Shown piece after piece: positions 1 to 64,000 of a stretch of 64,000 nt of DNA (position 1 is the stretch's first letter; each line of letters starts with the position of its first letter). This DNA is from the human T2T-CHM13v2.0 reference genome, Homo sapiens, in assembly GCF_009914755.1 (NCBI RefSeq), contig NC_060926.1, one strand, 5' to 3'. The notes beneath the pieces are model-generated. The model was not told the DNA's origin, did no database searches, and saw only the letters and a list, made by a program, of their open reading frames with translations. Made by a program: the position numbers and the translations under genes.

Positions 1-1729
1 ACTGTCCTACAGTTAACTTTTGATGTGTACTTACCTACTTACGTATACATTTTTTCTTTTCTTCATGGGATAAACAGTATAATAAATGCCTTTGGATTAA
101 AGATAAGAAATAAGGCCATTGAATTAAATAACTAAACTAGAAGAGTTTATTTACTGGGCTTGGCTTCAAATTCGTTTTAATAGTCAATTCCCAGAGTTCT
201 TTCAATTCCAGGGAGAGGTGGAATGGGATTTTACACATCTTTTTTTTTTCTTTTAAGAATATGAAGAATTTTGTGATAAAAGAAAAGAAAATAGAAAAGC
301 GATGCAATTTTTTATGGGTAGTATTTTTAACATACTTCACATACTTGCTAAACATGCTATTTATTATATCCAAAACAATGAATGAAAGCATGACATCTTA
401 CTATCAACAAAAAATAATATTTAGATATATTTTTGGGGGACTCAACGATGGAAATGGCCACAGTAGCAACATTGGAGTTCGATTTTGAGAATTAAAATGA
501 CTATGCACCCAAACATGTGCTATTTAAAAATAAATGTGGGAAGCAGATATATCTTCCCACAATATAATTATATTCTATGTTTATTTATCACATCTTAACA
601 GAAATATTTTGGGGGAGTTTAAATGGAAACAAATTGATAGCAGATATAAAATAAGAAGATTATATACTAGAATCTATATATTTGTTGAGATATTTTCAAA
701 TATATATTTATATTTTGAATGGACAATCTTCCAGCAACCTGAGTTTGAATTATTGTCTGATACCTAGCCATCTTTCATGTATTGGGCAATGCTTTTTTCA
801 TGGAAGTTTATATATTGGGCAATATTTTCTTACTCACTACACATGTCTCCAAAACATGAGTTAAATATTATGGAGTAAGTCTGAAAAAAAAAGTTATTTT
901 CTTTTTCTAGCAATTCAGACCATTCTATCAATCAAGTGGACATATAACTATTTAATGCAAAATAAAAATCTAAAGAATAAAATTCCAAGCTTTATAATTT
1001 TTATTCTTATTCTTCTATTCTTTAGAGTTTAAGAAATATATTCTTAATAAATTTACACACCTCTATAGCATTTCTGCTTGACACAAAATACATATTTTAT
1101 GGATAATACAGTACACTGTATATACATATATGAAATGTTATGCAACTGTGAAATATATAGGTGACCCTGTTGTCAAGGGAATCCAGAAAAATTATTTTTC
1201 AGTTGCACATACCAATTTATGCCAAAATATATTAAAGGGAATTAAGTAACACATGACTTAATGTTTGTGTAGACAACTAAATAAAATAAAATCATAGAAG
1301 TGATGCTGTAAGAAATATTGGGACTTAAAGAAGTTTGGAGGTTTTGCAATGATGTTGAAATGTATAGAACCCATAGTATTTTACTAAGAAGATTATCTGG
1401 ATTTTATTTTATTTTTTTGAGAGACAACAAAAACTGTTCTATGATGTTGGCTTCTATTTAAGTCATAAAACTTCTATTGAAAGCCTAGGACTCTGTTCTA
1501 CATGTTGGGACCACCAAGATGAGTGAGATTTGAAGCCTGTCCTCTGGGAATTCTGTGTTATAAATTTCATTATGACAGTTTGTAGTTACTCAATAAATTT
1601 TTCTTGCATTTTCACCAAAATAGAGTTACTGCATTTTTATTGCACAGATTATCATGTTATGAAATATTGTAAGTCTTTTGAAAAATTTCTGAGCCACTTT
1701 GACAGTCTCCTGTTGGAACACAAACTTAT

Positions 1730-1870
1730 TCATTAGATTAACTCAACAAACACCTAAAATTTTATTTAAAAAGTGAATGCTCATGTCTACAGTCCTGAGC
1801 TAGGAATTAGAGGACACCAAAAGGCATAAAATACAGCCCATTTTTTCAAGGAACTCTCTATCAAATTAGG
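1730..1870 (-). mobile_element. L2 LINE 3' fragment
   Basis: CATTAGATTAACTCAACAAACAC...GCTAGG...TTCAAGGAACTC resembles the antisense L2 3' end. Confidence 0.45.
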
Positions 1871-2069
1871 TACAAGCAAGATATTTATCTGAGAGTATCA
1901 TCTTCTGGGCTCCAAGTCCAAGCTAGTAACTTTGATTTAATTATTTCATAAGCAGTTTTTATTCACTCATAAAGCCACAAATTTAGTTGTATTTTTGAGT
2001 AGCATCTGGAAACAGTAATACATACAACAATAACTATTATTATAATTTATAAGTAAAATTCAGGTAATG

Positions 2070-2315
2070 GAGCATAATATAATTAGAAAAATATCAACTC
2101 TGGAGTCAGACAGACCTGAGTTTGATATAGGTCTGTATCATTTATTAGCTGTGACCATGACCTAGTTTCTTAAACTTTCTGAGACTTAGTTTTGTAATTG
2201 CAGCAGGTAGATAAATTCTTTCAGTGTGGCTTGGAGGATTTAATATAAAACAGAGCTCTTTGAACATGCCTGGCAGAGCATAGGTATGGAAAACTACTAG
2301 GTATTCATCAGTGTT
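2070..2315 (+). mobile_element. MIR SINE
   Basis: CTCTGGAGTCAGACAGACCTGAGTTTGA...TTAGCTGTGACC MIR core, with an ATGCCTGGCA 3' part. Confidence 0.7.
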
Positions 2316-2344
2316 AGAATAATAAGACTTGGGCAATGGTTTAC

Positions 2345-2500
2345 TGTTTTTAAAATGAATTGACCTTCATTATCCTATTTAAACCTCACACCAAATTTAT
2401 CAATTCACTCATTCAGATAAAGAAGCCAGGAAGCCCAGTGACCAATGGAAATTTGACACATCAGGATTTAAATCCATGTTTTCTAGGTCTAGGACCTGCC
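2345..2500 (-). mobile_element. MIR SINE (antisense fragment)
   Basis: TATTTAAACCTCACA...CAGATAAAGAAGCC...GGATTTAAATCCATG matches the antisense MIR core. Confidence 0.5.
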
Positions 2501-2666
2501 CTTTCCCTAAATGATTAGGAATTGTGAGAATTTGATTTAGCTTTGTTCACACCAAAACCTACCTGCCTGGTTTTGGACTAGATATATAACTTCCTCATCT
2601 ATGCATAGGGTGTTGTACTAAAATCCACGTTCACAGTTCTTTCTAGTTCTGTGTATACATACATTG

Positions 2667-2930
2667 AGAGGCAGCATAGTGTAGTTGTTAAAAGCATGGG
2701 TGTTGGGCATAAACTCTTGGGTTCAAATCTTGACTCTGCCATTTGTTGGCTCTGTAACTTTGGGAGAGTTACCAAATCACTTTAACTCTCATTTTATTCA
2801 TCACTATGGGTTAATAAATAGTACAACTTCAGGGCATTTTGATGAGGAATAAATGAATTAAACTATGCAAAGTACTTAGAATGAAATCTGCTATAGAGTA
2901 AGCATTATGTAAGTATTTGCTCTAATTATC
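2667..2930 (+). mobile_element. MIR SINE, near full length
   Basis: GGCAGCATAGTGTAGTTGTTAAAAGCATGGG...GGGTTCAAATCTTGACTCTGCCA...AAAGTACTTAGAA. Confidence 0.8.
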
Positions 2931-3828
2931 ACCCTAAAATTGTAACAGCAAGTTCAATGACTTCAAGTGCACTATTTTAATGCTTCAAGTCATACAGTAG
3001 ATTTGTTTAAACAATTATGTGGAAGCTTCCACAACCTAGCTGAGCTCATGGGCCCAATTTTATTGCCGCCCTTGTGTGACAGACGCAACATGCTAGCTCT
3101 GTTCCAAAGAACAGTTACTGGTAGACATGGTGCCACATATACCTGGAAGCAGTGGTTACTTGTCCAGTAATATGTACATATGTGTATGTATGTATCAATA
3201 TATAGTCCACACCGAGCTTTCTTCTGGTAACCAAACTGACCTCATGAATCCATTTTTCTAAATTTTTGAAGTTGATTAGAATCCTTGTCAGTCTGACTAC
3301 AGGGACCAATGGTTCTAATGTAGACATTTGCCGAAGCATCAAAAACTATAGCAAAAACTTCTTAGCAGAAGAAATATTTAAGCATTTACATTCTAAGCAT
3401 ATGGTGTGCACTTAAAATCATTTTGATGAGATGAATTATTAAAAATATTCTACTACATTCTGTTTATAAATAAACCTGTTTAAAATTATTTCAAGAATAA
3501 AAAAACATTCATTCAAATCTTTAAAACATATCACATTAATATTAGACCTCACTGAAAAGTAATTCCAATAATTGAATTTAAAAATATGGGCACAAATAAG
3601 ACAATGGAGCCAACATAAAGTTACAGGTAAATATTTGGAAAATTGCTTAAAAGTGTAAAAGATTTAATTTTCATATCATGAACTTTCAGAACATATTGAA
3701 AAATATTCATGCCCAAATTGTTAAATATCGCGATGTTTACTAATTTAAGTACAAAATTTGTTTATAGTTTCCATTCTTTTATTTTTGTTTTGTAAGAATT
3801 ATTTCTTAATTTATCTTCAGAGTTTTTG

Positions 3829-4134
3829 GACTGGGCATAGTAGCTCACATCTGTAGTCCCAGCACTTTGGGAGGCTGAGGCGGGAGAATTGCTTGAACCC
3901 ATGAGTTTGAGACCACACTGGGCAATATAGAGAGACCTCATCTCTACCAAAATTTTTTTTAAAAAATTAGCTGGGCATGGTGGTATATGCTTGTAGTCCC
4001 AACTACTGGGGAGACTGAGGTGGGAGGATCACTTGAGCCCAGGAGGTTGAGGCTGCTGTGAGCTGTGATTGCATCATCGTATTCTTAGCCTGGGTGAGGG
4101 TGAGACCTTGTCTAAAACAAGACAAAACTAAAAA
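3829..4134 (+). mobile_element. AluJ-type SINE in the last intron
   Basis: Dimeric Alu with J-type GGATCACTTGAGCCCAGGAGGTTGAGGCTGC and a degenerate A-tail. Confidence 0.9.
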
Positions 4135-4204
4135 GAATTTTAGAAGAGATATAGAAACAGCTGACATTGTTCTAAGAAACTACTAGCACAGTGCAAAAGA
4201 AATA

Positions 4205-4254
4205 TGCTTTCATTCCATTTTTTTCTTCTGTATTCACTCTTTCTTTTTTGCTAG
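4205..4254 (+). promoter_or_regulatory. 3' splice acceptor of the terminal exon (branch point, polypyrimidine tract, AG)
   Basis: AG-free pyrimidine-rich stretch ~4200-4252, YTNAY-like TTCAC at 4233-4237, TAG at 4252-4254. Confidence 0.85.
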
Positions 4255-4482
4255 GTGGCATGCATGCAGTGGTTTCATGGAGACCATACAATGCTTGAGA
4301 TGATTGAGAAAAAGCGTTGCTTGTGCAAGGAAATAAAGGCTAGACAGAAAACGGAAAAGGGCCTTTGCAAACAGGATAGCATGCCTATCTTGCCCAGCTG
4401 GAAGAAGAATGCAGGTGCCAAGAAGTACAGCCCTCCACCGTATTCTAAACAGCAAACGGTATTCTGGGATACTGCCATATGA
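4255..4482 (+). CDS. NYAP2: Terminal coding exon (75 codons + TGA) of neuronal tyrosine-phosphorylated PI3K adaptor 2; upstream exons lie outside the window
   Basis: Long polypyrimidine tract ending ...TTCTTTTTTGCTAG at 4254, then in-frame VACMQWFHGDHTMLEMIEKKRCLCKEIKARQKTEKGLCKQDSMPILPSWKKNAGAKKYSPPPYSKQQTVFWDTAI*. This resembles the NYAP1 C-terminus as I recall it (CKEIKAR...GLCKQESMPILPSW...QHTVLWDTAI) but is not identical, so it is the paralog. Identification is from memory. Confidence 0.85.
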   Translation: MACMQWFHGDHTMLEMIEKKRCLCKEIKARQKTEKGLCKQDSMPILPSWKKNAGAKKYSPPPYSKQQTVFWDTAI

Positions 4483-5295
4483 GTGTGTGCAGGATGGTGT
4501 GAGCTCTACATTTCTTAATATGAAGAGGGAGGTCGACTCGGTCATATGATAATGAACTGTTACATATCTTTTCTGTGGGAGTGGAATGCCACGGGAAGCT
4601 GTGCCTATTCGTGGCAAGTTCAAGATAAAATGCATATGTCCTTGCAATGAAGGCACACTTATTTATCCCGGATTATTTTGAATCCAGAAGATATTAAAAT
4701 GTAAATATTTTACTAGTTTATGGGTGACATCTGAAATAATACACATTATACGTATATAAATTACAGAAATATCAAGAGTTTACTATATGATATAATTTCA
4801 GTATTAACTGGTTTGTTATCTCTTTTATATGTAATCCCTTGATGCCTTTTATTATTAATTTTTGCATTTAAAATGTTTTTTTTCCCTTGCCCACATTTGG
4901 TTTCTGTACAAGAGCTCACAACTATAAATCATGTTCAATCACGTAATATATGATCTGGTGCTAGTAACGTAGAAGTTGAATATCATATTTGTTAAGAGCA
5001 TCTGTGCTTTTTAAGTTTCAAGGGTTTGACAGGAAATGAATGCAAATGTGATGCTTAATTTGGACGTCCAAGTTACATTGACAACAATATTTTTGCTACA
5101 TTGGCTTTATAAGAATTTCTCTTTAGCATCCTCTGGCAATGGTTAGGCTAACCATTAGTCTGACTTAGTAATAACTAAGCAATGGTTAGTCAGACTCCAG
5201 AGAAAGTTACTAGGATATATTGGACATCCCAGCAGAAAACATTTCCTTCAGAAATGACTTTAGGGACATGTGTCCTTGCATCATTGATCTGATTG

Positions 5296-5318
5296 GAGGA
5301 GACCAGGGTTCACTGTGA
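5296..5318 (+). promoter_or_regulatory. Extensively complementary miR-128-3p target site (8mer seed plus full 3' pairing)
   Basis: GAGGAGACCAGGGTTCACTGTGA versus miR-128-3p UCACAGUGAACCGGUCUCUUU: nt 1-12 Watson-Crick, 2-nt target bulge, nt 13-18 Watson-Crick, nt 19-21 G:U/A-U/G:U. Confidence 0.65.
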
Positions 5319-6220
5319 CAATGGAAGGAACAAGGAATTAATAGCTCAAGAGCATGACTGCTTTCAAGAAAGTGGGACCAGTGGCATTGTAGCCACCATA
5401 ATCACTATATTTAAGTAACTTTTCATGTGTATGCTTGTTTCCCCAAGAAAATGAGAAATAAACATTCAACTAGACCAGTTTACATATTTTAATACACTAA
5501 ATGCCAATCTTTCTAAAAGTTTAGATCTATTAATAAAATATGTATTTCTTGTTAATTTTTTCAAACTGGTTATCACCACATTTCTGGGTCATAATCTTCT
5601 GTATGTGATCATCACACCCATTCTTACTGATTATGACACCATGACCAAAGAATTATGATCATGTTTCATTTCATTTTGTTTCAAGAAAGAGACAGGAAAT
5701 GCAGGGGATGAGGGATGGGGTGGATTCAATTTTATGTAGTGGTGAAATTTAAGTTAAAAAAATCATATATATCTTTTAAGAAGAACTTGTTAGTTGAATA
5801 TAAATATTGCCACGAATGAATAAAAAAGAAACTATCGCATATATTTTGTATATTTAAATTACTATTTATGCCTCCTAAAATTGATAGTATGTGGTTCTTT
5901 GTTAACAATCAATTTAGTATTATATTTCTGAGAGAAAAGATGTGTTTTTGAAGTTATTGTTATAGCAGTTTTTCTTGTAAGGGTATTGACAGCAATAGTT
6001 CAGTGCTGCTCAATAAAACCAAATATAACAGGAGTTAGAGAATCTTTGTAATCTATATTGCTACAAACCTAGTAATGCTTTATCAGTAATAGTTTCTTTC
6101 AAAAGCCTTTTCAATGTTATAACATGATTTTCTAATGTTTTATAATTAATGTGTATTTTGATGTCCAATTCAAATTCTGAAAAAATAAGGAAAAAGGTAA
6201 GTGGGAGCAGTGTATGGTTG

Positions 6221-6268
6221 GTGTGTCTGTGAGCGTGCGTGCATGTGTGTGTGTGTGAGTGTGTGTGT
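6221..6268 (+). repeat. Imperfect (TG)n microsatellite in the 3' UTR
   Basis: GTGTGTCTGTGAGCGTGCGTGCATGTGTGTGTGTGTGAGTGTGTGTGT. Confidence 0.9.
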
Positions 6269-8261
6269 ACATGAACGAATACTCAGTGGGAGAACTGTAT
6301 ACATAAAACGCTTACTGAAGTTGCAGGTTCTGCTTGTATAATTGAGGTGGTAGAAAACCGGGATCACAAATGCAGGAAATTAGGAAGGGATCTTAAGTAG
6401 CTTAAATAAAACCCGCCAGCATGTTTCACCAGCTATAGATTATGTTTCAAACCAAATAATCTATGAAGCACAAATCTAAGGGTGATGAAAATGTGTTTAG
6501 ATAAAATCAGAATGGAAATAAAATGTGTTTATGACCCAAGTTGTTATCCTGATTTAAGTTATTATGACCACATATACTCAAGCCTATCAGTCAGACACAA
6601 GATACTAATTCTCAGCATGTCTATGATTACGTATATATTCAGGCTCAGTATGGTGATGATTAACCCTCCCTTAAAATTTATATTTAGGGAACATCTTTCT
6701 GTGGGGAGATGCAAGTGTGTTTTTCAGATGCGTATCTTTCCCATATCACTCTGATTTAGGCAGAAAGTTTATTTAATGTTGGCCATTTGTCAAGAAGGAA
6801 ACAAAAGTACTAAAATGATCTGTGTTGGATTAAACCATTCCTGTTTGTTCTATCAAACTTATGCTAGGGCCAGGTTTCATGCACTCCTTTTTCAAATGCA
6901 TTATTTTCTGAGGCGGTAACTTGTTTGAAAATTTGACCTTAGGCAACCATTTTCATTTATTTCCGCAAATCTCTACTTAAGTGGAAAGTGACTGAAAGAT
7001 CTGGAAAAGTGGCTTCACTGAGATTTGACTCAAGAACTGTTATTCTGTGCCTATACGATTGTCCACTGTGGCAATAATCATTCCATGATCAATTTCCTTT
7101 TTGTGTAGTGTTTCTCTAAATGGAGAAAAGGAGATCATTAGTATGTAGAGAAAAATAAGCTGACTCTCTGAAAGTAATCAACTGGGATACTTCAATATAT
7201 TAATTTGGTCAGAATATAGCCTACAGATAGCCAGAACACTATGCCATGATAAAGCTCATATTTCTAGCAGTGCCAAAGAACAAATCATATCATGGCCTGG
7301 TTATCAGGTTGAAAGAGCTCATACTTATGAAAAATGGTCCTTTCACAGCAAATTTCATAGAAACAGAATTTTATTGGATGTCACAAGATGCTTTTATATG
7401 TGAAACACTCCTTAGCAGAGAAGATATAAATTTCTTTAGAATTGATGAAAAGAAAATATAAAAATCTGCATTTATTTCAATCGCAGAAGCCAGCATCCTC
7501 TGAGGTATAAGAGTAGTCTATTACATAAACACCGCTCACATCTCTCCCATGTTTATGCTACTGAAGCAAGCTTGGCGCCAAATGTGATGGATTTATGTAA
7601 ATGAAGGTTAATACTCACCCATGTAAAATAATTAGAAAAGTAAAACAAAACGTCCGGAGATTTAAATTTGTAGTTTTAAAGTATTATATATTCAAATACA
7701 TGCCAATTGTCTGGAGACAACTAGATACAACTTTACTTTCCAAAGTAGTGACAAAATTTTCTTTGAATGCTTCTAGAGAATAAAAGAATGTTTTTATTAC
7801 TACATTTTGTTGGTAGGTCTTGCCTATACATGGAATTTAGTTTGATTCTTTTGAGCAAATCTAGTGACTACGTCAATAAAACTAAAGCCATTGGGTTATT
7901 ATTTTAACTAATAAAATAAGACATCAACACAATGCACGTACAAATGCAATTTTAATATCACTTCCATGTTAAGACAAGTAGAAAAGAGCTTGTAAAATAA
8001 CTACACTCACATGTGAAATTAAGAAACAATTCCTACGATTTAAGCAGTAAGTTATCCGAGATGAGAGGGAATTCACACTTGCAAAGAAATAGAAGTAGAA
8101 TAGATAGCAATTCACAATTCATTGTGTCCCAAACTTAAGTGGAAATAAAAGAAAAATGGTACCTATAGCATTTAACATTATGTCACTACATCTTCCATGT
8201 ATACAAAATAGACAGCTAATTGTAGAATGTGGACCATTTTTTACTAATCTGTTATTTAACA

Positions 8262-8362
8262 GTTGATTATTGAGCAAACTTATGTATCAGGCATTTAAAA
8301 ATTCTAAAGCACTTGGTGTTAAACATTGAAAAAGATGTTGTCCCATCCTTCAAGGAGCTTAA
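8262..8362 (-). mobile_element. L2 3' fragment within the putative UTR
   Basis: TTATTGAGCAAACTTATGTATCAGGCA...GTCCCATCCTTCAAGGAGCTT. Confidence 0.5.
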
Positions 8363-9560
8363 TTATGCAATCATCAATATTTTCAAAATAAAGCCAATTG
8401 TTTTTAAGAAGATATACAATTGTGTTTACATATGGCATTCTCTTTTTTTTCAGATCAAGTGTATAGTCAAGGTAAAATTCTAAACATACTAAACTTAATG
8501 TCTAAGTATAGAATATGTTTATGTGTAAGCCTCGATGTGTGCATATATAATATGTACTGCTGTCTATGTAAATCATTAAAAGGGTAACACATTTTGCCAT
8601 GTTGGACTTGAACATTGTGACTTGGGGTTTGGATGATTTAAAACTCTTTGATATTTGGGTCAATTACATTGCAGCAAAATGTGTGTAATATGGAAAAAAT
8701 GTCTTATTATATTTCCCTTTAAATATTATGAAGTTTCAAATTTAAGGGGAATTTTTTTAAAGAAATGCTGTTGGATTTGTCTCAACCAAACATGAAAATT
8801 CTTTTGAAGTGTTCAATTGTTCCCAAATATAACTGGGTTTGCCCACCCTAAAAGCATCTACATTTACACATGTATACACCCACGTACAGTATACATACTG
8901 TATATAATATATATGAAAATGTTTAGTATGCACTTCTTTTGATTGGAACTCCTTAAGTTAACATTTATAGTGTAGCAACTTGTGTAAAGTGCACTGTGAT
9001 TATAAAAAACAAAGCACAGTAAAGTCACAGGTCTTGTTATCTTGCACTAAAAATGTGTTTACGTATTTAGCAGTTGTATGTTTACTTTCTTGCTCTTTCA
9101 GACAATTGAAACAAATAGCTATGAGAAGATGATATAAAAATAATATGTTTTTTAGTGGATAACGGCACTACATTTTTAAAAGACAGGGTTTTTAAAGAAA
9201 ACCATTTAACATCCATTCCAATATAACATGTTTACCATATCTAAAAATTTGAATGTCATATTGCATTTTTCATAATTCATTAGAAATGTCAGGTATGTGC
9301 CTGAAAATTTGTGCAAATAAGCATTAGATAACAGATTTCTCTACTCATGTGTTATTAGCCATTTCTATATATATAATAATATAAACACTGATGTTTTAAT
9401 GTCTCTTAATTTTTGTACTTGATTTTTTTAGGTAACATGTAATTATAAATGTACTTTGATACTACTAAAGTAACCAGATGTTGTTTGAAAATAAATTGTT
9501 TTCTTTAGTGCATTGACAATATTTTACAATACTTTTTGTGATTATTTATTTGTGCTCCCG

Positions 9561-9625
9561 TGTAATTATAATAAAAGCAATAGTTTAAATTAGTTGACTT
9601 TGTCGTTACTGGTATTTATTTATCA
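9561..9625 (+). terminator. Candidate distal polyadenylation site
   Basis: TGTA (9561-9564), AATAAA (9570-9575), then a GU/U-rich element TTTGTCGTTACTGGTATTTATTT (~9599-9621). Repeat-rich DNA resumes shortly downstream. Confidence 0.5.
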
Positions 9626-10719
9626 AGAAACAAAATAAGAACTTTTTCAAAGAAAAATACAACATTTTTCAATTTCTGCAGTTGACCATGAGATTGCATG
9701 TATTGTAGAAGCCTGATGCTGGTGAGTATTGAGGGTCTAGACTTTCTAATTTGTTCTGTGACCCCCCAGTTGCCCTTAATCACTGCTTGGCTTCTCCCTC
9801 AAGGTGATCCATTAAGTAAGAGGAACATTGACACTTCTCTTTCTTCCATATGTACCTAATTCCAGTTAAATGACTCAGAGTGTATCTAAGGTGTGCTGGT
9901 GGCATGAAAGAGAAAATTCTGGCAATCCTAGACCTGTGTATGTAGACAAGGTATTTATTCGAGGGGTGCTACTTAGCACATTCATTTATTCAGTCATACT
10001 TTTAGAGTTAACCTGGCTTAAATAAGGAGCAAGTCAGTATGTACAGTGTTGCTAGGATATCAATATCTAAAATGTCATCGAGCATGGTAAATATATGACA
10101 AGATTCTGGAGCTCAGTCAGTTTACAAAAAATGCCTGTAAAATAATGTAGAGACTTCTAATAGTTTCTAATGGCTACTTCATCAACCGCTTACATACTCT
10201 CTTTTATATCCAATCTCAACATAATTAATTATAACGTCATAATTTCTCACCAATTATTTCCATGTTCATTTCATAAAAAGAAAGAAATTTATTATCACTG
10301 TTTTGTCCCACCCTTCCAGCTACTCAAATGCTCAGTGTGCTACTCTACCTTTTGTTTGAACAAAAACTAACCTATCACCACCCCACCACCATCAACAGTC
10401 CAACCTTTCATCCATCTCAGCCCATGAAAAAAAAAGCTCCCCAATATTTGAAATTATTGGTTTCTTCCATTCTCCCAACCGCCATTACAAATCATTTTTT
10501 CCATCTCTGTGATCTCAGATTCTAATTAAATTATGTTGACACAATGATGTGAATGACTGATAAAACAATGTTCATCCTATAGTGATTTGTATTTGAGAAG
10601 ATTCTTACTAACATGCATGAGTGAATATTAGAATGTCGGGCAATGTAACAAACCAGGAGATCGGAAGAAAATAACTTTAGAGAAAATTTTGCATAATATC
10701 ATCTCACCTCATGTCTTGT

Positions 10720-10748
10720 AGAGTGGTGGTTCTCTCAAACCTTGCTGT

Positions 10749-10786
<38 letters not shown>

Positions 10787-11535
10787 CACTTAGTTCTTAA
10801 AAACTCCCAATGTCCAGAAGGCTGCCTAGAGCAGTACACAGGTGCTGGCAGTTTTAAAAAAATCTAGATCAGTCCAATATGGAATCAAATTTGAGTATTA
10901 AAGCAAACTTCTCAAACTTGAATGTACTTCTCAAACTTGAATGTACATGCTTTATCACCTGAGGATCTTGTTGGCATATAGATTCTGATTTAGAAGAGTT
11001 TGAGAGTTGGAATCTGAAGCAAGATCTCAGGAGATGCTGATGCTGCCTGTCCATAGATCACCCTTTGAGCAGCAACTCTTTGGCAACTCGCTGCTCTGCC
11101 TATACTTAGGGAGCCTTGGTAGCCATTGCCTAGAGCACTGCCACTCAGAGCCTACTTCAGAGACCAACAGCACAGCATTATCTTGGGACTTGTTAGAATG
11201 AAAAACCTTCACCTTTATGCCAGATAGAACTTTAGGGCTGAGGCTCATGGATCCTGTTTCAGCAAGCCATACAGGTGATTCTTATGCCCAGCAAAGTTTG
11301 AGATGCATTGTCTTAGACCAATGTGGCTTTCAGTCATGGCAACACATTACATTCTTGGGAGATTTTTATCTAATGCCAATATCTGGGCCCCTCTCTCAGA
11401 GATTATGATTTTATTAGTCTGGGGTTAGGGCTAGACAACTTTTTCTTCTTTTTCTCCTCCACCTTTTTCTCTTTTCTTCTTTCTTTCTCAGAACCCCCTA
11501 GGGGATTAGAATATGAAGTTGGTACTGAGACAGCT
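10720..11535. mobile_element. Cluster of about four MER5A/MER5B (hAT-Charlie) non-autonomous DNA transposons
   Basis: Repeated MER5 hallmarks (GTGGTTCTC..CAAAC, ATCACCTG(A/G)GG, GATTCTGATT, AGTTTGAGA...) at ~10720, 10901, 11130 and 11319. Confidence 0.65.
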
Positions 11536-11999
11536 ATATTAGAGAATCAACTCTGTCCCATACATTGGAAATTGCATCATTTCCCCCAGAAATAACATTT
11601 CATCCACAGGGCCAAACTCAAGAATGCACCACCTCATAACCCTCCTCATCAAAATGACTTTCAGGTACTTCAGGGTAAAGAGTGGTGTGAAAAAAAAGTC
11701 CCAGCTTTTGGTTAAATCAACTCCTTGTGATTGGTACCCATCTCCCATTTTAGGAGGCCAATATTTTTCATGAGATCAGGCTTATATTAAAATTATTCTA
11801 CATATTGCTTAGAAATTAGTGTCAAGGGCTCTGAACTGTTGATAATAGTATTAGGATTGTGTTATGTTTTTCCCCAGTTGGAATTAATGTACACCCTTCA
11901 AGCACCCTCCCCCACTACCTTGATACACAGTATTGTGCTCGGGTTTTCATTACAATGCCATCTGTCTTATAATAGTTATTTCTTTGGGAATTTGTCTTC

Positions 12000-12230
12000 T
12001 CTACTTACATGGTGAGTTCCAGAAAGAGAAGCTACATTTATTTGCTATAAATCTTGTATTCTACAAAGTGCCTGGCCAATTGCTCTGCACTTAAAACTAT
12101 TAGAAAATGTTCATTTATTTAATTTATGTATTTATTCAACAAATACTAACTGAAGTCCACCTGTATACCAAGCACTGTTCTGGGCATAAAAGGTAAAACT
12201 CAGTATACTGGTAAAGCTTTGATGCTAGTT
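12000..12230. mobile_element. L2 fragments
   Basis: GTGCCTGG...AAATGTTCATT, and ATTCAACAAATAC...CAAGCACTGTTCTGGGC. Confidence 0.5.
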
Positions 12231-12599
12231 GATTTATATATTCTTTTGAGGTTATATTTTCTGCTCTTCTCTCTCATTATATGAAACAAATATTGGGTGA
12301 GATCCTGTGACACTTTATACACCAGAATTGTTATATATACATGTGAGTATTATTTAGGAAGTTTTATATCTATATATTTATTTAAACTCCGCTTTTTATC
12401 CAAATAAAGCAATTGTAATTAATGTGCAAATATAGCAAGGTGACATACATTAGAAATGTGTGAGAATTTTAACGAGAATGAAACACAAGTTAGAGCATGA
12501 GATAAAACCAATCAGGAATAATTTTAGTTCACAAAATGCATACAATGATACCCTAAGTGTCACTACTTATGGGTTTATAATTCATTTTAATAGTAAGAC

Positions 12600-12820
12600 T
12601 AATAATAACAATAGTAAGACCGCTACAATTTATTTCTTACTTTATGCAAAACACTGAACTAAGTTTTTAAGACATCTTTTCAAATTCTTACCTCAACCCT
12701 ATGAATATGTTCATTTTCTGGGTAAAGATGCTGAGGTTTAGAAAACTTTCCCAAACTAATACACAATAGTAATTGATTGTGGAAATTCAAACCAGGCTTA
12801 TCTGAATCAAAAACCAAACC
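12600..12820 (-). mobile_element. MIR SINE
   Basis: GCTGAGGTTTAGAAAACTTTCCCAA...AAATTCAAACCAGG antisense MIR core. Confidence 0.6.
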
Positions 12821-15800
12821 AATGTAACATAGACTCTCATTTAAATTAATTTGTATTAGTTTGCTATTCATCATATACAGATACTCAAAGACATTTTAAT
12901 CACTATGCAGTTCCATGTAGCCTGAATGGAAGTGACCCATCTAACTTAGGTATATATACTCGTCACTGAAAAAGCAGTATTTTTCTCTACAATACAACAA
13001 ACTTCATAGGTACTACAGATCAGTGTAGAGGACTTTATGCTTGCTAAAATCTTAGTCCTTAATAATTTCTTATCGATCTTCTAGCTGGTTTCAATGAAGA
13101 ACAAATCAGTTTGCTAGGGTGAAATAGTAAGCTGGCTTTTAAATTGATTCTGCTTGTTGATTTTCCTTAGGGTAACTATTGCTGCCTTCTGGAGGTATTT
13201 GGTTTTAAAGAATGCATTAATCTAAATTTTTTTGTCTTTCTTTGTGAATATACCATATGATATCACGTTTATTAAGGAAAGGGAAAAAAGAAAGAGAGAG
13301 ACTTGGTAGTAAGTTAAAATGTCCCATCCCGCTGGGCACTTGTGCCTCAATGCTCTAGCAATATTTTCTCACAAGGGTCCTTGAAAGGTGTTACTCATAA
13401 CACTTCAATATAAAAAAATCCACACTTTTTAATTTTAATAGTTAAGAATTTTTTACATAAATATAAAGTTAACATATTAAACTACTTTATTTCATTCACT
13501 GAATAAATATTTCTTGAATACTTGTTGTAATACCAGCCATGGTGATCAGTAATCAGGCTATGGTCATGAATAAAAGACGGCAACCTCACTTATCTTTGAG
13601 CTTATATAATGGACATAATTATTTATATCAATGTTGAAGTTGGTAGCATCAACTTAACCCAACCTTCACCTTAAGGACTATAAGGTATGATGTTCAAGTG
13701 CTACTCAGATGTGGCAAAACTCGTAAGTATTCAAACGGCTGCAAGGAGCCTGCTCTGAGACTAGAAGATTATACAGTGCTAGTAGAGGCATTATTTTGCC
13801 CATTCTCCTCATTCCCTTGGGGTTTGACACCTGTTTGTCAGAGGTTACACACACAGACTTACTGCTTCCTTGGTAAACATATGCTTTTCCTTTGCAATAG
13901 GAAGACTATGAAGAAAATGACACAGAGGCCTGAAACCACTTTAGAGATCATTAGATAGCCACGAATATAATTCTCTCAAAATGGTCTGCTTGCCTGAGGA
14001 TCCTCTAGACTTTTTCTGAAACTAGAATTCACATGTTTGTTCTACTCTAAAATTTTCTTGACTTCTCATAGCCTTCAAACGCCAATTACATTGTCCAAGT
14101 TCCAAACCATCCCGCTGTTGTTTACTGAAACCTATCAACCCAGTATCTTACATATAAGTCCCTAGAAACCCCTGCCTCCTCCCAGACTCCAGGATCACTC
14201 TTCAAAGGTCTCAAATTCAAATGATTGTATGCAAGAGAGGCAAGTTTCTGTCATCAAATATTGCAACAGTCATAAGCAAGGTAGAGATTGAAAAACTGGA
14301 AGATGAGGAGAGGGTAGCCTGCAATACAAACTTCAACATGAGGGTATGAAGTTTGCCGGGGAAAGACACAAGGGTAGGGATGTTATGAAGCTAAAAAATA
14401 AGATTAAGATTATCTAGTTCTGGAAAACGTAATTCATATCAAATATTGTTGGGTGGAATCTTTGAAAGAAGTTTACATCATTTTTATTTGAATGTGTAGA
14501 CTCTTTTCAAATAAATATATGGACTTTGTAAAATACACCACTGAAGAACTTCATCAGAGTGGTTTAGAAAGGAAAGTAAGACAAGTCAAGACATAAAAAT
14601 GAAGAAAAATTAGTACAAGGAAATAGTAAGGCCAAAAATTGATTGGCCACCTTATTTTCTGATGACTTCTCATAGATTTTTCTTTCTGCTTTATCAATGC
14701 ATCATTCACTAGATCTAAGAAGGTGAGATGGGATACAAACAATGAATAGTCAACTATGCAAATACTTGAGGGAGTATTTTAGATATCTGGGGAATTGTAA
14801 AGTTTCTGAGATAAAGTACACTTGATGTGTTGGGGAACCATACAGGTCATCACAAAGATGAGGTCAGGGAGAGAGGCAGGGGCCAGATTATGTAGGCACT
14901 GTGGAGTTTATATACAGGCACTGTGGAAAACATTTTACTTATCTATAAAAACCAAAGCCATAGGTGAAGTTTAAGAGTTTATGGATCTACTAAAGAGGAT
15001 ATTCATTACCCCTCCCTTAACTGATCAACACATTTATTAATAAGTGTGGGAAGAAGACCAAGAATCACCAAACATTTGATGAAAACTAACAGTATGAATA
15101 AAAGGAAATTAAATAAAATAGGTAAGTAAAGGAAAAGATGTTTAATAAATTACAGTTAGATTGATTGCCAGAAGTGGGTTGAATGTGAAACTAATGAAGC
15201 TTAAATTTAATGGTCACACACATGTTAAAACTACTCTAAGATGAGGGGAGAGACCCTACTAATGTGTTCGTGTGTGGTCATATGATTTGGTAAAATTTGT
15301 AAAAGTAGGGCTATTTTGACTATGGTCAGTTGAGAGTGATACCTTTTTCTACTCTAAATTACTTTCCATCCTACTTCTTGTTTTGGGGGCTCTGGAATGG
15401 CTATGGGAATTTTGGGGATTTGGCTAAGAAGAACTTGGATTGGATATACATTTACTTTAGCAGGGTATTTTCATGTGGCTCACATAATTCATAATTTCAT
15501 ATTTTATTTTTTGGTTAAAAACATCCCTCTTTCATCTATATAAGCTTCAGTCCTCATAAAATTTGGAGTTGCCTCTCATTCTCATAGATATTCATAGATA
15601 TCCAAAGGGATATAATTTCCATAAACTAAAACAAACTGCAAAGGGAAAAATAAATCAGAAAAAATAAAACTCATAAAATATGGACTAATTCAGCTGCCTG
15701 CCCTTCCCTCATCCCTTCAAACAAAAGAAAACAAACAAGAGAATATGTATAGTTAAAAGAGTAGAGCCATTTTACCCACCATTTCAGGGAAATATGATTT

Positions 15801-16129
15801 GGATATCTAGGAAACCCTTAGGTCCAAAGGCTATATTAAGCATCTTATATACATCACCAAAATAGTCTCATTTCCTGAATATGCTCATTTCCTTTACCAT
15901 ATGATTACTGCAATATTTATGAGAATTGATGAAATTAATCTACTTGGAAAGTTAAGCACATATGTTCACACAGAAATGACTAGGTAAGAAAGAGAGTTAA
16001 ATATAACTTAAAATGATCAATGTACACCTCCTCAGCTCCAAAAGTTGCCCTTCGTTGCCTGCTGTATGAAAATCTAGCTGGGCCCTTTACATTAGTTTTT
16101 CTATATAGCTGGTATGATGTTAAGCTTTG

Positions 16130-16598
16130 TAAGCAGAGGGTGACAGAGCGACACTGCAGGAAGAAGGTCCTCTCTTCCTGGTTCTTTTTATCACCTACTT
16201 CTTACTCTTATTGTGCAGCTGCCAGCAGGATGTTTATGAGTCATTTGTAGTGTGCACCTCCATCTTATTTCAATGGAACCCCAAAGAGATATTTTTTGCT
16301 TTTTTAGGGACTATGAACCAGGTGTGTCCCAGGGAACCTAGAAAACATCTCTGCCATCCAGTTGGTCACAACCACATTTGTCTCCTGAGGTTGGATCCCT
16401 GCCTTGAGGAAGGGACTCTCACCTTCCATATATGTATTTCTCTTTTGAGCAATCTCCCCCAACCCTAGGGAAATGTTTAGGATTCTCTTTACTGCTTTTT
16501 AGATTTTCTCTATTAGAGTTAATAGCTCTTTACTTCAAATTTTTCCCATTCAAATTACTGTGTAGTTTTTGCCTCCTAGTTGAATTCTGACCAATACA
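16130..16598. mobile_element. Old ERVL-class LTR fragment
   Basis: Ends with the ERVL LTR-like terminus TGTGTAGTTTTTGCCTCCTAGTTGAATTCTGACCAATACA; subfamily not determined. Confidence 0.4.
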
Positions 16599-17802
16599 CT
16601 TTTTATTTTCTTTACGATTATCATTGTGTTTTTCATTTTTGTAAACAGTTTTATAAACTATTTCTACTATCCCCATAATATAAATTTGCATTTTATAAAT
16701 CTTATAGTCACTTTACTATTGATGACAGCAAAGCATTGAAACTTGTGATAAACTTTTTGAGCCAAAATAAATATTGGTAGATTTTGGTCCTACTTACTTG
16801 TTAGATGTCTTAATACATCCTGTATATATTTTATTGGGGTATTCTTAATCTTTTGCTTTTAAATAAAAGACATTTGAAATTCGGCAAGTTCTCCAATTTT
16901 ATTCCCCTCACTTTCAAGATTTTTGTTAATATTAAATAAAATTAAATTTAATGCATTTGATACTTTATAAAACTGAACACAGGTAAGAGAGTTGGTCTTG
17001 AGGTGGAAGAATGGCCTTATATCATCTGAAGTTGGAAAGAAAGAGCAAAGGGTAAAGATATGAAGAATTTTATTGAGAATGAGGCAGAATATTAGGTGAG
17101 TTTCTGTTCTATGTTCTTAATTATCCCCAAACAGAAAGATACAAGGTCGTCTGCTATCCAGAAAAGGTAGAAGACTTGATGAGAATGAGCACAACAAAGA
17201 GGGAGATGGCTATGGTTAAATAAAATATTTTCCAGTCTTCCTAAGAATGCTGTTTGTACCAGGATGCTGTTCTATAGTGTGCCTCAGCCCTCAGGGTGGG
17301 GCTGGTTAGGGAGAGCAGACTGCAGGACTGATCTGCTAGATGGTTATTACAATGGCTGAGTAGCAGTAGTTTAGACCTGAAAGAGATCAGAGACTAATCC
17401 TTTTTTAAAATTCATTTTTTCTCTTCTCTCTGTGTATATCACTGAATTGCATTTCCAGAATCATACTTGGATGTGGCCCTTGACTAAATTTAAAATGTGA
17501 ATAGAGAAGATGAGCATCCATGCCAGCCCAGGCTATGGAAGCTACTTAGATGTGCTCTGTGGTGACTTTGACCTCTCCAAGCTGACTAGGGTGGGCTCCC
17601 TCAACTCCCACACTAGGCAACTTAGGAAGACGCATGCTGGAGATGGCATAGTATCCTTCCACTAGTTTCTCCATCAGTATATAAAACTGAGTTACCTCTT
17701 CCCCATCTGTGCACATTTATTTCACTTGGAGCTACCCTGGACTTTTACAGAAAGGGAAAATAATCTATTATATTGACTTGTTACATGTGTGAATCTATTT
17801 GT

Positions 17803-18153
17803 TGTACCATTGTCAGCCTAGGCTGCTACAAGATAACATAGACTGGGTGGCTTAAATAACAGAAATCTATTCCTAACCATTCTAGAGGCTGGGAAGTCCA
17901 AGATCAAAGCTGCCTGCTGATTCAGCTCCTGGTGAGGATCCTCTTTCTGGTTATACCCTCAGAAGGTGGAGAGGAAGGGAGAGGAAGCCAGCTCTCTAGT
18001 GTTTCTTCTAATAAGGGCACTGGTCCTATTATGAAGGCCCCACCCTCATGATGTAGTTTTCTCCCAAAGGCCCTATCACCAAATTCCATTGCATTGGGAA
18101 CTAGGGTCTCAGCACATACATTTCAGAGGGCCACAAATATTCAGTTCATAGCT
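17803..18153 (-). mobile_element. MLT1A-type MaLR solo LTR
   Basis: AGACTGGGTGGCTTAAATAACAGAAAT...TCTAGAGGCTGGGAAGTCCAAGATCAA...AAATATTCAGTTCATAGC. Confidence 0.85.
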
Positions 18154-18728
18154 ACCGTTCAACCCCCACCCTAACAAATATAACTGGCTTGGTCCATAGG
18201 AGGCAGTAATATGGTAAAACAGCTAAATATGTATTGTTTCCATTTTTCTATAAGAAATAACATTGTTTTCTGTCACTTTACATTATAAATGGTTATAGCA
18301 GATAAAAATGTATGAATGAATAAGTAATAAATTAGAGTAGAGTTTGTATTCTTCTGGAGAAAAGGCTCCATGATGATACCAAGAACTATACAATTATTGT
18401 TCTTTCTTATAAAATAAAATATTGTAAATATTTTACTACTTATAATGCATAAATACAGAATGTGAAAGTTAGCTGTTCTGATACCGTCTGGGTTTAAGCA
18501 TATTATTTTCTAAAATATCAAATAGTATAATCACATTAATACAATGCATAAAACTTATTTTCCAGTGTAATGTTTCTCTCTGTGCAAGGGGCATCCAATA
18601 ACTTTTTGGCCTCTCTCTCACTTGCTTCTCTATTCTTCCCTAGGGAAGGAGGAATCACATCATTTTTGGTTTGGGACAAAAACCTGGCTCAAATGTGTTC
18701 TGTGTCTCACAGAGGACATGCATTTTGA

Positions 18729-22233
<3,505 letters not shown>

Positions 22234-22879
22234 GTCGGTGAACCTAGCAGCAGACATTTGGCCTTGGTAATACATTGTCATCTCATAGTTCATGACTTTG
22301 AAAACAGGCAAATTGTTAAAGATGAATTAAGTTTTAATATATATTCAATAGAGCAATTTTTTTCTCTGTTTCAGAAACCTTATTCCTTCTAGGAAAAAAA
22401 ATGGTTGGAAACATGTTTGTGCGTATTCTTGATCAGGCAGCCAGAAATAGTAGGTAATACATTGATATATAGTATTCCCTCGGAAAAAATAAAACTGGGG
22501 GAGGAACCTCCCTGGTCCCAAGTGTCCACATGGCAGGGAAAGGCTAAAGCTGAGTATCCCATCTGTACCCAAAGCAGATCCTCTCCCATTTGCTCTACTC
22601 TCTCCCCCTCCCTACTGTCTTCCTAAGCCCCACTTCATTCAGTGATATTACCAGCTTGACATCTGTTTGAACTCCGTTTCTGGTACTGTGCTGGTTTTCC
22701 CTCATGGTGGTGTGCATTCTAGGAATTAATAAACAAACAGTGATTACAGACTTGCTACATGGGACTTGGTTTTATGAGGATTAAGGATGAACTATTCTCA
22801 AGAACAATATCCGCACATTAGCCATTGAGTGCCAATAATGTAAATATATCAGTGCTTTCCAAATTTCCACAGATTCAGC

Positions 22880-23235
22880 CCTCCAGAAGCAGACACTGAG
22901 ACAGAATTTGGGATGCAAGGTCTTTGTCTGCGATCAGCAAATGTGAAGGGAAAGGTGAAGAACGGCACTCGGCCAAGGATGAAGCTGAACAGTGATGGAG
23001 GCCCCACAAAGTCTTGGCCAACCTTTCAAGAGGCCCTGAAGGGAGCTCTGGAGCTCTGAAAGATCCTATATTGGGTCCAAATGGTCTATTTTTTACACTT
23101 CTCAGCTCCAGAAATAGCTGTAGAAACAGCCCTGGGGAGTGGATAGCTGGAGCCAACAGCTTCCCTCACTCTCTGCAGCTGGGCTGCAGTCTTCTTGAAG
23201 GGGACCTGAGTGGCACCACCTTGACTCCACCACAC
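22880..23235 (-). mobile_element. LTR16-like ERVL LTR
   Basis: CCAGAAGCAGACACTGAGACAGAATTTGGGATGCAAG and GGGAGCTCTGGAGC motifs typical of LTR16. Confidence 0.6.
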
Positions 23236-23519
23236 ACATTAATCTAAAATTTCAACATCCAACAAGATTCTGTATCAAACTTGATGAGTTGACTCTAACA
23301 TTCATCTAGATTTAAAAATGTGTGAGAATAGGCAATACAAAATTGAAAATGAACAAATGGGGAGAAATTGGCCTGATAGGTTTTAAAACATGCTATGAAA
23401 GTCCAATAATTAAAATTGTGTCATATTGACACAAAAAAATAGAGTAGGGGAGGTAAAAATAACAGAATAGAGGTCAGAGAGAGCAAAGTATATTATATCT
23501 ATATCTATATGTGTGTATG

Positions 23520-23526
<7 letters not shown>

Positions 23527-23566
<40 letters not shown>
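23527..23566. repeat. (TA)n microsatellite
   Basis: About 20 perfect AT units. Confidence 0.95.
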
Positions 23567-23568
<2 letters not shown>

Positions 23569-24226
23569 AATAAACACAGAATGCATGTGGCATTTCAAGT
23601 CAGCAGGGAAAAAAGATTATTCGACAAATAGTGGGAATAGTTGCTTATTCATTCAAACAAAAATTCATTTTGGTCTCTACTTTATTAAAATAAATTCCAG
23701 TTACATTGAGGAATAAAGATAAAATACCCCTCAAAACTATAATGGCATTTTATAAATAATTTAAGTCATAATAGAATGTAATACATTTTATAATGCTTTG
23801 CTGAGTGGGGAAAGAGTTCTTACATGCAACAAATTTCAAATTCCATATATATCAAGAAACTGATAAATTTACTCTACGAAAGTAAAAACTATGTGCAATG
23901 AAATACACACAAATCAAATGAAAAGGCAAAAGTTAGTCCAGAAAAAAAATTGCAAAATTTACAACATACCCAAAGTAAAAATGTGTAACACATAAGAGCC
24001 CCTAAATATCCATGTGAAAAAGCAAAATAATAGAAACATGCAATTCAGAGTAGACCCGAATAGCTAATACACAAAATATAGTCAAATCAATAATCAGAAA
24101 ATGCAAGCTAAACAACACTGGTAGATATTTCTAGATTATCAGATCCTGCACAAATTAACATGATTGATAGGTCATATCTAATATTGGCTACACTATGAGT
24201 TAATGCGTATTCTCATGACCATTTCT

Positions 24227-24448
<222 letters not shown>

Positions 24449-24487
24449 GTGGACCATTTCTAACAGAATAAATTGCTACAACCTTTT

Positions 24488-24804
24488 ATTTTTTATTTTT
24501 ATTTTTGTATATTTTTTAAGATGGAGTCTCACTCTGTTGCCTAGGCTGGAGTGCAGTGACACGATCTCAGCTCACGGCAACCTCCACCTCCCGGATTCAA
24601 GCGATTTGATTCTCCTGTCTCAGCCTTCTGAGTAGCTGGGATTACAGGCACCCACCACGATGCCTGGCTAATTTTTGTATTTTTAGTAGAGATGGGATTT
24701 CACCATGTTGGCCAGGCTGATCTCCAACTCCTGACCTCAAGTGATCCACCGGCCTCAGCCTCCCAAAGTGCTGGGATTGCAGGTGTGAACAACCACGTGC
24801 GGTC
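24488..24804 (-). mobile_element. AluS (Sx-like) with target-site duplication
   Basis: Full antisense dimer. TSD CTACAACCTTTT at 24476-24487 and 24806-24817. Confidence 0.92.
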
Positions 24805-25004
24805 ACTACAACCTTTTTAGAGGACAGTTTGGCAGTATTTGTCAAAATTGCCTACAGAAAAATCTGCCTGTGGGTATAAAATTGTACAATATAAATATAA
24901 ATGGGTGTATTGCCATTATTTTGTATTCGTGAACAATTGGAAGCAATAATTCTATTACGAAAATGATTAAACTAGCCCACAATACCGATTGTATATCAGT
25001 ACTG

Positions 25005-25350
25005 GGTATGAGTTGAGAAGTATTTGAGTATGTCGCAGTAGTAGACAACTCCAAAATCTCAGTGGCTTAAAACAAAAGGTGATGTCTTGCTCACACAGAG
25101 TCCTCTCAGGTCAGCTGGGGCTCTGCCTTGTGTTCTCATCCAGGGGCCAGGCAGACAGTGCCACCACCAGTCTGGAGTTTTATACCGTATTCCTAGCAGA
25201 AGAGACGGTGTGGTGCCTTGCAGACAGCTCTTAAAGCTTCCACTTAAAAATGATAACATGTCTCTCCCACTCACATATCATTCACAGGGAAATACCTAAC
25301 CTCAAGGGCACTGCAAATTAAATCTACTGTGTGTTTCTTAGAAGTACAAG
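25005..25350 (-). mobile_element. Old MLT1 (J/K/L-like) LTR fragment
   Basis: CAACTCCAAAATCTCAGTGGCTTAAAACAAAAGG...TCTTGCTCAC. Confidence 0.6.
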
Positions 25351-26121
25351 AAATTAAGGAACTACTACTCCATGGAATAAAAATATATTATACCTAAAAA
25401 GAATGAAGCAGATAAATATGTTCATATCTCAATTTAAAAGTTCCAATGTAGTTCTACAGTGTATTTAAATTCCATTGCTATCTTGAAAATACATATATTT
25501 GTATATGTATATATACATTCATGGAAATGAATTGACAAAGTTTTGAAATTGTAAGACCAACCATTAACAAGAAGATTGTGGCACAGCGTTGGTTGGGAGT
25601 AGTGATGGGATACTTTAACTTTTTCTTTATATACTGTAATATGTTTTTCAAAGTATAATTGTAGGAATGCATTAATATTGCTTGACTGATTTAAAAACTA
25701 ATTTAAGAACGTCACCAAAGTTTCTTGGATCTTCTTTTTCCATTTCTTTAGATGGAAAAAAATAATTATCAAGAGGTGAACTGGAAAAATAAAGTTACTA
25801 TCTGCATCTTATAAGTCCCAAGAAATATTTGTGTAGATTTACTATCTATATCTTGTATTTCCCAAAAAATATTTGTGTGAATTTACTCTCTATATTGTTT
25901 ATGTCCCAAGTAATATTTGTGTGGATTGGTGAAGATGCATTCTATAATATTAGCTATTCCCAAATAAAGGAGTCATTAACTTTTATCAGACCAAAATATA
26001 TTTTACTAGGAAATTTTAGCCCTTGGTCTCTTCCCTGTGGCTCTCCCATTTCTTAAAACAAAAGAGTTGTTTAGGAAAAAAATCCTGGTCCTTTTCCTCA
26101 ATAGTCATCACAGTCATCACT

Positions 26122-26122
26122 T

Positions 26123-26153
<31 letters not shown>

Positions 26154-26410
26154 CACCATCCCTACCACCCCCCCAAAACACACCCCCAACATACACACAC
26201 AGGGTTGTTGATTGTCCTAAGCTAATTAATATATATATCATATATATTAATATATATCTACATATCTATTTATGTATGTATATATCTATATATATGTGTA
26301 TATATATGTGTGTATAAAGATATCTATCTAGATGTGTATATATGTGTATATCTATATAGATATGTATATGCATACATATCAGACACACACACATATATTT
26401 ATATGATATG
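26122..26410. repeat. (CA)n followed by a TA-rich low-complexity tract
   Basis: (AC)~14 at 26123-26149, then a degenerate (TA)/(TG) tract at 26225-26410. Confidence 0.85.
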
Positions 26411-26862
26411 AATAGATTTATTATAAGAATTGGTTCAGGTGATTATGGAGGCAGCCAGGTCCCAAGTCCCCAGATCTGCAGGGTGATTGGCAAGTTGGAG
26501 ACCCAGGAGGACTGATGATGTCATTTTAGTCCAAAGATTGGCAGGGTGAGACCCAAGAAGAGCTGATGTTTCCATTCATGTCTGACGGCAGGAAGAAAAC
26601 AATGTCCCAGTTTGAAGGCAGTCAGGCAGGAGGAGTTCCCTCTTATTCAGGGAAGGGTCAGCCTTTTGGTTGTATTCAGGCCTTCAACTGATTGAATGTG
26701 CCCCACCCACCTTAGAGAGGGCAACCTGCTTTACTCAGTCTATTGATTTAAATGTTAAATAAATAATTTTTAGAAACACTCACAGAGACACCAGAATGAT
26801 GCTTGACCAAATATCTGGCTACCTCGTGGCCTAGTCAAGTTGACATAAAATTAACCATCACA
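26410..26862 (-). mobile_element. MLT2 (ERVL) LTR
   Basis: Ends ...CTAGTCAAGTTGACATAAAATTAACCATCACA, the reverse complement of the MLT2 start TGTGATGGTTAATTTTATGTCAACTTGACT. Confidence 0.85.
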
Positions 26863-27273
26863 GAAGCCTCACAGTACAATGAACTTGCTTCTGCAACTGC
26901 TAGTTTAGCTAGATGTTAACGTTGTAAAAAATAGATTGTGGAAATGTATAAGCCACCATGCTTATCCTCTCACAGTTTTATCATATGTAAGCCTATCAGG
27001 AACTGTATTTTAATGTCATGATAAATCTGTGCTCAGTTTTATATATCTTGGTCTCTGTGCAATAATTAACCTGATTCTTAAATAAATTGTAAAAAAGCTT
27101 CAAGAACATTTTATGAAATTCCCCTTGGTGGCATTAAGCACTAAGGAAGCTAATTGATTCCTTAAATTTTCAGTTAAGCCAGTGTATTCTTACTTACATG
27201 TTGCCCAATTATCTAATCCATGTTTATCAAAATAGATTTGCCCTCTTACTTAGTAAACTTTATTTGAATTTTC

Positions 27274-27500
27274 TTTTATTTTATTATGCTTTAAGTTCTG
27301 GGGTACATGTTCAGAAGATGCAGTTTTGTTACATAGGTATACACATGCCGTGGTGGTTTGCTGCACCCATCAACCAGTCACCTACATTAGGTATTTCTCC
27401 TAATGTTATCCCTCCCCTAGCCCCCCACCCCCCAACAGGCCCTGGTGTGTAATGTTCCTCTCCCTATGTCCATGTGTTCTCATTGTTCAACTCCCACTTA
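27274..27500 (-). mobile_element. Short L1PA (about PA7-PA8) 3' end with 14-bp TSD
   Basis: Antisense L1 3' UTR (TTTAAGTTCTGGGGTACATG...TTCAACTCCCACTTAT). TSD TTATTTGAATTTTC at 27260-27273 and 27498-27511. Confidence 0.9.
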
Positions 27501-29844
27501 TTTGAATTTTCAGAGAATAAATTGCCTTCATGAATTTTTCTTCATAAGCTTTTATCTTGTAAGTCATATTAGGAAACTTTGTTCATTAACTACTTAACTT
27601 TTCATCTTGGATTATAGATGAAGAGGAAAACCTCTGAAAATATAATTCTAAGGAAATTGGATGTGATACATTCCATCCAGAAAACAGTTTTGTTGAATGA
27701 TCACTGCTCAGGAAGACTGTCAGAAATTCTTATCAATGCACTTGGCTAAAAATCATCAAGGCAATAATTTTATGGTACTTTATATTTTCAAGTAGAATTA
27801 TATTTATTAAGCCTGATTAGTAGTCAATGGACCTATGAAGCTTGAAGCAAAGTAGTATCAGATTCATCAATCAAAGCATTAGAGGGTTAGAGGATTTTGC
27901 AAGATTATGTAGCCAGCACTCTTCCCATATTTAGACCTCAATGGTTCCAGGTTGTAAGAATCTATTCCACGATATTTTAAAAGCCCTCAGGATTCCCTAA
28001 GAATTTATTACCAAAAAAAGTATTGTATGGCAGCATGTAGCAATAATAAAATAGGTTTATGATATTTTTAAGCACAAAACTGAGACACTTTGATGATTTG
28101 TCTTTCTCCTAATTTCAAAAATTCATGAAATACTTGCTAATAACTACTTTCTTATTTCTAGAAGATCCTTAAAACTTTAATGAGAATGGTTAGAGCATCT
28201 ACTTAAAATAACCACAGCTCCGACTTAACCCATTTAAATGGTCTTCCAATAAGAGAGGAAAGCAAAAAGGAGAAAACCAGAAAAAAATCAGAAAAAAAAT
28301 GTCTGATATTTGCAGGCCACCTGAGGACTGAGCATGAATTTGAACAGTCTTTAAGAGCTGCCAGTTCATCGGAGTCAGCAGCACATGGGAATTCAGCCTA
28401 CCAAGTGGCAGAAACTCTGCCTCCTCAGCCATCCTCTTAAAAGCCCATTTTCTCCAGCAGATCCCTGAAGGGCTGAGATGAAAGACATGGCATAAACAGG
28501 ACTGGCCTTCAGATGCCCACAATATGTGGGAGACCTGAGGTTAGAATTAATAGATACGGGTATCTTTAGCTGTTTTTGTCTCCAAACATCTTGAGACCAG
28601 GTCAAATTTAGAAACAATTCTATTTGAGGAACTAAACCAGAAAGATTTATCAGTTAGGGTCAGGTTCAATTTCAAAAATATTTTTGTTTGGCCAGCTTTG
28701 CTTTCCAGCTTTGCTTTAGGAAAGCGTGGGTTTAAGGTTTGGTAAAACTCATTTACTAATTAAGGCTATTCTGTAGAACTATTTTCCAGCTCAAGCTGGA
28801 ATTAAGATTCAGACATTTTTGGAGTGTGGTACATTGATCCTCAGGAAGTTATTGGAAGAATCAATTTTCTGGAGAGGTTTGGTCTAAAGGATCTTCTACA
28901 CACAGGGTAAGGTAGTTAAAAAAGAAAAGCAAAATTAGATAAAATGTGCTAATTATTGAAGGACAATCCTAAATTAGAGATTTGGAAGAATCATAGAGAA
29001 TGAATCTTTCCAGCAGCTAAGAATGCTCTGAACTGGGGGCAAAGGGTGAGAGTTCAGAAAAAATAGCATATAATAAATCACTGATATTCATCCTTGGTAA
29101 AAGGACTTGTGCCTCCCAGTCTCTTCTAAAGCTTACATTCTTGAGTGTGGTGGGGTTGGGGATGAGTGTTGGGTGTTGGAATTTCTATGGAGTTTGGGGA
29201 AGTCAAACACAGAGAAGATTTTTATGGTATTTCTATCAAAAACCCTAGAGTCTAACAAGTCTCATAGAGTCTGTCACATATGACTCAGGACCAGAAGGGT
29301 ACCATGGAGGTGTAAAGTTAAGAAAAAATTTCACTAGCATAACAGGAGGTGAAAGAGCAAGGCAAGTGTGGGAATATTGGGAAAGTAGGGGTGAGGGTTA
29401 GGACAACTCATCATCAGAAGTGGTTAAGGATCAACAGATCCCATAAGAATGTTACGGAACAATAAATACTTTATGTATATTACTAGTGTGATAAATGGTC
29501 AATATAAAAGCTAAGAGCAATGATCACAACTATCAGACTTTGGGACCAGGAATGGAGAATGTGCGTTGAAGTGCATTTAAGGTAACTCTTCTTTCAGAGT
29601 GAGGGGGAAATAGGTGTCATCTTTATTAAAGAGTGTCAATAAGCATATCATTGACAATTACAGAGGGAACCATCATAAGATCTAAAAACAATCAAGATGA
29701 AAAGAGATTCATAGAGAATGGATAAGGAAATAAAGAAATAGACCAATGTTATACTTTAGCTTATTTTTTTTCTGTACAATTTAATGTTACTATGAGCAAG
29801 AATTACTATAATAAAGATGCAATGACAGTAACAATAATATCATT

Positions 29845-30080
29845 TGTGTAGTGGTTAAATCCATGGAGGTAAGTGTGCTTGGGTTTTAAATCTAGCACTT
29901 ATTCAGAGGCTTGAGAAACTTTCTTTAACCTCTCTCATCTTAGTGTCTTCACGTGTAAAATCAGGGAAATTGTAGCTTATTCCTAGGATCACTGCAAGGA
30001 TTTAATCAGTGAGTCTGTTCTCTGAAAGTGAATCTGTGTACAGCATTTAGACATATGGTAAATGCTATGGAAATATTAGG
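29845..30080 (+). mobile_element. MIR SINE
   Basis: GTGTAGTGGTTAA...TTTAACCTCTCT...GTCTTCACGTGTAAAAT...AGCATTTAG. Confidence 0.6.
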
Positions 30081-30163
30081 CTTTACTGCATAATACTTCT
30101 GATCCTTAACAGATTTATATTTGTCTACATAATGGTGATTCCTAAATCTACATAACTGGGGTT

Positions 30164-30721
30164 TGTGATGGTTAATTTTATGTATTAATTTGAGTGGACC
30201 ACATGGTGTTCACATTAAACATTGTTTCTGGTGTGTCTGTGAGCATGTTTCCAGAGGAGATCAGCATTTGAATTATTGGTCTTAGCAAAATAGAGTGTCC
30301 TCCCCAGTGTGGGTGGGCTTTGTCCAATCCATGGAGGGTCTGAATAGGTTGAAATGTGGAAGGAGGACGCACCCCTTTTGTTCGTGCCTCACTACTTGAG
30401 TTGGGACATCTCATCTCATAGCCTCCTGTCTTGGGACTGGGGTTTACATCACTGGCTCCAGTGACTTTCAGGCCTTCAGGCTGAATTACACCACGGGCTT
30501 TTCTGATGCTCTGGTTTGCAGATCTCAGATGGGGGACTTCTCAGCCTCCACAATAATGTAAGCCAACTTTTTATAATAAATATCTATATATGTGTGTAAT
30601 ATATGTGTTTTATATATATATATATGAATAAATATGTATATATAGATACATATGTGTGTGTGTGTATATATACATATATCTCCTATTGGTTCTGTTTTTC
30701 TGAAGAACCCACACTAATACA
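30164..30721 (+). mobile_element. MLT2 (ERVL) solo LTR, complete
   Basis: Starts TGTGATGGTTAATTTTATG, ends TCCTATTGGTTCTGTT...CTAATACA, with an internal TA tract. Confidence 0.88.
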
Positions 30722-33594
30722 ATTATATCAACTTCTTCCAAATGGGTTACTTCCTCTTCATCCCACAGCCTGAGTGCCAGGTTGAGATCCCACTGTATCT
30801 CACAGGGTTCACTGCAGTAACTCCCTTCCAGGCCTCCTTCCTCTCCCTAGGCTTTCAGTCCTCTAACTCCTTCTCCAAACTTCCTCCAAAAGATTTTGCT
30901 AACTTGAACAGATTCCTCTTTCTCTATTAAAGTCTTTAATTATTCTCAATTGTGTAAGGAGAGTTTCCACTTCTTGATAAAGCAGCAAATCTATTTTGCT
31001 CTCCTGCCTTCTGATCTTAACATCTCGTGAGCAAGCCATGCTAATTTTTTGTATTTATCCAAAAAATCTATAGAGATAATAGTTTCGTTCTATAGCAATT
31101 GAGCCTCATCCAACATAGATACTAGGATTTCAGTACATGCTTACTGAACGAATGAATGAATTAATGAGATAATAGAACTATAATAATGCTGTTGTTTGCT
31201 TGATTCTAGGAATAGATAACATTTTTTCTAATCCTGAAGGTCTCAAATATTACATTTATAGGCTTCTGTGTCATATAAGTCCAATATGATGAGAAAATAA
31301 AAACCAATCTTTTCCCACATGTTTGGGGCTCATAGTCTTACCCAGAGTTGATCCTAAATACATATTTGTTAAATAATACATGAATGGCTAAGTGGATGAA
31401 TGAATTAATATGTGTTCACTCTGAGCTCAATAATGCCTATTAAACAAAGCTAATTGAATTTAACTCCCAGCTGTATTTGAATTTTCATATTTTTAGAATT
31501 AAAAATTTCAATCCCTAGTATAGTTAAATGTCTTGGTGTTCTTAAAATAGGTGACATTTAAATGCAAAATTAGAGCCCAAAATCGTGTATTCAATGTTTT
31601 ATCTTACAGTTCAGTGCATAGAATCTTTTACTCTATTAAAAGCATTCACCCCCAAACATTAGTCTCCTTTTCAGCCTTCATATGTTCTTGCTATGCAAAT
31701 GGCACAGAGAATCCCAGCTCACCAGGAGTTGTAAAGGGCCTTAGTCCCATCACCTGTGAGCGTGAACGCTGTGAAGGCAGATCTTTTCAAAGCAGAGTGG
31801 ACGAGGGCCCAGACAGTTTAAAGTGGGTGTGTGATTAATATGGGATGGTGAATGGTAATGGCTGGGATCCAACAAGCACAGGAAGACAAGGAGAGGAGCT
31901 CAGCTCAGTGGAAAGACCTGGTTGTATGTAAAAGGCTGATAAGAAAAAACCTCAATAAATTGTTTGGTCTTTAAAATGCCAGGTTAGCCTGGAGAATTGG
32001 GCCAAAGCTTAGTGGATATGAACCAGCTTCTGAGTTTCTTTTATTCTCCCTCACTTTTTCAGTATCACAACTATTACCAAAGACTGGAGGGGCATATCTC
32101 TTGCTTTCTTCTTCAGGATGGGGATATTGGGAGCCTCTGAATGGAGTTGACATGACGAAAAACAGCTTGAACTTTAGAAAAGCAAATGAGTTTATCTCAT
32201 TTCAATTACAGGGTTTTGTGTCTCCTATTTAGTTATAAGAAGGCAGTATAAAAATTTAATTGCCTAGAGGCAGAAAACTGTGACAAACCTTATTCTTATT
32301 CCCTATGTTGCTTCTTGGATTTTGACAGCATGAGCTCTGGGTATAATTTCAAAGTGAACTAAGTAACAACACCACTGAAAGGGAGTGGTTAAGTCAGTCA
32401 GTGATAATCAATAGAAGTAATGAATAAATAAATCTGACCCTGAAGTCAAAAAGGAACTTAAAATTTATTTCTTGCTTCCAGATAAGAATGGCAATTAAAA
32501 TAATAGTTCTATTCCTGGATGAGACCATGGGTTAGTGCATACTTTAAAGTGACTTAAGAGTTGATTTGGACCTTAACAATTGTGACACAGGAACTCTGAC
32601 ATAAAACAAATTTCTTCGGGTCTCTCTGCGATTCTTTCATCTGGGCCAGATTTTGACTTCAGTTTTGACAACTAGCTAGTCTGTACATTCATTGCCGTAA
32701 TCACATTTCAAAAGTATGCATTTTTCTTTTGTAATTCTCTACTTACTCCTCTAGAAGCTGTTCTGCTTCATGAGGAAGGGGTTACACCAGTTCTGTCCAC
32801 TCTAATCTATCAGCACATAGCATGGTACCTGACATAACTTGTGCTTAATTAATGGGTGCTGAGTAAAAGAGTAATGAGGTGCATTTGAAGACTAACTGTT
32901 GGACAGAACAAGTCATTGGAGGACAGCATGAGTATCAACAGTTGGTAACTGCAAAAAAGATTTTGGTGAAATTCAAGTAAAGACTGGTTAAAATTTTCCC
33001 AAAATGAAATAAATTCATTTATTAATTTTGGGAAAATGTGAGCTGTTGAATTCCCTTTTACTTAGGAAAAATTTTATACTGGATCCTGGTAACAATCAAG
33101 GAGCAATGTATTGCTCAGGACATACAAAGCCTTTGATGACATAACCTTCCACTGTCCCTGGGCTTCTCCTGACCTTTCAGGCTTTTCTTCCTTCCCAGTC
33201 CATTTGCATTTCCCACTCTGTCCTTCCTGATTGTCTCCATTGCTTTTGTCGGTATGCTTCCTCTCCCTGGAACAATTATCTCCTCTTTGCAAGTAATCTC
33301 ACTACCATTCTCTACATTTTAGAGTTAAAACTTTTGAGCATCCCTTCTGTGACTTGTGACCTCACTCTTTCTTTCTAACCTATTCCCTTTGGTAACTATC
33401 TCACTGCATTTTATGTATGCATTTTCCTTTTTCCCGAAGAGCATGAATCTATTGAAGTCAGAGATAATTTCTTATATCTTACTGAATCCCCACCATGGAA
33501 AATAGACTTCATGCTTCTCAGGGTATCAACAAATGACGGTAGAATGAATAAATCAGTGACTACTGGCCTAAGCTGTAAAGATTGCCTTGCTGCT

Positions 33595-34032
33595 TATGAT
33601 GATTAATTTCATGTGTCAACTTGACTGGGCCATGAGGTGCCCAGTTATTTGGTCAAACATTATTCTGAGTGTTCCTGTGAGGGTGTTTTGTGATGCTTAA
33701 CATTTAAATCAATAGATTGAACAAAGCAGATTGTCCTCCCCAAACTGGGTAGGTCTTCTTCGATCAGTTGAAGGCCTGAATGAAACAAAGAGGTTGACCC
33801 TTCCCTGAATACAAGGAAATTTCTCCTGCCTGACTGCCTTAGAGCTGGGAGATTGCTTTCTTCTTGTCTTTGAACTTGAATGGAAACATCAGCTCTTCTT
33901 GCATCTTAAGCCTACCAACTTTTGGACTGAAACTACATCGTTAGCCCTTCTGGGTCTCCAGTTTGCCAAATACAGAGCTTGGGACTTCTCAGCCTCCATA
34001 ATCATGTGAACCAATTCTTTACAATAAGTCTT
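33595..34032 (+). mobile_element. MLT2 LTR (3'-truncated)
   Basis: TATGATGATTAATTTCATGTGTCAACTTGACTGGGCCA...CTCCATAATCATGTGAACCAATTC. Confidence 0.85.
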
Positions 34033-34934
34033 TCTTGGAGGATGCTGACTAATCCACTTCTTGTCAGTCAAAGCAAAGTAACTTGGAACATTTCTCTCTT
34101 TGACTTTCTAATTCCTCCTGATATTTTATGTTTGGATATAGTGATCTAGTGACTGAGATTTTAAGATAAGCATCTGTGACCTATGAGTATTTTCTTTTCC
34201 TTTCTTTTCCTTTATTTTCATACCTTACCTGTGCCACTTTCTAGCTCTTCCTTATAAGTTTGAAATATGTATAAATTGAAAACATACAATTGTAGAGAAA
34301 GAACATGTTTTTCTTATGAATTTTATAAACATTTTCAACAACAAATGTTTAATAATATTTCTGCATATTTATATATAACCTATTTCCCTATCAATTATTT
34401 TTCAGTGATTCTAACTTATTGCTTTTTAGGAGCTTTGGAGATTTGAAAGATTAGTCCTGTACTTTCAGTGGTCAATTATTTTTAAAGGATTTCATAAAAC
34501 TTTAAATGCATTTTATCTACTTGAATACAGGTTTACAGCTGTATAAAAAACTAAATGTTCATTGACAGTCAAAAAAAGAAAGACAGAAATGTTTTATAGA
34601 GAGAATTAAAATATTAAGGCCCATATTTGGGGGGATAAAAGTATAATAAAACTCTAATTATTTAGAATTCTATTTTTTGCAGCATGGAAAGAATGCCCGA
34701 GATTATGGATGACATTAACGGTTATGATGATAATGACTGAAAATAAAAATAAAATACAAAGATAGGCCTTGGAAATTAAGTCACACTTAAAACTACTAAT
34801 AATACTCGATATGCTGTTGGTTAGAAAATTAATCAGAAGTAAAATAACATTATTGTTTTGGAATGGTGTTTGGACATTAACATTGTTAGCAAGAGAGAGA
34901 TGTTTCAAAAATATTAAGATCATGTCATTCTATG

Positions 34935-35430
34935 GCTTAGCAATCAACAGTGGTTTCTTGTCTTTGGCACAAAATCCAATTTCCGATTTTAATCCATACA
35001 TTCCTATTTGCTCTGGTCCCTGACTATGTATTCCTGTTCATGAAGTTTCAGCCCTCATGACCACATTCTTGCCAAGTTTATTTCTTCTTCAGTGTGTTTG
35101 TATTTGCTGTTTCTCATTATTCAACTGCTTTTTAGAAAATCTTATTGGTTTTTGTCTTTCAGATCTGAACTCAGAAGTCACCTTCCCGGCCTTCTCTGAG
35201 AATCTGATTTGATATGTGGTCCTTCCCTTCTGCTCCAAGCAACAGTCTGTACATCACTGCATTCATTTTCTTAAAGGCACTTATCAGAAATATTTTCTTC
35301 ATTTATTTATCTGAACTACCATCTTAGAATTCAAATTCCATGGGAGTAAGCGTCCTGTCTGTCTCATTCACTGCCACATTTCCAGCTCCTGGGAAACTGC
35401 CTGACAAGAAGCAAGAGGGGAGCTAGAATG
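34935..35430 (+). mobile_element. L2 fragment
   Basis: Pyrimidine-rich L2 3' region ending GTCTGTCTCATTCACTG...CCAGCTCCTGG...CTGCCTGAC. Confidence 0.5.
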
Positions 35431-37390
35431 ATCAAATGGGTTCCACATAAATCGTAATGTTGTCAAGGCCTTCCGGAAAAACCCTTAGAGTTAGCATTTG
35501 AGAATCTTTGCAGAGTGAATAATCCACTTTGTTTTTCCCTTTTCCCAAATACCACCACAAAATTCCACTCAAGGCATTTTCCCTTTCATCTCTCTTTCAG
35601 TGTTTTAAGTTGGGTATCTATCTCTTATTTCATAAATTTGCAGATTATGTGAAGATGAATTATATAGATATTTTATTCAGATGATGGACTCAAGATCTTA
35701 TCCAGAAAAACCTACATCTCACAATAGGCAGTAGACCATTTATAACACAATTGAATTAAGTCACTTTAATATCATAGGTGATATTCATCAAAGGATGCTA
35801 CAATAAACACAATCCAATGCATTCTTATCCATATTTTATAATATATTTAAATAATTAAGTGGATATTTAATAATTGGGAATGGGCTCATGTTATAAAAAA
35901 CAATTCTTAAAAGTCAGGATTAAATTTAAGAAAATTCAAAGATACATTTCCTCTATAAGGAGACTGAGATAAAAATCACTATTACTGGGAACTAGAAGTT
36001 TAATTTTTCACAGACATTACTTGGTTGTGCTGAGATTTGTGGGTTGTCAAAACAAAGATGCTGCCTGCAGACACCTGAGAATAAATGCTTCCTTGAAGTC
36101 ACTGGATACGCTTTTCATAATGTCATTTATACTTGACTCTTAGAACATTAAAAAGTGTAAATCATTCTTCAGAAACTAAATGAGGTAGCTGTGGCAAAAA
36201 TTCAGTTTTGGCTGTGCTTTTGGCAGATTTCTGGGGCAGGTCTCTACCTGGCCTCAGGAAGAGGATTACTGTCACTTGAAGAGCACTTGAAGTAGCTCCT
36301 TGCCGAGATCACCATGATCTTCAATGGATTTATAACATGATTGGATTGTAGGCGTGCTGGAAAAATGCCCTGCCATTATACTCTCTGAATCACCCTTAGT
36401 TTATAAGGAAAATAAACTCTAATTTATGCTAAGGAAAAAAATTCAAATATGCATATAACTCTAGTATTTCTTTCTTCAATAAATTTATTGAATATCCACT
36501 AGGTGCTAAAGAAGCTACCTGAAAGATTAATAGGATACAATTATACAAGCAACTAGCAACTTAGTGAATGGGATAAATATATCTGCTTGCAATGATGATA
36601 TATTGCAACATGAATATTGTAGAGCACCAAAACTCAACTTGAGAGAAAACGTGAGATAAACATTTCTGTAGAAGATCAGTTGAGTCTTAAAAAAAAATTA
36701 GGAGGGTTTAGTAGTTCAAGGCAGAGTGGAGAAACACAGAACATTTTATGCGAAGGGGCACAGAAGTGAAAGCACAGATCGTGGTGTGGTGTTTCAACAG
36801 TGAAGTTTAGGCATTGTTGACAGTTCATGGCAGAAAATGAGTATTCAGAGGCAGATTAAGACAGTGATATGAAAAGCTTTGCTAGGAAGCTTGACTTTTC
36901 AAAAATTCACCTTGCCTTTTCTGTATGCTTGACACTAAGAAGTTAGAAAGGTACACCTCATGTTCCCCTGCCCTCCGCAACAAAAACGAGTGTACCCTTC
37001 ACATGTCGAGCACCAAAGACTACAGAGAATGGGTCTTTACTTCAGGTGTGGACTGGACAGAGTTTGCTTTGGGGAGGGAGTTGGGAATACCTCATAGATC
37101 ATTTCTTGTTTTCTTCATTCACTGCCCAAGGCAGGCCCTAATTTTCCATTCTCTAGTGCTACCCTCAAGATGGTCTGCCTTTTCTATGTGGTCCTTTCAT
37201 CCCCGTCTCTATCCCTGGTCTGACCTGGGATGTTCTCCACCCTGTAGCCTAGGATCTCTGCAAAAAGAAGAAAAAAGATAAAGACATACCAATTTACTGT
37301 GTTTCCTCGATTTCAAACATCTTTTACCTAGCCAAGAGTGGCTGGTTTGGAGAAAAAGTAAGAAAATTTTGCTTAAAGAATCTGTCTCCT

Positions 37391-37699
<309 letters not shown>

Positions 37700-40284
37700 T
37701 CTCCTTCTCCTACATTACCTGCTGTTAAAAGCAATATAAAATAGTCCCTTCTGTTATTTGGGAACTCCTCTGGTTAAGCCATGAAAGAAGTACGTACTTT
37801 GCCCTCAGAGCATTTTGCTGGACATGAGTGAAAAAGCTTTAAACCAGTATGAGCCATTGAAGGGTTTAAGCAGAAGAATGAAGAAGACTTGCTATCTGGA
37901 TTGTTTTGACAGGTGTTTGGCAGCACGTGGATGATACATTGAGAAGGACAACCCTGAAGTCAGGGATAACAAAACGCAGCAATTTTCATCATGGCAGGAA
38001 ACTCTCCTTTGGGAAAGGGGTGAGCTGTCAGAATATCGAGGGGATGAGTGTGGCTTTAAAAAAAAACAGTCATTTTACTTATTGTTTTCATTCAACAAAC
38101 TGTGTGAAAATTAACCTAACAAGATCTCATTTACTTTTGGTGATGCACTGTATTCAAAGATAGAGGTAGGAGAGACATGATTAGAAAGATCTTCAGAAAG
38201 TTAATATGGGAGGCTGTAGGGCATTCAGATAGGAAAATGAAAGAGGCATTTGGATGTGTAGTCCTGAAGCTTAGAAAAGGAAGCTGTGGTTTAAATTTAA
38301 CTGGTCAATAGTTAATCTCATGAGATCGTGTATCCAGGGTAGATGGGGATACTGGGAGAAAAATGAGAAGGCAAGCTTGATTGGTGACATAAAGATAAGG
38401 AAAAAAAAAAACACACACACACACATCAGAGAAGAAGGAAAAGAGGCATCAAGAAAAGTCTTCAGTACTCAACAAGGGTTCTAAAACTACTTCCTGCCCA
38501 GAGCAATTTTTGAGATTCATTCTAGACTCCATATCTAGGTACTGCATTATGACTTGGGTTCTCTCCTTCAACAACAAGAATGGATTGAATTATTTCCATG
38601 GGCGGGGAGTATATACTGTACAGGATATTGATTGGTGTCTTTCTCCTGACTTAGTAATCTAGACAATGGCTTATGTTATGTCCATAAGAGTGAAGGTTCA
38701 ACTATCATATACCATATATAGTAAATATGTATATATGTTATAGATATATATGTCCATATATGTATATATATGTATGAGTGTATGTGTATAAATTTCTTGA
38801 TTGAACTGTGAATTTGACATAAATCCTACTTGTGATATTCTCCTAAATATAATTTGGATTCCTTTCCAGTACCCATAAGGAAACATTTGAGATTTCAAAG
38901 TTCTAAACCATAGAATCTAAGCGTATTAAATGTGCTAATGAGAAGATAAAATAACCATATGACACAGGCATGACTATGAGAGTGATGTGCAAAGCTGCAT
39001 GAACTAACTCACATCCCTTGGCATAATCCTTTCTCCCTTGACTAAAACACATCCCTTTAGGAATGCTTTCTATTATTTTGTGCAGGGGAAAGTTCTTTCC
39101 ATCAGATCATATGTGATTTCAAATGAAATATATGAGATACAATAAAACCCAAGCCAACACCATTAAACCCATCTAGAAGGAGTGTTACATCCTGGGTTTG
39201 TCATAGGTGTAGTTTAAAATGCCTACAATGATTCAAATCCCTTAATTCTCATTTTAGTTAGTCAATTATGGTGCTGGGACCTCCCAAAATACCCTAGTTG
39301 TTAGATATTCCAAGATGGCACAAGAGAATGCCCGGGATATTCTAAGTGTAATATAAACTTGTTGATGTGATTCCCTAATTATGGAAGGGAGGGGTTTCAT
39401 ATTGCTCAATAAGATGGTGCTGCCAGTAAAATTTGCAGAGTGATTAATCAGGACTTTATTTTAAGTTCAGGCAACAAATTTCAACTTGACAAGGTCTGCC
39501 TATTCTATTACTTCTCCCTGAATTCTGTTCCTAGGCCTGTGGTCTGAGCATATGACTGTAGAGAAGCCAGTGTCAGATACCCTGTGGTTGTCGGGGAGCA
39601 TCTCTTTGCAGGGTCTTAACCCTTCCCCCGGCCTCTCTCCTCTGTGAGGTCCTGCCTCTTTTTAATGGGTATCTTGTGTTAGGCACCTCCCTAGTCTGAA
39701 CCAGAGCTGCCACTCCACGGGAGGAAGGGATGCTTTAGATCTTGATATGAAAAAGGAAAAGGGGGCAAGAACTCACTGTGACCTTATAGCATGACTTTGA
39801 TGCAAGGGGTCTTAATGGCAATCAGATCTTTACATAGTGAAGATTAACCTCTTGTTTGCATAGTGCCTGTCTCTTGTTAGGTGTTTCCCTGCCTTGCTTT
39901 GCACTGCATCATAGAAGAAATGTTTGCTATTGCCTTAGCCTGGATGGAGTGAGGGTCTGTGTTCAGCATAGAACGGGATAAAACCTACCTGCTCTACTAC
40001 ACAATCAGAACAATTACCATTTGTTCTTTGATCCCTGAGGTTTCCTTGGCTTGGTGGGGGATGGGGGTCTACACAAACATTTGCCTGAGACACTTTGAGA
40101 AAATACTCTGCTTATTTTATTAGGTATGAAGATCAAGGGTATATTGATCATCAAACAATTTAAACCCTTTGGTTTAGCAAATATGGTTTTTGTTTCTACA
40201 CTAGCGTGTTTATACATATATTCCTCTATGCAAATGTATGCTAATATATATACATGCATATATATGTGTGCTTTATATATAAGT

Positions 40285-40439
40285 GAATATGTGTATGTAT
40301 GTATGTACATGTATACCTACCTATTTATCTATCTACCATGCAAAGATAGGTCCTGAAGTTTGGGACCTATCTTTGCATGATGGATAGATAAATAGATAGG
40401 TACACATGTACATACATACATACATACATACACATACTC
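40285..40439. repeat. Long inverted repeat (arms ~70 nt, 9-nt spacer)
   Basis: Perfect inner 17 bp CATGCAAAGATAGGTCC (40337-40353) / GGACCTATCTTTGCATG (40363-40379), extending outward with few transitions. Confidence 0.95.
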
Positions 40440-40916
40440 GCAGAGTGAAATTGGTCTGTATAGTTATGTAGTGGTAGCAAGGAAAGTCAGGAGTAACTCA
40501 TAAACTGGTATGAGGAGAAGAGTGAGCCAGAGAAGGACTCTTGGGGGAAAGGAAGAAACCTAGACCAAGATAGGATATCAGAGATTGAGGAAAAAGATGG
40601 TTCATGAGAATTTCTCTGCAATGGAATTGGTCAATATAGTTAATTCATTTTGATATCAAATATTCACAATTTGCTTCTTGTTTTGTGCTGAGGCACAGCA
40701 ACAATTTTCACCACCTCCAACTTTTATTGAGAAGTTTCGCCTGCACTAGCTGCATGAAGAAGATGCCAGCTGGAGCCCAACAGCAGGGAAGACTCAACCA
40801 GCAGTGGTGGAGTGGGCAGCAGGTACTCCCTGAGGGTGGAAGGTGGGCCGGATGGAGGCTGGGTACTGCCTCACATGTGAAGGGTCACCCATGTGGCAGA
40901 TCCAGGCCAGTTAGCC

Positions 40917-41125
40917 CAATGGTTCTCCACAGGGTATGATTTTGTCCCCCAGGGGACCTCTGGCAATGTCTTGAGACATTTTGGTTGTCTTAATGGAGGA
41001 CAGGACAACTGGCATCTGGAGGAAGAGGCCAGAGATGTTACTAAACATTCTATAACACACAAGTCAGGCTCCACAACAGAGTTATCCACCTCCAATGTCA
41101 ATAGCGCTGAGGTTAAGAAACCCTA
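40917..41125 (+). mobile_element. MER20 (hAT-Charlie) DNA transposon
   Basis: CAATGGTTCTC...GATTTTGTCCCCCAGGGGAC...GGCAATGTCTTGAGACATTTTTGGTTGTC...AATGTCAATAGCGCTGAGGTTAAGAAACCCT. Confidence 0.9.
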
Positions 41126-43317
41126 GGTTAGACATACACATTTTCAATTATAGCAGGATGCAATTTAAATTCCTGGCATTGAACATAGAACTTTAGAAAA
41201 TGTCCCTTCTCCATGTTCTAAAAGATTCTACATCCTGTGGTTTGAGGAACTCCCCCATCTTTTTTTTTTCCCACTCAGCCCTCCCTTTCTAAACTTCACC
41301 GCCCCACTCCACACCTCAAAGAGTGAAGGGGCTAGCTGACATATAACTAAAGCTCTGAAGTGGAAAGAAGGCAATATTTCAGATTGCAAAAAAGGACTTG
41401 AGATTAATATTATTAATGAACAATAGTTAAATAGTCTAGCACTTTTGTCAGAGACATATTGTGTGGCTTTGATCTTTTTATATACTTCATGAGTTCTTGA
41501 TCCAAGTTCTCACCTTGCTTTCCATACATGGGTCTTTATGCAGGATTCATTCCCAGGGGAAGTAGATCTCTGGAGGGCAGAATTCACAGGTCAGGGAGTA
41601 GTGATCGTCATGAGCTAAACAGTAAAAGTTCCCTTCGTCTTTCCTCCTTTGATGTACACAGCATTTTTGTCACCCTAGTTCCCTGTCAATTTTGTTATTT
41701 TGTCATTTTATTCTTTGAAAATTTTAAAGGTTAAAGCTTATGTTAAAGAACATGAAGTGCATGTTATGATTTTAAATTTAAGACTTTAGGAAAATTAGGT
41801 CATCCTGAGAGGTCTGCAAAAGAGCAAATCGTTCAGACGTTTGCATCTGCTCATTTTGAAATATACACACACACAATCTGATACCTTCTCCTTGACAAGT
41901 GATGTTCCAAATCAGCAGAAATTCTGCCAAGTAATTCATGGGACAGAGCAGAAGGAGAATATGAGTCATTAAAATATAGGCATAAACTTTAGTCAGACAA
42001 ACTGATGGGATTGCTGCCAAAGAAAAAAATCTTGCAGTTGGGCCACCCTCGTAGATTTCTCCAACAAACTCAGACAGATAGTGCTGTGTTTAGTGACTAG
42101 ATTCTATGGCTCTGAATTATAGCACCTATCATTTCATTGTTTCAGAGGAGAACTATTTGAGTGAAAATATTATTTCAATGCAAATAATAGAAGGATAAAG
42201 AAAGTGGCACTCATTTCTCTGAAAGTTTTTACCTTGTGTACTGGAAATAAGAAAAGGAGGCATTGAATCTACTTGGGAATCTGAGTCGAGATTCTTAAAT
42301 CAGGATTTTTAAGCTTTATCATCCATAAAAACCACCTAGACCACATATTAAAGGTGCATATTCCTCCTATGGATTCTGATACAACAGGCATTTTTCACAG
42401 GCTCTAAAGGGGTTAATGGTATGTGGATTCCACTTTATAAAAAGGCTGTCAAGTAGGCCAAGGCTGTTGGGCATTGGGAAAATAAGTGGGCATATGATAA
42501 AGGCTCAATAAATATTTGTTGAATGAATTCTCTCTAGGTCTTAGAAACATATTATTTTTATTTTTCTTTCATGTGAGCAGATTGCCAACAGGCTTATTTG
42601 GGTTTATATTGTTTCAGAGAAACTCAAATTTTCCCCATTTATTTATTGTCTGCTTGTGTTATATGAATTTTAGTTGCTGCTGGCAGAAAACTCAAGTTAC
42701 ATTAACTCTCCCCTTTCTAGTAATTTGGTGATCTGGGGCACTTCTTTTGATCTCCTTTGGCCTTTAAAATTTTAACCTCCTTTGACCTTTAAAGTTTTAA
42801 AATTTCTAATCTGGGAAGGTTAATAATTACTTTTCAAAATATCATATAGCACTGAAAAGAAAAAAAAGTACATGAAAAAATGCAGTATGAAGTTCTATAC
42901 CAATGTTATTTGTTTTGTGTTTTTTAGAAATAAATTGTAAACTGGAACTCAGAATTAAATAATAATAGCAGTGGGGATGAAGTCCTTCTAATCCTTTACT
43001 CTAGGAAAATGTTTTCCTTAATGACTGGGAGACAGCTGGGTTCAAAGTGAATGCAAGTTAAATGTCAGTCAATGAGTTGAAGTTGTTCCTTTCCCACCTC
43101 ATTTTGCTTTGTTGTTTCAAGAATCAGCATTACTGAGGCATTGGTTACTTTCATGTTAGCTCAACTCTAAAGATAGAGGTTGTGCAGGCTCTACTGAGGT
43201 CAGTTAACCTCTAACAAGAGAATGGACGGTTTGTTGGATGGAAAAGGCTTGTTAAGACAGTCAGACCACTTCTGAGCCTCCCTATCCCAAAAAGCCCCTA
43301 TTACAATGCATGCATGT

Positions 43318-43358
43318 TCACTCACACACACAGGTACACACACACACACACACACACA
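43318..43358. repeat. (CA)n microsatellite
   Basis: Interrupted CA run. Confidence 0.9.
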
Positions 43359-44091
43359 CTCCTCTGTAGCAACATTCCTTTAAATTCTTACCTTATAAAA
43401 GATAAGTCAGATGTGCTACTCCAACCTCCCCTCTAACTATATATATGCTATATATGCTGAAAGATAGTTTTTTAAGAGTGTTTCTGAGCAATTAAATCTT
43501 GGGAGTGGGGAAGGAAGTGAGGGAAACTAATTCCAAAGCTTTCTTTGTCTTTTCTTTCTGATAAAAGAGGTATAAACATTTCTGGGAAATGAATCATCCT
43601 GTCAATGCATGAGAAATGCAAATGCTTCCCTATTTAAACCCAACGTATTAAAATAAAATTAAAGAAGAGGAAGAAAGTATGGCTGTAGAGAAAATGTGGT
43701 GGGAATTAATCATACTGGCACAAGTTAGCCATACATTGCACAAAACAAGGCAGATTCCAGGGCAGGTGCTGCCTAGCCTGAAGGGCATCATGACCCACCA
43801 GGATCTGGCTCAGCTCAGCCTGTGGTTATTTTCTGTATTAGTCAAGATTTCTTGCAGTCCCAAGCATCAGAAGCACCACTTGAATTAGCTGAGGAAAAGA
43901 GAGGATTGCACTGGAAGTTGTCTCCCTGAACATAGGATTCATTCTCATGGATGACCCTTCTCCAAGAGGAAGGGAGCAGGAAAACCACCTCCTAAACCTT
44001 GAATCTTTCATCTTCAGTGCCCAAGAGGATACTAGCATGGTAGAGTAGGTCAGATTTGAGATACAGACAAGACCTAAAGTCGCAAGGTCTT

Positions 44092-44162
44092 GGTGTGTGT
44101 GATGGTGAGCACGTGTGTGTGTGTGTGTGCGCGCGTGTGCGTTTGTGTGTCTGTGTGTGTGT
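44092..44162. repeat. (TG)n/(CG)n microsatellite
   Basis: GCACGTGTGTGTGTGTGTGTGCGCGCGTGTGCGT... Confidence 0.9.
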
Positions 44163-46809
44163 CCAGGACAGCAATCTGTGGTGGACACAATGATGTGACC
44201 CACTGTCCAGATCCCTCTTCAGGAATGAAAGACTCCTATTCAACTCCTGAGAGCGTTGCTGCCGCCCTCTAATGTAGCCCTTTCTAGAGATTTCTCCCAC
44301 TGGAGAGACTCACCTCTCCCAAGGTCAAACTTGCTTCCTAGCAAACTAGGCATCTGGTGATTGATTGACAGGAACACAGAAAAGCCTGCTCTTCCCTCTC
44401 CAACCTAGGGAAGCTCTGAAAGGTCCCTCTGGCCACTCCTGCTCCCTGCCTGTCCACGGGTGTTGAATCCCAGATAACACCCTAACAAAGCTCTGGTCCA
44501 GTGACATCTATCTTTTCCTGGGAAAAGCCACCCAGTGACAACTGAGAAGGAAGACAGAACACAATTCTGTAGATCACTAACCTTTAAGATGCAAAAAGAG
44601 GAAAGATATATGCTTATGAAAACAGAGAATCGAGAAGGAGAAGACTGGTTCAGAGAGAGCAGTATTATAAGACAGGGTAGTTTCTACCTGATATGCTCTA
44701 TTGATTTATTTAGGTGAGTATATTGGCTTAGAGTTAGAGAAGAGCATTTGGTGTAGGGTTTTTGAGGAGCATAGTCAAAGTTTAATGGAATCAAGGGGGC
44801 TAATCACTGGAATAAGATAAAAGACTGACAAATGGTGTTGAGGATCCAGATGAGACAGAAAAATCTGATGTATCAGCACAAAACTGTGCAATAATATAAT
44901 TTACTCCTGCATCACTCAGTTTTCAAGACATAGGAGTGAAGAGGATAACTGAAGGAATGATACATATGTGTGGATTTATTTTAAGGGAGGTGGAGTGGTC
45001 ACATAAAAATCAGAGGCCAAGAGATTTAAGGCAGTAATTAATATAGAAAATATATATCACATACGTGTGTATATATAGATCATTGTTGATTCTTCTACAT
45101 CAAGGATATTCACATTATTCATATTTTATCCCCAAGCAATAATTAGAAGGAACTTTGCCACATTTTCTTGACTGTTTTAAGAAGGTATTCATTTGCAATA
45201 ACGTTTAGATGATTATTAATATAATAATGTTATAATTATGAAGCTATCATTTCATTTGCTTTGCTCTGTGTAAACAGTGATAAATTAAAACACACACAAT
45301 ATAGGTATACAACTATATAAGCAATTAAAATAGAAGGTAGGGATTGAGTCTTCTTTATTGATTGGGAAGACAGAGATTTGCAGCCCATGAAATGTGAAAA
45401 ATATGCTTTAAATTTACTTTCTGTTGACATGATTTCACTTCCCTTTCTAATAATGCAAGTCATCCTTGGGGTTGGAGGATAGAGAATGAGAAGGGTTAGA
45501 GAATAACTGGACTCCTATCTTTGGCTTTCCTAGAAGATTGGTGGGGAATAGTCTTCTTACCTTAGGCCGCTAGGCTTGATCTGCCTTGCGATTCTTGCAA
45601 GCAGAGCCCTGATGAAATGCAAGGGTAGCTACCTGCAATAAGACAAATAGATGATGAGAACAGAAGACAAGGGAAACCCACGAGGTTCAGATAAAGTGTA
45701 CAGTTCCCCTCACCCCTACCACCTTGTGCCTCATGTAACACCAACCACAGTCTTCTATCAACTTTCCTACTTGTTTACCAGTCTGTCTCTACCATTAGTG
45801 TAGAAGCTCCTTAGGGCAAGATCTGTGTGTCATTTGTCTTTGTGTCTCCAGAACCTGGTCTAGATCGTGGCTTTTGATGTGTTGTACAAGAAATATAGGC
45901 TGAAGGAAGGAACTCAACAGATAAATTTGGCAATTATTTTATAGATGTTGAACTAAAATGTCTCAAAACGTAATCATACTGGAGTAAAATTGCTTATTTT
46001 TAAGTTATCAACATTTGTAGTAATTCATTACAGAAAGACTTCACATCCCTGCAATCCAGGGTGAGGAATGAGTTGTATCCTTCCTGCCTGGCACAATGTT
46101 TGGTGTTTAGCTCAGCAGAAGGTTATTGCAGCTCCACTCCTTCTTCCATATGCTGGGAAAGCTCCACGCAGTTCATTAGGAAGGGTGGGATGGATCAATG
46201 CCAGTATTTAGATTCCCAAACTGTTCTCAATTAGGAAATGACTTCTGTGTTTCCCCCATTCAGGTGCTTTTGATTAGCAAGAAGCACAAATACGCAGTCA
46301 TACAGATATGTGCTCCCACAGTCAGAACCTACAAAAGCGAATCAAGTGCTTATCTGGCTTACATTTCTATACATTCCTTGACACTCACAGATGCTTCTTG
46401 AACCTGGCTGGCCTATCCTTGTGCATGGCTGCCAGGCTCCACAAGGTTAACTAAGGAACGCCCAAGGTTGTTTTCATTTTTATACTGGGGTCATGGCCTA
46501 TAAGATAGAGACATTCTGCTGAACAGCTATGTGACCTCACTAAGCCTCGGCCTTGCTGTCCCTGGAGTTGCTTTTAGATTGTAGGTGGGAATATTTTCCA
46601 CCACTAACTAATGTTTATGGATCAATTCTAGGTCTTCAGAAGGGAAAGATATAGATAGAAGATAGATAGATAGATGCATATATATATAAATAGAAAATAG
46701 TATCCACAATTGACCCCACGTTGCCCATTGCATTTGGATGCTGAGTTAAGATAAGAGCCTCTGAGAACAATGTGGTGGTGGAGAGGCTTCTCTTGTCCTT
46801 TTATCTTCA

Positions 46810-47260
46810 ATATTTCCCCCCTCCGCAGCCAGACAGACTTTCTAAGGTCTGCTCAGCTGATCAGTTTACTCTGCTGCTAAAAGGGCAAGGGCTTCCCATG
46901 ACTTTTCACATGAAAATTGAAATTCCTGACGTCTTCCACAGGCCCCAGCCTCCCTCCATGGCCCCACCTCACGTCAGCCCCACTGAGTCTAGCCCTAGCC
47001 CTCAAACCTGCTATTCTTTTTACATGCTCTTCCCTTTATCGGCTTCCCTCGTCCAGATTTCCAGATGACATCATCTCCTCCTAGCACGGGCTTTAATCTC
47101 ATCATATAATTCTCCTTTAGAGCATTTTACCCAGGTGTAATTTTTATTAGAATTCTGATTGTTTAATACATATCAAGACACTGCCACAGGCAAGACCCAT
47201 GCCCGGTTCATTCTGCACTGCACTCCAGTGTCCAGTCCTGTGCCTGACACATCAGTAATG
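46810..47260 (+). mobile_element. L2 fragment
   Basis: TCTGCTGCTAAAA...GCTTCCCATG...CACTGCACTCCAGTGTCCAGTCCTGTGCCTGACACA. Confidence 0.55.
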
Positions 47261-47376
47261 GGTGTGCTGAGCTCAGAAAATGGCCAAGAAAAGCTCCCTC
47301 ATGCCCACCCTGTGTCTACATATGTGCTTTGGCTGTGCCTTTAACTGCTACCCATCGTTTCTACTAAGCCAAATAG

Positions 47377-47670
<294 letters not shown>

Positions 47671-49879
47671 TAGTCTTTCTTGGAAGAAAATTTGATTATT
47701 GTATTTTAAGAAAATCAGTCATGATGATCAGTTATTATTTAAGATCAGTTAAAGAATATGCTATGCCTAAATAATGTACAAATTTACAACCTGGCCCAAA
47801 AATGAGTGCCTAGTTTCTTCTGCTACCAAAGCACATGGCATATTTTCTTGATTTGAACTTACTATTCCTGCATAATGGGTGCTGAATAAAATGTGTTACC
47901 TATATCAATATCAATATATGCCTTTTTCAGCTTCATTCAGCCAGTATGCCAATAACTATTGCAATAATTATACCAATATACCCTAATCATTAATGTTCTT
48001 TAAAAAATCCTGCTTCAATTGTTTTATATTTCCCAGGCAATGCAATCTCTATTACCTCATTCACAGTCATCTGTAAAATAAATACCTTCTATCACTAGGT
48101 CCAGTAGATGCAAAACCCTAGAAAAGTTTAAACAAATATTTTGATTTTGTTTACGTATGTGCCACCAGCTGCTTAAGAAAATCTGCACTTGAAATAAACA
48201 GAAATTACAGAAGAAATCCATATTGTTAACACCTGGATTTAAACACTCAACAAAAAGCCAGAAAGTAAACACTGCAATATTAAATACAATCAGCTGGGAG
48301 GAACCTACTCCCCAGTGGATCTGAGAAATTGTTTAATTTCACATAAAAGGGTCTCTGAATAAGTGGTAGGCAAAGGGAACAGAGTACATGGAAAGGGTAG
48401 GCTCCCTGTTGTGGAAATAGCCATCTTCTTTCATCAGAGTGGGTGTTGGTGGATTGTTGGAAAGGTTGGAACTCTCCAAATACACAGAGCTTCTCCTCTG
48501 ACTACACCCTTCCCAGCTTATAAAGAGGACCATTTGACCACACATTCACTTTCCATTAGCAGGAAGCCCACTTACTAAGTAAAGCCAGCAGCTTAATTCA
48601 GATAAACACTTACTGAGAGAGCAGTGAGCGCTGTGCTAAGTATCAGGAATACAGAGATTAGTAAAAGGAGTTACTTCCTACAGGGATCTACAATTTAGTG
48701 AGGGCTGAAATACCTGTGAAGGATTGTATAATATTCATAATACATGCTGGAATAGCGGTTAGTGCTAGGACTAGCAGTGGCTTAAAGTAGGAAATAATGG
48801 ACTCTTGCAGGCTTGGAAAAGACTTCTTAGAAGAAATAAGGGCCCATTTGAGTCTTGGAGAATGCCTAGGAGTTTCTCCAATATTTAGCAGAGGAATGAT
48901 AAGCTGGCAAATATGAAAGGGGTTGCAAATTCACATTTCAGGCATAGAAAACATCATTGCAAAAACAAAGAGGGGTTCCCAGTATTTCCCTGGAGTCTGA
49001 GCTTGCACGCAGGGCCAACTGCTATGTGTGTTGATACCTGTATCTGCAGTTGCTGGACCCAACTACACGAGCACATGGCGCCACCTGGGTTATCTCCTCT
49101 ATTTACACATATGCTCCATTGTCCTGTTGGATTTTACTTCCAAAACACAGAGTCAAATATAAAACTTTTAAGAATTCCAAAATGGTGAGAGTAAAATATT
49201 AAACCAAGTGTAGGGTTTTTCTCAGAGCAGGGCTACTGCACAGGTTCAAGCCTATAAAATCAGCCCTGCACTTAGCTCAATGTCAATTAATACATGATCA
49301 ACAAACTCTCAGTTTTCCCCTCTACCGCCCCTAAATGTAGTGTTAAATAAGCTTGGGATGTGGAAACACATTTGGATGTTGGGGAGGGGAAAGTGGACAG
49401 CAGTGGGATGAAGCTGGTATAAGAGACAGAGCCCAGATCAAGCCAAGTTTTATACCGCATGTTGAATTTGGTGTTTACCCTATAGGTCAAGAGGCATCAT
49501 GGAATGATTTGAGGCAGGGATGTCACAGATGAAATTTGTAGATTAGGAAATCGAATCCTGTGTTCATGTGGTAGATGGATTTGTTGTCTGAAAAATAGGA
49601 GAGGGTAAGCCAGGTTTGAGCACTACAGGTGGAGGAATCTTTTATCTCCCCCTGTGGCTGTAGAGATGATTGCTACCAGTTGGTACCTGCCATCTGTTCT
49701 AGTTTTGAATGGACATAACCTATTTCTCACACAAGAGTTAAAGTTCTGGGGGTGGTAGTCCTGGTGGTGATGGTGCCTTTTAAATACAAGATGATTTGTA
49801 TGATATTTCCTGTTAAATCAAGGTTGCCTTGGCTATTTGAGTGATTACATCAAAATCTTGACTCACGTAAGGGTCTTAG

Positions 49880-51312
49880 TGAGAGGTGACAGGGTGCTGG
49901 CAGTCCTCACAGCCCTCGCTCACTCTCGGCGCCTCCTCTGCCTGGGCTCCCACTTTGGCGGCACTTGAGGAGCCCTTCAGCCCACCACTGCACTGTGGGA
50001 GCCCCTTTGTGGGCTGGCCAAGGCCGGAGTCGGCTCCCTCAGCTTGCAGCGAGGTGTGGAGGGAGAGGCGCGAGCGGGAACCAGGGCTGCGCGCGGCGCT
50101 TGCTGGCTAGCTGGAGTTCCGGGTGGGCGTGGTCTCGGCGGGCCCCGCACTCGGAGCAGCCGGCGGGCCGGCCCTGCCGGCTGCGGGCTATGAGGGGCTT
50201 AGCACCCGGGCCAGCGGCTGCGGATGGGGTACTGGGTCCCCCAGCAGTGCCGGCCCACCGGCGCTTCGCTCGATTTCTCGCAGGGCCTTAGCTGCCTTCC
50301 CGCGGGGCATGGCTCGGGACCTGCAGCCCGCCATGCCTGAGCCTCCTACCCCCTCCATGGGCTCCTGTGCGGCCCCAGCCTCCCCGATGAGCGCCGCCCC
50401 CTGCTCCACGGCGCCCAGTCCCATCGACCACCCAAGGGCTGAGAAGTGCGGGTGCACTGCAGGGGACTGGCAGGCAGCTCCACCTGCAGCCCTGGTGCGG
50501 GATCCACTGGGTGAAGCCAGCTGGGCTCCTGAGTCTGGTGGAGACGTGGAGAACCTTTATGTCTAGTTCGGGGATTGTAAATACACCAATCGGCACTCTG
50601 TATCTAGCTCAAGGTTTGTAAACACACCAATCAGCACCCTATGTCTAGCTCAGGGTTTCTGAATGCACCAATGGACACTCTGTATCCAGCTACTCTGGTG
50701 GGGACTGGGAGAACCTTTGTGTGGACACTCTGTCTAGCTAATCTGGTGGGGACTTGGAGAACCTTTGTGTCTAGCTCAGGGATTGTAAACGCACCAATCA
50801 GCGCCCTGTCAAAACAGACCACTGGGCTCTACCAATCAGCAGGATGTGGGTGGGGCCAGATAAGAGAATAAAAGCAGGCTGCCCGAGCCTGCAGTGGCAA
50901 TCTGCTCGGGTCCCCTTCCCCACTGTGGAAGCTTTGTTCTTTCGCTCTTTGCAATAAATCTTGCTGCTGCTCCCTCTTTGGGTCCACACCTGCTTTTATG
51001 AGCTGTAACACTCACCACAAAGGTCTGCAGCTTCACTGCTAAAGCCAGCGAGACCACGACCCCGGGGGGGAACGAACAACTCCAGACGTGCCGCCTTAAG
51101 AGCTGTAACACTCACCGCGAAGGTCCGCAGCTTCACTCCTGAGCCGGGGAGACCATGAACCCCACCAGAAGGAAGAAACTCTAAACACATCCAAACATCA
51201 GAAGGAACAAACTCCGGACACGCCGCCTTTAAGAACCGTATCACTCACTGCGAGGGTCCACGGCTTCATTCTTGAAGTCAGTGAGACCAAGAACCCACCA
51301 ATTCCGGACACA
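49880..51312 (+). mobile_element. Complete LTR12C (ERV9) solo LTR, ~1.43 kb
   Basis: Starts TGAGAGGTGACAG..GCTGGCAGTCCTCACAGCCCTCG, ends AAGAACCCACCAATTCCGGACACA. CpG-rich U3, CCAAT repeats, U5 tandem repeats. Flanks TTAG/TTTG (4-bp TSD, one mismatch). Confidence 0.96.
50586..50872 (+). promoter_or_regulatory. LTR12C enhancer/promoter
   Basis: CCAAT at 50586, 50627, 50668, 50794 and 50832; GGGTGGGG 50848-50855; AGATAA 50858-50863; TATA-like AATAAA 50867-50872. This matches the established ERV9 promoter layout. Confidence 0.8.
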
Positions 51313-51669
51313 TTTGTATGAATTAAACCAAAATTATGTGTTATCATAAGGTAAATGGATTTAGTCTGGTGGTGTTGTGTATTACATAGGGACTACCAGT
51401 GTTCACCAATATTCTTGAATGAAGTTAATTATTATACCTGAATGTGATCCTCACAAAGGAACGATATTTTTAAAACCACTGTATTTAGTCATAAGTGCAT
51501 TATAAATCAATCAATGTATGTTCATTGATAAGGGAAGTTTTATGATTCTATTTGTAGAGAAGAGGTAATGTTTATATTTTGAATACTTCAGGTAGCTGTC
51601 TTTTTTGAATAAGATTTGTGATACCACAGTCACGATGGATTGGGGCGTCTAAAATTAACATAATGAAGT

Positions 51670-52102
51670 GATAGTTTTCAGTCCCAGCATTAGATTCACC
51701 TGGGGAGTGTTTACATTTTACCCTTGCCTGAGTTCCTCCACAACTGAGATAGAATCTGTATGGGTAGGACTTGAGTATCTGAATTTTCCACAAGCTTTGT
51801 TGACTTATACATATTTTAACTACAGTAAAATCTCATTTGAAAGTGATTTCTATCCCTATAGTTGTGCCTTTTCCAGAATATCATGTAAATGGAATCAGAG
51901 ACCATTAGTCTTTTTTGCCTGGTTTCCACTTAGCATATTTCTTTTGAGATTCATCATATTGCGGGTGTCAGAAGACCATTCCTTTAAACTGTATTGAGAA
52001 TATTGAGCAGTATTGTATAGTGTGATCATACCACAGGTTGGTGCAACCCTCTGAACTCTTTAAAAACTTCTGATAGCATAGCAAGGGTTGAGAACCACTA
52101 CT
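51670..52102. mobile_element. MER5-type element split by an antisense L1M fragment (~51840-52040)
   Basis: ATTCACCTGGGGAG...GAATCTG then CAAGGGTTGAGAACCACT, with the L1M-like TTCCAGAATATCATGTAAATGGAATC in between. Confidence 0.5.
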
Positions 52103-52489
52103 GTAAAGGAACTTACAAATGAATATTACTTTATATTTTATCAAATACCTATAGAGGACTCAGTCGTTGTACTTGCACTGATTCATTTAATGGTCTATGT
52201 GGAAGAAGTTAGAATTATCACACACTAGTTTATAGACCATGCTATCTAGAACACATAATAACTTTGATCATATCTCTTTAACAATTATTTTTATTTGACA
52301 TTGCCTAAAACATTTTCCATGGCAGAGTGAATTCATACCACACATATCCAACTATCTCTTATGATCAGTGGGGCCTGAAAATGCTGGTGGAAGATTTATT
52401 TAAAAAAAAAAAAACATATTCCCGATCATCTTCTCCTACCCATAAATGGAAAATTCTTGCCTATACAAGACTAGTGTCAAGACCCAAAA

Positions 52490-52792
52490 TTATTATTATT
52501 ATTATTTTTGAGATGGAAGCCTTGCTCTGTAGCCCAGGCTAGAGTGCAGTGGCGTGATCTCGGCTCACTGCAACTTCCGCCTCCTAGGTTCAAGCAATTC
52601 TCCTGCGTTAGCCTCCTGAGTAGCTGGGATTACAGGCACATGCCACCAAGCCTGGCTAATTTTTATATTTTTAGTAGATACAGGGTTTCACCATGTTGGT
52701 CAAGCTGGTCTCGAACTCCTGACCTTGTGATCTGCCCGCTTCAGCCTCCCAAAGTGCTGGGATTACAGGTGTGGGAGCCACTGCACCCGGCC
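52490..52792 (-). mobile_element. AluS (Sg/Sc-like)
   Basis: Antisense dimer with a (TTA)n tail and CCTGACCTTGTGATC. Approximate TSD CA(A/C)AATTATTA. Confidence 0.92.
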
Positions 52793-53039
52793 CACAATTA
52801 TTAAACTATCTAACATATACATACTTCTGACCAAAAGCATTGGATAGCATTATGAAGATACTTCAGAATCCAAGTTTATAAATTATGGTTAAGAACAATG
52901 TATAAGGGCACAGCCACTTCCTTCATGAAAGCTTGGTGTAAGGATGTATCTGTGCCTTAGCCATCCTTTAAAGGAAAAACGCAGAAGTAATAGCATCAGA
53001 AATATCCTGGAAACTTCAATATAACAGTGAACATGCATA

Positions 53040-53270
53040 CAATTGTCTCTCCATATCTATGAATTTCACATCCAAAAATTCAATAAATCTTACACTGAAA
53101 ATATTCAGAAAAATAAATACTACAAACTAAAAAAAAGATACAACTATCTACATAGCATTTACATTATACTCAGTATTATAAGTTATCTAGGGATGATTTA
53201 AGATATACAGGAAGATATACATGAGGGTGGTCCTTGAACCAATGGTTCCTGGATACTGAGTGACGACTAT
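53040..53270 (+). mobile_element. MER2 (TcMar-Tigger) fragment
   Basis: TACATAGCATTTACATTATA...TATTATAAGTTATCTAGGGATGATTTAA...GGATACTGAGTGACGACT. Confidence 0.7.
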
Positions 53271-53486
53271 GGGTGACAGTGCTTCTTGGTTAAATGTGAG
53301 TTTCTGGGACAGTTTGTGAATTTCTGTGATGTAATAGATTATAGTGATGTTGGATACATAGAGCAACCGTGAGTCACAAGGAGATGGCTGCAGACCCTGA
53401 AGACTCTACGGAGGCTTACACAAGAGACATGCGGCTTGAGAACAAAGGCTTATAGAAATTAAAACACATATTAAGGGTGTTTCTCT

Positions 53487-54253
53487 AATGCAAATCAAAA
53501 CCACAATGAGATACCATCTCACACCAGTTAGAATGGCAATCATTAAAAAGTCAGGAAACAACAGGTGCTGGAGAGGATGTGGAGAAATAGGAACACTTTT
53601 ACACTGTTGGTGGGACTGTAAACTAGTTCAACCCTTGTGGAAGTCAGTGTGGCGATTCCTCAGGGATCTAGAACTAGAAATACCATTTGACCCAGCCATC
53701 CCATTACTGGGTATATACCCAAAGGACTATAAATCATGCTGCTATAAAGACACATGCATACGTATGTTTATCGCGGCACTATTCACAATAGCAAAGACTT
53801 GGAACCAACCCAAATGTCCAACAATGATAGACTGGATTAAGAAAATGTGGCACATATACACCATGGAATACTATGCAGCCATAAAAAATGATGAGTTCAT
53901 GTCCTTTGTAGGGACATGGATGAAATTGGAAATCATCATTCTCAGTAAACTATCACAAGGACAAAAAACCAAACACCGCATGTTCTCACTCATAGGTGGG
54001 AATTGAACAATGAGAACCACATGGACACAGGAAGGGGAACATCACACTCTGGGGACTGTTGTGGGGTCGGGGGAGTGGGGAGGGATAGCATTAGGAGATA
54101 TACCTAATGCTAGATGACGAGTTAGTGGGTGCAGCACACCAGCATGGCACATGTATACATATGTAACTAACCTGCACATTGTGCACATGTACCCTAAAAC
54201 TTAAAGTATAATAATAATAAAATAAAATTTAAAAAATACAAAAATTTTAAAAG
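53487..54253 (+). mobile_element. 5'-truncated L1PA3-like element with 14-bp TSD
   Basis: Intact ORF2 C-terminal 172 codons; 3' UTR GCTAGATGACGAGTTAGTGGG and ACCAGCATGG. TSD AAGGGTGTTTCTCT at 53473-53486 and 54254-54267, at a TT|AA site. Confidence 0.96.
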
Positions 54254-54943
54254 AAGGGTGTTTCTCTGAGTTAAATGAAGCTTCAACACCATTCTTTGAA
54301 AAGAATAAAGTGCATAAGGTTATGTGATGCTGAGACAAAATCAAGAACAATTTAAATTGTGAGTAACTTTCATTGCTGTTCCATGTTACCACCTCTCTCC
54401 ACCCTGAAAATGCTTCCATTGAGAACTGACCTTTCTGGAGATGACACTATTCATGACTATTGGAGTCTTTTGGCTTCAGTAAATAAAGTTCCCTGGAATT
54501 TCAAGAGTTTCCCTTGTGTGCCCTAGAAAAAAAAAAAATCATTCTTTTTCAGAATTGTTATGACTTGGCTTTGCTTTTTCTCTTAGAAAGTTAATGGGCA
54601 ATGCTTATCAAACTTGCATTGTTCAACAAGGTTAGGGAGATTTATTTCTCACTCTTCTGAAGGTCACTCCATTCATCACATTGCAAAAGTTCTTTCTTTT
54701 GGCAACCAAAGGATAATGGAGCGTTGATTTCCCTGGGGATTTTTAGTCTGTTCCCCCAACATGTATGCACACACAGACGTATTACTGAAGCAATCCCTAG
54801 TTTCTAAGGATGTACCAAATCTAGCAGAGACAGCAATGAGGTAATTCTAAAGTGAATGATAGCTTTGTCATCTGAAAAACAGACAAATGGAAACAACTTA
54901 AAAAAGAATTAACACAGGAATAAAAGATAACCTTAATAAAATG

Positions 54944-55785
54944 ATTTCTCAAAAGAAGACATACATGTGGCCAAAAAGCATATGAAAAATTCTCAACACC
55001 ACTAATAATTAGAGAAATGCAAATCAAAACCACAATGAGATACCATCTCACACTAGTCAGAATGGCTATCATTAAAAGGTCAAGAAATAATAGATGCTGG
55101 CGAGGTTACATAGAAAAAGGAACGCTTATACACTGCTGGTAGGAGTGTAAATTAGTTCAGCCATTGTGGAAAGCAGTTTGGAGATTCTCAAAGAACTTAA
55201 AACAGAACTGTCATTCAACCTAGCAATCCTGTTACTGGATGTATACCCAAAGGAATATAAATCGTTCTACCATAAAGACACATGCATGCATATGTTCATG
55301 ACAGCATGATTCACCATAGAAAAGACATGGAATCAACCTAAATGCCTATCAATGATAAACTGGATTTAAAAAATATGGTACATATACACCATGGAATTCT
55401 ATGCATCCATAAAAAAGAATAAAATCATGTCCTTTGCAATAACATGAATGGAGCAGGAGGCTATTATTCTAAGTGAATTAATAAAGGAACAGAAAATCAA
55501 ATATCACGTTTTCATTTATAAGTGGGAGCTAAACACTGGGTACACACAAACACAAAGAAGGGAATGATAGACAGTGAGGCCTACTCTGAGGGTGGAGGAT
55601 GGGAAGAGGGTGAGGATAAAAAAACTATACCTGTAGGGTACTATGCTTATTACCTGTGTGATGAAGTAATCTGTACACCAAACCCCCATGACATGCAATT
55701 TACCCATGTAACAAACCTGCTTGTGTACCCCCCTGAACCTAAAATAAAAAGTTGGAAATTAAAAAATAAAACAAAAAACTAAAAG
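54944..55785 (+). mobile_element. Older L1 (L1PB or late L1PA-like) 3' fragment
   Basis: Degenerate ORF2 end and 3' UTR ending AACCTGCTTGTGTACCCCCTGAACCTAAAATAAAA. Confidence 0.85.
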
Positions 55786-55878
55786 AAATGGAATTGGGAA
55801 ATTAAGGGTATGTTCTCATTTTCTTGTGAAGAACTTAACATTATTTTAAGATAATATGTAATTAAATAGTTTAAGGCT

Positions 55879-56322
55879 TGTAGACTGGGTTGAATAGTGT
55901 CACCCCGAAATTCATGTCTTTCTTAAAATCTCAGAATATGACCTTATTTGGAAATAGCGTCGTTGCAGATATAATGATAAGATGCAGTCACATTGGAATA
56001 GGGTGGGCCTTTAATCCAATATGACTGGTGTTCTTATAAGAAGAGATACAAGGGCATAGAGACACTGACACAGAGAAAAGACAGACACGTGAACACTGGG
56101 GCTGAGATTAGTGTGATGCATCCACAAGCCAAGGAACACTTAGGGCTTCTAGAAGCTGAAAGAAGCAAAAGTGGATCTTCCCTCAAAGGCTCAGGAGGTG
56201 GCATGGCCCTGCCCATGCCTTGATTTTGGACTTCTAACTTCCAGAACAGTAAGAGAGGACATTTCTGCTTTTTTAAGCCACCAGTTTCTGACACTTTGCT
56301 ATGAAAGCTATAGCAAAATTCA
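55879..56322 (+). mobile_element. MLT1C-like MaLR solo LTR
   Basis: GGGTTGAATAGTGTCACCCC...ACCTTATTTGGAAATAG...CACAAGCCAAGGAACAC...TTTAAGCCACCAGTTT. Confidence 0.85.
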
Positions 56323-57528
56323 GCCCACCTCTGGATTTTTGGCAACGTGAGCATTAAGAGCTGACCATTCTATAGACTGGTGGTCTAGGAGGAATTGAGA
56401 AAACTTTAGAACCAAAAAAAGGCAACAACACCTCACTTTTACCTGCATATTCATGGCTTCTTCACAGTCTCCTATATCATGAGCTATCAATATGAGGATC
56501 CCTTGGGATATGCAAACGGCAGATCTCTGCCCAGACCCAACGTGTTGGTTGGAATATCTCTGGTTAGAAACAAGGAATCTGCATTTTACTAGTTCTTAAG
56601 TCATTCTGGTGAATGCTAGAACTTTAGATTCGTGCAGAATAGCTTCTGTTACTATCTTTGAAGAATAATCAAACAAAAACCCATTAATCTATTGAGGGCC
56701 AACAAAAGACACAATGCTATCCTCAAGTGTGTAGACAGGGCCAAGTGAAATTTGAATATCAGACAGAATTAGCAGCCACCTAGGACCACACAGTCTCTTA
56801 TTAGGACATGGAATTTACCAACAGCATACACCCAAGTGACCCTTAATTTTATTCTTGCTCCCCAACCCACACAAGTAATGATAGCAAGTAATTGGTCCTC
56901 TTACCTTATGCCAGACCATTGCAGCTGGGACTTGGAAAGGATGGAGGAGAAATAGAGAAACTAGTGAATGTATACCTTGCTACCTACATGGTTTTCTTCC
57001 GTATGCTTTTGATAAAATGAAAACTATACACCTTCAAAATAAATTTAAAAATATTACTAAGATCCAATTAAGGGAGATGGAAAAAAGTTTTCTCAAGAGA
57101 AATTCCGTTTAACAAGACGTTCTCAATTCCACAAATTGAAAATTACATTTATATTAAGTAAATGAGGCAGATAATTCATTAAAGAATTGGAAATGGAAAT
57201 TGTAAGTCACTCCTGCTGTATTTTAGATTATCAGTATCCTTATATTTTACAGTGCACATATAATTTATGCAAGTGAGATAACTCATGTGTCCTTCATCTA
57301 AATATAGAAGTTTGTTATTATAGTTACAGTTTTTATTTCCTTTACCAATTGTTTTGAATTTTGAAAAATTTAAATTTAAGATGTATAGAAAAGACAACAA
57401 TGTAATCATTACCTGTGCAGCAGCTACTCTTCAAGAAATTAACAAATGTTAAAATATTTCTCTATAATGTTACTACAAACAAGAAGTATGGAGCATTATA
57501 GACAGAACTGGAGGTGTTCCTTATCTGC

Positions 57529-57829
<301 letters not shown>

Positions 57830-58159
57830 CTTTATCTACCTCTTGAGTGCATTCCTTTTATTCCCTTTATAGAGGCAAGCACTGCCTTGTCTCCCTACAG
57901 TCTCTGTTGTCTTTCTCTCCACCTGTCATCTAGATTTCCATGGATATAGATAGCTATATATGATTTTAGTACATATATTCAAGAGATTGGCCTGAAATTT
58001 TCTTTTGTATACAAATCACATAAAATTGTGTAATAATCATTCACTATTTTTTCAATACCTTGATATCAAAGAGTCAGTTCATGGCTCATTTTTATCATTA
58101 TTCTATATTTTATTATTATTATTATTAAATTTATTACCACTCTCATACCTACTTCTTTC

Positions 58160-58500
58160 TGTATTAGTGCATGTTAGGCTAAGTTGCTGTAGTGAAGACA
58201 TCCCCTCAAAATATGCAATTGTAGTAAGATAGAACAATTATTTCAGTTGACCTCTATGAGTTAAGGTTGATCTCAGCACCACCGCTGCCTTTCAGCCCCA
58301 ATGAAGAGAGTAAGATAGCATGGAGCGCATGCAACTTCCTAGTCACTGAGTCCCATGACCACAGTTAGCTACGGAGGCAGCTTCAATATGGGTCTTCAGC
58401 TCAAAATCGTGTCTTTAACTAAAACTAGGAGAGATAAGAAAGATATTTATTAACAACAACAAAAAAATGTAGAGGAGATAATATATTCTGGGGATAGTAA
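58160..58500 (-). mobile_element. Old MLT1-type LTR fragment
   Basis: TGTATTAGTGCATGTTAGGCTAAGTTGCTGTAG...CACAGTTAGCTACGGAGGC. Confidence 0.45.
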
Positions 58501-59279
58501 TAGCCCCTGCCATAACATATGCCTCTGGCAACCCAAAAACCTGTGTTCTTCTCACGCAAGCACTCACTTACCAAAAGAGAAAATCCTAAAGAGCTCCCTG
58601 CCCAAGGACAGAGGTGAATGGACCTGTCCCTTCCCCTGCTCAGTGTACAATAGGAGTAGAAAGACTCATGTTTAATGAAATCAGACTGACCATATGTTAT
58701 TTTGTTGTCTCCCATTTTCTGGGAGTACAGTTTTGTCACTGCATTGCAAGATAAAGCTGCATAGCTTCTAGGCATCTGGGAACCTCTATGCAAAGATCTG
58801 TGGCCCACCTCATCTCTCTCCAGGAGGGTTGAAATCCAGCCGTGACCTATTAAAATCTGTACAGAAGCTGGGTTTGCCCACGTCTCTTCAACTTTAGCTT
58901 ATGTGTGCACCACTGACTTTAAATCCCTGGTTTTTATCTGACATGTAAAGATCTCCCTTTCTTTTTTAGAGTTCATAGTATATTAAAAATTTAACTCTTA
59001 CATATATTCTGAATTTTAATATGTTTCAAGTAGTAGGGGTAGTTCCTACTTTAGCCCATATGTCTGGAAGTTTGCTATGTCTTTTTCATGTTTTTTAAAA
59101 TATTTAGGTGATATAAATTTAATAATCTAGTTTATTTCAGTTTTTCAATCCTTTTTAGCTTCTTGATGATATTTGGATAATATTGAAGATTCCAAATGAA
59201 AGGAATGAGAGGTGTTAATTTTGAAAAAAGATAAATATTTTGTATTCTGAATCTTTCATAGCATGTTAATTTTGATAAG

Positions 59280-59530
59280 TTGAGGCTCCCCACTCAGCTT
59301 TTGCTGTTTTGGATGAGGTGGGGATGGCCACAGCTTTCTCGGTGGTGTTTGGTTGAGGGAGAGCAGTTATTTTCTAAAAGTTTTCTGTCTTGCTAAGTTG
59401 CCTCTTTTCTGGTTCTTGGCTAGAAAAAGAAGGCTTTTGTTGCGACTTCTTTTTTGTCTGCTCCTGTTAGCATTTCTGGGTTACCTGCTTCTTCCACTTC
59501 AAATGGGCAATGTATGAGACAAAAAAAGAT
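59280..59530 (-). mobile_element. L1MC-like 3' UTR fragment
   Basis: GTGTTTGGTTGAGGGAGAGCAGTTATTTTCTAAAAGTTTTCTGTCTTGCTAAG. Confidence 0.55.
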
Positions 59531-60039
59531 CTAGGGATTGTTAAGGATTGTTCCCTATTCTAATACAGCACAGTAGTTGGGAAATTCAGCATTTGTTATT
59601 CTACAAATAATGAAAAATGTATATGCTATAGAAATATATACACATATATAAATATATTTGTATGCATATTTATATTATACACAAACTATACATTTATATA
59701 AATTGTATATATTATATAAATATAAATTATATAAATATATAAATATAAATTGTATTATACAAATTATAAAATATATAATTACATAAATATTATATAAACA
59801 TGTATTTTATACATATGTATTTTCCCTTTCTTCAAATTACAATTTAGTCACCAAGAACAGAGCTTTTCAAAAGATGTGGACTTAGCACACTGATATGCTT
59901 AGATAAAATGTCCTGGTATTGAACACATTAGTCCTCTTTGTGACTAGGTGGTTGCCTGGTAGTGAATTTGATTACTTCATGCCACGAAATCCTCCTCAGT
60001 TTACCCTACTGTGCTAAACAAATTTGTGTGTGTGTGTGC

Positions 60040-60730
60040 ACGATGGTGTGTATTTTTTTTCTCATTACCAGAAACCTAAAAGAATTTCATTTACTGAACA
60101 CCCTCATCAATACTTGTTATCATCAATATTTTAATTTTAGTTATTCTGGAGCTTGTATGTCAGTATCCCATTATGGTTTCAATTTTCATTTAATTTACCA
60201 ATGAATTTGACACTTTTTTACATGTTTCTAGGTATTCATTTTTCCTCTTCTTTTGGTGTGCTCATCTTGTTCTAATTGATTTTAGTTGTGACATATACCA
60301 GATACAAACATCTCGCTGCTTTAGATATTTTTTTCTTGTTTCTCAATATGCAGTCTCAGATTATTCATTGTAACACTTCTTCTTTACAAATATATGCATT
60401 TAAGATCACAAAATTTTTTTATTTGCACCATTAGCTATATTACATAAGTTTTGATATATTGTGTTTGCATTAAAATTAAGTTCAAAATATTTGTAATTTT
60501 TATTGATTATCCTTTTACTCATGGATTAATTAAAAGTATGTTAATTTCCAATATTTGATTGGTTTTGCTATTTTTGTTTGTTTTATTTCTAACACAACTT
60601 ATATTGGGATCAAAGAAAATATTTTGCATGATTTCAATCCTTTTGATTTTATTGAGGCTTGTTTTATGGCTCAGAATATGGTCTTTCTCTATATCTAATT
60701 AATCCTTGTTCTGGATAGATTGCTATGTTC
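60040..60730 (-). mobile_element. Ancient L1M fragments
   Basis: CATTATGGTTTCAATTTTCATT...ATTTATTGAGGCTTGTTTTATGGCTCAGAATATGGTCT. Confidence 0.6.
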
Positions 60731-60844
60731 ATTTCTCCATTCATTTATTAAACTCTTTCTCAGGGGATTAAAGATGAAATAATAGGCATAAAACAAATAT
60801 TTTATAGTTCCACAGGCTGTGAAACATTAGTGGGAAAAGACCAT

Positions 60845-61411
60845 ATAAATATAGTCTCATATATATTTGTTATATATATATATGTTACATATATAAAACA
60901 TATATATTTGTTATATATATGTTTATATACACATTTGTTTATATATTTGTTATATAAACATATATGTAACATATAAAAGATGTATATTTGTTATATATAA
61001 TATACATATATACATGTAAGACTATATAGATATATGTATATACATACATGTAAGACTATATAGATACATGTGTATATATAAATACATGTAAGACTATATA
61101 TATAGACTATAAAGACTATATAGATATAGATAAAGACTGTAGATATAGATAAAGACTATATATAGACTAGATATATAGACTATATATAGATTATAGATAA
61201 AGACTATATATATAGTCTTATGTCATATGTATATATGTCATATATAAGTATATATAAAAGTATATATGTAAGTCTTATATATATGTCATATATACATGTC
61301 ACATGTATATATGACATATATAGTCTTACATGTATATATATATATACATGTGTATATATATATATATTTAGGTAACATAAATTTTAATAATGTGGTGTAT
61401 TTCAGTTCTTC

Positions 61412-61461
<50 letters not shown>
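60845..61461. repeat. Complex TA-rich satellite with internal palindromes, ending in (TA)21
   Basis: Repeated TACATGTAAGACTATATA and its reverse complement. Pure TA run at 61419-61460. Confidence 0.92.
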
Positions 61462-61463
<2 letters not shown>

Positions 61464-64000
61464 TCTTCAAACCCAAATTCTGTCCTTATCTTAAGGACAT
61501 TAATGTACATTAGTTTCCCATTGTATTTATTTTGCTATCTGTCATGTAGACCACTTCATTCTTTTCTATAGTACAAAAAATTAGAACAGTTGTTATTTAT
61601 CATCACAGTCTTACAAATGATGAAAGACAGATTCAGAGACTTCTCCAAGGAGTATAAATCCTACCTTCCTATGTCACACAGTTGATGACAAGATGAAATG
61701 AAACACCATAGGTAAGTTTGCTTTGTACAATTGCAGGCCCTGTGCGTATGGATGTCGTGCGGTGCCCTCGCAAGTACTTCTTAAAAAGATGTAGCTCAGG
61801 TGCTGTTTAAAACTATAATGCTCATTACCAATTATCACTCCTTTTGACATTAACTTTAATATGCAGACACACTGATCCTTACTGACAACCCTTTTTCCAA
61901 ACATGGGATTGCTTTTTGAGAATTTTAAAGCCTAATTGAAAATCAGCTATTTACATGGTCTATTTTCCCAAAGGTTTTGAAAAGTTCATGTTTGGGTTTT
62001 CAGCCTACTTTTGCCACGAATTTTCCTCCATTCTTTGTAGAGGAAGAAACAAAGGACCCCAAAGCACCCCATGAGGCAGTATAATAAGAAGGCCTAGAAC
62101 TTGGATGCAAAGGGCCTCTTTGGGTGGAGACTTCACCGTGGTTGTATGCTTTAATCTTGACCTACACTTCCTCTTCTTTTTAAAAATAAACTCTAAGCAT
62201 TGTTCCTTGGATATAATTGTAAATGATCTTTCCAGAAAAAGAACAAATCTGTTTTTAAAGAACCTGGTAAATACTAGTGAAACCTGCATGATTGAGGGTT
62301 GGTCAAAATCTAAGTGGCTAGAACCGGAAATTCCACAAGACCATGACATTCTTTCATTGCAGCCAAGTGGCCCACACTGAGGGAAGATTCCTTTCTAGCT
62401 CTACACAGACTAAGACGTTTCATAGAATTTAGATTATTTTTTGAAATGACTTTAAAGTTTTCTTATTTTTAGGAGTGGCATTTAAGTTAATGTCGTTGTG
62501 AACATAGGACTTTTGTTGTTTTGTTATTCTAGTAATGTATACATTTGAGCATAACTGGAAAATTCAGAATCAGCCAATATTAATTTTATGGCAATTACCT
62601 AATCTAAGTGGGAAAATGTTGGCATACCCTTTTTAAATGCAATACTTTTGTTCATATTCTCTAACATAATGGGCATGTTCTGTAGTTTAAAGAACCTTTG
62701 TTTACAAGAGGAAAATAATGTCCTCAGTGCCCTGTAATTGACTTTCAGGGCCCAGTACTGAAACAAGTAGTACAGTATTCCATTACTGCAGCCAGTTTCA
62801 CAAATCAATCTAAATAAATGTGTTTTCTTTGCAGACTTTAATCAATAAAAACAAATTTGCAAACCTTGTACATGGTGAGAAAAGTGCCAACGATTGTACG
62901 AGTTTGAGAAGGCTTTTGTTCTTCTGAAATATTATTTTCTAAAAGTTATTGGATCTTCAGTTTTTAAAGTAAATCTCTAGAACATTTCTTTACCAAGTAA
63001 CATTATATGCTAGTTGCTTTAGGTCATCAAAAAATGCACAATTTATCCAACACACACATCATTATTGTAAAGCTATCATAATTTTACAATATATAATGTT
63101 TAAACTGAAACCGTCCAAAAGACATTCAAGTATTTAGGTTTAGCAGAGTACAAAGTTACTGACGATTAGACTCAGAAGAATCTTTCATCCAGTTACCCTT
63201 GTCTATGTCTATTGTCATAGTCTAATGACTAGGCCTATCCTTGTGTATGTGCAGAGAGTTTCTAACATCAGCACCAGAACATTTGCATGTGCCTGTCTGC
63301 CAGTTTTTTTTATTCCATGAATATTTATTGAAACAATATTCTGGGCTACACAATTTTAGCTTTACATTGCTAAAAGCTGACAATGTAAAGATGAGTAAGA
63401 CAGGCTTCTGCTGTAGCATATGAGGAAGTGTACATGTAAACAAAAAGTTCCAATATTCCTTGTTATATGTTATATGCTATATTATGCAGAGTTTTGGACA
63501 AAATGCTGAAAAGCATAAATGAATAGAATAATTTTAGAGGTATAAATAAAATGACTTCCGAGAAGAGGCATAATTTAAGCCAGGCATTGAAAAGAGAGCA
63601 GAAAAGCTGAAAAATAAGAGAATGACTGTAAATATTAAAAGCACATGGTAGCTCTTCATTCAGAACAAAAAACCCAAATTAAATGTTAATGGGCACTAGG
63701 ATTAACTGCAAGGTCCTTTCAAATGATACTTACTCCTCTTCTGACTCATCTCAAGTGTCTGTGCTGTTTACCGAATGAAAATGTCATTGCAAATGATATG
63801 AAAGTATTATGTCCTCAGATACATGGGCGACAGAAAATGGTTTAGTACCGCTGGTTAGTACAAAACTATTACTGATTCTCAAATGAAGTGCTTAAATTGT
63901 TTAGAGTCAGCTAGCTATGGAAGAAGGTTCTATATGCAATAACTGATGTTAAGCAAGTATACCTGTTCCTAAAACGAAGACAGCTATACAAAGTTTTCTC

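What the first reader, a model, noticed from the sequence alone, without database searches (positions are those of the whole stretch)
5296..5318. Near-perfect miR-128-3p site in the NYAP2 3' UTR: candidate TDMD trigger or sliced target
Seen: the + strand reads GAG GAGACC AG GGTTCACTGTGA. Against mature miR-128-3p (UCACAGUGAACCGGUCUCUUU, recalled), nt 1-12 pair Watson-Crick (5318-5307), the target bulges 2 nt (A5305, G5306), nt 13-18 pair Watson-Crick (5304-5299), and nt 19-21 pair G:U, A-U, G:U (5298-5296). Every miRNA base can pair, which is rare in animal mRNAs. Established: seed + central bulge + extensive 3' pairing is the geometry of ZSWIM8-dependent target-directed miRNA degradation triggers (Cyrano/miR-7, Nrep/miR-29b), and pairing through nt 10-11 can permit AGO2 slicing. 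miR-128 and NYAP2 are both neuron-enriched. A second, seed-only 8mer (CACTGTGA) lies at 8992-8999. The site precedes the first AATAAA (5457), so most isoforms using this exon would carry it. Inference: NYAP2 mRNA may degrade miR-128, or be cleaved by it. I know of no report of this but could not search.
Basis: partly seen in the sequence, partly recalled or inferred. Interest (0 to 1): 0.85.

Follow-up and report, generated by a model that had tools for sequence, protein, structure and literature searches.

The report
Near-complete miR-128 site in NYAP2 UTR
The NYAP2 messenger RNA carries a mouse-conserved site that can pair with every base of the brain microRNA miR-128, and it most likely serves to switch NYAP2 off strongly rather than to destroy the microRNA.

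Summary
Window 5296-5318 (+), about 830 nt into the annotated NYAP2 3' UTR, pairs with all 21 nt of miR-128-3p. The duplex is 12 bp, a 2-nt target bulge (A5305, G5306), then 9 bp with two G:U pairs; it scores -33.4 kcal/mol against -37.6 for a perfect complement. It is the only such site in the whole human assembly outside the two MIR128 genes, and it lies in single-copy DNA.

The TDMD idea is not new. The TDMDfinder supplement (PMC8887481) lists mouse miR-128-3p:Nyap2 as a conserved, high-confidence predicted TDMD pair with the same geometry. That also shows the 3'-pairing half is kept in mouse.

Published data argue against TDMD.
- miR-128-3p does not rise in Zswim8-/- E18.5 mouse forebrain or hindbrain, whereas miR-7a-5p rises about 3-fold.
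- It is absent from the ZSWIM8-sensitive lists, which include induced neurons.
- The site has no internal loop on the miRNA side, which ZSWIM8 recognition favours.

Slicing is untested. The bulge after nt 12 probably impairs it.

Best reading: an unusually high-affinity, conserved miR-128 repression site. Interest is moderate.

The parts
5296..5318 (+). Whole miR-128-3p complementary element (23 nt) in the NYAP2 3' UTR
   Evidence: all 21 miRNA nt pair, -33.4 kcal/mol. Unique in the genome.
5311..5318 (+). 8mer seed match (pairs miRNA nt 2-8, with A opposite nt 1)
5307..5310 (+). Bases able to pair with the miRNA central region, nt 9-12. The scissile bond, if the target is sliced, lies between 5308 and 5309.
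   Evidence: central pairing is worth about 10 kcal/mol in free solution (-32.5 against -22.8).
5305..5306 (+). 2-nt target-side bulge (A, G) between the partners of miRNA nt 12 and 13
   Evidence: dot-bracket structure.
5296..5304 (+). 3' pairing block: nt 13-18 Watson-Crick (5299-5304); nt 19-21 G:U, A-U, G:U (5296-5298)
   Evidence: The same pairing counts appear in the mouse TDMDfinder row.
4483..9592 (+). Annotated NYAP2 3' UTR (5,110 nt, 31.8% G+C) that carries the site about 830 nt after the stop codon
   Evidence: Hub annotation. (TGA ends at 4482; composition).
8992..8999 (+). Second miR-128 8mer, seed only
   Evidence: -13.2 kcal/mol, no 3' pairing.
7064..7070 (+). Third miR-128 seed match (7mer-m8), weak 3' pairing
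   Evidence: -14.7 kcal/mol.
5457..5462 (+). First AATAAA after the stop codon. If it is used, the site sits about 140 nt upstream of the signal.
4693..4698 (+). ATTAAA variant signal upstream of the site. An isoform ending here would lack the site.
   Evidence: Its use is not tested.

Best explanation
The element is a conserved, exceptionally high-affinity miR-128-3p target site. It lets miR-128 repress NYAP2 strongly as the miRNA accumulates in maturing neurons.

Proposed mechanism (inferred): AGO-miR-128 docks on the 8mer, and a second helix forms with nt 13-21 at a +2 offset. The long-lived complex recruits TNRC6 and the deadenylases, so NYAP2 mRNA is destabilised and translated less. The central four pairs may form part of the time, and that may allow a minor share of AGO2 slicing. 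The site does not measurably control bulk miR-128 levels.

Shown: the pairing, its uniqueness in the genome, the identical pairing pattern in mouse, and the ZSWIM8-insensitivity of miR-128-3p.

Inferred: that NYAP2 is actually repressed through this site, and by which effector.
For: - The 8mer plus 9 bp of 3' pairing lies in an annotated 3' UTR.
- Duplex energy is -33.4 kcal/mol, against -12.1 for the seed alone and -17.1 for the next best place in the UTR.
- The mouse orthologue is listed among the TargetScan 7.2 conserved sites used by TDMDfinder, with the same seed type, bulge size and 3'-pairing counts.
- The site lies in single-copy DNA, not a repeat. It is not an antisense miRNA hairpin.
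- A passage in PMC12529927 says positive offsets of +2 to +4 improve AGO-miRNA binding and repression at non-slicing sites.
- miR-128-3p is abundant in E18.5 brain, and NYAPs are described as genes of developing neurons.
- A site in a low-abundance mRNA facing a very abundant miRNA fits 'the target is regulated' better than 'the miRNA is regulated' (inference).
Against: - I found no direct evidence that NYAP2 responds to miR-128.
- The CIMERA-seq mouse tables hold no Nyap2 chimera, although two of the three files mention miR-128-3p 369 and 141 times.
- The supplement of the circRERE/miR-128 paper has no Nyap2 entry.
- The held CLEAR-CLIP files showed only Huh-7.5 rows, with NYAP2 chimeras in introns only.
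- Ordinary repression does not need pairing of all 21 nt, so this reading does not explain why the full complementarity is kept.
- Predicted local accessibility is low: 8th-19th percentile within +/-400 nt in a crude calculation.
- Human NYAP2 is absent from TDMDfinder's human conserved-site sheet, for a reason I could not establish.
Confidence: 0.5

Rival explanations
1. AGO2-miR-128 slices NYAP2 mRNA. nt 2-12 pair contiguously across the scissile bond (between 5308 and 5309), the 2-nt bulge is tolerated, and the 3' helix stabilises the slicing conformation. NYAP2 would then be cleaved rather than only deadenylated.
For: - Pairing at nt 10-11, and in fact nt 1-12, is uninterrupted, and all remaining nt can pair.
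- Conservation of the central and 3' pairing in mouse is more than ordinary repression needs.
- Passages in PMC12529927 show that partly paired sites can be weak slicing substrates in cells.
- A passage in PMC11893014 says pairing beyond nt 16 is needed for efficient slicing with most guides. This site offers such pairing.
Against: - The slicing conformation is a near-continuous A-form duplex through the central and supplementary regions, and H712 contacts target positions 12-13 (PMC11893014 passages). The bulge sits exactly there.
- A 3-nt target bulge between nt 8 and 9 'typically precludes efficient slicing' (PMC12529927 passage). The effect of a bulge at 12/13 was not found in anything I could read. 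Becker et al. 2019 is not held.
- No paper in the library pairs NYAP2 with Argonaute in a relevant way, judging by the titles and abstract openings of 3 of 3 hits.
Confidence: 0.15
2. The site is a ZSWIM8-dependent TDMD trigger. In AGO the central pairs stay open, giving seed helix, internal loop and 3' helix. The miRNA 3' end leaves the PAZ pocket, ZSWIM8 ubiquitylates AGO, and miR-128 is degraded. The effect might be confined to cells or stages where NYAP2 is high.
For: - Seed plus 9-bp 3' pairing that reaches the last nucleotide.
- TDMDfinder classes the mouse pair as 'Predicted' and high-confidence, with an MFE ratio of 1.19. My own ratio for the human site is 1.25.
- 17 of 37 tested TDMDfinder predictions showed an effect in HeLa (abstract and passages).
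- The 3' half is conserved in mouse.
- The circRERE paper shows miR-128-3p is subject to decay that target binding can prevent.
Against: - miR-128-3p is unchanged in Zswim8-/- against +/- E18.5 tissues: my ratios from the CPM values are forebrain 0.94, hindbrain 0.89, eye 1.04, heart 0.98. miR-7a-5p is 2.9-fold up in forebrain.
- It is not in the sensitive, marginal or secondary lists, which include MEF and induced-neuron columns.
- A listing shows no mention of miR-128 in the main text of Jones et al. 2023.
- In the ZSWIM8-knockout table of Lin et al. 2026, log2 changes are 0.06, 0.14 and 0.10, all labelled 'none'. I infer these columns are the three human fibroblast lines named in the text; I did not see the header. 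NYAP2 is probably not expressed in fibroblasts, so this says little.
[quoted passage not shown] Changing loop length or removing the loop weakens ZSWIM8 binding and ubiquitylation (PMC13083262 passages). Here the miRNA side has no unpaired base, and opening nt 9-12 costs about 10 kcal/mol and leaves a 4x6 loop.
- miR-128 is very abundant, so a rare mRNA is unlikely to move it (inference).
Confidence: 0.1
3. The extended complementarity has no function of its own. A conserved 8mer site happens to sit beside bases that pair with the rest of miR-128. Human-mouse identity would then reflect general constraint on this UTR, or chance.
For: - Across roughly 200 conserved miRNA families, about 1-2 sites of this class are expected by chance in the 3' UTRs (plus my arithmetic).
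- I could not compare conservation of the block with its flanks, because no vertebrate alignment is available here.
- No experimental signal for the pair was found.
Against: - The pairing counts are identical in mouse for seed, bulge size and nt 13-18, and two G:U pairs fall within nt 19-21 as in human.
- The block is 57% G+C (13 of 23, my count) in a 32% G+C UTR, so its chance probability under local composition is especially low.
- miRNA and target are both neuronal.
Confidence: 0.25

Closest known systems
TDMDfinder prediction mmu-miR-128-3p_Nyap2_783_790 (Simeone et al. 2022, PMC8887481, Supplementary Table S1, mouse conserved-site sheet)
   Same: Same gene, same miRNA and a similar distance from the stop codon (783-790 in mouse; 829-836 in human). 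It is an 8mer with bulge 2, 9 consecutive 3' pairs, 2 G:U, and is flagged high-confidence.
   Different: It is a computed row in a supplement. It is never mentioned in that paper's text (miR-128: 0 occurrences) and was not tested. The human orthologue is not in the human conserved-site sheet.
Cyrano (OIP5-AS1) site for miR-7, the model ZSWIM8 trigger
   Same: Seed pairing plus extensive pairing to the miRNA 3' end, and a conserved site (passages in PMC13083262).
   Different: [quoted passage not shown] In the NYAP2 site the miRNA centre can pair fully, only the target bulges, and miR-128-3p does not respond to ZSWIM8 loss.
mRNA 3' UTR triggers Plagl1/miR-322, Lrrc58/miR-503 and Atp6v1g1 with Lpar4/miR-335-3p (PMC13041716, PMC12863257)
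   Same: Protein-coding mRNAs whose 3' UTR holds an extensively paired site (abstracts; passages).
   Different: Those miRNAs are ZSWIM8-sensitive, and deleting the site raises them. For miR-128 the first condition fails in the published tables.
miRNA-directed slicing sites of mammals (HOXB8/miR-196; antisense Rtl1 sites), recalled from memory and not checked here
   Same: Near-complete complementarity, including nt 10-11.
   Different: Those sites have no bulge. This one has a 2-nt target bulge right after nt 12. No cleavage evidence exists for NYAP2.
circRERE-miR-128-3p interaction (PMC11953392)
   Same: An RNA with high-affinity miR-128-3p sites that influences the miRNA in neurons.
   Different: circRERE stabilises miR-128-3p through two canonical sites. 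Nothing is known about NYAP2 doing either.
Canonical 8mer sites with 3'-supplementary pairing
   Same: An 8mer with a second helix beginning at nt 13, at an offset of +2.
   Different: Supplementary pairing usually spans about 4 nt. Here it spans 9, and the central region can also pair.

Membership tests
ZSWIM8-dependent TDMD trigger | Pairing to the miRNA seed | tested here: met
   8mer at 5311-5318.
ZSWIM8-dependent TDMD trigger | [quoted passage not shown] | tested here: met
   nt 13-21 pair: 6 Watson-Crick pairs, then G:U, A-U, G:U.
ZSWIM8-dependent TDMD trigger | [quoted passage not shown] | tested here: not met
   In the minimum-energy duplex no miRNA base is unpaired; only the target bulges by 2 nt. 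Forcing nt 9-12 open costs 9.7 kcal/mol and gives a 4x6 loop. Whether AGO keeps the centre open is unknown.
ZSWIM8-dependent TDMD trigger | The cognate miRNA rises when ZSWIM8 is lost | tested here: not met
   From published tables, not my own experiment. Mouse E18.5 forebrain 8,495 to 7,975 CPM and hindbrain 6,574 to 5,874 CPM. Absent from all sensitive lists, including induced neurons. Stated as insensitive in PMC11953392. Adult brain and human neurons were not covered.
ZSWIM8-dependent TDMD trigger | Deleting or mutating the site raises the miRNA relative to its passenger strand | not testable with these tools
   Needs genome editing and small-RNA sequencing.
AGO2 slicing site | Watson-Crick pairing at nt 10-11, flanking the scissile phosphate | tested here: met
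   nt 1-12 pair contiguously.
AGO2 slicing site | Continuous duplex from the seed through the supplementary region (to about nt 16 or beyond) | tested here: not met
   A 2-nt target bulge interrupts the helix between nt 12 and 13.
AGO2 slicing site | Cleavage products with a 5' end at the partner of nt 10 (5309), dependent on catalytic AGO2 | not testable with these tools
   No degradome data are held. No relevant paper was found.
Conserved canonical miRNA target site with 3'-supplementary pairing | 7-8 nt seed match in the 3' UTR of an expressed mRNA | tested here: met
   The 8mer lies in the terminal exon of NM_001371273.1 (hub annotation). Expression itself was not measured here.
Conserved canonical miRNA target site with 3'-supplementary pairing | Seed match conserved across species | tested here: met
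   The mouse site is in the sheet built from TargetScan 7.2 conserved sites. Only mouse was seen; no alignment is available.
Conserved canonical miRNA target site with 3'-supplementary pairing | Pairing at or near nt 13-16, at a small offset | tested here: met
   nt 13-18 pair by Watson-Crick at offset +2.
Conserved canonical miRNA target site with 3'-supplementary pairing | The target is derepressed when the miRNA is lost | tested here: inconclusive
   No Nyap2 entry in the supplements I could search.

The most novel reading that the evidence does not exclude
The conserved full-length complementarity exists because the NYAP2 site does something beyond ordinary repression. One possibility is that it is a natural bulged slicing site, which would make NYAP2 a neuronal mRNA cut by a miRNA at 5308/5309. 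The other is that it destabilises miR-128 locally or in particular neuron types. That could occur through ZSWIM8 in cells masked in bulk tissue, or through the ZSWIM8-independent decay route that the circRERE work implies for miR-128-3p.
Probability: 0.15. Interest if true: 0.75.

Novelty: new member of a known kind. Interest (0 to 1): 0.4.

Why it matters
miR-128 is one of the most abundant neuronal miRNAs. From memory, its loss causes hyperexcitability and seizures in mice. NYAP2 links contactin signalling to PI3K and WAVE1 in developing neurons and has been tied to autism-related copy-number changes.

A site that pairs with every base of miR-128 and is kept in mouse would be one of the strongest miRNA-target links in the brain. 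It would give a clean handle for switching NYAP2 off as neurons mature.

It is also a useful natural test case for how AGO2 and ZSWIM8 treat a duplex that is neither a classic trigger (there is no miRNA-side loop) nor a perfect slicing site (there is a target bulge after nt 12).

As it stands, the site is a catalogued but untested prediction. The most exciting reading, TDMD, is already disfavoured by published knockout data.

Tried and rejected
- Antisense miRNA gene. The minus strand of 5240-5400 does not fold into a hairpin that places the miR-128-like stretch in a stem arm (z = -1.78; 9 of 200 shuffles fold as well). Rfam finds nothing on L003, the site +/-1.5 kb. Rejected.
- Repeat-derived site. 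The 261 nt around it match only themselves in the assembly. Rejected.
- Structured element on the + strand. The fold of 5220-5400 is not unusual (z = -1.16).
- Chimera evidence. The CLEAR-CLIP supplement held (two files, one cut when stored) showed only Huh-7.5 rows, with NYAP2 introns; no mouse-brain rows turned up. CIMERA-seq tables have no Nyap2. No verdict either way.
- The circRERE/miR-128 supplement has no Nyap2 entry.
- Literature link. NYAP2 + miR-128 gave 2 papers, and neither links them. Adding the aliases KIAA1486 and 9430031J16Rik gave 4 papers with no link, judged from listings. NYAP2 + Argonaute gave 3 unrelated papers, judged from titles and abstract openings only. NYAP2 with TDMD terms: none of the 30 listed papers, out of 251 matching, holds NYAP2.
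- Becker et al. 2019, on bulge effects on AGO2 cleavage, is not held.
- A wrongly remembered Rfam accession fetched mir-338 instead of mir-128.
- Vertebrate alignments could not be obtained, because no collection here holds vertebrate genomes other than this assembly.

Full report
**What is there.** To avoid relying on a remembered miRNA sequence, I searched the window's own assembly. The query was the 18 paired core bases with the two bulged bases replaced by a gap of 0-2. Three places matched: this site and two others, with none for the reversed control. The two others (L002 on contig 2, L004 on contig 3) match Rfam RF00649, the mir-128 precursor, at 94.4 and 93.2 bits against a cut-off of 49.

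**Pairing.** RNAduplex pairs all 21 nucleotides.
- nt 1-12 pair with 5318-5307.
- A5305 and G5306 bulge out.
- nt 13-18 pair with 5304-5299.
- nt 19-21 form G:U, A-U and G:U with 5298-5296.

The energy is -33.4 kcal/mol, against -37.6 for a perfect complement and -17.1 for the next best place in the UTR. With cofold the full duplex is -32.5. With nt 9-12 forced open it is -22.8. The seed alone gives -12.1 and the 3' block alone -13.3.

The other miR-128 seed matches in the UTR are an 8mer at 8992 and a 7mer-m8 at 7064. Neither has meaningful 3' pairing.

**Context.** The stop codon ends at 4482. The annotated UTR is 5,110 nt with 31.8% G+C, and the site begins about 815 nt into it (hub annotation). 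The surrounding 261 nt are single-copy in the assembly. Neither strand folds unusually, and the minus strand is not a miRNA hairpin. Rfam finds nothing at the site.

**Is it more than chance?** For miR-128 alone I enumerated one class of site: all 21 nt paired, at most two G:U outside the seed, and one target bulge of 0-2 nt.
- In this UTR, 5e-7 to 1.4e-6 such sites are expected.
- In an assumed 40 Mb of 3' UTR, 0.004-0.011 are expected.
- In the whole genome on both strands, 0.6-1.7 are expected.

Observed genome-wide, there is one such site outside the two genes. There is no ungapped complement with 2 or fewer mismatches, while the reversed controls gave 4 and 5 hits. The site is therefore probably the most complementary miR-128 site in the human genome.

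Over roughly 200 conserved families (my assumed figure), one or two such sites are expected somewhere in the transcriptome. The human sequence alone therefore does not exclude chance.

**Conservation, and prior prediction.** The supplement of Simeone et al. 2022 (TDMDfinder, PMC8887481) has a sheet PREDICTED_TDMD_MOUSE_CS that contains the row mmu-miR-128-3p_Nyap2_783_790. Its entries are:
- seed type 8mer;
- mfe -38, ratio 1.19;
- bulge 2;
- 9 consecutive 3' pairs, 6 of them without G:U;
- 2 G:U;
- 2 Watson-Crick pairs among the last four;
- 'Predicted', and high-confidence 'YES'.

The sheet derives from TargetScan 7.2 conserved sites.

These counts force nt 13-18 to pair by Watson-Crick in mouse and put both wobbles within nt 19-21, as in human. 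It also means the TDMD idea for this pair already exists as an untested computed entry. miR-128 is never mentioned in that paper's text.

Human NYAP2 is absent from the human conserved sheet, and I could not find out why. My own MFE ratio for the human site, computed in their manner, is 1.25.

**Evidence on TDMD.** Shi et al. 2023 (PMC10620050, supplementary sheet 4) give miR-128-3p CPM in Zswim8+/- against -/- E18.5 tissues.

| Tissue | Zswim8+/- | Zswim8-/- |
|---|---|---|
| Forebrain | 8,495 | 7,975 |
| Hindbrain | 6,574 | 5,874 |
| Eye | 1,131 | 1,177 |
| Heart | 614 | 602 |
| miR-7a-5p, forebrain (for comparison) | 7,024 | 20,093 |

The term miR-128-3p occurs only once in that file, in the CPM sheet. 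It is therefore absent from the sensitive, secondary and false-positive sheets, which include MEF and induced-neuron columns.

Kelly et al. 2025 (PMC11953392) state that miR-128-3p is insensitive to Zswim8 knockout, citing a review.

In the Lin et al. 2026 supplement, hsa-miR-128-3p changes by log2 0.06, 0.14 and 0.10, all labelled 'none'. I infer that these are the three ZSWIM8-knockout human fibroblast lines named in the text. I could not see the header, and fibroblasts probably lack NYAP2, so this says little.

**Geometry and TDMD.** The 2026 ZSWIM8 structure paper (PMC13083262, passages) makes these points.
- The loop allows a 40-degree bend.
- Changing loop length substantially reduces ZSWIM8 binding.
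- A fully complementary target binds ZSWIM8 weakly.

The NYAP2 site has no unpaired miRNA base in its best duplex.

**Evidence on slicing.** Pairing across nt 10-11 is intact, which is necessary. Mohamed et al. 2025 (PMC11893014, passages) describe a near-continuous A-form duplex through the central and supplementary regions, with a protein contact at target positions 12-13. That is where this bulge sits.

A passage in PMC12529927 says a 3-nt target bulge between nt 8 and 9 typically precludes efficient slicing. It also says offsets of +2 to +4 improve binding and repression at non-slicing sites.

I found no statement about a bulge at 12/13. The key paper, Becker et al. 2019, is not held. I found no degradome evidence and no paper linking NYAP2 to Argonaute.

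**Direct evidence for the interaction.** I found none. There are no Nyap2 chimeras in the CIMERA-seq tables. The held CLEAR-CLIP files showed only Huh-7.5 rows, one file was cut when stored, and no mouse-brain rows turned up in the search. The circRERE supplement has no Nyap2 entry. No paper links NYAP2 and miR-128 in its text.

**Verdict.**
- The most likely role is strong, conserved repression of NYAP2 by miR-128 in maturing neurons, through a very high-affinity 8mer-plus-3'-helix site (confidence 0.5).
- No function of its own for the extended pairing: 0.25.
- Slicing: 0.15.
- ZSWIM8-dependent TDMD: 0.1.

NYAPs are described as genes of developing neurons, and miR-128-3p is brain-enriched. 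That miR-128 rises after birth is recalled, not checked.

The TDMD reading that earned the high first-stage score is both already catalogued and disfavoured by published knockout data. What remains open and worthwhile is why full-length complementarity is conserved.

Noticed in passing
window 5312-5318: From memory (not checked with a tool), the same bases also form a 7-nt seed match for the miR-27 family, whose seed is the miR-128 seed shifted by one base. If so, miR-27 could compete for or share the site.
   Followed up: no
window 4693-4698: An ATTAAA poly(A)-signal variant lies upstream of the site. Transcripts ending there would escape miR-128 at this site.
   Followed up: partly
window 7064-7070 and 8992-8999: Two more miR-128 seed matches lie in the same UTR (a 7mer-m8 and an 8mer). 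Both are seed-only (-14.7 and -13.2 kcal/mol), so the UTR has three miR-128 sites in all.
   Followed up: yes
whole window: AATAAA occurs 201 times on both strands, against 121 +/- 12 in dinucleotide-preserving shuffles, and 0 of 100 shuffles reach that count. This is probably A/T-rich low-complexity and repeat content rather than signals.
   Followed up: no
PMC4674787 supplement, Huh-7.5 table: AGO chimeras of miR-21-5p and miR-103a-3p map to NYAP2 introns in Huh-7.5 cells. The miR-103a one is an 8mer with -30.9 kcal/mol pairing. They lie outside this window's site and probably outside the window.
   Followed up: no
L002:1453-1533 and L004:1451-1533: The two human MIR128 hairpins differ in the loop and the 5' arm but have an identical 21-nt 3' arm. 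The passenger 5p strands could therefore report separately on each locus in a TDMD test.
   Followed up: partly
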